From the NCBI GenBank assembly GCA_937951635.1, contig CALFBO010000056.1:1-39032 (forward strand): DNA of 39,032 nt, read 5' to 3'. This stretch comes from Candidatus Saccharimonadia bacterium (GTDB lineage Bacteria; Patescibacteriota; Saccharimonadia; Saccharimonadales; CALFBO01). The position numbers were made by a program, and so were the translations under genes. The notes below the pieces were generated by a model. That model had not been told where the DNA came from and did no database searches. It saw nothing but the letters and a program-made list of their open reading frames with translations. Positions 1 through 39,032 of the stretch are shown one piece after another. The stretch's first letter is position 1, and the number at the start of each line of letters is the position of its first letter.

Positions 1-859
1 TTCTTGAGATGAGCCCAATTACTCCCCCGTTTTCTTTTGTAAGCAAGTCTTCGGAATTTTGTTTCGCTAGTTCCGAAAAGTCCTGACCGCCAGTTAATTT
101 TGCAAGAGTTGCACTGGCCTTATCACGGGCAGTAGTGTCAACTAGCTGTGGTAATTTTTGCCTATATAGTTGTAGCTTTACAGTGTGGCGAAGATCTTCC
201 ACTTCCCAGTCATAGAAGTTAAGTAAAATATCTTCTAAAACCTGGTCGGACTCACCGACTCCACCCTGACTTCTTATTTCTTCAATTGCTTCATCAACTT
301 CTTGCTCAGAAATTTCTACATCGTATTCCTTGGCAGTCATTTTGGCTAGAGCGTCCAACTTAACTTTGTCTAGAGATTGCTGATAGGTTTGCAACAACAA
401 GTCAGAGCCAGTTTCATCATCTATGTCTACGCCCTCTTGCCCGTGATTCCTGTAATAAAACAAGCTATTTTTAACCTCGAATAAATAATCATCGTAGCCT
501 ACATATGCGCCGTTAACCCTACTAACCGGAAATGGAACCAGCTGCGATATTCTGTACGCAAACTCCGAAGTACTCTTGAATCTATAAAGCATTAACAGTG
601 ACGCTATCAGAGACAATGCAATAATTCCAATTACGATTGCAGCCGAAATAATCGCAACCTTGTGGCGATTATGTTGGAGTGGATACACAAATCTTCTTGC
701 TTCGGCTAGAACTTCTTCACGGTGTTCAGCCACAGTGTCATTGGTAATCCTAGGCGCCACCTCGTCGCCTGCACTACTAGTAAGGTCTGGCTTCTTATCA
801 CTAATCCACTTCTTAATCTTGGGTTTCTTTGTGGTTAGTATGCTCTTTTTTTTTGCCAT
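1..859 (-). CDS. membrane-anchored SurA-N/PpiD-like chaperone-domain protein; C-terminus lies beyond the window edge
   Basis: Absent from the ORF track because it is truncated. Hand translation from the ATG at 859-857 gives MAKKKSILTTKKPKIKKWISDKKPDL...REEVLAEARRFVYPLQHNRHKVAIISAAIVIGIIALSLIASLLML (one TM helix), then ...QLVPFPVSRVNGAYVGYDDYL..., open to position 1. The ATG abuts the TAG (862-860) of the upstream gene. The family call rests only on the TM helix plus the VNG..dy pattern and is weak. Confidence 0.55.
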   Translation of the reverse strand, partial: MAKKKSILTTKKPKIKKWISDKKPDLTSSAGDEVAPRITNDTVAEHREEVLAEARRFVYPLQHNRHKVAIISAAIVIGIIALSLIASLLMLYRFKSTSEFAYRISQLVPFPVSRVNGAYVGYDDYLFEVKNSLFYYRNHGQEGVDIDDETGSDLLLQTYQQSLDKVKLDALAKMTAKEYDVEISEQEVDEAIEEIRSQGGVGESDQVLEDILLNFYDWEVEDLRHTVKLQLYRQKLPQLVDTTARDKASATLAKLTGGQDFSELAKQNSEDLLTKENGGVIGLISR

Positions 860-1414
860 CTAATCAGCCTTTTTCGTCATTTCTACGCTATCATCTAGTT
901 GCGACTCTATACTAGTGTCTACACCAAGGTCTTTTATAATCTTTAAAATTTTCTCTTGAATTTCTTGAGGCCTATGAATTCTGTCAATCACTAAGTCGCC
1001 AACGAAAGTTTGAACTAATATGGTGCCGAATCCAAGTATAGTTTCTTGAATGCCCGATACCTGGTAGTTAATATTTTGAATCTTACTCAGCCCAACATCT
1101 ACGAACGAACGATCAAACAAACCTTTTTGACTTATTTGGACCAAGCGCTGATCTGTAACGATAAATACACTAAAATACCAACCAATCCAATAGTAGAACA
1201 TTACTACAGAGCCCAATACTAGACTGGCAGGGATCAACCACAATAATTTTAAGTTCGTGGGCCATATACTAACAGGTATCATGCCTACCAACAACATTGC
1301 CAGTATCGCTAAAAGCCCCTTCCTCATAACCACCGGATGCCTACGAAACAACATCAAGACTTCTTCATCTTCATGCTGAGAATCAAACCTGCTTAATTTA
1401 GCCTCTTTTGCCAT
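860..1414 (-). CDS. membrane protein with bacterial PH (bPH_2, YdbS/YdbT-like) domain
   Basis: 184-aa ORF with two N-terminal TM helices (LLAILAMLLVGMIPVSIW, LLWLIPASLVLGSVVMFYYWIGWYF). These are followed by VTDQRLVQISQKGLFDRSFVDVGLSKIQNINYQVSGIQETILGFGTILVQT, the typical bPH_2 pattern. Confidence 0.6.
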   Translation of the reverse strand: MAKEAKLSRFDSQHEDEEVLMLFRRHPVVMRKGLLAILAMLLVGMIPVSIWPTNLKLLWLIPASLVLGSVVMFYYWIGWYFSVFIVTDQRLVQISQKGLFDRSFVDVGLSKIQNINYQVSGIQETILGFGTILVQTFVGDLVIDRIHRPQEIQEKILKIIKDLGVDTSIESQLDDSVEMTKKAD

Positions 1415-1467
1415 ACACCCTATTATACACTCGGTTGACGCACATGGCTTAATGCGAATTCATACTC

Positions 1468-1495
1468 TTGCTTTCTACCCTCAGCAAAATATTCT
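1468..1495 (+). promoter_or_regulatory. weak sigma70-like promoter candidate for the X-module array
   Basis: TTGCTT (1468-1473), 16-nt spacer, TATTCT (1490-1495). The predicted start falls at about 1501-1503, the first unit boundary of the tandem array. Both hexamers match consensus poorly. Confidence 0.25.
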
Positions 1496-1501
1496 AGCCT
1501 G

Positions 1502-2037
1502 GTTGTTCAGGGGCTTTAAGTTCAAAACAATAACTAGTATTTCTTTGTTTTTGGAGTGCCTGACGAGGCGCCGTGCTTTGTTTTTCAATGGAGCGTACTT
1601 AACAGCTAAAGAAAAACAAAACGTATCTTTTTAAACATGCCTGTATGGCCATAAAACTCGTTCTCTTCTTCGACATATCTAAAGATATGACTTAAGTCGA
1701 GTAACGAGTCTTCTGTCTCACCCAGATCACGATCAAAAAATGACACGTTTTGTATTCCTTTGGCTATAACAAGTACGTGTAATGAAAACTAAGTGCGGGA
1801 ACGAAGAAACCTGGCTGGAGTCCGGCTGTGCCGGTGTAGGCCTGATTGTTCAGGGGCTTTAAGTTCAAAACAATAACTAGTATTTCTTTGTTTTTGGAGT
1901 GCCTGACGAGGCGCCGTGCTTTGTTTTTCAATGGAGCGTACTAGCAAGTACGTGTAATGAAAACTAAGTGCGGGAACGAAGAAACCTGGCTGGAGTCCGG
2001 CTGTGCCGGTGTAGGCCTGGTTGTTCAGGGGCTTTAA
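1502..2037 (+). repeat. tandem array of a 175-nt structured non-coding module (X family): XA 1502-1844 (interrupted), XB 1845-2019, partial third head 2020-2037
   Basis: Direct comparison: 1502-1599 equals 1845-1942 except for the first base, and 1771-1844 equals 1946-2019 exactly. The 18-nt unit head recurs at 2020-2037. Nested helices are present. Wobble pairs are T:G/G:T on the + strand. Confidence 0.9.
1600..1770 (+). other. 171-nt insertion in the apical hairpin loop of X copy XA; carries a Y-family structured module (about 1616-1753)
   Basis: XB reads CGTACT-AGC-AAGTACG. XA reads CGTACT-[171 nt]-AAGTACG. The insert folds on itself: ACAAAACGT 1616-1624 / ACGTTTTGT 1745-1753, CTCGTT 1657-1662 / AACGAG 1703-1708, and hairpin CATATCT-AAA-GATATG at 1674-1689. 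Confidence 0.8.
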
Positions 2038-2050
2038 AAACAAAAAAATA

Positions 2051-2125
2051 TGGTATCCCCGGCTGGAATCGAACCAACATCTAATCCTTAGGAGGGACTC
2101 GTTCTATCCGTTGAACTACAGGGAC
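2051..2125 (-). tRNA. tRNA-Arg (anticodon CCU)
   Basis: The reverse complement folds as a 75-nt cloverleaf. Acceptor GUCCCUG/CGGGGAU (G1:U72 wobble), D arm GUUC-AACGGAUA-GAAC, anticodon arm AGUCC-CUCCUAA-GGAUU (anticodon CCU), 4-nt variable loop, T arm GUUGG-UUCGAUU-CCAGC, discriminator A, encoded CCA. Confidence 0.9.
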
Positions 2126-2180
2126 CAATCGATTTATACTAACACACCACCAATACGACCAAGGCCAAACTATACTCGGC

Positions 2181-2801
2181 TTACTTGTCTTGGTACCAAT
2201 CTTTGGTATAAACAACTCTTGAATGAGCTGTCTCAAAACTCAATAGTTCGTGCTCTTCAAACCAAATCATCAATTCCCTATTGGCGTTTTCCGAACTATC
2301 CGAGCAATGAATAATGTTTCTAACAGCCCAACCACCACGATCGGCAAGCTCATAGGAGTCTACTGAGTAGTCAAAACCTATAGTTCCTGGCTGCGACGAT
2401 CTAGGACTGGTCTGTCCTCGCATTTTTCTGGCCGATTCAACCACATGCGCTCCTTCGAGAGCGATGGCGACTACTGGGCCTGCGGACAAGTTTTCCATGT
2501 TTATTTCTCGTATTTTTACGCCCATTTCTCTTGCAGTTAGACTTAACTTTACGCCCTGGTCTTCGTAATTCTTCAGTGTGCGCCCACCAGTATCAAGATA
2601 CCATTCTTCGTCTTCGGCATAATGTCGGCCAGTCTGTTCTTTTGTAGGCCACACCATTTTTAATCCAATGATTTTAAGATTTTTTCGTTCAAACCTTTGA
2701 ATAATCTCGCCCACTAAATGCCTTGAAACAGCATCGGGCTTCAATAAAACCAAAGTTCGCTCAGATTTAATACTCTTCAGTTCTTGTTCGTCTGGCCTCA
2801 T
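2181..2801 (-). CDS. ndk: nucleoside-diphosphate kinase (long form with insertions)
   Basis: ERTLVLLKPDAVSRHLVGEIIQRFERKNLKIIGLKM at the N-terminus and the active-site block NIIHCSDS. The ATG lies 3 nt after the uppP stop. Confidence 0.85.
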   Translation of the reverse strand: MRPDEQELKSIKSERTLVLLKPDAVSRHLVGEIIQRFERKNLKIIGLKMVWPTKEQTGRHYAEDEEWYLDTGGRTLKNYEDQGVKLSLTAREMGVKIREINMENLSAGPVVAIALEGAHVVESARKMRGQTSPRSSQPGTIGFDYSVDSYELADRGGWAVRNIIHCSDSSENANRELMIWFEEHELLSFETAHSRVVYTKDWYQDK

Positions 2802-2804
2802 CGG

Positions 2805-3620
2805 TTATGCTCCTGCTGCTATGAATAATAATATTGCCAACCCTAGCCTATACCAGCCAAAAGCTGTTAGACCATTTGTCTTCACAAACCTTAGCAAAAA
2901 GTCGAGAGCAAACCAACCACAAAAGAACGCAACAACAACACCAACAATGGCCATGTGGCTATTTTCTACAAGCGCAGCCCTACTTTCGGCGTCGATAATT
3001 TGCTTTAAGGCTGCACCAGCTATAATTGGAATACCTGCCAAAAATGAATACTCGGCCGCAACAGTGTTATCGTAACCTCTAGCTCTTGCCGCAAGCATGG
3101 TTATACCTGAACGTGACGTACCCGGGACCAGTGCCAATACTTGAAGCAAGCCAATAACTGCCGCATCCAGCCCACTCAAGCTATTAACGCCACTTGCATC
3201 ATTGCTATTCTTTGCTTTTTTAACCTGGCTCCTTGGCTTGTAAGTAAAAAGCTTGTCCGAAAAAATCATTACAATGCCCACAGCTGCAAGCATGAATGCA
3301 ACGACCCTTACTGACCGTGCCGACTCGGTAATCTGGTCTACAAACAAAAATCCAACAGTTGCTGCAGGTATTGTTGTTATAACAACGTTATATATGAGTG
3401 ATTTATTTTTGGTGGGTTTAGACAAAATCGAGATAATCTTATCTTTAAAATAAACAACTACCGCAAGCAAGGTGCCAAAATGCAGGGCAACGTCGAACGC
3501 AAGACCACCCTTTAAGCCCCACCATTCGCGCAAAGCCAATAAGTGGCCCGAACTAGAAACTGGAATAAACTCGGTAATCGCTTGAACAATGGCGAGTATA
3601 ACGACTTCAATAATACCCAT
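2805..3620 (-). CDS. uppP: undecaprenyl-diphosphate phosphatase (BacA/UppP)
   Basis: Polytopic membrane protein carrying both signature motifs, EFIPVSSSGHL and PGTSRSGITM. Confidence 0.9.
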   Translation of the reverse strand: MGIIEVVILAIVQAITEFIPVSSSGHLLALREWWGLKGGLAFDVALHFGTLLAVVVYFKDKIISILSKPTKNKSLIYNVVITTIPAATVGFLFVDQITESARSVRVVAFMLAAVGIVMIFSDKLFTYKPRSQVKKAKNSNDASGVNSLSGLDAAVIGLLQVLALVPGTSRSGITMLAARARGYDNTVAAEYSFLAGIPIIAGAALKQIIDAESRAALVENSHMAIVGVVVAFFCGWFALDFLLRFVKTNGLTAFGWYRLGLAILLFIAAGA

Positions 3621-3622
3621 AA

Positions 3623-4078
3623 TTAAATACTTCCCACACTTGGCATGTTACTCAAATAGTCGCCACCGGCGCGAACCTCGACAATCCCAGCATCCCAACT
3701 CCAACGACAAACCGTCTTGTCGCCAATCATAAGCCTGACCTCTTCAGGCAGGGAATTCTCTACTCGCCACATATATGGCTCTGGGTTTTCAGTCAGTAAT
3801 TTAGACACTATCTGTTTATTTTTAGGTGTAAACACTGCCCTAAACTCGGCATCAAACCCCAGGTAATACAACGGGTTGGTTCTTTTGGTCTGCGTGACCC
3901 TTTCTAGCTTGGTTGCTAAAAGTACTTTATCCACGCCCTTTCTAAACGACTTAAAATAGAAAGAGTCACACAAATCTAATAAATCAACCAGCTCGCCAAG
4001 CACACCCCTCTCGGGCAAACCTTCATAAAACACAACCCTAAATTCACTGTCCTTTGCCATGAGCCAATTATACAGCAC
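3623..4078 (-). CDS. hypothetical protein
   Basis: 151-aa ORF abutting uppP. The track start is GTG; an ATG at 4060 (MAKDSEFRVVFYE...) is the more likely start. No motif recognised. Confidence 0.5.
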   Translation of the reverse strand: MLYNWLMAKDSEFRVVFYEGLPERGVLGELVDLLDLCDSFYFKSFRKGVDKVLLATKLERVTQTKRTNPLYYLGFDAEFRAVFTPKNKQIVSKLLTENPEPYMWRVENSLPEEVRLMIGDKTVCRWSWDAGIVEVRAGGDYLSNMPSVGSI

Positions 4079-4178
4079 ACGCCACGCCCAACTATACCGC
4101 CTACCTAGGCCAGTATTTAAAGTCGATAACTATGGCTTGGCATAGCCCCCGCTATATAAATATGCATATGGTGATAAA

Positions 4179-5108
4179 ATGATATGCATAATGCCAATAA
4201 CTCTTTCAGACATCATTCTAGAATTCCTAGAACACATGGAAATCGAGCAAAACCGTGCTCAAAACACTATAAGAAATTACGACAGATACCTGCAAAGACT
4301 AATTGAATTTGGCGACGACATACCAATCAAAGATGTCGATGCAGAACTTGTAAGAAAGTGGCGGCTTTGGCTAAACCGCCTCGTCGACGAACAAGGCAAT
4401 AATCTCTCCAAAACAACTCAAAACTACCACCTAATTGCACTACGAGGCCTGCTTAAATACTGTGCAAAAAGAGACATTAAAACCCTTTCGGCCGACAAAA
4501 TTGAACTTGCCAAAACCCGGCGGAGCAAAGTCAGTTTTCTTAGCAACGAAGAAGTGTATCGTCTTATTAATGTGCAAAACAAAAGCAGCTCTGCGCACAG
4601 AGATAGAGCCATTGTGGAGCTGCTCTTTAGTGGAGGCTTGCGTGTATCCGAAATTGCCAGCCTTAACCGCAGCGACATAAACCTAAAGCGCAAAGAGTTC
4701 ACCGTGCGCGGCAAAGGCCAAAAAGATCGTCCAATTTTCATTAGTGATGGTGCCGCAAATGCCATAGATACATACTTAAGCCACAGGACCGATAACCTAC
4801 AGCCACTATTTATAAGTACTTCGAGAAACACGCTCCCCAGCAACGACGGAGATTATAGAAGATTAAGCCCAAGAAGCATTCAAAGAATAATATCAAAGAG
4901 AGCTCGTTTAGCAGGAATCACAAAAAAAGTTACGCCCCACACCTTGCGCCATTCGTTTGCAACAGATCTCCTAGGCAATGGGGCAGATCTTCGTAGTGTT
5001 CAAGCTTTGCTTGGACACAGCAATGTATCTACCACACAAATCTATACCCATGTTACCAACCCCGGCCTTAAGAATATTCATAAAAAGTTCCACAACAAAC
5101 ATTCATAG
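4179..5108 (+). CDS. tyrosine recombinase, XerC/XerD family
   Basis: N-terminal SAM-like core-binding region (IEQNRAQNTIRNYDRYLQRLIEF). C-terminal catalytic block HTLRHSFATDLLGNGADLRSVQALLGHSNVSTTQIYTHV, with the R..HxxR..Y pattern. An alternative ATG lies at 4191. Confidence 0.85.
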   Translation: MICIMPITLSDIILEFLEHMEIEQNRAQNTIRNYDRYLQRLIEFGDDIPIKDVDAELVRKWRLWLNRLVDEQGNNLSKTTQNYHLIALRGLLKYCAKRDIKTLSADKIELAKTRRSKVSFLSNEEVYRLINVQNKSSSAHRDRAIVELLFSGGLRVSEIASLNRSDINLKRKEFTVRGKGQKDRPIFISDGAANAIDTYLSHRTDNLQPLFISTSRNTLPSNDGDYRRLSPRSIQRIISKRARLAGITKKVTPHTLRHSFATDLLGNGADLRSVQALLGHSNVSTTQIYTHVTNPGLKNIHKKFHNKHS

Positions 5109-5271
5109 CTACTCCAAAGCAAACCCACTTTTCTTGACAGGCTCTACATGTTTTTTTGCTGCAATGCATTTACAAATGTGTCTTAATAGAACACATAGTT
5201 TTTATCTGGCTAGAATCTTGACTCAAAATTACTGATTTTACTTTGGGGCGGCTATAGCTTCAACAAACAAA

Positions 5272-6402
5272 CTATCTTGTACAGCTACTGCCAGGTAAGC
5301 CCAAAAAGTCACTAGACTGGTCGGTTATAGCAAAGTTTTTACATATGCTACCCGAAGTGGTTATAGACGCATCTGGTATTAAGGAAGGTGGCGCCAACTC
5401 CATCGTAGCCTTAATTCGTCTATACACGTCGCCAGATCTGGCAGTAATGTCTATTTGAGCCTGTCCGCCATTAAAGTTTTTATTGTTGTCGTTATTATCA
5501 AATGGCGTGACCCTAACTTGAGTTGGCTGGTACAAATTACTTATTTGTAGATACTTATACCTACTTTGACCACCTAGCTGCCGAAGGTTTAGCTCGCACA
5601 CATAGTCGCCTATGGGCGTATCGGGATCACAACGCGCAGGTGCTATTTCACCATTGGCCTCCACATTTGCACCAAATGCCCTATATTGTATTCCACCAAA
5701 TCCTCGGGCAGGATTTGCATAAAGCTTATAGCTTTCGAGGTCGGATGAGTCAAAATTGCTAAGTCTTGGACGAGCATACAAAGATATATCCAGCATTGCC
5801 GGGTAATTGCGGTTCTCAACCCAGGTAGGAACATTTAAAAGGGACTCGTCGAGTCTGCTGCGCAACCTAATTGGGCGATCTAACTCACCGTCACCACCTA
5901 CAGAAGACGTGCCATTAACATGCCATTCAATTTTAACTTCGTTTATACCGACAGAGGCATCGAGACTGTTAACGGCGTCGAGCGGCACTTTAACAGTCTT
6001 ATTCGCTTCATTTAAATTAAAGATGTAAGCATCGGGTTTAACATCTATGATCATACAGGTAATCTCGATGTCATAGCGATCGTTTGAAGAAAGTACGGGG
6101 TCAAAACCCTGTGGCATTTTGCAGGTGTCTTTATTGAGCTGGTCTATAGTCATCGCGCCACGTTGGACTTCACGAATAGCCCGCTTTGCCTCTTCTAGGC
6201 CCGATTCAGTGCCGTAAAATGCGCGTGACGACAAATCGGCATCAGAAGTTTGCCGGCTTTCGATTACAGAAAGCCTTATGTAGCTTATTGTTATAACAAG
6301 CAAAATTATGCTTATAAATATGACTGTAAGCATTGCAGCAGCACCATCTTGATTTAACTGTCGTCGCCGCTTGAAGCTATTTGTAAAAAACTTGATCATC
6401 AT
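5272..6402 (-). CDS. PilX-N-like pilus assembly / minor pilin-associated protein
   Basis: N-terminus RRRQLNQDGAAAMLTVIFISIILLVITISYIRLSVIESRQTSDADLSSRAFYGTESGLEEAKRAI resembles the PilX N-terminal domain. It is the last gene of the minor-pilin run, with a 1-nt overlap with the upstream gene. Confidence 0.55.
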   Translation of the reverse strand: MMIKFFTNSFKRRRQLNQDGAAAMLTVIFISIILLVITISYIRLSVIESRQTSDADLSSRAFYGTESGLEEAKRAIREVQRGAMTIDQLNKDTCKMPQGFDPVLSSNDRYDIEITCMIIDVKPDAYIFNLNEANKTVKVPLDAVNSLDASVGINEVKIEWHVNGTSSVGGDGELDRPIRLRSRLDESLLNVPTWVENRNYPAMLDISLYARPRLSNFDSSDLESYKLYANPARGFGGIQYRAFGANVEANGEIAPARCDPDTPIGDYVCELNLRQLGGQSRYKYLQISNLYQPTQVRVTPFDNNDNNKNFNGGQAQIDITARSGDVYRRIKATMELAPPSLIPDASITTSGSICKNFAITDQSSDFLGLPGSSCTR

Positions 6403-7346
6403 TAATTCCTCGTTGTAGCTACGGTCTGCAAACGTACCACCTTACAAAATTCAGCTCTTCCACCCTGGGTGCAAATTGGCTGCTTTATTCCGCTGCCGTC
6501 GTCTTTTACACCAGTATCGGGGTTAATCCCCCTATCCATAAATATCGAATCGTTCCTAACCCATGATTCTGTCCAGGCAGTGGTATCTAGCCATCTTGGT
6601 TTGTCGGCTGTGGCTACAACTAACGTTACCTGATAACTTGTTCCACTTGCAGAGCCCGGGGCAGATATTTTTTCGACGTCCAAATCATGGATTCTCAGCT
6701 CCTGAGACAGTACAGATGTTGTGGTGCCCGAGTATAAGAAACTAAAGTTGTCGTGGCAATCTGCAATTGTTCCGGATGGGTCAAGGTCTAGTGTGTCTGT
6801 TTTCATCGCGGTTATTTCTTCCAACCCGTGAACACTGCCATCCACATTGTAATAAATTAGATGCTCACGACCCACACTGTCAGGCCATTCATTGTTCCAG
6901 TTTCCACCAGACCCGTCATCAAGTGAAGGTGAAGGCGAGTCAATTACATTATATTCGTTCCAGGCAAAACGTCTATTGGCGCTGCACAGCCGCAAGACTG
7001 TACCGTCGGTAACCGATCTGGCTTCGTTCACCCACTCTTCGTCACCATCGCCGTCTTCGTCTATAAATACGTACTCCCCGTACGTAACGCCCACTGCCGG
7101 AGATTCGCCGTACTCGTCATAAACTATTAGTGGCCCTTCAGATGAACGAATTGTCTTAACTATGTCGTCCATCAATACTCTCGCTGCATCCTGGACAATT
7201 TTGGTGTTGTAGCCCTTGGTGTACTGTCTATTAATTCTAACAAACGAGTTAATAACAACCACCAACAGAAGACTAAAGAAAACGGTTGCGAATATTAACT
7301 CTATGAGCGTAAATCCTTGTTCTGTTTTCTTGTTTAATCGAATCAT
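6402..7346 (-). CDS. minor pilin with prepilin-type N-terminal cleavage/methylation domain (PilW-like by position)
   Basis: MIRLNKKTEQG|FTLIELIFATVFFSLLLVVVI is the class III signal: G-1, F+1, E+5, then a hydrophobic helix. Confidence 0.65.
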   Translation of the reverse strand: MIRLNKKTEQGFTLIELIFATVFFSLLLVVVINSFVRINRQYTKGYNTKIVQDAARVLMDDIVKTIRSSEGPLIVYDEYGESPAVGVTYGEYVFIDEDGDGDEEWVNEARSVTDGTVLRLCSANRRFAWNEYNVIDSPSPSLDDGSGGNWNNEWPDSVGREHLIYYNVDGSVHGLEEITAMKTDTLDLDPSGTIADCHDNFSFLYSGTTTSVLSQELRIHDLDVEKISAPGSASGTSYQVTLVVATADKPRWLDTTAWTESWVRNDSIFMDRGINPDTGVKDDGSGIKQPICTQGGRAEFCKVVRLQTVATTRN

Positions 7347-7945
7347 CTTGCATTCTCCAGCCTAAGCACAACTCCGGTCTGAGAGTTTGGGGCAGAACCC
7401 AAGCTTGGCCAACAGGCGTTAATCACAAAATCACTATACGCACCTGTAAGGTTCTCAACAGTATCAATCCATACGTAATATTCCTGCCCACCGACTGGCC
7501 CGAGATAGCTATCAGACATTGCAGTGTTCCCGCCAACTAACTCCAAATGGAAGCTTGCAGGGTTTCCTACTGTAGGCGTAGGATTGCTAAGATCTGCACC
7601 CAAACATGAGGTTGGGCTTGTTGGGTCACTAGATACGCCCGTGCCCCTATCTAGTATTTTATCCCACGCATCTGTCTCTGTTTGTTGATCGCGCGCAACC
7701 TTCAAAAACTCTGCTTGCTCTTGCAGTATATTTGCCAACTCATAGCGCTCAATGGCATTTTGATTGGTTATAGTTGCCCGGTTGGCTAGGTTGTAGGATG
7801 TTGTCAAGACAGCAGACAGTATTACAGTAGCCAGCAGCACCTCGACAATAGTGTCTCCACGATTGTCGAGTTTAGGTCGGCGTACAAAACTAGTTGCTAG
7901 CTTTATTGCAAAATTACGAGCTTGTGCGTGAAAGCCATACCCCAT
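7343..7945 (-). CDS. minor pilin-like protein (PilV-like), atypical leader
   Basis: Contains ...KLDNRG|DTIVEVLLATVILSAVLTTSY, with E at +5. I prefer the ATG at 7945 (GGAG 9 nt upstream) over the TTG at 7963 used by the ORF track. Confidence 0.55.
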   Translation of the reverse strand: MGYGFHAQARNFAIKLATSFVRRPKLDNRGDTIVEVLLATVILSAVLTTSYNLANRATITNQNAIERYELANILQEQAEFLKVARDQQTETDAWDKILDRGTGVSSDPTSPTSCLGADLSNPTPTVGNPASFHLELVGGNTAMSDSYLGPVGGQEYYVWIDTVENLTGAYSDFVINACWPSLGSAPNSQTGVVLRLENAR

Positions 7946-7950
7946 GCTGT

Positions 7951-8781
7951 CTACTCCACACAATCTAGACTACCAACTTTAAGGTCGATCACTTCTTGGC
8001 GAGCTCCATACCCAAGGCCGAGTCTTGCATAGTCGGAGTCCTTACTTGCTCCTTGAGACTTCAGGCACAGGTGGCCACTGTATTCTGCATCAACCAAAAC
8101 CTCATCTTTAGAGCTAGTTTCAAAAACACTGGCATCGCCGTAGTCTCTAAAGCCACTATGGTAGCCAACGGGTATTATTCTTGACTTTGTTGGGTCTCTA
8201 AAGAACGCCATACTGTTTGAGTTATATTCTCTAAACATTTCTGCGCCCCAAGGTATATCATACTCAGTAACAATTTCGTTACCGCTAGTATCTAACATTA
8301 CAGTGGGCTGAATACAGCTCATAACTTTTCTAGATTCATAGAGTCCAGAAGGTAAGCTGCTCTTGCAATCAATGTAATCCTCTCGAAGTTCATCGGAATG
8401 ATCTTTGTTTATACCAATAATCCTATAAACACGAATTTTGCGCCTAACCTCGTCGCCATCACTAGTAGTTGTCAGGTCTCCAAACTCCATAACTGTGCCC
8501 AAAAATATGCATGAGCCATCATTATCTTGGGTTCCCTTGAAGTCGAATTTTTTGCCATTGTAGCGACAGTTCTTATTGCCATCGTTCACTCCATTAAGGG
8601 TGTTGTTGTATTCACGTTGCATGAAAGCTTGCACAGTTCTAGCTGCGTCAGAAAACTGGACGTCGCTATTCCTACCCTGCAAAATAGTAAATGGTATAAC
8701 CACGAGACTTGCCGAAATAACTACAAAAAACAGTAGCTCCAATATAGTAAACCCGTGGCTGTTATTCAGCTTCACCTTCAT
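7951..8781 (-). CDS. minor pilin / pseudopilin with prepilin-type N-terminal domain
   Basis: MKVKLNNSHG|FTILELLFFVVISASLVVIPF is a canonical class III signal peptide. It is the first gene after pilD. Confidence 0.7.
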   Translation of the reverse strand: MKVKLNNSHGFTILELLFFVVISASLVVIPFTILQGRNSDVQFSDAARTVQAFMQREYNNTLNGVNDGNKNCRYNGKKFDFKGTQDNDGSCIFLGTVMEFGDLTTTSDGDEVRRKIRVYRIIGINKDHSDELREDYIDCKSSLPSGLYESRKVMSCIQPTVMLDTSGNEIVTEYDIPWGAEMFREYNSNSMAFFRDPTKSRIIPVGYHSGFRDYGDASVFETSSKDEVLVDAEYSGHLCLKSQGASKDSDYARLGLGYGARQEVIDLKVGSLDCVE

Positions 8782-8832
8782 TGGTTAAATTATAGCATAA
8801 GCACAATAGTAATAAGAGACCTAAATAGCAGT

Positions 8833-9636
8833 TTAGCTCAAGCCGTAATAGTTCCTTGCAAAACTAGAAATTTCTTCACCAAAGACCATAACTATAAAAA
8901 GCCCGGCAATTAAAAACGGGCCAAACGGAATTTTACTTTTTCTAGTAACTTTCTTGAGCAGAAATAGAGGCAGCAGCAACAAGCTAGCCATGTAAAATGC
9001 AGACATTATCGCCAGCAAAACCATTACTGGTCCCAGCAATAACCCCATATATGCTCCCATCTTTACGTCTCCGCCACCTATCCACCTGCCATTTGATATA
9101 GCAAAAATAAAGTAAAAGAACCCTCCACCCACCATAAAACCAGCTAGCATCGATAAGATCACGCTCCAGCCTTCGCCAAACACAATTACTCTATAAAACC
9201 CCTGTAACACCGCTAGGCTCGACATAGGTAAGAGTAGTTTATTGGGCAGTATCATCCACCGCATATCAAATACAGCTAGCGCCATTAAACACACTACTTG
9301 GACAAACCATAGGCCGAGCCAAATTACCTCAGCTACATTGGACAGCTCATACGGCCACCACATATAGCTAACGACGAATGCCAATCCTGTAAATACTTCT
9401 ACTATTGGAGAATCCTCTATCTTGGCACTACAGTACCTGCACCTACCCAGTAGACTTAACCAACTAAGAACAGGCACCAAATCATACCACGCCAATACAT
9501 GTTCGCATTTTGGACATATCGACCGCTCAGATACAAAGTTGCGACGATTCTTTAAACGCCAAACAAGAGCATTAACAAAGCTGCCACCAGCCAAGCCAAT
9601 CAAGAACACCCATGCAATTATAATAATCTTACTCAT
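8833..9636 (-). CDS. pilD: prepilin peptidase / N-methyltransferase (A24 family)
   Basis: Polytopic membrane protein with the CPKCEH...CRYC zinc-ribbon-like block and the aspartyl-protease motif IGGGDVKMGAYMG. Confidence 0.9.
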   Translation of the reverse strand: MSKIIIIAWVFLIGLAGGSFVNALVWRLKNRRNFVSERSICPKCEHVLAWYDLVPVLSWLSLLGRCRYCSAKIEDSPIVEVFTGLAFVVSYMWWPYELSNVAEVIWLGLWFVQVVCLMALAVFDMRWMILPNKLLLPMSSLAVLQGFYRVIVFGEGWSVILSMLAGFMVGGGFFYFIFAISNGRWIGGGDVKMGAYMGLLLGPVMVLLAIMSAFYMASLLLLPLFLLKKVTRKSKIPFGPFLIAGLFIVMVFGEEISSFARNYYGLS

Positions 9637-9680
9637 TGCCAGCTATTATGCCCTGTCAAGTTCAAAGATCCAAGTCAAGA

Positions 9681-9861
9681 CTTCAAGACCCCAATCACAA
9701 AACTAAATCTGAACAGATAAGCTTTAAGTGTAGGTGCGTATAGCTTATCTGAGCTGTTCTTTGGTAGCCACAGCTGCTTATGAACAGATTGGGTGAGTTA
9801 GATATGTACCTGCCCCGAAGGTCTATATGACTGGGTTAGTTTTGTGATTAGGGTCTTCAAG
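9681..9861 (-). terminator. compound 3'-UTR hairpin closed by a 26-bp stem, immediately after the pilin stop codon
   Basis: CTTCAAGACCCCAATCACAAAACTAA (9681-9706) pairs with TTAGTTTTGTGATTAGGGTCTTCAAG (9836-9861), enclosing 129 nt. Inner helices: CAGATAAGCT/AGCTTATCTG, AGCTGT/ACAGCT, AATCTG/CAGATT. One C:A mismatch on + becomes G:U on the minus strand. The stem starts 2 nt after the stop at 9864. There is no clean U-tract. Confidence 0.5.
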
Positions 9862-9863
9862 CT

Positions 9864-10343
9864 CTAACCTTCTGCACAGTAAGTTCCGCCACCCTCTAGC
9901 ACGACGGCCACTGCAAAAGATCTAGTAGATGTACTGGACGCATCTATCCAGCCATCCGCACAACTTGCTGCAAATTTATAAAATATCGGTTCTTTGTCGC
10001 CGCTCTTAAATTTTACGGCTGCTTTTTCGGGGAGGGCAGCTCTATGTATGTAATAATCTTGCACAATGTCAGAACCTGCATAGCCGCCAGTGAGAACTTG
10101 TTCTTCTAATTGTTTGCCATTAGCTGGGGCCTCGCCCCCGCTATTCGTCTTGTAGCTCAAAGTAGCGGCAACCATTCTGCCAACAACCGAGCGTCTAGCC
10201 TCGTCACGCTCAGACTTTTGCAAAGACGGCAATGCCAAGAAGACTGCCAAGAATATGAACCCCGCTATGGCCAAAACTAAGACCACCTCGATGATAGTGA
10301 ATCCTTGTTTGTTTGAGTTTATTTTCACTTCAATCTTTTTCAT
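9864..10343 (-). CDS. type IV pilin (PilA-like), paralog 1
   Basis: MKKIEVKINSNKQG|FTIIEVVLVLAIAGFIFLAVFLALPSLQKS is a class III signal with E+5. A C-terminal Cys pair (SCADGW...GGGTYCAEG) fits a pilin D-region disulfide. Confidence 0.85.
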   Translation of the reverse strand: MKKIEVKINSNKQGFTIIEVVLVLAIAGFIFLAVFLALPSLQKSERDEARRSVVGRMVAATLSYKTNSGGEAPANGKQLEEQVLTGGYAGSDIVQDYYIHRAALPEKAAVKFKSGDKEPIFYKFAASCADGWIDASSTSTRSFAVAVVLEGGGTYCAEG

Positions 10344-10378
10344 TACGCTTATGCATACTTAAGTGTACATCTCACAAG

Positions 10379-10545
10379 TCTATAGACAAAACATTTTAGC
10401 TTGCGCCAATAAATTATTGATGATTGTGGTCCAAGAATCACGTTCTTCGAACGAGGCATATCTGTAGATATGGCGAGAGAGGAAACGTGGTTATTGGGCT
10501 GCAGGGGCGATAATTTGGCGCGAGTCAGAATGTTTTGTCTATAAA
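10379..10545 (+). ncRNA. candidate structured RNA/DNA element, Y family (stand-alone copy)
   Basis: Nested helices: TATAGACAAAACATT (10381-10395) / AATGTTTTGTCTATA (10529-10543); GCTTGCGCCAA / TTGGCGCGAG(T)C; ATTATTG/CGATAAT; CCAAGAATCACGTT (10431-10444) / AACGTGGTTATTGG (10484-10497); apical CATATCT-GTA-GATATG (10457-10472). About 5 T:G/G:T wobbles on + would be A:C on the minus strand. Homologous to 1616-1753. Confidence 0.5.
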
Positions 10546-10611
10546 TACATAATCACATTTTGGCTATATTGAGCACGACCAAACAAAACCATTCATTTTT
10601 GTCCTAAAATC

Positions 10612-10649
10612 AGGGAATACAAAAAGGTCGGACAAAACATCCGACCTTT
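10612..10649 (-). terminator. Rho-independent terminator of pilin paralog 2 (potentially bidirectional)
   Basis: 10-bp stem AAAGGTCGGA / TCCGACCTTT (10623-10649) with a 7-nt loop. It is followed on the minus strand by TTTTTGTATT and lies 22 nt after the stop at 10671. On the + strand it is followed by ATTGTATT. Confidence 0.75.
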
Positions 10650-10670
10650 ATTGTATTGAGCGTTGGGCTT

Positions 10671-11156
10671 CTAGCCTTCTGCGCAGTAAGTTCCACCACC
10701 CTCTAGGATGACAGCTACTGCAAATGTTCTTGAAGAACCACCGCTGGAATCAATCCAACCGCTAGTACAGTTTGCGTTTTTTGCATAGTATACAGCTTCT
10801 AGGTCACCACTAAGGTTGCCCCCAAAGGCACCGGCTGCAGCAGCGTTCGCAGGTACTGCACTCGTCCACATGTAGTACTTAGTTGGGAAGTCATCTTCCA
10901 CATAATTAGCATCTACGACGTTAGTTTGTACAACGCCCGCGTCATTTGGTACGTCGCCATTACTGTTAGTAATGTACGATGTAACGCCTGCTACGAGTCG
11001 TCCAACGTCTGAACGCCGCTCAGTATCTCGTTGTGACTTCTGCAGTTGAGGCAGCGCCAAGAAGACTACTAAGAAAATTAGACCAGCAATAGCCAAGACC
11101 AAGACAACCTCGATAATGGTGAAGCCGCTCTGTCGATTTTTAACTAGCTTGTTCAT
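10671..11156 (-). CDS. type IV pilin (PilA-like), paralog 2
   Basis: MNKLVKNRQSG|FTIIEVVLVLAIAGLIFLVVFLALPQLQKS. The C-terminus NCTSGW...FAVAVILEGGGTYCAEG is nearly identical to that of paralog 1. Confidence 0.85.
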   Translation of the reverse strand: MNKLVKNRQSGFTIIEVVLVLAIAGLIFLVVFLALPQLQKSQRDTERRSDVGRLVAGVTSYITNSNGDVPNDAGVVQTNVVDANYVEDDFPTKYYMWTSAVPANAAAAGAFGGNLSGDLEAVYYAKNANCTSGWIDSSGGSSRTFAVAVILEGGGTYCAEG

Positions 11157-11331
11157 ACTTTTATCTCTTTCTACCTTTCGTTTTACAACTTTAATAAGGC
11201 TTATGTTTATATAGTGAAATTGTACTGACCTAAGGCAATAAAAGCAAGCATTTATAGGTAATTATACCGGTAATGCTTAAACACTTTCCTTTATGGGACT
11301 AAGGACCTACTCTACAAAAGGCTCTAACTAC

Positions 11332-11845
11332 TTTTGGAGTTGCTGCAATTCAAAACACCTTTTCACACCATGAAGATGATTTTCCAAGAAACATTCTTAA
11401 ATTCCCCAAATTCTCAGTCCGGACTTCGCCGGGTGTAGGATCTAGAGCTAAAGCTATTAAAAGTTTGGCTCTGCCGGTGGAAGTCTTAGCTAGTCCAGAA
11501 GGTTTAAAAAAGGAAATTAATGAGTGGCTAGGCCCCTTAGGCTACTTTTCGGTCTGTCTGACGAGGAGCAAAAACTAGCCCGCAGTGGAGCGTACTACTG
11601 TACGTGTAATGAGGACTAGTTTTTAGTGACGAAGACAGCTAGGCTGAAGCTGGCTTCGCTGACCAGGGAGACTGCTATTCAAAAGAGTTGAAAAGAATGA
11701 GTTCTGAGCTGATTTTCAGAATATTTGATAAGGCCCTAGTGCTTGTTTTCTAGCGGAGTGTACTTAAACAGTACATGGAGTGAAAATAAGCGCTGGCAAC
11801 GCAGAAGAGCTAACCCTGCGAGCCTGGTTTCGCCAAGCGGAGGGG
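11332..11845 (+). repeat. array of three diverged X-family modules: X0 degenerate 11332-11440, X3 11551-11668, X4 11725-11845
   Basis: Blocks shared with XB: TGAYRAGG (11559-11566, 11726-11733); GGAG plus hairpin CGTAC-TACT-GTACG / TGTACT-TAAAC-AGTACA; TGKARTGA; ACGMAGA. The long helix is kept by different sequences: X3 CAAAAACTAG 11569-11578 / CTAGTTTTTAG 11616-11626, X4 CTAGTGCTTGTTTT / AAAATAAGCGCTGG. X0 keeps TTTTGGAGTTGCTG, CAAGAAAC and the tail AGTCCGGACTTCGCCGGGTGTAGG (11416-11439). Confidence 0.6.
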
Positions 11846-11887
11846 TTGTCTCTGGTTCAAATGTTTTGAAAACAGTTCAAGTTCAGA

Positions 11888-13090
11888 TCAGAAGGACTGG
11901 CCTACTAGGCCGTAAATAGGTATTAATATCGCTCCAACCATCATCCCAGCAACCCCAGCCAAGAACACCATAAGTATTGGCTCAATTGCAGTAGATAGCG
12001 CCTTTATTTCGTTATCTAATTCTTTCTCATAAAAACTAGCTACTTTACCCATCATGGCATCGATTGACCCCGACTGCTCACCAATACTTAACATTTGTGG
12101 CACAAGAGGAAGAAAGTTTGGATCACCCTCTAGGGTTGACGAAAGAGTCTTGCCGCCCTTAACTTTTTGCGATGCATGAACCAGCGACTGCTCTATGTGT
12201 ACGTTGTCTACAGCCCTAGACGTAATATCCATCATCTCCAACATTGGAACTCCCGAAGCCATTAATGTCTGACCAGTACGGGCAAACCTAGCCATAAATA
12301 GCTTCATGAACATTCTGCCAAACAAAGGAGCTTTCATTTTGAGTCTGTCTACGAAGTGTTTACCAGAATACGTATACTTGGCCCAGCGTCGCATAAACCA
12401 AATCCCTGCTCCACTAACTATTATGATCAACCACCAAAATTTCTGAATTACTCTTGCCACGAACAATAGGATTTTAGTCAAAATTGGCAGATCTTTACCT
12501 AGATCTTCATAGAGTTGCTCGACCTGGGGCAAAACAACCACCAGCATAAACACGATGACCATGGCAATAACAAACATAACAATAGCAGGATAGACCATGG
12601 CGCCTTTTACTTTTGAGTTTATCTCGGCGTCTTTTTCTTGCTGGTCGGCAATCCTTGTGAGCGCTTCGTCCAGAGTACCCGATGCCTCGCCCGCCCCAAC
12701 AAGGTTTACATATACATCGTTAAATATCTTTGGATGCTTTCCCAGCGAGCTAGACAGGCTAGTTCCAGCCTCCACACTAACAATAACGTCGTTTATGACA
12801 CCTGCAAGGTGTTTGTTTGCCGTCTGCGTACCAACTGTTCTTAACGACTGCGTGAGGGGCAACCCGGCATTTATCAATGTAGAAAGTTGCCTAGAAAAAA
12901 GAACCTTGTCCTTACTACCTACGTGCTCTCGTCTAAACGAAAACCCTTCGCCCTTTTTCTTGATGTCTATTGGAACCAAGCCCTGCTCTTTAATTAGCTT
13001 GGCAGCCACCATCTCATTATCGGCCTGAACTTCGGCTTTTAAAAGCTGTCCTGTTGCTGGATCCTTTGCTTCGTATTCAAAAACTAGCAT
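11888..13090 (-). CDS. pilC: type IV pilus platform protein PilC (GspF family)
   Basis: 400 aa with a duplicated T2SS-F architecture: cytoplasmic domain, TM, cytoplasmic domain, TMs. It sits 3 nt downstream of pilT. Confidence 0.9.
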   Translation of the reverse strand: MLVFEYEAKDPATGQLLKAEVQADNEMVAAKLIKEQGLVPIDIKKKGEGFSFRREHVGSKDKVLFSRQLSTLINAGLPLTQSLRTVGTQTANKHLAGVINDVIVSVEAGTSLSSSLGKHPKIFNDVYVNLVGAGEASGTLDEALTRIADQQEKDAEINSKVKGAMVYPAIVMFVIAMVIVFMLVVVLPQVEQLYEDLGKDLPILTKILLFVARVIQKFWWLIIIVSGAGIWFMRRWAKYTYSGKHFVDRLKMKAPLFGRMFMKLFMARFARTGQTLMASGVPMLEMMDITSRAVDNVHIEQSLVHASQKVKGGKTLSSTLEGDPNFLPLVPQMLSIGEQSGSIDAMMGKVASFYEKELDNEIKALSTAIEPILMVFLAGVAGMMVGAILIPIYGLVGQSF

Positions 13091-13093
13091 ATT

Positions 13094-14161
13094 TTAATTC
13101 CTCATTAGCCTGTCTAGCTCTTCAATATCTATGGCGTAATTACGAGCCTCGTCATAAGTAATGGTGCCAGCATGAATTAGGTTTACTAGTGTTTTATCCA
13201 TAGACTGCATACCATGGTCGGCTCCAGTTTGAATTACGGCATCTAGCTGATGAGACTTCCCTTCTCGAATAATATTTCGAACTGCAGGTGTAGCTACTAG
13301 TATTTCTGCTGCCACTACTCGCCCACCGCCTATAGAAGGGATCAGTCGCTGCGACACTATGGCCTGGAGTATATTAGAAAGCTGGGCTCTAATCTGGGGC
13401 TGCTGGTGAGGCGGGAATACGTCTATCATACGATCTATCGACTGTGCTGCCGAGTTGGTGTGCAGGGTTGCAAAAACCAAGTGACCAGTCTCTGCAATCG
13501 TAATAGCTGCTGCAATTGTTTCAAGGTCACGCATTTCGCCAATAAGCACCACGTCTGGATCTTGACGCAAGCTTGAACGCAGCGCCGCCGAAAAAGAAAA
13601 TGTATCATAGTGGACTTCTCTTTGAACAACCACAGAATTTTTAGATTTGTGAGTAAACTCAATTGGATCTTCAATGGTTATTATGTGCTCTGCCCTATCG
13701 GTATTGACCTTGTCGACTATCGCTGCTAGCGAGGTAGACTTACCAGACCCAGTTGGACCCGTAACCAAAACTAGGCCCCTGGGTAGTTCGGCAAAGCCTT
13801 TTGTTACTTCGGGCATGCCGAGCTCTTCGATGGTCTTTATTTCATTAGGAATTAGCCTTAACGCCGCAGCCAAGTTGCCTCTTTCATGGTATGCATTAAC
13901 ACGAAATCGCCCCAAATCACCAAACGCAAACGAGAAATCGAATTCTTTGTCTTTTAACAAAATCTGTTTTTGATCGTCGTCTAAGATGGCAAATACCAAA
14001 GACTCGACATTCGCTTCGGTAAGAACTGGCGCCCCTGCAACAGGTTTAAGTGATCCATCAATACGCAACATCGGCGCCAAGCCAACCTGCAAGTGCAAAT
14101 CAGACGCCCGTTTTGTTATCACGTCTTCCAAAAGTAGTTCTATTCTAAGTTCTTGTGCCAT
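13094..14161 (-). CDS. pilT: twitching-motility retraction ATPase PilT
   Basis: 355 aa. Walker A GPTGSGKSTS, Asp box and HLVFATLHTNSAAQSIDRMIDVF, with the typical PilT size and no N-terminal GspE-N extension. Confidence 0.9.
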   Translation of the reverse strand: MAQELRIELLLEDVITKRASDLHLQVGLAPMLRIDGSLKPVAGAPVLTEANVESLVFAILDDDQKQILLKDKEFDFSFAFGDLGRFRVNAYHERGNLAAALRLIPNEIKTIEELGMPEVTKGFAELPRGLVLVTGPTGSGKSTSLAAIVDKVNTDRAEHIITIEDPIEFTHKSKNSVVVQREVHYDTFSFSAALRSSLRQDPDVVLIGEMRDLETIAAAITIAETGHLVFATLHTNSAAQSIDRMIDVFPPHQQPQIRAQLSNILQAIVSQRLIPSIGGGRVVAAEILVATPAVRNIIREGKSHQLDAVIQTGADHGMQSMDKTLVNLIHAGTITYDEARNYAIDIEELDRLMRN

Positions 14162-14181
14162 TATTCACCCTCTCTCAAGCA

Positions 14182-16011
14182 TTACGCACTATCTATCGCT
14201 GCAACACGGTTTACTTCTTCTAGAGTAGTCATACCGTTTATGGCCTTAAAGTACCCGTCTTCTCGCATAGTAATCGTACCTTGCGCCTGGGCAGCTTTTT
14301 GAATTTCGGAACTCGTAGCTCTCTTTATAATTAGCTCTTCTATATGCTCTGTAACGTCGAGCACTTCGTAAAGTCCGAGTCTTCCTTTATAGCCCCCAGG
14401 TGTAGACTTGGTGTCCTTACCCTTGAATAAAGTATAAGCGTTTTGGGTACCTAAGGGCAAGCTTTCATATCCAAGATCATTGGAGACCTTTTTCTGGCTG
14501 GCAGTGTCTTTTGGCAAAAGGTGCCCAACTGTCTCGTGAATGGCCTCTGTTTCTACCTGTGTTGACTGATAGGCTTCTTTCTTGTCGGTTATTCTTCGCA
14601 CCAGACGCTGACCTATTACAGTGTTTACGGTCGAAGCAATGAGGAATGGTTCTATACCCATATCCAGAAGTCTTGGCAGCACACCTGCAGCCGAATTGGT
14701 GTGAAGCGTAGAAAACACTAAATGCCCAGTAAGGGCAGCCTGCACAGCCAGTGTTGCCGTTTCGGCGTCTCTAATTTCACCCACCATAACTACATCTGGG
14801 TCTTGACGCAAAATTGATCGTAGTCCACCAGCAAACGTCAAACCAACATCGGCATTAACTTGTATCTGGTTCACGCCTTCCATTTTGTATTCGACAGGAT
14901 CTTCCAGGGTTACGATATTAATGCTTTCGTCTTTAATTTCTGAAAGCAGCGCATACATTGAAGTAGACTTTCCAGAACCAGTAGGCCCACTAGTAAGAAC
15001 CATGCCATTGGGTTTCTTTATTCCTTTTCTGATAGCTTCTAGAGCGTGGCCCACATATCCCATGTCTTCAAGGTGTAAGCTCGTACCGCTTTTATCTAAA
15101 ATTCTTATCACTACTTGCTCGCCCCACACAGTTGGAGATATCGATATACGCAGGTCAATGTCTCGACCTGCAACACTAACAGCAAATTGACCGTCCTGCG
15201 GAATGCGGTGCTCATCTATCTTTAAGTTGGATAAAATCTTTATTCGGGACACCAATGCTGGTTCGGTAGCTTTGGGTAGTCGCATGATTTCACGTAAGAC
15301 TCCGTCGACACGAGTTCTAATCTTCAACTCACTTTTTACCGGTTCCATATGTATGTCAGAAGCTCGGTTTGTAACTGCGTACTCCAAGACCGCGCTAAGC
15401 GCCTTGGAAATTGGTGAGTCTTCAACAATTGTCTTAATTCTTTTTTCTTTTTCTTTTTCGACCTTGTCGTCGCCTGATACAAGACTATTCGGATCGAAAT
15501 TCAAAGACGAACCTGCACTGGAGCCGCCGACTCCAGCTAAAGCTTCCGACAAGTCACTACCCTCAAGGTGTGTGCTGTATTGCTTGATAACGTGTCGTAT
15601 CCCGCCCTCGGAAGCCATATATACACTTATGGGGCGTCCGATCTTTTTGGATAAGAAGTCTGCAGCCTGCACATTGTCGGCGTCAAGCATTGCAACAACT
15701 AGGCGACCCTTCATTTCACCTAGAGGAACTGCCATGTAGCGTTCTGCCAGCCCCTTTGACAGTAATTTAAGAATTTCGACGGGTATGAGAGCATTGGATA
15801 AGTCTACGTATGGAAGCTTAAGGACTTTGGCCGTAATACGGGTTAGGTCCTCATTTGTAATAACTTCTTCACCCAATAAATAGGCAAATAAAGGTTGACT
15901 ATCTGCCCGAGCTTTGTCTTCAAATTCCTGAAGCTTATCTTCAAGTATTAGACCCTCTTCTACGAGGAGCCCTTTGGCTAGTTTTTGATTTTCCGCTGAT
16001 AGAACACCCAT
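14182..16011 (-). CDS. pilB: type IV pilus assembly ATPase PilB (GspE family)
   Basis: 609 aa. N-terminal GspE-N-like domain (LPYVDLSNALIPVEILKLLSKGLAERYMAVPL), Walker A GPTGSGKSTS, and GHLVFSTLHTNSAAG. Confidence 0.9.
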   Translation of the reverse strand: MGVLSAENQKLAKGLLVEEGLILEDKLQEFEDKARADSQPLFAYLLGEEVITNEDLTRITAKVLKLPYVDLSNALIPVEILKLLSKGLAERYMAVPLGEMKGRLVVAMLDADNVQAADFLSKKIGRPISVYMASEGGIRHVIKQYSTHLEGSDLSEALAGVGGSSAGSSLNFDPNSLVSGDDKVEKEKEKRIKTIVEDSPISKALSAVLEYAVTNRASDIHMEPVKSELKIRTRVDGVLREIMRLPKATEPALVSRIKILSNLKIDEHRIPQDGQFAVSVAGRDIDLRISISPTVWGEQVVIRILDKSGTSLHLEDMGYVGHALEAIRKGIKKPNGMVLTSGPTGSGKSTSMYALLSEIKDESINIVTLEDPVEYKMEGVNQIQVNADVGLTFAGGLRSILRQDPDVVMVGEIRDAETATLAVQAALTGHLVFSTLHTNSAAGVLPRLLDMGIEPFLIASTVNTVIGQRLVRRITDKKEAYQSTQVETEAIHETVGHLLPKDTASQKKVSNDLGYESLPLGTQNAYTLFKGKDTKSTPGGYKGRLGLYEVLDVTEHIEELIIKRATSSEIQKAAQAQGTITMREDGYFKAINGMTTLEEVNRVAAIDSA

Positions 16012-16021
16012 TAATTACAGC

Positions 16022-16264
16022 CTAGTCAACAAACGGTTGTTCTGAATTTGACTCTCTAATTTCTACTAGCTGAGTTAGGTTTATAGAATTCTCACTGAAT
16101 ACCTGCGGGTTTAGGGCGTCAATTGACCCCGAAACCGGTACTACTTGTTCTAATTTTGCAGTTCGATCTTCATCGTTGCTAATGAATCGACTGGACGAAA
16201 AGAATGCAATTAATATACTAAGTGTAGCGACAAGAATTATTGATGCCCATTCTGTAGATTTCAT
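16022..16264 (-). CDS. small single-pass membrane protein in the pilMNO-pilB operon
   Basis: 80 aa with one TM helix (WASIILVATLSILIAFF). Its ATG shares one base with the pilO stop (TAATG), suggesting translational coupling. No family recognised. Confidence 0.45.
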   Translation of the reverse strand: MKSTEWASIILVATLSILIAFFSSSRFISNDEDRTAKLEQVVPVSGSIDALNPQVFSENSINLTQLVEIRESNSEQPFVD

Positions 16265-16923
16265 TATTTGAATGTCCTTGTTATTACGTTTAGATCAACT
16301 GTAGGCTGGTAGTAAGTAATCATGGAAAATGCACCTCGTAATTCTGTTGTTTTGCCCGATAGCGCTACATCCGAAAGACTTATTGGCCTGATGCTTCTTT
16401 CAATATTTTGCATGAACTGATTTATCTGGTCGTAACTGCCAGTTACGCTCATTGTGTACTCAATTTCGATAGGTCTTGGCTCTACTGCACTAACCTCGGC
16501 CTGGGTTTCTGCATCCTCTCCATCAAAGCTATCAAGTATAACGCCACTCTCTTCGGCCAGGACATCCATAGCTGTAGCTAGTGCGGGATAGTCATATCTG
16601 CTAGGAAGTGCGTCTAGTATTACAGTAGAGTTAGGACGTCCATTCTGCCCTGGTATAATTTCGCCTGCTGCTTCCAAGCTAGCAAAACTGGACTTAAGGC
16701 TTTTTGCGTTAGCTAAATTTGTTTCAAGCTTATCAAGCACCCTTTCCTTTTCGGCATGAAGGCGTTCGTTAAATCTCCATTGTCCGTACAGTGAGTTCAG
16801 TATTGCCAAAGAGAACGCAATTACTATTGCAGAAACCATGATGGTTATATACACAATCTTCGAAGAATTCTTTATCTTTACGTGCTTACTAATTACGTTG
16901 GCGTTAATGTTTGGTGATTTCAT
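16264..16923 (-). CDS. pilO: PilO-like pilus alignment protein
   Basis: One TM helix followed by a coiled-coil region (ERLHAEKERVLDKLETNLANAKSLKS). The position after pilN supports the call. I prefer the ATG at 16923 (GGAGGAG 6 nt upstream) over the longer track start at 16950. Confidence 0.55.
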   Translation of the reverse strand: MKSPNINANVISKHVKIKNSSKIVYITIMVSAIVIAFSLAILNSLYGQWRFNERLHAEKERVLDKLETNLANAKSLKSSFASLEAAGEIIPGQNGRPNSTVILDALPSRYDYPALATAMDVLAEESGVILDSFDGEDAETQAEVSAVEPRPIEIEYTMSVTGSYDQINQFMQNIERSIRPISLSDVALSGKTTELRGAFSMITYYQPTVDLNVITRTFK

Positions 16924-16924
16924 A

Positions 16925-17617
16925 TTAACTCTCCTCCCCTGCAGGCCCATTGAATAGTGATTTCGGCCTCTCTACCTCTGATCGTGTCGTAATACAACTT
17001 TCTTGGCCGCAGAAATTGGTAACCTGGACATCCAGGGCCTTGTCGGAAAACAATCCATCAGAATAAGTCGATGTTATCGAGAACGTTGTTAACTCGGAGT
17101 TGTCGGTCACCCTTACATCTGTTGTTACATCTTCAAAAGCCTTGTCGCTAGAACCGTCTTCGCCGATCTTGTATTCTGTGAACTTAAGCACGTCTGCAAA
17201 ACGATTTACTGCTAACGTATCTTCGGCCTCTCCTTTGAAATTAATCTCGGAATCTTCAAAATTAACTCTCACAGAATCGTAACTAACATTCTCGGGAGTG
17301 ATCGATGTCAAAATAGTCTGCAAGTTAGAGCTAAGCTCTTTATCGTCGTGTAGGCTGTCGAGTGATTCTAACTGAAGGCTTAAAGTCTGCACCTTGTCCA
17401 AATCTTGCTCGGACCTAATGCTTGTTATAATCGAGTTTATGTCGTCTTGCAACGAGTCGGTGTGTCTTTGCTGCCAAACCTTTACATAAACAAAAGCCAA
17501 AATCACCAAACCTATTAATATTGCAGAAAACAGGAAAGCAAGGATTTGGATAATCCTTTTAACCCTCTGGGACTTTATAAAGTCTGCTTTTACATCTGGT
17601 ACTAAATTTATATCCAT
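16925..17617 (-). CDS. pilN: PilN-like pilus alignment protein
   Basis: MDINLVPD... (the INLLP-type start), one TM helix, then a periplasmic-type domain. It starts 1 nt after the pilM stop. Confidence 0.65.
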   Translation of the reverse strand: MDINLVPDVKADFIKSQRVKRIIQILAFLFSAILIGLVILAFVYVKVWQQRHTDSLQDDINSIITSIRSEQDLDKVQTLSLQLESLDSLHDDKELSSNLQTILTSITPENVSYDSVRVNFEDSEINFKGEAEDTLAVNRFADVLKFTEYKIGEDGSSDKAFEDVTTDVRVTDNSELTTFSITSTYSDGLFSDKALDVQVTNFCGQESCITTRSEVERPKSLFNGPAGEES

Positions 17618-17618
17618 C

Positions 17619-18659
17619 TTATAGCTTCCTCTCTGCTAAACCGGCCGCAACAGCATACTGGTTGGATACGGCCATTAAATCGTTGTATGAACTTTTAGGA
17701 TAGCTAACATTCTGCCAGGCATTGCCTATTTCTACCGATGTGTTAACTTTGTTAACCAAATATACTGGAAAGTCAGGAAGAATAGAGGCCCTGCCGGTAA
17801 CGACAATCCTGCGTATCGGTATGTTTGTGTACCTGGTAGAAAAGAACTTAATTGACTTCTCAATTTCAAAAACAAGACTGTCTACAGTAGAAATAAGAGC
17901 TTTGTAGACTTGGCCTTCCAACTTGTTCTCAATTAGACCAAACTTATAAACAAACTGCATAGCCTGTTTTTCATCTACACCCAAGTTTTGCTGCGCAGAC
18001 TTTAGTAGGTTGTTGCCACCTGAAGGAATAGACCTGACCAGCCTAGGGGCATCTTTATATTGCAGTATTAGGTCGGTAGAATTTGCACCCATGTCCAAGA
18101 TCATTATCGCCTCTTGGCTCCCTGCCGGTATCAAAGAGCGGCTCAAAGCAAAAGCATCTGGCTCCATGGCTAGGACATTAAGACCTATTGATTCTAGTAA
18201 ATCGAGCCTGGTTTCAGAGAAGCGGTTACTTACACTGGCCAGTAAAACTTCGTCTTTGTCTTTGTGTATGGGTGATGGCCCGAGCAATATGTGGTCAATT
18301 TTGGACTCTGCAACAGACGTAGGTATGTATTGGTCTGCCTGGTATTTTATAGATTTTGCAAGTTCTTTGGGCGGAACCCTATCTATATCCACAACAGTAG
18401 TGAACATCTTGTTGGACGGTATGCCTACAACAACATTTCTAGTAGAAATCTTTGAATCATGTATGACTTTTTTTAAAGCCTCCATTAGTTGATTTTGCTT
18501 GGCGGCAGAATCGGCCTGTGTCGTGCTTGCATCTACAGCAATTGACCCGTACCTAACAAGGCTGCGGGTGTCGCCACTACCTCTTAACTGAACGACGCGT
18601 ATAGCGGTCGTTCCAATGTCCAAGGCAAAGAAATCGGTGATTGAACTTAGTAGTCCCAT
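17619..18659 (-). CDS. pilM: type IV pilus assembly protein PilM (actin-like ATPase fold)
   Basis: FALDIGTTAIRVVQL phosphate-1 type motif and ILDMGANSTDL second motif. 346 aa, followed by pilN/pilO. Confidence 0.85.
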   Translation of the reverse strand: MGLLSSITDFFALDIGTTAIRVVQLRGSGDTRSLVRYGSIAVDASTTQADSAAKQNQLMEALKKVIHDSKISTRNVVVGIPSNKMFTTVVDIDRVPPKELAKSIKYQADQYIPTSVAESKIDHILLGPSPIHKDKDEVLLASVSNRFSETRLDLLESIGLNVLAMEPDAFALSRSLIPAGSQEAIMILDMGANSTDLILQYKDAPRLVRSIPSGGNNLLKSAQQNLGVDEKQAMQFVYKFGLIENKLEGQVYKALISTVDSLVFEIEKSIKFFSTRYTNIPIRRIVVTGRASILPDFPVYLVNKVNTSVEIGNAWQNVSYPKSSYNDLMAVSNQYAVAAGLAERKL

Positions 18660-18711
18660 AGTTACTCACATTCTAACATAAGCATTATAGTTTTTATACA
18701 AGAAATCATTG

Positions 18712-21700
18712 TTAATATGCCGGCGGCAATTCATCTACGCTAATTATCCTAAACTGAGGCAGCAGGTCAGACACAAATGGAGCGGTCGCAATGTTAAAAT
18801 CTGGCGTGTGTCTAAACAATTCTGCCGGGCCCTGATTCGCGACTGCCCCACCAAATGTTCTGCGAAGCTTCAAGTCGTCACTAACAAAAGCCCCGTTGAT
18901 AATCAGCTGTTCAGAACAAAACGCGCTGGCGAGTCGGGCGGGCCCATTACTACATGTATCTATGCCCCCTTCTCGCGACACAAACAAACCGTCGAGCTGA
19001 CGAACTTCTGACACAATATCTATTTTTCCGCTCGCCACTAACATAAATATTGGAATGTCGTTATTGGGGTTAGCATCATCCAAGTTTGCACTATAATTGC
19101 CATTTACAATGTCCCCGTCAATGGTCACGTCTCCATTAATAATCAAGGTGATTCGCTTATTATTGCCTGCAACTGCAGAAAGATTTATATCACCTACATT
19201 GACGTTAAATCCAGGACCACCAGCATCATAAAAGTACTGGCCCGAAGATTGACCATCTGGGAAACTTGCCGACAATGAAGACAATACATTAACACCGCTA
19301 TGTTTATGATTTAGAAAACTGTAGTAATCCACTAGGCAAGGGCCCTTTAATCTATCTCCTGTATAAACGCCGACTGCGCCTACGTTTTCAAAAATTAAAG
19401 CATTAGGATTAATCGCAGGGTCATGACCACTAGCAATACCGTTTATATATCCACGGGCAATTGCCGCATGCTCCGAAACAGTTCCTACAGCCCCAGTAAA
19501 CACCCCTTCAATAAAACCAGTAGTATCATCTGACGCCCTACAGTAGCCCCGACCCTCTGGCTTATCGGGGTCTATCACGCCTCCAGCCCACAAACCACCA
19601 CCCTCGACTGTGAAGTAGGGCTGCTCACCCACCAGGAAACATCCTGTGTTAGCTTCGTTGCGTCTGGGCCCGTTGTTAATAATACTATCCGTTCCTGTTC
19701 GTCCTTTTACTATTGTTGCATCTACAACCATACAAATCCGGTCACCATAGGTAAGTGTTGTTGGTACAGGAAGTGAAAAGCTTTCGGTAAAACTGCTTCT
19801 GGCGGCTATATTTAGACCTGTTTTAGGTGTTGTGGTTGCCGTCCAAGGATGTGCCCAAACCACTCCATTTTTGGTAAACCTATAGGCAACACCAACCTTA
19901 CCGTCACCTGGACCACCCGCCCCATAAGACCCTCCCGAACCACCATTTCGAACTGTAACTCTAACGTCCCAAACTTGGCCGCCTTGTCTTGCCGCTTGAA
20001 TTGAAGACACGCTAGGTTTATTAATATCCCATACACTTACGACTCTTACAGAGCTTGTGCATCGCTGATTTATAACCTCCCCAGTGGGTATGTATCGCAC
20101 CGCCCATTCAAAATTGTATAAGCCTGCGGTATCTGGAGCTATTAGGGGAAGTGTAAATGTTTTTTGTTCTCCAGCATTAACTACATGCGGCGCAATGCTG
20201 GCGTTAACAATTCCAAATTCTTGTCCAAGCGACACAAGCTCATAGTTGGTGTTGGTCCATACCTGTGTACCTCTGTTCCTAAAGCTAACTTCAGCCTCAA
20301 AAGGATCTCCCACAGATACAAGCGTAGGTATATATATGCTAGTACACCTAGCTTGCCATGCATCGCAAACAATCTCTCTTGGGGATTCGAGTAAATCCTG
20401 CTCCCTGCCAGAGTTAAGCTCAACACCTCTTACGCTAACTTTAATGCTCCCACCATCTCGATAAGCTTCAGGGATGTCATATGTAAACCTGTGATTCCCT
20501 CCTGGATCGCCCCTGTCAATATCTGTGCTCGGTAAATTCGCCGCAGGAATGGTCAAAGCTAGATTGTACCCAGAACCATCCTTATTATCTATATAGACCC
20601 GAACCTCAACCGGCTCATCAAAATTGGTGGTGTCATATGCAAAGCCGCCTGCTCCATCGCATGAATGAAAGTCATATCTCCCTTCTATACTTGTATCGCA
20701 ACTAAAATTGAAATCAGGTGCATCAAAAGGTATCTTCGTGCGTATAGAGTTACTATGGCCCACATCTGCCCAGGTAACCCTGTAGTTATGCCCTGCATCT
20801 GGCTGAAAACTCCATGACCGCCACAACCTATCGTCCTCATTTGTACCTAAGGTGCCATCGCTAACACTCCTATAAACCTCTCCTGTGGTAACATTTTCAA
20901 AAATTGCCCTTGTCAAGTTTGGGCTCCATTCACTACCCACCCCATCCAAATCGGTCCCATAGCCAACACCAGAAAATTCAATTCTTTGAATACCTCCGCT
21001 GTAATCACATGGCGCGGCAAATTCAATAAATGTATTGAATCTATCATGCTTACTGCCAGAACCGCGTATTATTTGGCTGATTTCAATAGGATTTGCAGGG
21101 TTACTATTGGTCCCAATCGGCCCAACATGTCCGCCTGAAGCTGATACTTTGAATGCATTTATAAGGTTGCTGTAATTGCCAGGGCTGTTTAGTACATGTA
21201 TGTAGCCAGATGTAGAATCGCTATCGGCATCGTATGTTAGTTTATCGGAGTTCATATTCAAATAACTCCAATCTGCCGCAGACATGCCTGCGCTACTGTA
21301 AACAGAACAGCTGCCACTAAAACTTGCACCTGGACAAAAATAAAAATTCTGAATAAATCCGGGGTCAGAAGGTCCACCCGATGCGCTACCGGTACAATTT
21401 TTTTGCATCTCTATCAACACTGTAGAAGTAGCCGAACCCGGACCTACCCCATCGATGCCACTGTTTGGACTGGAAGGGTCTGGCATACATAAAAGCCCAT
21501 CATAAATACCAATTAATTTTCCTGAACTAGTTACGTCGCCAGGGTAACTTACCTTCAATACAAGATACCTCGTGTTGTACCAGCTTTCTTCTTCGGTAGA
21601 GATTTCTGCATAAAGGTTTAAGTTACTGGCAGCTATGTCATGAGAATGTTTTTCTGTCGCAAAAACCTTGTCGTAGGTTAATAGACTCAAGACGCTAAGG

Positions 21701-21741
21701 GCTAGCACTAGCAATAACTTTCTACCCACTTGAACCCCCAT
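18712..21741 (-). CDS. large secreted protein (1009 aa), first gene of the pilM operon; putative pilus-associated surface protein
   Basis: Signal-peptide-like N-terminus (RKLLLVLALSVLSLLTYDKVFA). Central Ig-like segments, e.g. VSFRNRGTQVWTNTNYELVSLGQ...GEQKTFTLPLIAPDTAGLYNFEWAVRY and VRVTVRNGGSG. The C-terminal region is G/N/D-rich and looks beta-helix-like. No confident family call. Confidence 0.75.
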   Translation of the reverse strand: MGVQVGRKLLLVLALSVLSLLTYDKVFATEKHSHDIAASNLNLYAEISTEEESWYNTRYLVLKVSYPGDVTSSGKLIGIYDGLLCMPDPSSPNSGIDGVGPGSATSTVLIEMQKNCTGSASGGPSDPGFIQNFYFCPGASFSGSCSVYSSAGMSAADWSYLNMNSDKLTYDADSDSTSGYIHVLNSPGNYSNLINAFKVSASGGHVGPIGTNSNPANPIEISQIIRGSGSKHDRFNTFIEFAAPCDYSGGIQRIEFSGVGYGTDLDGVGSEWSPNLTRAIFENVTTGEVYRSVSDGTLGTNEDDRLWRSWSFQPDAGHNYRVTWADVGHSNSIRTKIPFDAPDFNFSCDTSIEGRYDFHSCDGAGGFAYDTTNFDEPVEVRVYIDNKDGSGYNLALTIPAANLPSTDIDRGDPGGNHRFTYDIPEAYRDGGSIKVSVRGVELNSGREQDLLESPREIVCDAWQARCTSIYIPTLVSVGDPFEAEVSFRNRGTQVWTNTNYELVSLGQEFGIVNASIAPHVVNAGEQKTFTLPLIAPDTAGLYNFEWAVRYIPTGEVINQRCTSSVRVVSVWDINKPSVSSIQAARQGGQVWDVRVTVRNGGSGGSYGAGGPGDGKVGVAYRFTKNGVVWAHPWTATTTPKTGLNIAARSSFTESFSLPVPTTLTYGDRICMVVDATIVKGRTGTDSIINNGPRRNEANTGCFLVGEQPYFTVEGGGLWAGGVIDPDKPEGRGYCRASDDTTGFIEGVFTGAVGTVSEHAAIARGYINGIASGHDPAINPNALIFENVGAVGVYTGDRLKGPCLVDYYSFLNHKHSGVNVLSSLSASFPDGQSSGQYFYDAGGPGFNVNVGDINLSAVAGNNKRITLIINGDVTIDGDIVNGNYSANLDDANPNNDIPIFMLVASGKIDIVSEVRQLDGLFVSREGGIDTCSNGPARLASAFCSEQLIINGAFVSDDLKLRRTFGGAVANQGPAELFRHTPDFNIATAPFVSDLLPQFRIISVDELPPAY

Positions 21742-22285
21742 GCAGCTCGGATCTTCGTAGGTCTACGATACCTGAATCAAGCGCATTATCACTTACTATA
21801 CTCTGCATTTGCGCCAAAATAGTTTTTGCAGCATCTAAGTCGTCTGCTGCAAGGAGTATTGTTATTTTAAAGTCCATAGCTACAACTAAAATAGATTTAT
21901 CGGATTGTGCTCCAACTTTTTCCACCAGCAGGTCTATGCAGGGCATGTTATCTTGCGATGCACATGCATCACCAAGAGCAATGACCTTGGATTTATACTC
22001 CTGGCTGTCTGGATTTGGCAATTCGGCCAGTTTAGTCTGAAAATTGGCACTTGTTTCTTGCTTCACACTAACACCGTCTACGGCATTTTGAGAAATTTGT
22101 TGGTTAACATCTTGTAGCTCTGTATCTGTGATCGGCCTCGTATTGTTCGACTCGAGTTTGTTTTTGGCATCAGAAATCTTATCAATAAGCTTTCCATCCT
22201 TCAAGAAGTACCAACCTGCTAATCCAAGCAAAAACACCAGTACTATAAATACAAGAAAGTTTCTTTTTCGATTTGTAGGTGGCAT
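21722..22285 (-). CDS. hypothetical N-terminally anchored protein
   Basis: 187 aa with one TM helix (FLVFIVLVFLLGLAGWYF). Its stop overlaps the start of the 1009-aa gene by 20 nt. Confidence 0.5.
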   Translation of the reverse strand: MPPTNRKRNFLVFIVLVFLLGLAGWYFLKDGKLIDKISDAKNKLESNNTRPITDTELQDVNQQISQNAVDGVSVKQETSANFQTKLAELPNPDSQEYKSKVIALGDACASQDNMPCIDLLVEKVGAQSDKSILVVAMDFKITILLAADDLDAAKTILAQMQSIVSDNALDSGIVDLRRSELHGGSSG

Positions 22286-22296
22286 TTATTTCCCAA

Positions 22297-22351
22297 CCCC
22301 TTTTAAAAGCTTATGTTAAATATACCAAAAAGCTTGAAAATTTAACATAGC
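22297..22351 (-). terminator. hairpin terminator candidate after the DUF457-like gene
   Basis: ATGTTAAAT / ATTTAACAT 9-bp stem (about 22313-22348) with a large loop. On the minus strand it is followed by TTTTAAAAGG. The stem is AT-rich, so this is moderate at best. Confidence 0.4.
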
Positions 22352-22418
22352 ACTTTGTCGGCCCTTTACTGACACTAATCATAAAACACCTCGCTGCAAA
22401 CTTTCAAAATCGCACAGA

Positions 22419-22925
22419 CTACCCAAATAGCTTTTTGAATAGAATACCGTCAAAATAAAGATGGCTCACGTACCCAAAAACTGCAGCGCCATAATACGGC
22501 AACCCTAGCAATGGAGTACTTTGATTGTTGAGCGCCGGAAGCACAAGCAAGGGTAGTGGAACTAGCAAGATTGACCATCTAAAATGAGTCCACCCACGGT
22601 GCTTGGACAATACAGGCAGAGCCCCAATCAGGCCCAAGAGTGCAGACTCCTGGTACCTGGCAGTAGCTATTAACCAAACGTCCGTAACCACAAACACAGA
22701 ATAATATAACTTTTGAGCATGCGAGTTTGTGTCGATATCGGGAAAAAGACCAAACAGAACTGTTATGCCCAATAATGTTACCGGAAAGGCATAGCCGCTA
22801 AAAAAGTGCTCCCCTCTTGGCAACAAATCCACAGCAAAAACTAATGAAATTATTACAAGATACACAACCCCAAAAAATATCGAACCAGCGACGTGACCTT
22901 TATAATTTGCCATAATATTCCCCAC
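22419..22925 (-). CDS. membrane-bound metal-dependent hydrolase, YdjM/DUF457-like
   Basis: 168 aa, multi-TM. N-terminal KGHVAGS and an internal HRGWTH motif are typical of this family. Confidence 0.6.
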   Translation of the reverse strand: MGNIMANYKGHVAGSIFFGVVYLVIISLVFAVDLLPRGEHFFSGYAFPVTLLGITVLFGLFPDIDTNSHAQKLYYSVFVVTDVWLIATARYQESALLGLIGALPVLSKHRGWTHFRWSILLVPLPLLVLPALNNQSTPLLGLPYYGAAVFGYVSHLYFDGILFKKLFG

Positions 22926-23055
22926 GTTCTTAACTACTTCACTATAGCACTTTGGTCACAAATAAAATTCAACTACTGCAAAGCAAACCTCGTATTAAAA
23001 ATTTGGCTATTACCTTTGTGCGAGACTATGGTTCAAGCATGGATGGCTAAGAGCC

Positions 23056-24360
23056 CTACCCTACTCCTGCTAAATTTGAATTTGTTGCAGCCCTATATTT
23101 AGATGTACCATCTTCGAGCCATTGTTTTGCAAAGTCAAATTTGCTCCAGTAGTCGCCATCTTTAAATCTTTCATCTTGCAGTATCTTTGTTAGGTCATCG
23201 ACGATATTATCAGACCAAGGATAGGCGGCCCTCACCTCTTCAGTAAACTGATCCCTGGCAGTTCTATCTTCACCTCTTTCGGCATATGCCCGAATGGCTA
23301 AGTCTGTATCAAGCGGAGAAAGCCCTGCATTAAGAAGCTTGAAAAACAGCTCTCTTTCACCTAGGTAATAAACTTTTAGTCCTTCCTTGTCTGGCTGCAT
23401 ATATCGAGTAAGAGTCTCAGTAACTGCTTCTTTGTACCATGTATCCATTTCCTCATCACTCTGTATTACAGCATGGGTTAGCTCATGGTCTATATGGTGC
23501 TGATCATGTATCTTTGCAACTTCTATTACGCCATTGAGGTGATGACCAAACCTATCCATGGTAAACAATAAATCTTCTCCAACTAAGATATTACCCGAAT
23601 CAAAAGCCGCAAGACGATCCATGACTACCTCAGGTAGCAGCCCTTCATCAACAAGCAATTGCAGGCGTTGGCCGTAAATAACTTTTTCACGTTCGAACAT
23701 CGCTCGGGTTTCGGGTTGAGCATTGATCTTTTCGTACTTATCGACATTCCACTGCAAAAAATTAGTTAGCTGTTCGTCTGTAGCGCCAGACTCACCATCC
23801 TGTCCACCAGCAAGCCACTCAAAAAGACTCTTGTGTTCGCCCGCTTCTTTGAGACTGGATTCATATGCATCTCGAACTATTTGCGGCATTTCTTTATGAA
23901 AATTGGCCTGGGCTGCACTAGCGGCATCGTAATCTTGATTCGACTTCTTATTTGCCCGCTCACTATATAGCCTAAACCGTCCACGTGCGTTTTTTTGCCA
24001 CATTTCAAGGTTAGCTTGCTTGTAACCAAGCATTTCTTTGGCATTTCTAGCACGAGGCTCAATAGAATAATCACGTTTTAACTTACGCTCGTCAGGCGTA
24101 AGTACTTCATCTTCGCGTCCAGCAAGCTTGAGGACAAGCCGACTCAACCTTGGCACTCTAGAATCAAGAGGGTCTGGTCTATCACCTAGCTCAGCTTTGT
24201 AATCAAGTGCTGCGTCGAGGTTGCCAGAGTGAATCATCTCCTGAGCGACCACTTCGCTACCCTCGGCGACATGATAGCCAAATACTGAAAAGTTAGGTGA
24301 ACGTTCCATACGTTCTGGAACAGATAAATCGGGTACGCTTTTAGTATTTAAATTTGGCAT
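23056..24360 (-). CDS. hypothetical protein with HExxH zincin motif (HELTHAVIQ)
   Basis: 434 aa with no signal peptide or TM helix seen. Charged helical N-terminal two-thirds, then IDHELTHAVIQSDEE. Confidence 0.6.
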   Translation of the reverse strand: MPNLNTKSVPDLSVPERMERSPNFSVFGYHVAEGSEVVAQEMIHSGNLDAALDYKAELGDRPDPLDSRVPRLSRLVLKLAGREDEVLTPDERKLKRDYSIEPRARNAKEMLGYKQANLEMWQKNARGRFRLYSERANKKSNQDYDAASAAQANFHKEMPQIVRDAYESSLKEAGEHKSLFEWLAGGQDGESGATDEQLTNFLQWNVDKYEKINAQPETRAMFEREKVIYGQRLQLLVDEGLLPEVVMDRLAAFDSGNILVGEDLLFTMDRFGHHLNGVIEVAKIHDQHHIDHELTHAVIQSDEEMDTWYKEAVTETLTRYMQPDKEGLKVYYLGERELFFKLLNAGLSPLDTDLAIRAYAERGEDRTARDQFTEEVRAAYPWSDNIVDDLTKILQDERFKDGDYWSKFDFAKQWLEDGTSKYRAATNSNLAGVG

Positions 24361-24610
24361 TTCTGTTTTTGTGTATTAACTATATATAGAGTAGCATATT
24401 TTTTACTTTTATGCAACATTGTTTTTCTTATGTTGGGGCTACTCACTAGCCTAAGGCCCACTAGATTGGTTGAGTGTGGAAGTAGCCAGCCAGTGACCAG
24501 AACACATGCCTGTATGGCATTAGGCTTTATGAGTCATTTACCGAAATGCCCTCACTTGAATCATGCACGTCGAACCAACTGCGCACACTCATTGCTGCGA
24601 TCACAACAAA

Positions 24611-25441
24611 TCAAGTAGTATAGGACAGCCGATTCCACAACTGAGGAGCTGACAGAGGATTTGCATATCCTAGATAAACCGCAGAGTGTTTATAGGTACC
24701 TGCTGTGTCTACGTCCCCCCGACTCATAGCATCCTGTATTGTATCCGCAGCGCCTGAATTTACCTGATCACGCGCGGCTTGAATACCATCAATAAAACCA
24801 CCAGAGTAATAGCCCAAGATATCTTCTATCTGTTCAGGTTCAAAGCCAAGACTGGACAGCTCGCGTCGCATGGTCTCTTGAGCTATTCCTTCCGCAAAGC
24901 GTTCGTGCTCAACAATCGTGGCATCAGCGCCGGCAACAAAACGGTTTTCCTCAGCACCAACTACGATTTGCGATAAAGATCGTACACTGAGGGCGCTCTC
25001 AGCATCATGCATCTGCACCCGTTCATGCGCAGCTTGAAGTGCATGACCAGCTTCGTGAGCCGTAATCCAAAAAAGCGCCATAATGAGCGCATTTTCCTCA
25101 TCAACACCTGCTTGCATTATATGCTGAGCGCGCTTCTCTATAATCCCGTCACCAACGATAATGGATATCGAACCATCTGTTTCGCCCGTGTGGCCAAAAA
25201 CTGTGTCGTGGAACTTTGCGCTGTTTACATCCTCTCCACCGATCCCTACTTCTAATCTCCCCAGCATTTCATCAAAAACCGAGGCAGTTTCCCTGCCGGC
25301 ACCCAAGTCGTTCACAGTAGCTGAGACTGCGCCAAGAGCATCGCGCATTACTTCTGCTTGACTATCTATAAACCTAAGCGATTCATATGCTTGTACAACT
25401 TCAGCCCCTGGTTGACCTTGAAGTTCCTGCAATTGTGGCAT
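24611..25441 (-). CDS. hypothetical protein with HExxH zincin motif (HEAGHALQ)
   Basis: 276 aa with no signal peptide seen. Carries the WITAHEAGHALQAAHE motif. Confidence 0.6.
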   Translation of the reverse strand: MPQLQELQGQPGAEVVQAYESLRFIDSQAEVMRDALGAVSATVNDLGAGRETASVFDEMLGRLEVGIGGEDVNSAKFHDTVFGHTGETDGSISIIVGDGIIEKRAQHIMQAGVDEENALIMALFWITAHEAGHALQAAHERVQMHDAESALSVRSLSQIVVGAEENRFVAGADATIVEHERFAEGIAQETMRRELSSLGFEPEQIEDILGYYSGGFIDGIQAARDQVNSGAADTIQDAMSRGDVDTAGTYKHSAVYLGYANPLSAPQLWNRLSYTT

Positions 25442-25533
25442 GATTTTTATCTTTTATTTACTTAATGAATATTAACATATTATTGCTATTTATTCAATGT
25501 TATTCTTTGTTTCTATTCTGCTATACTGTCTTC

Positions 25534-26610
25534 ATGAGTTCACTACAAATCGGCATAGTCGGCCTCCCAAATGTGGGTAAATCCACTCTCTTCAACGCGC
25601 TCACCAAAAATAACGTACTTGCTGCCAATTACCCGTTTGCGACTATCGAACCGAATACTGGTATTGTGCCCCTCCCCGACTTGCGGCTCGCACAACTTGC
25701 AGAGTTATCTAATTCAAAAAAAACTGTTCCTGCAACAGTGACATTTGTTGATATCGCGGGAATAGTCGAAGGAGCCCATAAAGGCGAAGGCATGGGCAAT
25801 GCGTTTTTGAGCCACATTCGCGAAGTAGACGCAATTGTCCAGGTGGTAAGGGCTTTCAAGGATGACGACATACAACATGTCAGCAACGACTTAAACCCCG
25901 ATAACGACATACAAACTATTAATACAGAGCTTATCTTGGCCGACTTACACACTCTAGAAAACCACCTGCCAAAACTGAACAAACAATTACGTGGCGACAA
26001 ATCGCTAGCAGCGACTATAGCCATAGTTGAACAACTAATTAGTTCTTTAGACGACGGCAAGCTAGCGGTAAACGAAGAAGTAGATTTATCTGTAGTTTCC
26101 TACCTCAACTTACTTACGGCCAAACCATTTATCTATGTGTTCAACATGGACGATGCAAATATTTCAGATACGGCAGAACTCGAACGTCTTCGCAAGATTG
26201 CACCCAGCAGTAGCGTGCTATTTGTATCGGCAAAAATAGAAGCCGAGATAAGCCAGCTAGGGGCCGAAGACGCGGAAATGTTTATGAAAGAATACAATAT
26301 GCAAGAATCTGGACTAGAAAAATTGAGCAAAGCAGGATTCGAAACTTTAGGCCTGCAAACTTATCTAACCACTGGCGAAATTGAAACCAAGGCCTGGACT
26401 ATAAAAAAGGGCTACACCGCGCCGCAAGCTGCAGGTGTCATACATGGTGATTTTGAACGAGGCTTCATCGCCGCCGAAGTTGTTTCCTGTAGCGACCTAG
26501 TCGAGCTGGGATCGCGGGTCGCCGCCAAAACAGCTGGAAAGCTACGCACTGAAGGCAAAGATTATATCATGGCGCCCGACGACGTAGTTGAATTCAGGTT
26601 TAATGTATAA
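25534..26610 (+). CDS. ychF: redox-regulated ribosome-binding ATPase YchF
   Basis: MSSLQIGIVGLPNVGKSTLFNALT (G1 motif), FVDIAGIVEGAHKGEGMGN (G3 region), and C-terminal AAGVIHGDFERGFIAAEV. The track start at 25465 adds a non-homologous hydrophobic extension, so I prefer the ATG at 25534. Confidence 0.9.
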   Translation: MSSLQIGIVGLPNVGKSTLFNALTKNNVLAANYPFATIEPNTGIVPLPDLRLAQLAELSNSKKTVPATVTFVDIAGIVEGAHKGEGMGNAFLSHIREVDAIVQVVRAFKDDDIQHVSNDLNPDNDIQTINTELILADLHTLENHLPKLNKQLRGDKSLAATIAIVEQLISSLDDGKLAVNEEVDLSVVSYLNLLTAKPFIYVFNMDDANISDTAELERLRKIAPSSSVLFVSAKIEAEISQLGAEDAEMFMKEYNMQESGLEKLSKAGFETLGLQTYLTTGEIETKAWTIKKGYTAPQAAGVIHGDFERGFIAAEVVSCSDLVELGSRVAAKTAGKLRTEGKDYIMAPDDVVEFRFNV

Positions 26611-26672
26611 AATCTGCAAGCAAACACAAGCCCTATAGGACAACAGCCGTAACCACTTAACTGCCCAAACAA

Positions 26673-26817
26673 CCAATAAAAGAGAGGTCCCGACACCCCA
26701 GAGCTATGCTCAAGGGGTTGGCGTCCCATCTGCCGAAGGCTGGGAGGGGGATCACGAAGCATAAGCGAAGTCTAAGGGGGAGGAGTCACCTCCTCCTTAA
26801 TAGCGAGTGTTGTGAGC
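26673..26817 (+). repeat. Z element copy 1 (non-coding, ~145 nt), 3' of ychF
   Basis: Aligns with the reverse complement of 30231-30366. The core is CCCCAGAGCTATGCTCAAGGGGTTGGCGTCCCATCTGCCGAAGGCTGGG versus CCCCAGAGCTTTGCTCTAGGAGTTGGCGCCCCGTCTGCCGAAGGCCAGG. Flanking shared blocks are CCAATAA, AGGTC, AAGC, GAGTCAC, CTTAATA and TGAG. Confidence 0.7.
26776..26799 (+). terminator. GC-rich hairpin inside Z1; likely terminator shared by the convergent genes
   Basis: GGAGGAG-TCAC-CTCCTCC (26779-26796) followed by TTAAT on +. It sits between the convergent ychF (+) and the 26839-27717 gene (-). Confidence 0.5.
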
Positions 26818-26838
26818 AGTTACCAACAGCCCAACTAG

Positions 26839-27717
26839 TTAGTTCAGTGCTACTCTTTTATCGTTATTAAACAGCAACGATTGCGCGTCTTTGTTATCAA
26901 TACTTGCCACCAAACCAAGAGCCCCGGCAGCAGCATCTCGCAGGAATCCATCTGGATCGGCAACGCCGTCAATAGCACCAGTTTCGGCAATAGAATCGTA
27001 GAATCCTGAAAATGCCATTCTGGCTTCGAAAGCCACGACACTCGGAGTCGTTGAAGTCCATGGTGCATCCTCAGGTGATGTTAACAGACTCAATCTATCC
27101 AATAAAACATGTGAAAACTCTAGTATAAGATTCTTGTACGACTCGTTTGCTTGCGAGACCTCCATAGACTCAAATGTTTCAATATTTAACTTGGCAGACC
27201 TAATTACATCTTTTATATGCATAGACGGGCCGCTTGGTGCTTCTACCCCAGCTTCAACCAAAATTTGAGCAGTGCGCATTTCTGTGCTGACCTCTGGCGG
27301 AAGCGTGTTGTCGCCATGTATGGCGAATGGATCTTCCACCCAATCTTTGGCTGGAGGTTCTTTATAGCGACTAGTTTCAATCTCTTCAGTAACAGCTAGC
27401 GACGGAGCCACATCGGTGCTGTCGTCTAACATTGGTTTAATATCCGTTGCGGCAGCATCCAGTACACCGTCATAAAAACCTACTATAGCCTGCTGATCAA
27501 TGGAACTTGGGCCTTCCAGCTCTGGCTTGTCATCGATAGGATCACTATACTCAGTCCCAAGATCAACTTGAATATTTTGACAAGTGTCACCCAGCGCATC
27601 GCCCGCCCCTTCACCTACTTCTGTAACCAATGGAATCTCAGCGCCGTTCAGCGATGCTGGCTGAAACTCTATCTCGCTTGGGGCTACGCTAGTATCTGAT
27701 GTTCGAACTTCTAACAT
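26839..27717 (-). CDS. hypothetical acidic protein
   Basis: The track ORF runs to a TTG at 27774. The first ATG is at 27717 (MLEVRTSDTS...). The protein is very D/E-rich and no motif was recognised. Confidence 0.5.
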   Translation of the reverse strand: MLEVRTSDTSVAPSEIEFQPASLNGAEIPLVTEVGEGAGDALGDTCQNIQVDLGTEYSDPIDDKPELEGPSSIDQQAIVGFYDGVLDAAATDIKPMLDDSTDVAPSLAVTEEIETSRYKEPPAKDWVEDPFAIHGDNTLPPEVSTEMRTAQILVEAGVEAPSGPSMHIKDVIRSAKLNIETFESMEVSQANESYKNLILEFSHVLLDRLSLLTSPEDAPWTSTTPSVVAFEARMAFSGFYDSIAETGAIDGVADPDGFLRDAAAGALGLVASIDNKDAQSLLFNNDKRVALN

Positions 27718-27845
27718 ATATTTATTTTTGTTTAATACTAAAACAATACTATCATAATATAGTAATTTTCGCAAGTTTCAGTTATAAATAGCCTGCTGCG
27801 GCCGAAATCCACTTCCTGCTATAGTTACTATTTGTACGCAACAGG

Positions 27846-28325
27846 TCATTTTCTATCTTTGTTGAGTGGAGACAGCTCAACCATCCGGGCTCCAGACATA
27901 ACTACCAGTGCCCAAACACAAACCAACGAACTGGCAACAAAGCCAATTAACGACATTACTCCTACGGCCAGCAATGCACTTTCCTTATCGCTTGGCGGCG
28001 GCAACTCACAGCCCATAACTCTACCTACACAAAGCTGCTCTCTGTCTTGACGATATGACTCTGCCCTGGGCAGCACAATTAAGCTCGCCACCAACAGCAC
28101 AAGACTTAAGCAAAGCAAGCCATAGAAACGCTTCTTAGCTTGCTGTGTGTTTCGTGCTCGAACTGCGTTGCTGGCAGTGTCCCGAATTAATGTATCTGGC
28201 GTTTTCTTTGCTGGAGGCGATGTATTTGTATCGTCAAGGCTAGCCAAACGAGTTCGTGACTCCGAATGCGAAACTCGTGTTTGACTTGGTTTTGTTCTAG
28301 CGCGCCCTTTCGACATAGCTGCCAT
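27846..28325 (-). CDS. hypothetical membrane protein (two TM helices)
   Basis: 159 aa with a basic S/T/R-rich N-terminus and TM helices LLCLSLVLLVASLIVL and LLAVGVMSLIGFVASSLVCVWALVV. The start overlaps the efp 3' end by 29 nt (20 nt if the ATG at 28316 is used). Confidence 0.45.
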   Translation of the reverse strand: MAAMSKGRARTKPSQTRVSHSESRTRLASLDDTNTSPPAKKTPDTLIRDTASNAVRARNTQQAKKRFYGLLCLSLVLLVASLIVLPRAESYRQDREQLCVGRVMGCELPPPSDKESALLAVGVMSLIGFVASSLVCVWALVVMSGARMVELSPLNKDRK

Positions 28326-28857
28326 CTCGAGTATCTACAACCAATACATCGCCTACTTTTATAAAAATCGGTGCCATAATTTCTGTGCCGTTTTCGAGTT
28401 CGACGGTTTTTTGAACAGTCGACTGCGTGTCGCCCCTTACGACATCAGGGGCAGAAACAACTTTGAGTGTAATCTTTATTGGCAGGGCTATATTAATAAC
28501 CTGGTTATCGAAAGTTTGCGCATCTACCTGCATGCCTTCGCCCAAAAACCTGGCTGGGTCACCTACGATTTCTGGATTTATCTCTAGTTGCTCAAAACTA
28601 CTGTCGTCCATAAAATGCAGTGTGCTGCCGTCAGAATATAAAAACTGTAGTTTACGGCTCCCTACATCTGCAGGTTCTATTTTATCTTGTCCCTTAAATG
28701 TTTTGGGTATTACCGATCCATCTAGTAAATTCTTTAGGCGCGTATTTACAATAGACCCTCCACGCCCCATCTGTTTTTGGGCGTATTCAATAACCTTATA
28801 AGGCTTACCGTCTATTTGAATAACGGTGTCTTTCTTTAAGTCGGTTATGCCGTACAT
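28297..28857 (-). CDS. efp: translation elongation factor P
   Basis: 186 aa, alignable along its length to EF-P (DGKPYKVIEYAQKQMGRGGSIVNTRLKNLLDG...). Has the three-domain size. Confidence 0.9.
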   Translation of the reverse strand: MYGITDLKKDTVIQIDGKPYKVIEYAQKQMGRGGSIVNTRLKNLLDGSVIPKTFKGQDKIEPADVGSRKLQFLYSDGSTLHFMDDSSFEQLEINPEIVGDPARFLGEGMQVDAQTFDNQVINIALPIKITLKVVSAPDVVRGDTQSTVQKTVELENGTEIMAPIFIKVGDVLVVDTRDGSYVERAR

Positions 28858-28863
28858 AACTAC

Positions 28864-29058
28864 CTATCTAACTGCGAATGGCAGTAATGCCAGGTGCCTT
28901 GCACGCTTTACTGCCCGGGCAAGCTGTCGCTGCTGCTTGGCGCTCAATCCAGTTTTCTTACGTGTCTCGATTGCCCCATATGGGTTTACAAACCTCTGCA
29001 GAGTTTTAAAATCTTTGTAGTCAAAGTATTTTACTTCGTTTCGTTTCTTATATGCCAT
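28864..29058 (-). CDS. rpsR: 30S ribosomal protein S18
   Basis: [56 protein letters not shown] Shine-Dalgarno upstream. Confidence 0.9.
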
Positions 29059-29084
29059 GTTGTGGTCTCCGTATTTTTATACAA

Positions 29085-29594
29085 TTAAAATGGTATGTCG
29101 CTCAAGTCGACGGGTTCGTCATCAATATCTTCAATGACAACATCTTGGTTTTTCTTGCCGTCTGTTTTTGGCTGAGAGGCTGGTTCTTTACTTGCGGCAG
29201 GTGAGGCACCTTCGCTAGCTGCAGGCGGCGTCTGTCCTTGTGGGGTGCTATAGCCAGAATCTGACTGCGAACCAATGAAGTTAAAGTCTTCTACCACAAC
29301 TTCTACCTTGGATCGCTTCTGCCCTTCTTGCTCCCAAGACCTATACTGCAATCGGCCAGACACCAATAGTGCTCGTCCTTTTTGCACATATTGGTTAATT
29401 ATCTCGGCAGGCTTGCCCCAGGCTGTACAGTCAATGAAATCAACTGCCTCTTGTTGCTGACCGTCTGCTCCACGCCACGACCTGTTTACAGCGAGAGAGA
29501 ACGAAGCAACGCTCTGACCATTTGGAGTGGTCCGAAGCTCCGGATCTCGGGTTAGGTTGCCCATCAATACTACTTTGTTAAATCCCTTTGCCAT
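29085..29594 (-). CDS. ssb: single-stranded DNA-binding protein
   Basis: OB-fold N-terminus (NKVVLMGNLTRDPELRTTPNGQSVASFSLAVNR), a G/P/Q-rich linker and an acidic tail ending DLSDIPF. AAGGAGGTGA Shine-Dalgarno upstream. Confidence 0.9.
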   Translation of the reverse strand: MAKGFNKVVLMGNLTRDPELRTTPNGQSVASFSLAVNRSWRGADGQQQEAVDFIDCTAWGKPAEIINQYVQKGRALLVSGRLQYRSWEQEGQKRSKVEVVVEDFNFIGSQSDSGYSTPQGQTPPAASEGASPAASKEPASQPKTDGKKNQDVVIEDIDDEPVDLSDIPF

Positions 29595-29626
29595 CTCACC
29601 TCCTTGCCGTCATCTACGATGGCAGC

Positions 29627-30001
29627 CTATTTCTTAGTTTCGTCTTCTTTTGGCTTTGATTCTTCTGAAGAGTCTGTATTGCTAGAATCTTCGGCTTTTT
29701 CTTCAACCTCTTCAATTTCGGGACCAGGCTTAACAATCAGATACCTCAATACTTCGTCGGTAATATTAAGGATTGACTCCACCTTGGCCACTGACTCTGA
29801 TTTCAGCTCGATGTCGTAATATACATAGACCGCGTGGTCTTGTTTGTTTATAGAATAAGCTAGTTTGCGCTTACCCCAGTTGTCTTGTTTGATAATTTTG
29901 CCATCGTTGTCCGAAAGTAACTTGGCAATTTTCTTTAATGGTTTTTCAATATCCATCTCTAAGTCTGGATGGTAAAGAACCGTCATTTCGTACTTGTTCA
30001 T
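29627..30001 (-). CDS. rpsF: 30S ribosomal protein S6
   Basis: MNKYEMTVLYHPDLE... with a strong GGAAGGAG 8 nt upstream of the ATG at 30001. The longer track ORF (to 30049) has no Shine-Dalgarno and a non-homologous extension. Acidic C-terminal tail. Confidence 0.9.
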   Translation of the reverse strand: MNKYEMTVLYHPDLEMDIEKPLKKIAKLLSDNDGKIIKQDNWGKRKLAYSINKQDHAVYVYYDIELKSESVAKVESILNITDEVLRYLIVKPGPEIEEVEEKAEDSSNTDSSEESKPKEDETKK

Positions 30002-30183
30002 ACTATGAACTCCTTCCCTTGGAACCGATGATTTAGTCTCGGCGCCCACGACTGAATCGCAAGCAGGTTATGTATTAATATCTAATCCAAGCTTACTCTA
30101 GCTACAGCGAGTCTAGAGTTTCTAGGCAACTAAGTGCCTGAAGTCTTAAAATATTTAAAACATCAAACTCACAAGTTATCAAA

Positions 30184-30212
30184 ATTATACACAGTTCACC
30201 CCTGTTGGTCAA
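30184..30212 (-). promoter_or_regulatory. sigma70-type promoter of the rpsF-ssb-rpsR(-efp) operon
   Basis: On the minus strand: TTGACC (30212-30207), exactly 17 nt of spacer, TATAAT (30189-30184). The predicted leader to the rpsF ATG is about 175 nt. Confidence 0.6.
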
Positions 30213-30230
30213 CTTACTAATTTGCAACCT

Positions 30231-30366
30231 CTCACTGCCTTCGTTATTAAGTAGGAAGTGACTCGTCCCCTGGTTTTGCTTACGCTCAAACACCCCCTGG
30301 CCTTCGGCAGACGGGGCGCCAACTCCTAGAGCAAAGCTCTGGGGAGCGAGACCTATTTCTTATTGG
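30231..30366 (-). repeat. Z element copy 2 (inverted relative to copy 1), 3' of the RodZ-like gene and upstream of the rpsF promoter
   Basis: See Z1. The reverse complement of this interval aligns with 26673-26817 over essentially its whole length. Confidence 0.7.
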
Positions 30367-30446
30367 CTGCCTGGGTAGCTAGTGTGTCGCACAAGAGCAT
30401 GTTAATATACAAAAACACATATACAGCCAAAGTAAAACAAAAATCG

Positions 30447-31142
30447 CTACTGTTGCCGTGGGCTATAAATAATTCTTAACTGCTTCGAGCTAGATTTGGC
30501 AAAGTTGTTAAGCACAGTAACGTCTAATAGATTAAGGCCTGGTTGCAGGTAGACTTTATGGTTAAACCTATTGGTTTCATCTACACCAACTGCCGTACCC
30601 TCAACCAATAAAGTCGAACTATAATCTACCGTACCTCGAATGACATATGAGTCTGCGGCAGACAAAACAGCACCTCCTTCAAAGCCATCCACACTAAACT
30701 GGGGTAACCGCCCTATCTTTGAAGCGTGAGTTAGCAAATATCCCATAACCACAGCTCCAACTACAACCATCAACACCCCATTTGCGAGTCGAGTCAGCAC
30801 CAGCGGCCTAATCAGGCCTATCGATGGTCGTCTGACCGCGCGTTTAGGCAAAATGGACTTACTTCTGGGCACTGCATCAAGCCTGGCGTTAATCGATACG
30901 TCGTCAATGCCTAAAAAGGTAGCGTACCGACGATACAGCCCCTGCATATTGGCACTCGATAGGTCTGAGTTCTCGGGATCCTCAAGCATAATTACTGTAG
31001 ATTCAGGCACCCTCAACCATAAAGCCGCCTTAGATACAGAAAGTCGGGAACTGTGCCTTTTTGCTTGAACAAATTTTGCTACTCGCATAAATTTATGTTC
31101 AACGGCTGCATTACGCCTAAAAGACCTTGCGGCATCAAACAC
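30447..31142 (-). CDS. RodZ-like helix-turn-helix membrane protein
   Basis: N-terminal HTH (LSVSKAALWLRVPESTVIMLEDPENSDLSSANMQGLYRRYATFLGID), one TM helix (LANGVLMVVVGAVVMGYLL) and an extracytoplasmic C-terminal domain. The track start is GTG; an ATG at 31088 is an alternative. Confidence 0.6.
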   Translation of the reverse strand: MFDAARSFRRNAAVEHKFMRVAKFVQAKRHSSRLSVSKAALWLRVPESTVIMLEDPENSDLSSANMQGLYRRYATFLGIDDVSINARLDAVPRSKSILPKRAVRRPSIGLIRPLVLTRLANGVLMVVVGAVVMGYLLTHASKIGRLPQFSVDGFEGGAVLSAADSYVIRGTVDYSSTLLVEGTAVGVDETNRFNHKVYLQPGLNLLDVTVLNNFAKSSSKQLRIIYSPRQQ

Positions 31143-31155
31143 TACTACAGCCCAA

Positions 31156-33321
31156 CTAGTCGCTTACTTCTGGTGGCTCTTCAAGCGGGTCATCATCAAA
31201 ATCGTCCATGCTACTCACAAGTACTTCTCGTGGCCTTGAGCCATCTGCTGGGCCAACCACCCCTTGCTCTTCTAAGGATTCTATCAATCTTGCCGCTCTA
31301 GCGTACCCAACCCTTAAGCGTCGCTGCAACAATGATGCGGATGCCTTGTTGCTTTCAATAACTACTCTTACTGCATCGTGATACAAACTATCATCGGCGT
31401 CAAAATCTGCGCCAGAACTAACTACCCCACCTTTGGATATTTGTACTGCCTGAGCAACTACGTCGTCGTCATAAGAAGGCGCCCGTTCCATTTTTACAAA
31501 GTCTACAACCTTCATCACTTCATTGTCACCAATAAATACACCCTGGATTCTGCGTGGCTTGGACAATTCAGGGGTTTGCATGAGCATGTCGCCTTTGCCC
31601 AACAACTTTTCGGCTCCTGACCCATCTAGAATCGTCCTAGAATCCACCTGGCTGGCAACTGTAAAGGCTATTCTTGCTGGGATATTAGCCTTGATCAAGC
31701 CGGTTATAACGTCGACAGATGGTCTCTGAGTTGCCAATACTAAATGTATACCTACTGCCCTGGCCTTTTGCGCCAACCGAACAATCAAGGCCTCTACGTC
31801 CCTAGCGGCAAGCATCATCAAGTCGGCGAGCTCATCAATAACCACCACAATATAAGGCATACCTTCTTCTTTTTTGAGTCGGTTATATTCCAAAATGTTA
31901 CGCTTACCTACTTCGGCTAAAGCGCTATAACGTCTCTCCATTTCGGCTACCGCCCACTTTAAAGCAGAAATACATTTTTCGGGATCTACTATGACCGGAG
32001 TTAGCAAGTGAGGTATGTCATTGTAAGGCGACAACTCTACTTGCTTTGGGTCAACTAAAATCAACTTTAAATCTGATGGCGAATTTCTATACAGCAGACT
32101 ACTCAAGAATGTATTTATCATCACCGACTTACCAGACCCAGTAGCGCCAGCGATTAATAAGTGGGGCATTTTATCTAGCTCGCCAACTACCGCCTGTCCG
32201 GCAATATCCTTGCCTACGGCAAAGGTTAGCGGGCTAGACGCACCGCGCCACTGTGGAGACTCCAGCACAGAACGCAAACCTACACCTGCTGCTTTAATGT
32301 TGGGCACCTCTATTCCAACAGCCCGTTTACCCGGTATTGGTGCTTCCATCCGAATCGCCGTTGCAGCAAGGTTGAGGGCCAGGTTGTTTTCTAGAGCTGT
32401 GATCTTGGTTAACCGAACCCCAGAAGGTGGCTTTAAAGTGTACTGGGTAACTCTTGGGCCAATATTTGCGCCTTGCATTTCTACATTAATCTTAAAGTCA
32501 GACAACGTTTCTTCAATTATAGCTGCGTTCGTCTCAACGTCACCAGCATCTGCCTTATCCTGCTTATTGCTTAGCAAATCAAGCCCAGGCAACTTCCACT
32601 CTGGGTCGCTAGATGTCGTTAATGCTTCGTGATTCTCGTCTACAGTAGCCTTTTGCGCACTATTCTTTAAACTAACTCGCTGTCTTTGTACGGGGACGCC
32701 TTCGTTTAGCTTAAACCCACTGCCCTTGCTGCTTGTGTTGATAGCTTTTGAATCGGTGTCATCTTTATCTTTTTTAAAATTACCCAGCCACGAAAATAAC
32801 CCCAAAGATTTCCTTGGTGAAACGCCAAACAAATAATGAAAAGAGGCCAAACCCAGTCCAAATAAAATTGCACCACCACCAATTTTGCCAAACAAGTCTG
32901 TCACAAGCGAATTTGCCAGCCCACCAAAAAATCCACCACCATCGCCCTCGTCTGCAACCAACTTTTTAGCCGCTTCACTAGATTCATCTACAAAAAGATG
33001 CAAGAAACCACTAATAGCCAAAATGAATAAAAGTGCACCAAAAAGCTTTAATAGCGGCATTTTTTTGCCATCGTTTGTTTGCTTAATATAAGCTAGATAC
33101 ACCAACAATGGCGCCAGTAAATAGCCGAACCAGCCAAACAGCTGCCTAGACCAATCAAAAAAACTGCTGGATGCACCGGCATCAATACCCAGGCTACCCA
33201 GTAAGACTAGTAATGCCAGAATAAGCAGACCAATTACTGCTGCCTGGGGCCAAAATCCTGCTGGTAAATTAGAAGTCTTTGCTTTGGATTTTCTTGAAGA
33301 TTTTTTCTTTCGTTTTGCCAT
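31156..33321 (-). CDS. ftsK: DNA translocase FtsK/SpoIIIE
   Basis: N-terminal TM helices, Walker A GATGSGKS, VVVIDELADLMM, and a C-terminal gamma winged-helix (ASASLLQRRLRVGYARAARLIESLEEQGVVGP). Confidence 0.9.
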   Translation of the reverse strand: MAKRKKKSSRKSKAKTSNLPAGFWPQAAVIGLLILALLVLLGSLGIDAGASSSFFDWSRQLFGWFGYLLAPLLVYLAYIKQTNDGKKMPLLKLFGALLFILAISGFLHLFVDESSEAAKKLVADEGDGGGFFGGLANSLVTDLFGKIGGGAILFGLGLASFHYLFGVSPRKSLGLFSWLGNFKKDKDDTDSKAINTSSKGSGFKLNEGVPVQRQRVSLKNSAQKATVDENHEALTTSSDPEWKLPGLDLLSNKQDKADAGDVETNAAIIEETLSDFKINVEMQGANIGPRVTQYTLKPPSGVRLTKITALENNLALNLAATAIRMEAPIPGKRAVGIEVPNIKAAGVGLRSVLESPQWRGASSPLTFAVGKDIAGQAVVGELDKMPHLLIAGATGSGKSVMINTFLSSLLYRNSPSDLKLILVDPKQVELSPYNDIPHLLTPVIVDPEKCISALKWAVAEMERRYSALAEVGKRNILEYNRLKKEEGMPYIVVVIDELADLMMLAARDVEALIVRLAQKARAVGIHLVLATQRPSVDVITGLIKANIPARIAFTVASQVDSRTILDGSGAEKLLGKGDMLMQTPELSKPRRIQGVFIGDNEVMKVVDFVKMERAPSYDDDVVAQAVQISKGGVVSSGADFDADDSLYHDAVRVVIESNKASASLLQRRLRVGYARAARLIESLEEQGVVGPADGSRPREVLVSSMDDFDDDPLEEPPEVSD

Positions 33322-33417
33322 ATTCCCTTATTATATAGAACTTTTGAGCATTCTAAAGAATTCCTTGCCTAAAGTACCCCAAACTCCAAGCCAACTCAAA
33401 GCGTACTAAATCCAAAT

Positions 33418-34446
33418 CTAAGACTTTACTCTAGCAATTAACTTATCAAAATAGGGCTTTAACTCACCGGCCGAAACTTTATTGCCTACTTCGGCACGAT
33501 TCGTGTACTCATTCTGCGTATCCAAGTATTCGGCAAAGTGTTCTGCAAATGCGCCAGCACCAGCCTGAGTGTCATAGTGAGCACCGTCTGGCCACCACAC
33601 ATCTGTTTCGCTCATCCCAATTAGGTCGCCAAATTCTTTCCTGTCAGCATCGGTAAAATTAGCGACATCAAGAACGTGGCCTATCTCATGTGCCAAGACT
33701 TCTTTAGCTTCTGTCGACGTGTCAATATCATCACGATAAGCGTTTATGCCAATGACCCTGTCTTCGCCCAAGGTAATACCTTTTGTTATTGACGAGACAT
33801 TTTCCGGAACTTCAACTTGGGCAATCCGCCAACCTGGGGCAATTTCATCAAGGCTGTTGATGCCAAGCTGGGCGTACATTGACTCAACTACTTGAACTAC
33901 CATGGCGTCGCGCTCAGTCATACTGGCCCTATCAACTTGTGCAATTTGCTGCTCGATGTCATAAACCAGAGTGTACCCGTAGGACAAAGGTTGCTCCATG
34001 CTAGGTAGTCGCTCTGTGGCAAAAACTTGTTCTTGCGAAACTTCTTCGGCTCCGGACTCACTAAACTGGGTCAAATCTTCTTGTTGTTCTGTGCCTGCAT
34101 CAACTTCATAGCCTGCCGATGCTTTAATGCCCGATCCAGCAGCAATATCATCAAGCTCATTTGCAATATCTGGTAAATTGTACTCGTAACTAACTTCAGT
34201 CTGACTTATATTGTCTGCCAAAGATTCAGAATTCTCACTATTATCTTCAGCGTCATAGTCGGCTGCCGTTGCTTCGGCAATAGGCAAAGATGCTTCTGTC
34301 GCGGCTACTTCGGGTGATGCAAGGGCCATACTAAGAACAAGAGTGCTCATTGCGCCTATAAGTATGCGCCTTGGATAGTTAAGCGAATCTTTAGGTTGCT
34401 GCGCTTCAACCGATGCTGGTGACGGACTAGATAACTTTTCTGACAT
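33418..34446 (-). CDS. secreted/anchored putative zinc metallopeptidase (HEIGH)
   Basis: Signal or TM segment (ILIGAMSTLVLSMALASPEVAA), an acidic low-complexity linker, and a C-terminal domain with VLAHEIGHVLD and downstream GAFAEHFAEYL (possible third ligand Glu). Confidence 0.6.
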   Translation of the reverse strand: MSEKLSSPSPASVEAQQPKDSLNYPRRILIGAMSTLVLSMALASPEVAATEASLPIAEATAADYDAEDNSENSESLADNISQTEVSYEYNLPDIANELDDIAAGSGIKASAGYEVDAGTEQQEDLTQFSESGAEEVSQEQVFATERLPSMEQPLSYGYTLVYDIEQQIAQVDRASMTERDAMVVQVVESMYAQLGINSLDEIAPGWRIAQVEVPENVSSITKGITLGEDRVIGINAYRDDIDTSTEAKEVLAHEIGHVLDVANFTDADRKEFGDLIGMSETDVWWPDGAHYDTQAGAGAFAEHFAEYLDTQNEYTNRAEVGNKVSAGELKPYFDKLIARVKS

Positions 34447-34472
34447 TTTTGTTTTTGAGATTTATAATAATA

Positions 34473-34501
34473 AATCTAGCATATTTTATGCAAAGTGTCA
34501 A
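34473..34501 (-). promoter_or_regulatory. sigma70-type promoter candidate for the 33418-34446 gene
   Basis: On the minus strand: TTGACA (34501-34496), 17 nt of spacer, TAGATT (34478-34473), about 27 nt upstream of the ATG. Confidence 0.45.
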
Positions 34502-34513
34502 GTTAATGTCACT

Positions 34514-34537
34514 ATAGAAACACCCTGTCAAACAGGG
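34514..34537 (-). terminator. terminator candidate after RNase J
   Basis: CCCTGT-TTG-ACAGGG hairpin (34523-34537, minus-strand sense) followed by TGTTTCT. It lies 5 nt after the stop at 34542. Confidence 0.5.
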
Positions 34538-34541
34538 ATAT

Positions 34542-36563
34542 CTAGGCTGTTTCGCCCCTGTTATCACTCATGTTATCTTTTTGCCTGGCCACATTACGCC
34601 TAGCTTCTGCCCTAGAAGATACTACATTCACAACAGGTATAATTATTGGTGAACGCTGAGTCCTGCCATAAACAAAATATGCCGCCTGATCTTTAAGCTC
34701 CTGCTTAAACCGATCTAGGTCCACTCGCTTAAATCGTTGCGCAACTACACGCTTGAGCTCGTTTCTAAAATCATTCATAAGCTCTTCGTTATCGCGCATA
34801 TAAATGAAGCCGCGAGTTATTATGTCGGGACTACTGAGCATTGTGCCCGATTTTCTATCAAGCGTCAGTATCACCGACACAATCCCATCTTGAGACAAGA
34901 GCAATCTATCTTTGACTACTACGTTGGATACAATGGCTCCAGTATTATCTACTAGCAACGTACCGTGCTCCACCACGCCTGCTGGAGTCATTTTATTGCC
35001 GCGAATCTCGATCACTTCGCCGTTACTATTGTTGTAACAATTATTCCTGGGAACGCCTCGTCGCACAGCTTCTTCAATATGATACTGCTTGGACCTTACT
35101 GCTCCATATATTGGCAGGAAAAACTCTGGCTTGGTCATCTCTACCATGTCGCCATACTCTTCTAGGCCTGCGTGGCCCGAAACGTGTAGCGGCCCACAAC
35201 CGTCTAGTTCGCGGGTAGGGTGTCTAAATACATGGACGCCTTTTCTGAATAACTCATCTACCATTCGACCCACATTTGCATCGTTACCAGATTCTGGAAT
35301 TGGGTTAGAGCTTAACACGACAGTGTCTTGGGGTTTAAGCTTAACGTGCCTGTGGTCACCATAAGACATGCGCATTAATGCAGCGTTCGGCTCACCTTGC
35401 GAACCGGTACACAGCACAACCAACTCCTCGTCCTTGATTCCTCCAGCGCTAGCCATGGGTAAAAACGTACCTTTAGGTATTTTGATGAAGCCATGCTTTA
35501 CGGCCGTCTCGAGAGTATTCATCATACTTCTGCCATCTATGGCAATCTTCCTACCATCGGATACGGCAGCATTAACAAGCATCTGAAAACGGTTTATGTT
35601 AGAGGAAAACAGCGCCACAAATACCCGCCCTGGAGCGTTTTGGAATATGTCGTGGAAGCTAGGCTCTAAAGTACTCTCGGAAGGGGTTCTGCCTGGGCGT
35701 TCTGCCGAAGTACTGTCCGACATCAAAAGCTTCACGCCTTCTTTGGCCAGTTCTTTGAAACGAGCAATATCGGTCTGCATATGGTCCAGTGGTTCTGGGT
35801 CAATCCTAAAGTCTCCGGTGTTTATAATGATGCCTTCGGGCGTTCTTAGCACTACGGCCGTTGAGCCCGGTATAGAGTGTGTTACGCGTACGAACTCTAC
35901 AGAAAAATTAGCACCAATCTTTAGCTGTTCATGGGAATCTTGGTTGACAACCACTAGCTCTGGCTTAAAGCCACTAACCTGATAGTCTGAACCCTTCAAT
36001 ATTTGCTCTACCATGGCTATGGTAAATCTGGAACCGTACACTGGCGCAGGCAGTTCTGGCAAAATGTATGGCAACCCGCCAATATGATCGAGGTGGCCAT
36101 GTGTTATTAAATAGGCTTTAATCTTATGCTGGATCTTTTTCAAGTAAGTAACGTCGTTTATACCAAAGTTGACACCCGGCAAGTTGACACCCAGCTCGTT
36201 GCCACAATCTATGACTACTGCGTCGTCCTGATACTCGATGACCATCATGTTCATGGCGCCGCCGCCCTCCATGCCGCCCAAACCAATTACTCGCAGTGCT
36301 GGCGAGTCGTCAATTTTGTTTGCCCGGTCAGTCACTTTAACCTTGTTGACGTCTGTCGACTGAGCATCAATAATTTTATTGACCGTGTCCATGTTCATTC
36401 GGCTAGTACGCATCGCAGCGCCTCTGGAAGCCTTTCTTGCTGCCATTGGCCTAGATGAGGTTAATTTTGAACCCTGTCCGCTCTGGCTTCGTGGGGCTCT
36501 GTTTCTATTATTTCTTGGTGCGCCACCGCTTCTGGCAGGTGGCTTTCTGTTTGGCTTATTCAT
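34542..36563 (-). CDS. rnj: ribonuclease J (metallo-beta-lactamase / beta-CASP)
   Basis: LITHGHLDHIGGLPY motif, beta-CASP region, and overall RNase J length plus an Arg-rich N-terminal extension. AAGGAG Shine-Dalgarno upstream of the ATG at 36563. Confidence 0.9.
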   Translation of the reverse strand: MNKPNRKPPARSGGAPRNNRNRAPRSQSGQGSKLTSSRPMAARKASRGAAMRTSRMNMDTVNKIIDAQSTDVNKVKVTDRANKIDDSPALRVIGLGGMEGGGAMNMMVIEYQDDAVVIDCGNELGVNLPGVNFGINDVTYLKKIQHKIKAYLITHGHLDHIGGLPYILPELPAPVYGSRFTIAMVEQILKGSDYQVSGFKPELVVVNQDSHEQLKIGANFSVEFVRVTHSIPGSTAVVLRTPEGIIINTGDFRIDPEPLDHMQTDIARFKELAKEGVKLLMSDSTSAERPGRTPSESTLEPSFHDIFQNAPGRVFVALFSSNINRFQMLVNAAVSDGRKIAIDGRSMMNTLETAVKHGFIKIPKGTFLPMASAGGIKDEELVVLCTGSQGEPNAALMRMSYGDHRHVKLKPQDTVVLSSNPIPESGNDANVGRMVDELFRKGVHVFRHPTRELDGCGPLHVSGHAGLEEYGDMVEMTKPEFFLPIYGAVRSKQYHIEEAVRRGVPRNNCYNNSNGEVIEIRGNKMTPAGVVEHGTLLVDNTGAIVSNVVVKDRLLLSQDGIVSVILTLDRKSGTMLSSPDIITRGFIYMRDNEELMNDFRNELKRVVAQRFKRVDLDRFKQELKDQAAYFVYGRTQRSPIIIPVVNVVSSRAEARRNVARQKDNMSDNRGETA

Positions 36564-36735
36564 TATCTATGAATCTCCTTTGGTTAGTATTTTTAAGTAT
36601 TTATTCAAAATTAATTGGTTCAATTAGTTTAATTCAAGGGAATTACTTCTATATTGACTGATTGATCCAGATCCAGATTGGCAAATACTTTTGTCTATCC
36701 GGATCAAGATCATTCCTTATTCTAGCTTTGAGCCA

Positions 36736-36763
36736 ATGCAGGCTGCTCGCAAACAGCCTGCAT
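36736..36763 (-). terminator. 10-bp GC-rich hairpin 18 nt after the pnp stop (no U-tract)
   Basis: ATGCAGGCTG-CTCGCAAA-CAGCCTGCAT. No T-run follows on either strand, so it may be a 3'-end protective stem rather than a classical terminator. Confidence 0.4.
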
Positions 36764-36780
36764 GTCTTATCTGCACAGTA

Positions 36781-38898
36781 CTAGAGGGCTTTAACCATAG
36801 ACAGGTTTAGCCTGCCGCGGTCATCGATAGCGACCAGTTTAACCTTCACAGTGTCGCCTTCACTAACTACATCGGATGGATGGTTTACTCGCCCTTCGGC
36901 CATTTCCGAAACATGAACTAGGCCGTCTTGACCTGGCATGATGTTAACGAATACGCCAAAGTCCATCATTTTAACAACTTCGCCTTCATAAATTGTTCCG
37001 ATTTCAGGATCTTCAACAATATCTTCGATCATTTTAATGGCTTTAGCTATAGACTCTTCGTTGGGCGCAGACACCATTACCTGGCCACCATCTCGAATGT
37101 CTATTTCGGCGCCAGTTTCATCAATGATCCTATTGATAGTCTCTCCACCCTTGCCAATAACTTCCCTGGTTTTATCGGGGTTTATAGTTATAGCCTTAAC
37201 CTGTGGAGCATACTTAGATAGCTTAGTCCTAGGCTCGGCAAGTGTTTCCAGCATGCTATCTAGAATGTGATCTCTACCCACCTTGGCTCTAGCCAGAGCT
37301 TTACTCATAATCTCTGGTGTAATGCCATGAACTTTTATGTCCATTTGCAATGCGGTTACTCCGTCTTTGGTACCAGCTACCTTAAAGTCCATATCACCGG
37401 CAAAATCTTCGGCGCCCTGTATGTCTGATAGTATTACTGGCTCGTCTCCACCGGTAATCAATCCCATTGCGATACCAGAAACAGGTTTCGATATTGGCAC
37501 ACCTGCGTCCATGAGGCTCAAGCACCCCGAGCACACCGATGCCATTGAAGTTGAGCCATTGGAACTCATCATCTCCGAAACTGTTCGAATGGTGTACGGA
37601 AACTCTTCTATAGATGGGATTACCGGTTCGAGTGCACGTTGGGCAAGATGTCCGTGTCCTATTTCTCGTCTACCAGGACCCATCAATCTACGAATCTCGC
37701 CAACAGTATAACCAGGCATATTGTAGTGATGTATGAAATAAGCTTCTCTGTCACTCTCCATAGTATCTATAACCTGTGCATAGCTAAGTGGAGCTAGAGT
37801 TGTAACGTTAACAGCCTGAGTAGAGCCCCGGGTGAATATCGACGAACCGTGTGCTCTTGGTAGCATTCCTACTTCAGAACTGAGTGGTCGTATGTCTTCT
37901 GGGCCTCTGCCATCAGGGCGAACACCCTCTTCTACGATTGCACGCCTTAACTCCTGCTTGATGGCGTTTTCAAAGGCATCTTTGTATCGTTGCAACGAAA
38001 AGTCTTCTTCTTCGCCATACTTTTCTTCTACGTGACCAATCAAGCCCTCTTTAAGCTCTGTTAGCCTTGCTGAGCGTTCTTCTTTATTGCTTCCACGTAC
38101 GCTCTTGCCGAGCTTGCCGTCCAAGTAGCTGTCGACGGTTTTTACTACTTTTTCGTCGGGATTTACTTCTTCGTACTCCTGCGCAACCACGCCAACCTTT
38201 TTGGCCAACTCTTCCTGTAGAGCGATGACGGGCTGAATCACCTCGTGAGCCAAATTAAGAGCCTCTACTATAGTTTCTTCACTTACTTCTTTGGCGCCAG
38301 CTTCAACCATCATGATCGCTTCTTTTGTACCGGCGACAGTTAGGTCTAATTTTGACTCTTTAAGTTGAGTTGTAGATGGGTATGCAACCAACTCATCGTC
38401 AACCATCCCTATTCGGACGCCGCCTATCGGGCCATCAAATGGTGCTCCCGAAAGCATTAGCGCACAAGATACTGCAATCATAGCTATAGAATCTGGTTTT
38501 AAATCTGGGTCGTACGACATAACTGTAGCTATGCCCTGAACCTCGTTTTTATAGCCCTTTGGAAATAGGGGTCGTATTGGTCGATCAATTAGTCGTGCGG
38601 TTAAAATAGCATCTTCAGAAGGACGGCCCTCTCGCTTTATGAACCTCGATCCAGATATCTTACCTGCTGCATACATTTTTTCTTCGTAGTCTATAGATAA
38701 CGGGAAATAGTCAAACCTTTCATTAGGTTTGTCTGCAGCGGTTGCAATACCAGTAACGACATTATCGCCGTAAGTGACAGTGACTGCTGCTCCAGCTTGG
38801 AAGGCCAACCTACCCGTCTCTATTGTTAGTTTCCTAGAACAAAATTCTGTTTCTAGTTTTATAATCTTATTTCCATAGGGGTTAATAGTCTTACCCAT
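36781..38898 (-). CDS. pnp: polyribonucleotide nucleotidyltransferase (PNPase)
   Basis: 705 aa with two RNase PH-like domains (GSSIFTRGSTQA...), then KH (INPDKTREVIGKGGETINRI) and S1 (GEVVKMMDFGVFVNIMPGQDGLVHVSE) domains. Confidence 0.95.
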   Translation of the reverse strand: MGKTINPYGNKIIKLETEFCSRKLTIETGRLAFQAGAAVTVTYGDNVVTGIATAADKPNERFDYFPLSIDYEEKMYAAGKISGSRFIKREGRPSEDAILTARLIDRPIRPLFPKGYKNEVQGIATVMSYDPDLKPDSIAMIAVSCALMLSGAPFDGPIGGVRIGMVDDELVAYPSTTQLKESKLDLTVAGTKEAIMMVEAGAKEVSEETIVEALNLAHEVIQPVIALQEELAKKVGVVAQEYEEVNPDEKVVKTVDSYLDGKLGKSVRGSNKEERSARLTELKEGLIGHVEEKYGEEEDFSLQRYKDAFENAIKQELRRAIVEEGVRPDGRGPEDIRPLSSEVGMLPRAHGSSIFTRGSTQAVNVTTLAPLSYAQVIDTMESDREAYFIHHYNMPGYTVGEIRRLMGPGRREIGHGHLAQRALEPVIPSIEEFPYTIRTVSEMMSSNGSTSMASVCSGCLSLMDAGVPISKPVSGIAMGLITGGDEPVILSDIQGAEDFAGDMDFKVAGTKDGVTALQMDIKVHGITPEIMSKALARAKVGRDHILDSMLETLAEPRTKLSKYAPQVKAITINPDKTREVIGKGGETINRIIDETGAEIDIRDGGQVMVSAPNEESIAKAIKMIEDIVEDPEIGTIYEGEVVKMMDFGVFVNIMPGQDGLVHVSEMAEGRVNHPSDVVSEGDTVKVKLVAIDDRGRLNLSMVKAL

Positions 38899-39032
38899 AA
38901 ATAATTCCTTAATTTTAGCTTTGAGAATTCGAGGATAGTGTAATAGGGTTCAAGCAACGATTATTCGCAGTACTTGTGCTCTACCACACTACCCCATGGC
39001 AACCTTCAACTCTTTTACTAATAACAGAAAAA

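Follow-up and report, generated by a model that had tools for sequence, protein, structure and literature searches.

What is the repeated DNA next to the tRNA-Arg(CCU) gene of this Saccharimonadia genome, and are its two matching copies real? Our best answer for the window (the whole 39,032-nt stretch of DNA that was analysed), to which we give a probability of about 60%, is that it is a recently duplicated copy of a proliferating structured repeat that probably acts as antisense RNA. The original prediction had described a very recent head-to-tail duplication of a non-coding structured unit, and in this it was right, the copies being essentially identical.

The tandem array beside tRNA-Arg(CCU)

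The tRNA-Arg(CCU) gene lies on the minus strand at 2051-2125 (ARAGORN; encoded CCA; Rfam tRNA match of 60.8 bits), and its 3' end faces an array of plus-strand units termed X. Unit XB (1845-2019) is an intact 175-nt unit in which a head is followed by a core hairpin and then a tail hairpin. Unit XA (1502-1844) is the same 175-nt unit interrupted by an insertion; its head is 343 nt from that of XB and its tail 175 nt, giving 168 extra nucleotides in XA. As predicted, the halves of XA differ from XB in the first base only: there is one mismatch, G versus A, between 1502-1599 and 1845-1942, and none between 1771-1844 and 1946-2019. The predicted start of a third unit is also in place (2020-2037, plus strand, 18 nt identical to 1502-1519), 13 nt from the tRNA 3' end, and a 23-nt direct repeat consisting of GCCTG and the 18-nt head (1497-1519 = 2015-2037) brackets the array. 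That there are exactly two X copies, and in this order, comes from a single metagenome assembly. A TRF run did not report the array, probably because its period is broken by the 168-nt insertion.

The three helices first described in the unit are all present, although the description of P2 (1915-1927 with 1960-1972) had left out a U·U mismatch that accompanies the U·G and G·U wobbles. The other two are the P3 hairpin of XB (1937-1952, plus strand, CGTACT-AGCA-AGTACG) and the tail hairpin (1997-2009, plus strand, CCGG-CTGTG-CCGG; XA copy at 1822-1834), which has diverged counterparts at 11417-11439 and in both units at 11.5-11.9 kb. XB folds at -58.5 kcal/mol on the plus strand (z -2.7) and at -40.0 on the minus strand; XA folds as an extended hairpin of -105 kcal/mol (z -4.2).

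Why is XA in two halves? The split had been seen earlier but the DNA responsible for it was left unexplained. XA is divided because a 168-nt palindromic element of mobile, MITE-like type (1600-1767, minus strand) sits in its P3 apical loop. The arms of this element (1604-1632 and 1737-1765) are 29-nt terminal inverted repeats, 83% complementary, and it is flanked by TAAC at 1600-1603 and again at 1767-1770; the empty site in XB is T-AGC-A. This empty site, TAGC, is one base shorter, and both a target duplication and the lack of one plus a single G-to-A change fit. The element folds at -67.4 kcal/mol on the minus strand and -45.5 on the plus strand, a strand preference opposite to that of X. 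It is related, in reverse orientation (z 9.3), to the long hairpin I2 (10381-10543, plus strand; -81.9 kcal/mol on the plus and -47.3 on the minus strand), with one related copy found, and no transposase genes are encoded in the 39-kb window. XB and XA offer a natural comparison of one site before and after a second hairpin element entered it, and they indicate that array copy number changes on very short time scales.

Could the duplication be an assembly problem, as the original prediction had allowed? There would then be a single real X copy, either with strain alleles carrying and lacking the 168-nt insertion chained together or with the repeat mis-resolved. Such an error would suit a window of metagenomic origin with identical copies, two variants that are one indel apart and resemble a strain bubble, Logan contigs that both break inside the repeat, and the finding that no gene product across the junction is on record elsewhere. 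The break points themselves argue otherwise. Contig L001 ends at window position 1990 and the independent contig L010 at 1532, and in each case the 31-mer at the end has the distinguishing G, of 2020 and 1502 respectively, as its first or last base. From these stop points it follows that in the reads the tail precedes two different bases and the head follows two different bases, whereas a single copy gives no graph branch at 1532/1533 or 1989/1990, the 18-nt third head being shorter than k = 31. The XA/XB junction has its own base, A1845, and because the contigs pass G1502 and G2020 unbranched on the unique side, A1845 must sit between a tail and a head. The tail-A-head junction exists in the reads. 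An older tandem array of X units at 11.3-11.9 kb, whose copies are diverged and hence unambiguous, also speaks against the error. A pure artefact as the sole cause is unlikely, and we would put the single-copy account at long odds.

A weak promoter had been proposed to start transcription at the first unit boundary. The sequence exists (TTGCTT-16-TATTCT, 1468-1495, plus strand), but with 7 of 12 consensus positions it falls below the scan threshold and is no better than chance, and the promoter scan of the region gave no excess of promoter-like sites. The same stretch overlaps a minus-strand TAGAAT that could serve the bPH_2 gene (860-1414, minus strand). The terminator scan picked out only the internal hairpins 1556-1571 and 1899-1914, which have a weak T-rich tail and fall short of an intrinsic terminator, and on the minus strand behind the tRNA it flagged no hairpin with a U-run. 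The view that the ORFs across the region are repeat artefacts proved sound: none of the five local ORFs matched Pfam, and an exact look-up of the 84-aa product of 1789-2043 (minus strand) found it on record nowhere else.

The core hairpin and its family in CPR bacteria

X is also present in older form between pilC and pilA. The diverged copies there had been taken for homologs of X, and alignment to XB confirms this. The core of the middle unit of a three-unit array (11547-11648, plus strand) aligns with z 13 and matches model R1 with 29 bits (E 2e-5) and model R2 with 24.3 bits (E 2e-4). The apical part of a third core (11752-11786, plus strand), in the unit that closes the array at about 11690-11880, some 8 nt away from the stop codon of pilC, aligns with z 11 and scores 22 bits with R1 and 18.9 bits with R2. 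In a decayed unit (11290-11445, plus strand) only head-like and tail-hairpin parts are recognisable. The core of I2 (10417-10510), which has a CGAGG / GCGAGAGAGG loop variant, is a weak match to R2 (18.7 bits, E 0.01); the insertion in XA gave no significant match to this model, and another long hairpin, I3 (9681-9861, plus strand), which lies 2 nt behind the stop codon of the pilin gene 9864-10343, gave none. In this genome the repeats lie around a duplicated gene for type IV pilin, and pili of this type play a central part in the life of Saccharibacteria as episymbionts.

Are these sites conserved? In the syntenic relatives L003 and L004 the pilC-pilA spacing is only 131 and 103 nt and holds no X. 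Nor is X a conserved feature of the tRNA-Arg(CCU) flank, the relatives being without X at both sites where the window genome has it. The tRNA-Arg flank of L004 does contain long hairpins, unrelated to X and with no strand bias.

The core hairpin of XB (1884-1985, plus strand; XA equivalent 1541-1599 plus 1771-1810) folds at -37.6 kcal/mol on the plus strand and -21.3 on the minus strand, and is homologous to a hairpin family of the ultra-small CPR bacteria (Patescibacteria). Family members are about 100 nt long and have the layout P1-GAGG-P2-purine 3x3 loop (with a G·U closing pair)-P3-ACGAAG-P1'. The corresponding landmarks of the XB sequence, all on the plus strand, are GAGG (1908-1911), P2 (1912-1927 with 1960-1974), AAU-GGAG (1930-1936), P3 (1937-1952), UGUAAUGA (1953-1960) and AACGAAG (1975-1981). 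The junction of XB accordingly has GAGG, a motif absent from the search pattern, 5' of P2, and (A/G)AC(G/A)AAG 3' of P2, leading into P1. Its apical module (1930-1960) has the two base pairs, the 3x3 purine loop (GGA / GKA), the G·U closing pair and the P3 of 5-6 bp, and the pair beside the loop, C-G in the family, is U-A in X and in the 11547 copy, a compensatory change. The inner loops GAGCAnCGnArC and GUnGCGGA of the Moranbacteria copies and the short P2b are not in X or L002, which have a continuous P2 helix instead. The XB core matches R1 at 1907-1981 (18.5 bits, E 0.03-0.04) and R2 at 1900-1995 (17.4 bits, E 0.023); R2 was built without window sequence and the E-values are rough, and there is some circularity in that the family was originally seeded from X. 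Judged by its sequence, X belongs to a reduced subtype of the CPR hairpin family, and its membership rests on shared architecture plus the stronger copy at 11547-11648.

How well defined is the family? A first metagenome scan with a narrow pattern gave zero matches. Later pattern scans recovered L002, L006, L008 and L009, which have in common features that the pattern did not specify: GAGG, a complementary P2 and the change from C-G to U-A beside the loop. In total 16 copies outside the window are known, on Moranbacteria-like CPR contigs and two other contigs, with up to 5 copies per 20 kb on the former, a density biased, like the statistics of context, by the choice of scanned loci around known copies. 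With 5 sequences, 92.8% of cells were paired and double changes were seen in 18 of 30 pairs; with 16 sequences, in an alignment fitted to the model, the figures were 92.4%, as against 31-51% for slid controls, and 24 of 30. As a negative control, 717 kb of unrelated viral DNA gave no family match. Two specific patterns had zero matches in viral contigs; a loose pattern had at least 120 chance matches, and none among the 80 listed loci matched R2.

Searches for a known counterpart gave little. Rfam 15 matched only the tRNA in the window and nothing at the elements in L002, L006, L008 and L009; at gathering thresholds and at E <= 10, the array, the 9.6-11.9 kb region and the four outside loci gave only tRNA and chance miRNA- or snoRNA-like matches on long hairpins. 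A description of such a repeat was not found in a literature search. (TIGR-Tas arrays surfaced in this search; they are unrelated, short-spacer guide arrays.) A small peptide was considered and rejected: a 19-codon ORF (MQFE...YME, translated by eye) is seen in L006 and L009, but its frame is lost in L002 and X and its start codon is not conserved in other subtypes. The comparisons point to the X core being a diverged member of an undescribed, widespread and covariation-supported family of hairpin repeats in CPR bacteria. X is therefore not a local curiosity linked to a tRNA, as first thought, since family members sit behind many unrelated genes.

Strand, position and rival explanations

Pairing in the family is strand-specific, with 52 G·U as against 10 A·C pairs, and the forward strand is the more stable in all 16 copies, by 10.7 kcal/mol on average. 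Among the non-window copies, whose loci were chosen around known copies, 13 of 16 are antisense to the flanking genes. For 12 of the antisense copies the upstream gene is known, and 10 of these 12 follow its stop codon at a distance of 0-22 nt. In L011 the orientation of the element flips along with gene direction. X fits this placement: its neighbours are encoded on the other strand, and its 3' end adjoins that of the upstream gene (the tRNA, at 13 nt). Members typically follow the 3' end of the preceding gene, whichever it is, so there is nothing special about the tRNA, which is simply the upstream gene in this instance. The genes that flank family copies (rpsF, ssb, rpsR, efp, mreB, pilC and a tRNA) are core genes. 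By GC skew, the folded strand is both the leading-strand template and the transcription template strand. In the standard replication-fork model this strand is not normally exposed as single-stranded DNA.

Does the family act as DNA rather than RNA? X could be a selfish repeat of the MITE/REPIN/ERIC type, moved as a hairpin by an external transposase and devoid of an RNA role, its strand asymmetry reflecting recognition of single-stranded DNA. Such a repeat would be expected to show the patchy distribution, with high copy number when present, that we observe. Occupancy of orthologous spacers varies: the rpsF-ssb, ssb-rpsR and rpsR-efp spacers differ in this respect among L009, L011, L013 and L015, and no copies were found in L017 and L018 (Moranbacteria at 63-66% EF-P identity). 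XA has one hairpin element lodged inside another, and outer stems extend as inverted repeats. That the hairpins of about 100 nt are mobile at all is, however, something we infer from patchy presence only; no target-site duplication flanks them, and the loci examined encode no transposase or other mobilising enzyme. Copies within one genome are 60-85% alike, with compensatory changes, and not near-identical, the folded strand is the wrong one for exposure at the replication fork, and orientation in L011 tracks the direction of transcription. On balance we regard a purely DNA-level repeat as rather unlikely.

Other rivals take their cue from the array itself. The tyrosine recombinase encoded at 4179-5108 might have placed X, as a miniature integrative element, repeatedly at an attachment site next to the tRNA, in the manner of Xer-exploiting elements; the 23-nt direct repeats do bracket the array and separate its units, the array adjoins the tRNA 3' end, and this Phage_integrase/SAM-like recombinase gene is 2 kb away. 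But the gene is syntenic in L003 and L004, both without X, and so looks like a housekeeping Xer; the 23-nt repeat falls outside the tRNA and lacks the palindromic form of a dif site; and X units are in tandem at pilC-pilA, with no tRNA nearby, as other members lie behind many unrelated genes. The array has neither the repeat of the tRNA 3' part nor the dedicated integrase that mark tRNA-targeting elements, and we consider integration of this kind highly improbable. We think still less of a self-cleaving or rolling-circle unit with a hammerhead-like core (CUGACGAG ... CGAA), the array being a DNA copy of a multimeric small circular RNA. Partial units at the array ends would suit it, a circle could equally give the tail-to-head junction, and the long hairpin of XB and that of 11547-11648 stand between CTGACGAGG and ACGAAG, so that X and one diverged copy do resemble a hammerhead in this respect. 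A hammerhead core (CUGANGA ... GAAA, where three helices meet) is expected to have an A following GAA, paired with a U that precedes the cleavage site. X has G in this place and shows neither a stem III nor the context of a cleavage site, and CUGA is absent from most members (L006 and L009 have UUCGAGG, and 11690-11880 has UUGAUAAGG); with the core not conserved in the family and no ribozyme family matched in Rfam at E values up to 10, the hammerhead was rejected. Equally hard to credit is an element of the minus strand, co-transcribed with its neighbours as a 3' trailer or terminator of tRNA-Arg or as the 5' leader of bPH_2. The array fills the entire spacer from the tRNA to the next minus-strand gene, and a transcript of that strand necessarily holds the reverse complement of X; yet this strand folds 16-18 kcal/mol worse, its wobbles turn into A·C mismatches, it has no hairpin followed by a U-run, and the spacer in relatives has unrelated sequence.

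Proposed origin and comparison with known systems

The reading that we prefer, a recently duplicated copy of a proliferating structured repeat, could have come about as follows. The 23-nt repeats would have given rise to the second copy through unequal crossing-over or replication slippage, a process that would also account for the earlier formation of the three-unit array, now diverged, at 11.3-11.9 kb, and the family would have spread as a non-autonomous repeat. Its active form is most likely RNA from the plus strand, antisense to neighbouring genes, because only one strand keeps its pairing, with many more G·U than A·C, contrary to the mutational bias that would be expected. Such an RNA might be initiated on the divergent side of the promoter region that serves the downstream gene, and place a stable hairpin at the boundary with the upstream gene, where it could be an insulator, a stabiliser or a protein-binding module.

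A wider reading, which we put forward tentatively and think possible rather than probable, is that the X core represents an ancient class of structured RNA of CPR/Patescibacteria, lying antisense behind the 3' ends of upstream genes, present in tens of copies per genome of about 1 Mb and acting as RNA. Members of such a class might stop or stabilise divergent antisense transcripts at gene boundaries, or bind a protein via the conserved purine loops, and arrays of the XA-XB type would be recent changes in the copy number of a functional module. The basal loop resembles helix 22 of 16S rRNA, and the E. coli sequence confirms the CG|UAGA|G...U|GGA|CGAAG likeness. Helix 22 has a G·U pair that the family does not conserve, and neither an SSU nor an S15-leader model gave a match; mimicry of rRNA may be considered a weak lead. 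Several copies adjoin rpsO, rpsF and rpsR.

CPR genomes are about 1 Mb in size, and to our knowledge almost nothing is known of their non-coding RNA or repeat content. A family that conserves its fold on a single strand, is common to Saccharibacteria-like and Moranbacteria-like genomes, lies in spacers within ribosomal-protein, cell-shape and pilus operons and favours the place just behind the upstream gene on the opposite strand would represent a new class of regulatory RNA or else a novel kind of parasite of the most reduced genomes among bacteria.

How does the family compare with known systems? The features of ERIC/IRU, Correia, Rickettsia palindromic and REP/REPIN elements, of sibling sRNAs and of attC sites are general knowledge. 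Like integron attC sites, the family conserves structure over sequence, folds on one strand, opposite the upstream ORF, lies behind a stop codon and forms arrays. An integron or CALIN origin is not supported: RYYYAAC / GTTRRRY boxes are missing, the hairpin ends being (T/C)(G/A)TTTGAG ... CCAAA(T/C)(A/G), core genes take the place of cassettes as neighbours, no integrase of the integron type is present, relatives without X carry the sole recombinase in the same syntenic position, and the conserved parts are internal loops. With sibling sRNA genes (Sib/QUAD, LhrC1-5, NsiR1 arrays, PrrF1/2) X shares structured units of about 100-200 nt placed head to tail in a spacer, and older arrays that diverge while the fold is kept. 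Unlike these genes, X has no promoter or terminator for each unit, no visible seed region and no partner toxin ORF, and its family is interspersed at many loci and not confined to one.

Closer in general appearance are ERIC/IRU, Correia, Rickettsia palindromic and REP/REPIN elements, which are likewise imperfect palindromes of about 100-180 nt in the intergenic spacers of operons, just behind genes, with many copies when present, a patchy distribution and nested insertions. The CPR family differs from ERIC/REP-type repeats in that no TA or other target duplication and no RAYT or transposase partner was seen in the loci examined, which comprise 39 kb of this genome and pieces of 20 kb from the others. 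It is common to distant classes, Saccharimonadia-like and Moranbacteria-like, and to at least one GC-rich contig, and its copies have diverged with compensatory changes, have conserved asymmetric, purine-rich internal loops and show a strong bias toward pairing on one strand, mostly antisense.

The duplicated unit behind tRNA-Arg(CCU)

The 175-nt non-coding unit X occurs next to the tRNA-Arg(CCU) gene (2051-2125, minus strand) as XA (1502-1844), which is split by an insert, and as the intact XB (1845-2019). As originally predicted, the duplication is near-perfect: 1502-1599 differs from 1845-1942 only at the first base (G vs A), 1771-1844 is identical to 1946-2019, and the third unit head is in place, 2020-2037 being the first 18 nt of X. 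A 23-nt direct repeat, comprising GCCTG and the X head, is found at 1497-1519 and again at 2015-2037, and a third copy (1840-1862) differs solely at A1845.

Is this arrangement genuine or an assembly artefact? An independent assembly (Logan, k = 31, run ERR9287625) provides two contigs with flanking genes. The contig from the tRNA side terminates at window position 1990 and that from the bPH_2 gene side at 1532; precisely there lie the final 31-mers to include G2020 and G1502, the bases that tell the junctions apart. The assembly graph branches at these points because G and A both occur after the tail and also before the full head. A lone X copy would cause no such branching, k being longer than the 18-nt third head. 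Judged from the k = 31 contig ends, a tail-A-head junction is therefore present in the reads (circles may contribute), which speaks against the assembly problem that the original prediction had allowed for. The diverged copies noticed near 11.3-11.8 kb are indeed an older array of the same X unit (11.3-11.9 kb), making tandem organisation a property of the unit. The tandem duplication of X is thus real and, as had been proposed, recent, with copy number as given by the assembly. The 23-nt repeats would have produced the second copy through unequal crossing-over or slippage; recombinase-mediated tandem integration of X was considered as an alternative.

The window is a Saccharibacteria-like chromosomal piece (PilC is 76% identical to its best relatives, and the named matches are Saccharimonadales) carrying genes for PNPase, RNase J, FtsK, YchF, PilB-PilT-PilC, two pilins, PilD, a Xer-like recombinase, BacA, NDK and tRNA-Arg. 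Gene order is kept in the relatives L003 and L004, each of which has a single pilin gene; the pilC-pilA gap is 730 nt in the window vs 131 and 103 nt, respectively. No X-like sequence was found in these two syntenic relatives, and the proposed comparison of tRNA-Arg flanks failed to bear out conservation of X, the L004 flank holding unrelated hairpins instead. Given its absence from both relatives, X is a lineage-specific addition at the tRNA-Arg flank and between pilC and pilA alike. The L004 spacer behind tRNA-Arg(CCU) (13876-14376) contains three unrelated long hairpins, with 31-nt arms at 14138-14233; in this lineage palindromic DNA thus recurrently lands, or is retained, behind this tRNA. 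The NDK gene (2181-2801, minus strand) encodes 206 aa (193 aa in the L004 orthologue) and its Pfam match falls in two stretches, suggesting that the protein carries an insertion or is extended compared with the usual nucleoside diphosphate kinases of ~140 aa.

Folding of X and the element inserted in XA

The three helices predicted for the unit are all present, with one U·U mismatch in the first. XB folds at -58.5 kcal/mol (z -2.7) on the plus strand and at -40.0 on the minus; a role for X as a minus-strand trailer or leader was among the alternatives considered. ORFs spanning the array have no Pfam match, consistent with their dismissal as repeat artefacts. The promoter suggested at 1468-1495 did not hold up: it matches 7/12 consensus positions, which is under the scan threshold, and promoter-like sites were not in excess in the array region.

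Heads are spaced 343 nt apart and tails 175 nt, leaving 168 surplus nt in XA (about 1600-1767). This DNA interrupts the CGTACT/AGTACG hairpin at its apical loop, which is empty in XB (CGTACT-AGC-AAGTACG) and filled in XA (CGTACT-TAAC-AGCTAAAG...CTTTGGCTA-TAAC-AAGTACG). The insert has inverted arms of 29 nt, is akin to the long hairpin I2 (10381-10543) in reversed orientation (z 9.3), and is more stable when folded as the minus strand (-67.4 vs -45.5 kcal/mol), opposite to X, I2 and the hairpin I3 (9681-9861). The insert is thus a palindromic, MITE-like element in its own right, lying in inverse orientation to X. TAAC on both sides could be a 4-bp target duplication; alternatively, nothing was duplicated and one base was substituted.

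I3 (181 nt) and I2 (163 nt) are near-perfect hairpins, each following one of the two pilin genes; the single pilin genes of the syntenic relatives lack them. In both, the plus (antisense) strand is far favoured (-81 vs -64 and -82 vs -47 kcal/mol, respectively). Elsewhere, 26612-26838 (plus) and 30050-30446 (minus) contain mutually similar non-coding segments of ~170 nt, inverted and 3.5 kb apart, the second just upstream of an ORF (29627-30049). Their best arm (26696-26747 vs 30293-30344) is 85% complementary, the differences look compensatory (CCCAUCUGCCGAAGGCUGGG vs CCCGUCUGCCGAAGGCCAGGGG), and Rfam gave no match for either. They could be a further pair of structured RNAs, or else mark the two ends of a 3.5-kb segment that is invertible or mobile.

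A hairpin repeat family that probably includes X

The family was seeded from X, using the motif common to the window copies (GGAG-hairpin-UGKARUGA ... ACGMAG). Scanning genome and metagenome collections for this pattern retrieved L002 (a contig placed in a Wallbacteria MAG), the AT-rich L006 and L009, and L008 (65% GC); two further matches, in coding regions, were dismissed as chance. All four share features outside the pattern: GAGG directly 5' of a helix, the 3' strand of that helix continuing with (G/A)ACGAAG, and an outer helix with a conserved purine-purine mismatch. The L008 member (6785-6960, minus strand), between aldehyde dehydrogenase and short-chain dehydrogenase genes, is GC-rich, with an outer stem of 16 bp without mismatch (CAGGTGTCGCCTCCAG / CTGGAGGCGACACCTG) in a hairpin of about 175-190 nt. 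With five sequences aligned, pairing reaches 92.8% of cells and 18 of 30 pairs show two-sided changes (slid controls 30-49%). L009 is Moranbacteria-like CPR, as indicated by EF-P homologues, and loci related to it, picked around known copies, have up to five model matches per 20 kb, bringing the non-window copies to 16. In these, with the alignment fitted to the model, 92.4% of cells are paired and double changes occur in 24/30 pairs (slid controls 31-51%). More distant Moranbacteria loci contained no copies, nothing was matched in 717 kb of unrelated viral DNA, and no family copy matched Rfam 15.

Does X itself belong here? The model R2, built without window sequences and with rough E-values, scores a diverged X core (11547-11648) at 24.3 bits (E 2e-4), the apical part of a third diverged core (11752-11786) at 18.9 bits (E 0.0081), the I2 core (10417-10510) at 18.7 bits (E 0.01) and XB (1900-1995) at 17.4 bits (E 0.023). 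On these scores X would be a reduced, diverged member. It has the family junctions and apical module, with a plain helix in place of the GAGCA..CG / GU.GCGGA loops and U-A beside the loop where most copies have C-G. The X core is thus a probable member of a covariation-supported, strand-specific hairpin repeat family; in XA a second hairpin element breaks it up.

Strand preference, position and likeness to 16S rRNA

Family pairing includes 52 G·U vs 10 A·C, and the forward strand, opposite to the G-rich, gene-sense strand, is the more stable in 16/16 copies (mean gain 10.7 kcal/mol). Under the established model of replication and transcription strand bias, deamination predicts the opposite asymmetry; that observed therefore argues for selection on the folded single strand. 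A purely DNA-level MITE or REPIN and a hammerhead-like rolling-circle unit were considered as alternatives. The family would spread as a non-autonomous repeat, its active form probably being a plus-strand (antisense) RNA hairpin at the boundary of the upstream gene.

In loci picked around known copies, 13 of the 16 non-window copies are antisense to their neighbours, as are the X arrays, and in L011 hairpin orientation switches along with gene direction. Among 12 antisense copies whose upstream gene is known, again in chosen loci, 10 have the hairpin 3' end 0-22 nt past that gene's stop codon. In the window, 13 nt separate the X array from the tRNA 3' end and about 8 nt separate the end of the older array from the pilC stop codon, and I3 lies 2 nt past the stop codon of the pilin gene 9864-10343. 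Occupancy of the rpsF-ssb, ssb-rpsR and rpsR-efp spacers varies among genomes with EF-P 80-87% identical to that of L009. Successive spacers of the rpsF-ssb-rpsR-efp cluster are filled in the Moranbacteria-like L009 (3187-4601), L011 (9262-9953), L013 (8942-9043) and L015 (9334-9997), with genome-specific loop subtype and occupancy. Another copy, in L006 and in sense orientation, precedes the rpsO start codon by 46 nt.

SSU and S15-leader models gave zero matches to the family, and the G·U pair of helix 22 is not conserved across it. In 16S rRNA, S15 and S6:S18 bind at helix 22. The family basal loop (e.g. L009 4514-4522 with 4581-4588) is similar to E. coli 16S 660-667 / 739-748, the element CG-AGGA-G ... 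GA-CGAAG resembling CG-UAGA-GG ... CU-GGA-CGAAG of helix 22.

Follow-up and report, generated by a model that had tools for sequence, protein, structure and literature searches.

A Y-family hairpin repeat nested in the apical loop of a tandem structured element of a marine Saccharimonadia bacterium

Why should one of two nearly identical tandem units carry some 170 extra nucleotides at the tip of a hairpin, while its neighbour ends in a loop of four? The question is raised by a contig of 39,032 nucleotides (the window, by which we mean the whole stretch of DNA that was analysed) from a marine-metagenome Saccharimonadia (Patescibacteria), whose nucleoside-diphosphate kinase has its closest homologues at 72% identity, the named ones coming from Saccharimonas or Saccharimonadia. 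Nearly all genes in the window are carried by the minus strand and the plus-strand GC skew is negative throughout. On the minus strand the order is type IV pilus genes, a xerC-like gene, bacA, ndk, tRNA-Arg(CCT), the array of X units and a gene with a bPH_2 domain; the array begins immediately past the 3' end of the tRNA (2051-2125, minus strand). Two open reading frames cross it, one at 1452-1634 (plus strand, 60 aa) and one at 1789-2043 (minus strand, 84 aa, with a TTG start). Both were judged to be spurious, repeat-spanning frames, and no protein-family matches were found within the array region. Evidence from public runs was taken from Logan contigs and 31-mer unitigs. It comprises run X1 (ERR9287625), in which the genome has a depth of about 8.1-8.6, and run X2, a sister sample with the same strain, which has a depth of about 3-4x and contains 44% of the words of the region.

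The array is made of two tandem X units, XA (about 1533-1875) and XB (1876-2050), preceded by a partial unit (1497-1532, plus strand) that repeats the 3' strand of the closing stem P1 (GCCTGGTTGTTCAGGGGCTTTAAGTTC...); this P1 3'-strand segment is accordingly present three times, at 1497-1532, 1840-1875 and 2015-2050. The uninterrupted unit XB (1883-2050, plus strand) is predicted to fold into a three-way junction of helices P1, P2 and P3 (1985-2019), and its P2 ends in the apical loop AGCA (1943-1946) on the stem GCGUACU/AGUACGU, in place of which XA has about 170 nt. The 5' half of XA (1540-1599, plus strand), identical to 1883-1942, holds in the predicted fold the 5' strand of P1 (1540-1563), the junction CUGACGAGG (1560-1568) and the 5' arm of P2 ending at the tip stem GCGUACU. 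The 3' half (1771-1875, plus strand) continues with the 3' arm of P2, the junction ACGAAGA (1801-1807), the hairpin P3 (1810-1844) and the 3' strand of P1 (1846-1875). Between the two halves lies the insert (1600-1770), a palindromic repeat of the Y family of about 168-171 nt, whose better-folding strand is the minus strand.

The flanks are without any difference, 1503-1599 being equal to 1846-1942 and 1770-1844 to 1945-2019, and the two units differ at one hairpin tip and at a single junction SNP (1845 A versus 2020 G). The earlier note had held that they differ only by 171 nt in place of AGC. The location at the tip and the identical flanks stand, but the SNP has to be added, and the wording chosen is one of three equally parsimonious descriptions: 171 nt (1600-1770) for AGC, 170 nt for AG, or a 168-nt insertion (1600-1767) together with an A/G difference at 1769/1944. 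The joint placed by the read-alignment tool corresponds to 170 nt for AG, passing from 1942 to 1945 and skipping 2 letters, with 170 letters between. XA and XB are not convertible into each other by one clean insertion or deletion, and XB is not guaranteed to be the precisely empty twin for which it had been taken. The tetranucleotide TAAC occurs at both edges of the insert (1600-1603 and 1767-1770) and is absent from XB, as the note had observed; comparison of the insert edges with XB gave no clean target-site duplication, again in agreement with it, and to obtain a TA duplication one would have to assume two further changes. XA is predicted to fold with the tip stem and the rest of P2 retained and with the insert lengthening the stem as a closed hairpin, its ends pairing (1616-1624 with 1745-1753) in the minimum-free-energy structure, which bears out the view that the insertion point is a hairpin tip with the host fold left intact. 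Both junctions of the insert lie within single unitigs without mismatches (230 nt in run X1, 373 nt in run X2), so that they are not an artefact of assembly; the empty loop is spanned by a 62-nt unitig and the X-X junction by one of 61 nt. The filled/empty pair is real and non-random.

The two runs do not give the same picture of the array. The graph of run X1 contains one filled loop, one empty loop, one X-X junction (with the A variant) and one tRNA-proximal end (with the G variant), at depths that fit two X units per genome. The filled-loop unitig (window 1570-1799) has a depth of 4.9, against 8.1-8.6 for the genome, 8.5 for the empty junction and 10 for the X-X junction. The low value probably reflects under-representation of a strong palindrome, and the depth ratios show no heterogeneity, there being no matching excess of the empty junction. 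In run X2 the 373-nt unitig is cyclic with a period of 345: it leads from the X-X junction (1833-1875, matched without a mismatch) by way of the left flank into the insert and then again to 1775-1862, and the tRNA-proximal end in this run has A at 2020. Such a cyclic unitig would imply filled X units in tandem, and hence an array haplotype that may differ between the samples. Provided that the window gives the units in the correct order (filled before empty), the second unit would be filled in run X2 and empty in run X1, which is suggestive only. The difference between the samples could be due to gene conversion or to loss of the insert. One conversion tract from XA to XB, covering the loop and everything up to 2020, would account for both peculiarities of run X2; loss of the insert with one substitution, acting in the opposite direction, would also explain both differences between the runs.

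These data bear most directly on the history in which the filled state is ancestral, a filled X unit having been duplicated and XB having then lost its insert by imprecise excision or by conversion from an empty X copy, with AGC as the footprint and not an untouched target. We regard it as unlikely. The identity of XA and XB outside the loop and the junction SNP agrees with it, and so do the filled unit that follows the X-X junction in run X2 and the A at 2020 in that run, as expected right after unequal crossing-over of one filled unit. It depends, however, on the window order, which is not confirmable from 31-mer unitigs, and with about 3-4x depth and 44% of the words the missing empty junction in run X2 is weak evidence. 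The reverse event, conversion of XB by XA over the tract from the loop to 2020, fits equally well in one step, and no single deletion turns XA into XB.

The nature of the interrupted element can be read from its other copies. Two diverged X units, X3 (11536-11700, plus strand; core 11560-11635, 74.7 bits with model R1) and X4 (11712-11872, plus strand; core 11727-11805, 77.3 bits with the same model), occupy the gap between pilC and the pilin gene, which measures 730 nt here versus 79-123 nt in relatives. The gap between ndk and the bPH gene is likewise 766 nt long versus 223-246 nt in syntenic relatives, where only the tRNA is present. Neither X nor long hairpins were found in the loci of six relatives (about 84 kb), and by this distribution X is a lineage-specific repeat, not a fixed syntenic gene. 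At least two additional X-like copies are present elsewhere in the genome, on run contigs, one of them with an apical loop 1 nt longer. The core hairpin of P2, located in the window at 1903-1982, 11560-11635 and 11727-11805 (all plus strand), has counterparts beyond this genome, in a Wallbacteria MAG (L002, 156-232, minus strand), in a GC-rich contig (L019, 6835-6911, minus strand) and twice in a Patescibacteria-like rpsF-ssb-rpsR operon (L028, 4511-4588 and 3864-3938, both plus strand). Pattern scans of genomes and metagenomes otherwise returned mostly chance matches in coding sequence, L002, L019 and L028 being the only real ones, and scans of viral contigs with three patterns returned nothing convincing.

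Two further observations concern the same intergenic sites. The gap between pilC and the major pilin gene (11157-11887) also has a P3-like hairpin at about 11409-11440 (AGUCCGG...GCCGGGUGUAGG), a stretch matched by another contig of the genome. In one relative (L006, 11338-11880) a 544-nt gap before the bPH gene contains the tRNA and several GC-rich palindromes (e.g. CTCGCTTGCGCGAGA repeats) unrelated to X, Y or Z, so that the repeats gathered at this site seem to differ from lineage to lineage.

The conservation of X is one of structure. XB, X3 and X4 fold into the same three-way junction, in the order P1, CUGACGAGG, P2, ACGAAGA, P3, P1, and both P1 and P2 of X4 differ from those of XB through compensatory changes. 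Across six X sequences 88% of the cells are paired and compensatory changes occur in 12 of the 18 pairs, a signal equalled in none of 500 shuffles and not approached by any slid register. The core is recognised by CGAGG/ACGAAG, by the loops A/GA and GGA/GKA (the latter 3x3), by the stem GYGUAY with its G-U closure and by a variable loop; the G-U-closed tip stem, the 3x3 GGA/GKA loop, two pairs and the A/GA loop are invariant. P3 is missing from the L028 and L002 homologues. The apical loops (AGCA in XB, UACU in X3, UUAAACA in X4, and UCAUC, UGAGCG and CCGAC) are 4-7 nt long and no sequence is conserved among them, the apical loop being the most variable, and presumably a dispensable, part of X. 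Every copy is 4-22 kcal/mol more stable on the strand as oriented, XB having -66/-75 kcal/mol on the plus strand versus -47/-57 on the minus strand. On our reading of the five or six independent loci, the structured strand runs antisense to the neighbouring genes at each of them, and in the same loci X lies within about 25 nt of the stop codon of the upstream gene or of the tRNA end.

Comparison with Rfam, both at the gathering threshold and at permissive E-values, identified no family for X, Y, Z or the insert, whether in the window or at the homologous loci, the only weak matches being to plant miRNA hairpin models. The promoter scan recognised none for X, and the terminator scan was uninformative for it. 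A hammerhead has a core of CUGANGA / GAAA, an A15.1-U16.1 pair and three helices that surround the site of cleavage; X, with its CUGACGA ... GAA, was rejected as a candidate, position 15.1 being G in XB and X3, helix II opening with mismatches, P3 being absent in L028 and L002, and no Rfam hammerhead match appearing at E up to 10. A K-turn or box C/D reading of the apical module, tried by eye, is at odds with the strand register, and a TIGR array was rejected since the units are 175 nt long, identical and without spacers. X looks like a previously undescribed conserved structured element.

The insert, in turn, belongs to a family of its own. It folds far better than shuffled sequence on either strand (plus, z -5.9; minus, z -9.4), and reaches -67.4 kcal/mol on the minus strand versus -45.5 on the plus strand. 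Its apex is CAUAUCU..AGAUAUG and its subterminal motif ACAAAACG...CGUUUUGU. The ends pair as terminal inverted repeats, TATAG.../...CTATA, with ACAAAAC/GTTTTGT just inside, and the whole element is an imperfect palindrome. The stand-alone member Y (10381-10543, plus strand, 163 nt) has the plus strand as its stable strand (-82.9 kcal/mol versus -49.8 on the minus strand), and a TA duplication is possible at its ends. The homology of the insert to Y, proposed in the earlier note for 10379-10545, is real and covers 10381-10543, but the orientation is the opposite one: the minus strand of the insert aligns locally with the plus strand of Y with z 9.3 (none of 500 dinucleotide shuffles as high), the plus strand with z 3.3. 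Each of the two folds better on one strand because of G-U pairs, which number 8 on the better versus 1 on the other strand in the insert and 10 versus 3 in Y. Taken in matching orientation they share one hairpin, which covers the full length and has 51 pairs; in 16 of these both sides have changed and pairing is kept.

Y lies between two paralogous type IV pilin genes (9864-10343 and 10671-11156), downstream of a classic terminator (10649-10623, minus strand) that together with Y separates them. The C-terminal coding ends of these genes are 74% identical over 106 nt, and relatives have a single pilin gene here.

A search for further members yielded at least four more insert-like copies in run X1, 80-92% identical over 35-120 nt and present in both orientations, on contigs of 2154, 6497, 1639 and 719 nt whose depth of 7-8.6 is that of the genome; one further Y-like copy on the contigs of this run is 85% identical to Y over 164 nt. 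No resemblance to X was found in the flanks of the other insert-like copies. The nested arrangement is thus a single case: only one copy out of at least seven in the Y family occupies an X loop, and XA alone is filled among at least six X units. The evidence supports the insert being a copy of a dispersed multi-copy element, short (168-171 nt, 163 nt in Y) and non-coding, and not a local expansion. The other copies also bear on its limits. Two of them have GCTAT before the position equivalent to 1604, and those reaching the right end have GC after 1768, which suggests that the family stem may extend to GCTATAGC.../...GCTATAGC. Such an extended stem agrees with the right end in XA, GGCTATAAC; the left end, CTTAACAGC, has diverged, which is one reason why the junction is not cleanly readable.

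A second hairpin repeat of about 170 nt, Z (9688-9854, plus strand), has the size and architecture of Y and the insert and shares the subterminal ACAAAAC/GUUUUGU motif with the insert family, but as a relative of Y or the insert it was rejected, the sequence similarity not going beyond chance. The left end of Z has about 18 genomic copies (unitig depth 153 versus 8.5), with variable centres and conserved ends, and its G-U pairs are distributed 15 versus 4 between the strands. It is flanked by direct 7-bp repeats CTTCAAG (9681-9687 and 9855-9861), a candidate target-site duplication.

Another repeat of the window is a pair of 52-nt inverted arms (26696-26747 and 30293-30344), 85% complementary, which brackets the genes for EF-P, an S18-like protein, SSB and S6. 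Neither arm folds better than shuffled sequence.

Can the insert be regarded as mobile, and in what form? Of the possibilities that the earlier note had left side by side for a small mobile or excisable element, the MITE-like one is supported by the dispersed family, and the intron-like, excision and hairpin-targeting ones have so far found no support. A search of 1400-2140 against Rfam, at the gathering threshold and with E up to 10, detected no group I/II intron core, the fold being a single hairpin, and the better-folding strand of the insert is opposite to that of X. Preference for hairpin tips is not supported by the single X loop occupied among at least seven family copies and the single filled unit among at least six. 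The 39-kb window holds no transposase, reverse transcriptase, Y1 or TnpB gene; for the first two this had already been noticed.

The explanation that we favour, with moderate confidence, is the nested insertion of a MITE-like palindromic DNA element, which would have stayed because it struck the part that X can do without. A non-autonomous element of the Y family of about 165-170 bp, folding over its whole length into one hairpin, would have been inserted as DNA into the 4-nt apical loop of P2 of one tandem X unit, its orientation, reversed relative to Y, being a matter of chance. The insertion would merely lengthen P2, and would for this reason be tolerated and retained. The transposase that moved it would have acted in trans, from a gene at another place in the genome. 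The hairpin of the family may matter in the single-stranded state, either as RNA or as DNA during transposition, as suggested by the G-U pairs on one defined strand and by the compensatory changes between copies. What the family shows, the occurrence of only one nested case and the variability of the loop suggest that the insertion was a chance event that was tolerated, and the best strand of the insert, being opposite to that of X, argues against co-adaptation with an X transcript, against an intron and against a dedicated intervening sequence.

Several points count against the MITE-like reading: there is no clean target-site duplication, XA and XB are not related by one simple event, and an autonomous element or transposase with matching ends was not found within the 39 kb. 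With one nested case, tolerance of the loop is not separable from chance. Moreover, a full-length hairpin with compensatory changes exceeds what the inverted repeats bound by a transposase need, so that a role in RNA or in single strands may be primary.

Bacterial MITEs that fold into long hairpins include ERIC/IRU, the Yersinia YPAL (about 168 bp), the Neisseria Correia/NEMIS and the pneumococcal RUP/BOX elements. The likeness of the Y family to the ERIC/YPAL/Correia/RUP type is one of general features and not of compared sequences: such elements are 100-200 bp long, non-coding, with many intergenic copies in both orientations, near-palindromic throughout, with a strand-dependent RNA hairpin and without a transposase of their own. 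Unlike them, the present case has no TA or clean duplication at XA, no known parent insertion sequence, and copies whose compensatory changes keep the hairpin. For ERIC, YPAL and Correia elements an RNA role in mRNA stability or processing has been proposed. A literature search on MITEs and hairpin repeats of Saccharibacteria gave nothing relevant, such a repeat load not being described, in the papers covered, for a Saccharibacteria genome of about 1 Mb. A nested position has its own parallels. IS1397 and ISKpn1 insert into the loops of PU/REP sequences, and elements of the IS110 family into REP or attC sites, so that a mobile element in the tip of a repeat-family hairpin, nested repeats and filled/empty pairs are common to these systems and to XA/XB; those elements are autonomous and have a demonstrated target preference, whereas the insert is non-coding and is the only one, among at least seven copies, to be found in an X loop.

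Besides the ancestral filled state, other explanations were weighed. As improbable, in our opinion, as the ancestral filled state is the proposal that X is a widely distributed and hitherto undescribed structured RNA or single-strand element, with a GA-rich internal-loop module (GGA/GKA, A/GA, CGAGG/ACGAAG) and a place shortly downstream of genes, always in antisense, and that its dispensable loop can be colonised by Y and Z as RNA-level hairpins, which spread from one tandem unit to another by gene conversion. If it were true, X, Y and Z would provide a bacterial analogue of intervening sequences outside rRNA.

Less probable again is the movement of Y, Z and X as single-stranded DNA by means of a Y1 transposase (IS200/IS605 or REP-associated) encoded elsewhere, with the X loop as an exposed target. 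It would account for the strong strand asymmetry of pairing in all three repeat types, for an insertion in a single-stranded loop and for the lack of a target-site duplication, as in IS200/IS605 transposition. In X, Y and Z, however, it is the plus strand that is structured, and by its negative GC skew and the gene orientation this strand is the leading-strand template, not the fork-exposed strand used by IS608-type elements; this orientation is the opposite of the expected one. The entire element is moreover one hairpin instead of two small subterminal ones, the 7-bp direct repeats at the ends of Z do not fit, and neither Y1 nor TnpB is encoded in the window. Residence in the loop of a structured RNA, or insertion without target duplication, is a likeness to group I/II introns and IS200/IS605-type elements, from which the insert differs in having no intron core, no Y1, TnpB or reverse transcriptase gene in the window and a single full-length hairpin.

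We think it very improbable that the insert is an intervening sequence of the rRNA type, a stem-loop cut by RNase III from an X RNA whose halves are held together by P1 and P2, or else a spliced intron. The intervening sequences of 23S rRNA are found in helices 25 and 45 and are removed by RNase III. The geometry of XA is like theirs, an extended stem-loop replacing the terminal loop in some copies with the host fold intact; the structure of X is conserved on a defined strand, and in the X-sense strand the insert forms a closed structure of its own. Nevertheless, the strand of the family that is compensated by G-U pairs is opposite to the structured strand of X, which argues that the insert is not adapted to an X transcript. 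There is no group I/II core, the other copies of the family are outside X, and no promoter was recognised for X. The host also is not rRNA.

An assembly artefact, in which a hairpin repeat would have been joined chimerically to a tandem repeat that had collapsed, is hardly credible, even though short-k assemblies break here, the ndk contig of the same run stopping inside XB, and the filled-junction unitig has the reduced depth given above, since both junctions are found without mismatches in single unitigs of two runs and a lower depth is expected for a strong palindrome.

If, as we favour, a MITE-like hairpin landed by chance in a tolerant loop, the nested insertion is most likely ordinary, and what is more unusual is the host element X and the repeat load of a small genome. 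Few repeats are expected in the very small genomes of Patescibacteria and Saccharibacteria, and the 39 kb analysed here contain three structured repeat families and a nested insertion, whereas relatives at about 70% protein identity have none of these repeats at the same sites. The nested copy marks an interruptible part of X and can be read as a natural insertion-tolerance experiment on a structure conserved across phyla. Should X be a functional RNA, a ready-made test system would be at hand in the filled/empty pair and in a possible polymorphism between samples; if it is not, the case would be an ordinary one of repeats landing in repeats.

Follow-up and report, generated by a model that had tools for sequence, protein, structure and literature searches.

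The gap between pilC and the first pilin gene of a Saccharimonadales type IV pilus locus carries structured repeats of about 125–160 nt, which we interpret, at a probability of roughly 0.6, as an element that was inserted, then duplicated in tandem, and that is a remote member of an ERIC-like superfamily. The window (the whole stretch of DNA that was analysed, 39,032 nucleotides) holds these repeats, here called X units, at two loci, with four intact units and one degenerate unit, all on one strand. From copy to copy the loops are conserved and the helix sequences unrelated, a pattern that marks selection acting on a single strand in its folded form. A repeat family 35 years old would thus be extended to CPR bacteria and phages, with covariation evidence that the fold itself is conserved.

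Units, fold and favoured strand

The host of the window is a member of the Saccharimonadales, according to the relatives of its PilC (nearest homologues 76% identical; named matches, Candidatus Saccharimonadales) and to synteny. Nearly all window genes lie on the minus strand, and the plus-strand GC skew is negative along the whole window, which marks minus as the leading strand. A preliminary description of this DNA had placed three consecutive copies (X0, X3, X4) of a module, duplicated next to tRNA-Arg, in the 731-bp pilC–pilin gap, which it held to be free of credible reading frames. The gap (11157–11887) is indeed without a credible ORF, the longest being one of 58 aa with a TTG start, and small ORFs inside the units are not kept from copy to copy. 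The units beside tRNA-Arg, XA and XB, carry the same blocks and are 99% identical, which identifies them as a recent duplicate. X3 and X4 are intact, but X0 is a remnant that lacks the blocks of helix H1, contains two H2-like hairpins, and is detected by neither of two covariance models (R1, from the window copies and a copy labelled Wallbacteria, hereafter W; R2, trained on phage copies alone). The short conserved blocks stand as described: the core pattern GGAGYGTAC-N-GTACRTGKARTGA is present at three sites of the window, versus none in shuffles.

Table 1 Features of the window, with the parts of each unit and the evidence for it. Positions are those of the window; E-values of R2 are rough.
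Feature	Position	Strand	Parts and evidence
X3, intact	11550..11674	+	MFE fold, three-way junction; R1 59 bits; R2 40.5 bits, E 7e-7
X3, 5' half	11550–11627	+	P1a 11550–11560; junction ACGAGG 11561–11566; H1 (P2, apex loop, P3) to 11627
X3, 3' half	11628–11674	+	GACGAAGA 11628–11635; H2 11636–11661; P1b 11664–11674
X4, intact	11713..11872	+	MFE fold, covariation; R2 48.8 bits, E 8e-9
X4, P1	11713–11727; 11858–11872	+	P1a and P1b, 15/15 paired
X4, interior	11728–11853	+	junction AUAAGG 11728–11733; H1 to 11797; AACGCAGA 11798–11805; H2 11806–11853
X0, degenerate unit or fused remains of two units	11331..11505	+	folds, pairwise alignment to XB; P1-like helix GGAGUUGCUG / CAGAAGGUUU; H2-like hairpins 11410–11445 and 11461–11486
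XB, intact	1890..2041	+	folds; R2 49.2 bits, E 7e-9
XB, 5' half	1890–1974	+	P1a 1890–1905; ACGAGG 1906–1911; H1 to 1974
XB, 3' half	1975–2041	+	AACGAAGA 1975–1982; H2 1983–2022; P1b 2026–2041
XA	1547..1866	+	both halves 99% identical to XB; repeat families D1, D2; fold
MITE-like insert nested in the P3 loop of XA	1597..1770	.	terminal inverted repeats of about 20 bp (AGCTAAAGAAAAACAAAACGT and partner)
Core pattern sites	1933–1960 (XB); 11587–11612 (X3); 11755–11783 (X4)	+	pattern search
tRNA-Arg(CCT)	2051..2125	minus	convergent with XA and XB
First pilin gene	10671–11156	minus	
Pilin promoter and 5'UTR	11157..11255	minus	TTGCTT, 17 nt, TACAAT; conserved in relatives (alignment with L007, L008)
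pilC	11888–13090	minus	

XB ends 9 nt from the 3' end of tRNA-Arg(CCT), and 11 nt separate the end of the array from the stop codon of pilC. In XA the P3 loop is replaced by a 174-nt insert, so that the conserved blocks are split; the insert folds better on the minus strand (−67.4 versus −45.5 kcal/mol), and no second copy of it was found among the sequences compared. No promoter or terminator is predicted on the + strand at the array, and the scan of window ORFs found no transposase near the repeats.

In the MFE folds of XB, X3 and X4, the long-range helix P1 closes around two hairpins, H1 and H2, giving a three-way junction of 125–160 nt (X3, 125 nt; XB, 152 nt; X4, 160 nt; XB and X4 are longer because of the extra hairpin H2). 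The base loop is purine-rich and asymmetric, with 5' R-A-G-G opposite 3' A-C-G-N-A-G; its G:C pair is invariant in the 13/13 distinct copies with letters there and is flanked by possible sheared G.A pairs, and the 3-nt bulge GNA followed by G at position 1b recurs in 8/8 copies read in detail. P2 is free in sequence and about 18 rungs long (exactly 18 in 4/4 curated copies). It leads to a small, G/A-rich apex loop, GGAG ... U(G)GA, and to the stem P3, YGUAC/GUACR, whose own loop is free. The P3 stem is conserved inside this GUAC group; ERIC has CUUAC/GUAAG or CAUAG/CUAUG instead. Between P2 and P3, phage and E. coli copies have a tandem G.A/A.G motif as their apex loop; at this place the Saccharimonadales and MAG copies have five additional bases, GUAAU or GGAGU. 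H2, at the base loop, is an addition of the Saccharimonadales copies and makes the three-way junction.

The preliminary description had drawn the units too narrowly, since P1 and H2 also belong to them. It had also taken the conserved blocks to be unpaired; conserved loops do flank the helices, but the CUG of the TGAYRAGG block is paired in P1, with a compensatory change in X4 (UUG:CAA there, CUG:CAG in the others). Its view that the long helix reflects base-pair covariation and not sequence repetition is borne out by a hand-curated, gap-free alignment of H1 (rows XB, X3, X4 and W, checked against the real sequences), in which 90% of the cells are paired versus 68% in shuffles, a value reached by 0/500 shuffles, with 15/26 pairs compensatory (both sides changed) and slid controls at 27–48%. 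For P1, 85% of the cells are paired and 10/16 pairs are compensatory (0/500 shuffles). The helix cells hold 25 G:U versus 4 A.C oppositions, as well as 8 G.A/A.G cells, which are sheared-pair signatures. The + strand folds of the window units are 5–21 kcal/mol more stable than those of the minus strand. The folded strand is therefore +, antisense to pilC and the pilins, as had been proposed.

By eye, the base loop resembles a kink-turn. Kink-turns, such as Kt-7 (GGCGAAGAACC / GGGAGCC), have C=G at −1b:−1n, a 3-nt bulge and tandem G.A / A.G pairs; the base loop offers C-(GNA bulge)-G-A opposite R-A-G, with a G.A pair possible in all copies, and the three-way-junction copies, like a k-junction, have their third helix on the strand without the bulge. 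However, the second sheared pair (2b.2n) would be A.G only in XB and X3 (2/8 copies) and A.A, C.A, U.G or C:G elsewhere, and in the rod copies an alternative register is equally possible.

Insertion of the array in one lineage

The pilC–pilin gap measures about 80–200 bp at eight related loci (PilC 63–76% identical), and the array is absent from this position in 8/8 of them. Two relatives (L007, L008) align only with the last ~100 bp of the window gap (11157–11255), the pilin promoter and 5'UTR. The remaining ~630 bp (11256–11887) are specific to the lineage of the window, and the conserved promoter region thus marks the edge of the inserted DNA. At the second locus, the NDK–tRNA–bPH gap is about 220–270 bp in three relatives versus 767 bp in the window. 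A contig from another sample with an identical neighbouring protein (L009) breaks exactly at the start of the repeat; the array is thus not an artefact of one assembly. The pilC–pilin array is a lineage-specific insertion that lies outside the ancestral pilus operon, and the units in the window are probably not an ancestral regulator of pilus genes; for the pilus locus, the result argues against an ancestral regulatory RNA.

In one relative (L020), tRNA-Arg is followed by two long hairpins that to the eye seem related (P1 CCUG/CAGG, ACGAG/GAAAGA and GUAC stems); neither R1 nor R2 gives them a score. The sole lineage-specific gene near the repeats, ORF 3623–4078, was considered as encoding a partner protein and dropped; a search of 1.8 billion representatives gave this orphan a single homologue, and its AlphaFold model is unusable (pLDDT 48).

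Relatives in a MAG, in phages and in ERIC repeats

The module had been called unclassified, and with respect to Rfam 15 it still is: in the window the tRNA alone passes the gathering threshold, and at E<=10 both window loci, the W copy and three phage contigs give noise only. Relatives were found elsewhere, namely in a MAG, in phage contigs and among ERIC/IRU repeats. The strict core pattern, run over 185,579 species genomes, yielded one true homologue, W (on L001), and it yielded no true homologue in the metagenome set; the two scans together also gave five chance matches (L002–L006). W is a rod without H2, and its helices are unrelated in sequence to those of the window units. Wallbacteria is a label only: a taxonomic check of the 1955-aa protein on its contig gave no informative matches.

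Loose patterns run on viral contigs gave nothing but chance matches; blastn of the array against phage and plasmid collections gave nothing; blastn of phage rods against the phage collection gave noise; and a spurious ORF across XB, used as a protein query for miscalled ORFs in other genomes, found nothing. A pattern with the apex and the 3' block led to three IMG/VR contigs (L149–L151), all of which also have the long closing helix and the 5' block RYRAGG, which was not in the pattern. Further patterns brought the number of distinct IMG/VR phage-contig copies to at least 10. A third helix is missing from W and from the phage copies, and the rods tested among them measure 119–126 nt. Ten distinct phage copies are 83% paired, with 17/26 pairs compensatory, 0/500 shuffles and slid controls at 24–45%, in an alignment that was fitted to the model and so somewhat favours the structure.

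The fold occurs in T7-like, P2-like, P22-coat and lambda-portal (HK97-fold) phage types, and contigs with copies outside the window range from 38 to 67% GC. In L149 the rod follows a protease-capsid fusion gene, and in the T7-like contig L150 it follows a capsid-like gene, in sense orientation; in L151 it lies one gene beyond a P22-type coat gene. The P2-like contig L175 has its rod between the small terminase and head-completion genes, L172 between the gene for an adaptor and a large virion gene, and L168 close to genes for DNA polymerase. Rods in phage operons take up the entire intergenic gap. L149 has a perfect TATAAT 14 nt upstream of its rod and a U-rich stretch downstream; consistent promoter or terminator signals are found neither in the window nor in the other phage copies. 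Both orientations are represented among these rods, with the module strand mostly antisense to the flanking genes; by our own count, about 10/13 copies, the E. coli one included, are antisense to their neighbours. The module strand is 10–27 kcal/mol more stable than its complement in W, in the rod-type phage copies tested and in an E. coli ERIC. This strong strand asymmetry does not depend on the direction of the flanking genes and suggests that selection acts on a single-stranded form.

The module of the P2-like contig (L175) matches chromosomal repeats of Salmonella and E. coli. Matches to that of L170, 76–83% identical and in unannotated intergenic DNA, are present in 5426/5426 complete E. 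coli genomes, with a median of 10 sites in each. Judged from their sequences, these two phage modules form a transition to genuine ERIC/IRU elements of E. coli: against the ERIC core (the ERIC1R and ERIC2 primer sequences, verified in the literature), the K-12 copy between pepB and iscX has 3/22 and 3/22 mismatches, L170 has 3/22 and 2/22, and L175 has 8/22 and 6/22. In XB, X3, X4, W and the other phage rods, no ERIC core is recognisable (10–12/22 mismatches, the mean of shuffled sequences). From P1 through an AAGG/AACGCA loop and P2 to a tandem-GA apex loop and P3, the E. coli copy folds in the same order; its module strand (−50.4 kcal/mol, 7 G:U; complement, −29.5 kcal/mol, 1 G:U) is antisense to both iscX and pepB.

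R2 finds the window units (Table 1; XB highest, X3 lowest), W (43.3 bits) and the E. coli ERIC (29.6 bits), at rough E-values of 7e-9 to 7e-7 for XB, X4, W and X3 and of 2e-4 for ERIC, and has no further match at E<=1 in 64 kb. R1 gives the E. coli ERIC no score. Since R1 misses ERIC and the core is unrecognisable in the X units, the relationship is remote and rests on the intermediates and on R2.

ERIC repeats have been used for genotyping since about 1991. They were reportedly described by Sharples & Lloyd in 1990 and by Hulton et al. in 1991, and Wilson & Sharp are said to have reported in 2006 that E. coli ERICs show compensatory evolution and carry internal insertions at fixed sites; such insertions would parallel H2 and the insert of XA. 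To our knowledge, nobody knows how ERIC functions or moves, and the family is listed as an enterobacterial peculiarity.

Published accounts give ERIC as a MITE-like element of ~127 bp that is co-transcribed with neighbouring genes, has the Enterobacteriaceae as its host range (Table 1 of that source), changes mRNA stability through RNase E in Yersinia and, as an ERIC-type MITE, has terminal inverted repeats and a TA target duplication (PMC3184786). The rod ends show no consistent TA and no clear terminal inverted repeats. The repeats described here share with ERIC/IRU an intergenic position; an imperfect palindrome of ~120–127 nt forming one long hairpin (W and phage rods; X3, 125 nt); the order of the fold and the strong strand asymmetry, common to the E. 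coli copy and the rods; and recognition of X units and E. coli ERIC by one covariance model trained on neither. They may also share dispersal in many copies and in either orientation relative to genes: the units of the 39-kb window all lie on one strand, the phage copies in both orientations. The X units differ in the core sequence, in P3 (YGUAC/GUACR versus CUUAC/GUAAG), in the 5-nt apex-loop insert, in the extra hairpin H2 with its three-way junction, in their tandem arrangement, in the lack of visible TA flanks, and in their host, which is a member of the Saccharimonadales (CPR) and not an enterobacterium. On these comparisons, the X module appears to be a remote, previously unrecognised relative within an ERIC-like superfamily, and not an ERIC.

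If the link to ERIC holds, the same fold is shared by a CPR bacterium, another non-enterobacterial MAG and several phage types, with helices that covary freely and one strand favoured whichever way the neighbours run. ERIC-like elements would then have a real alignment for covariation analysis and plausible vectors in phages, and the hypothesis that the element acts as a folded single strand would become testable.

Explanations for the repeat

Under the interpretation that we prefer, the unit would be a small, non-autonomous ERIC-like element that spreads into intergenic DNA, with phages as its likely vehicles. It would persist because one strand must keep its fold, as a single-stranded transcript or as an ssDNA intermediate, and the two conserved loops would be recognised by a trans-acting factor. 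Some copies have decayed (X0). Any effect on pilC and the pilins would be secondary, arising, for example, from antisense RNA, from insulating the pilin promoter or from changes to mRNA 3' ends.

The main rival, to which we give distinctly less credence, takes the units as genes for trans-acting small RNAs that serve as an RNP scaffold or a protein decoy: cut from a + strand precursor, with ends protected by P1 and with G/A-rich loops that bind a conserved protein, they would be a phage regulatory or anti-defence RNA, acquired and amplified by the Saccharibacterium. Conservation of the loops between widely different genomes, alongside freely varying helices, the constant P2, ends sealed by P1, the sheared-pair cells, a strand asymmetry that disregards neighbouring genes and the signals around L149 are all in its favour. 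The copies of the window genome have also diverged much further than is usual for recent MITE copies, which fits long-lived functional RNA genes at least as well as selfish spread. Against it stand the inconsistency of promoter and terminator signals in the window and the other phage copies, the rods that occupy entire intergenic gaps in phage operons, the degeneration of X0 and the disruption of XA by its insert. No partner protein was found for it either, the nearby lineage-specific gene being an orphan with an unusable structure model.

A wider proposal, which we regard as rather unlikely, would join ERIC and the rods in one ancient, widespread and largely phage-borne class of structured RNA, of which the folded single strand is functional: an independently transcribed RNA of ~125 nt whose k-turn-like and tandem-GA loops bind a conserved factor, and which may serve phage–host conflict or its own RNA-mediated propagation. 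Were this so, the Saccharibacterial three-way-junction arrays would be an amplified, domesticated branch, and ERIC would be a functional RNA family and no longer 'junk MITE' DNA.

It seems improbable that the array acts in cis on the pilus operon, whether as an array of antisense RNA that controls pilC and the pilins or as a terminator or processing structure in the sense mRNA. Its place between pilC and a highly expressed pilin gene, so close to the pilC stop codon, would suit such a role, as would the effect of Yersinia ERIC on mRNA stability (PMC3184786) and the sense orientation of the T7-like L150 rod after its capsid gene. The array is missing, however, at this position in all eight related loci, the X unit also adjoins tRNA-Arg and occurs in unrelated phage contexts, and the folded strand is antisense to the operon, whose sense transcript would carry the weaker complement.

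We reject a tandem array of variant hammerhead-type ribozymes (core CUGAYGAG ... CGAA; P1, H1 and H2 as stems I, II and III), in spite of the resemblance of CUGACGAGG and ACGAAGA to the two hammerhead boxes, of the three helices around a junction and of the tandem units, because C3, U4 and G5 belong to P1 pairs that show compensation (X4, UUG:CAA), all copies have G at position 15.1 where an A15.1–U16.1 pair is required, X4 has GCA and not GAA, W and the phage copies have no third helix, and no Rfam hammerhead matches even at E<=10.

An array of TIGR-type (box C/D-like) stem-loop guide RNAs is equally implausible. TIGR stem-loop arrays occur in phages and CPR bacteria (Faure et al. 2025, PMC12045711), habitats common to both; they too consist of tandem structured units in which short conserved motifs flank variable segments, in a similar layout (stem, motif, variable segment, motif, variable linker, motif, variable segment, motif, stem), and the window gives weak Rfam noise matches to archaeal C/D sRNAs. 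In the X units, however, the two variable segments of 18 nt are complementary and form a covarying helix, whereas those of TIGR are unpaired spacers of 8–12 nt; the motifs differ, the UG/CCA box motifs being absent; the unit is 3–4 times longer than a tigRNA unit; and no Nop-domain (Tas) gene occurs among the 30 window proteins scanned (ORFs >=100 aa, up to position 33321).

Integron attC sites, IS200/IS605 ends, retron ncRNA, single-strand origins or promoters, 5S, SRP, 6S and Y RNA and T-box stem I were considered and dropped, their defining motifs, partner genes or Rfam matches being missing; a riboswitch is likewise set aside, with no Rfam 15 match even at E<=10. The preliminary description had likened the array, as speculation, to protein-titrating sRNAs; those of the CsrB/RsmZ type have many GGA motifs in hairpin loops and a CsrA/RsmA partner, and in the X units GGA stands in internal loops. 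Other MITE-like structured repeats of bacteria, Correia/CREE, RUP, BOX, RPE and REP/BIME, are likewise short, non-coding, hairpin-forming intergenic insertions, are sometimes nested or clustered and can alter the fate of neighbouring mRNA (PMC3184786); their copies are alike in sequence within a genome, whereas X units have unrelated helices and conserved loops.

Interruption of the tRNA-Arg array

In XA, one of the two copies of the folded, ERIC-like X unit adjoining tRNA-Arg(CCT), the insert carries terminal inverted repeats of approximately 20 bp and has TAAC at either border. Its minus-strand fold (-67.4 kcal/mol, z -8.9) is far more stable than its plus-strand fold (-45.5 kcal/mol), and no second copy was found among the sequences compared. 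The insert has the appearance of another MITE, unrelated to the one in which it is nested. A contig of 1.5 kb that stems from a different sequencing run (L009) encodes a bPH-domain protein identical to that of the window; its end (positions 1–36) falls exactly at the first bases of the XA/XB array, as though the repeat had broken the assembly of an independent sample as well.

Positions of the features described in this part
Feature	Sequence	Position	Strand	Size
Insert replacing the P3 loop of XA	Window	1597-1770		174 nt
ORF flanked by bacA and the xerC/D-like integrase gene	Window	3623-4078	minus	151 aa
Paralogous rod 1	L149	5925-6065	antisense	
Paralogous rod 2	L149	9986-10098	antisense	
Pair of long hairpins, GUAC in their apical stems	L020	13876-14330	minus	

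Rods and other structured elements in phage contigs and in a relative

The two rods (ERIC-like homologues without the extra hairpin H2) of phage contig L149 are closely alike across the P1a strand of the closing helix and the base loop (UUUUGUUUGCUGG.AAGGAAAACAAG), and occupy two separate intergenic gaps of one structural operon. In phage contig L151, a near-perfect hairpin of approximately 110 nt (5838–5946), which surfaced through noise matches to miRNA precursor families of plants and viruses, immediately adjoins the ERIC-like rod. At 2530–3321 the same contig gives a group I intron match (E 2e-6) that, at 38 bits, stays below the gathering score of 50; it overlaps the P22-type coat protein ORF at its start.

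The hairpins of the related locus L020 are located in the approximately 500 nt past tRNA-Arg(CCT), in a relative whose PilC is 65% identical. One resembles the X unit in its P1 (CCUG/CAGG) and its loops (ACGAG/GAAAGA); both hairpins were undetected by either covariance model (R1, window copies and the copy from a Wallbacteria-labelled MAG; R2, phage copies only).

Other stretches of the window

The tabulated ORF is missing in every syntenic relative. Of 1.8 billion representative proteins, a single one is homologous to it, at 38% identity; no match was obtained in Pfam, PADLOC, or PDB, and its AlphaFold model (pLDDT 48) is unusable. Upstream of rpsF (minus strand), a GC-rich, structured-looking stretch without Rfam match (30240–30400) lies in a 398-bp gap. 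The pilin paralogues at 9864–10343 and 10671–11156 share a 5' segment of approximately 106 bp with 74% identity (repeat family D3).
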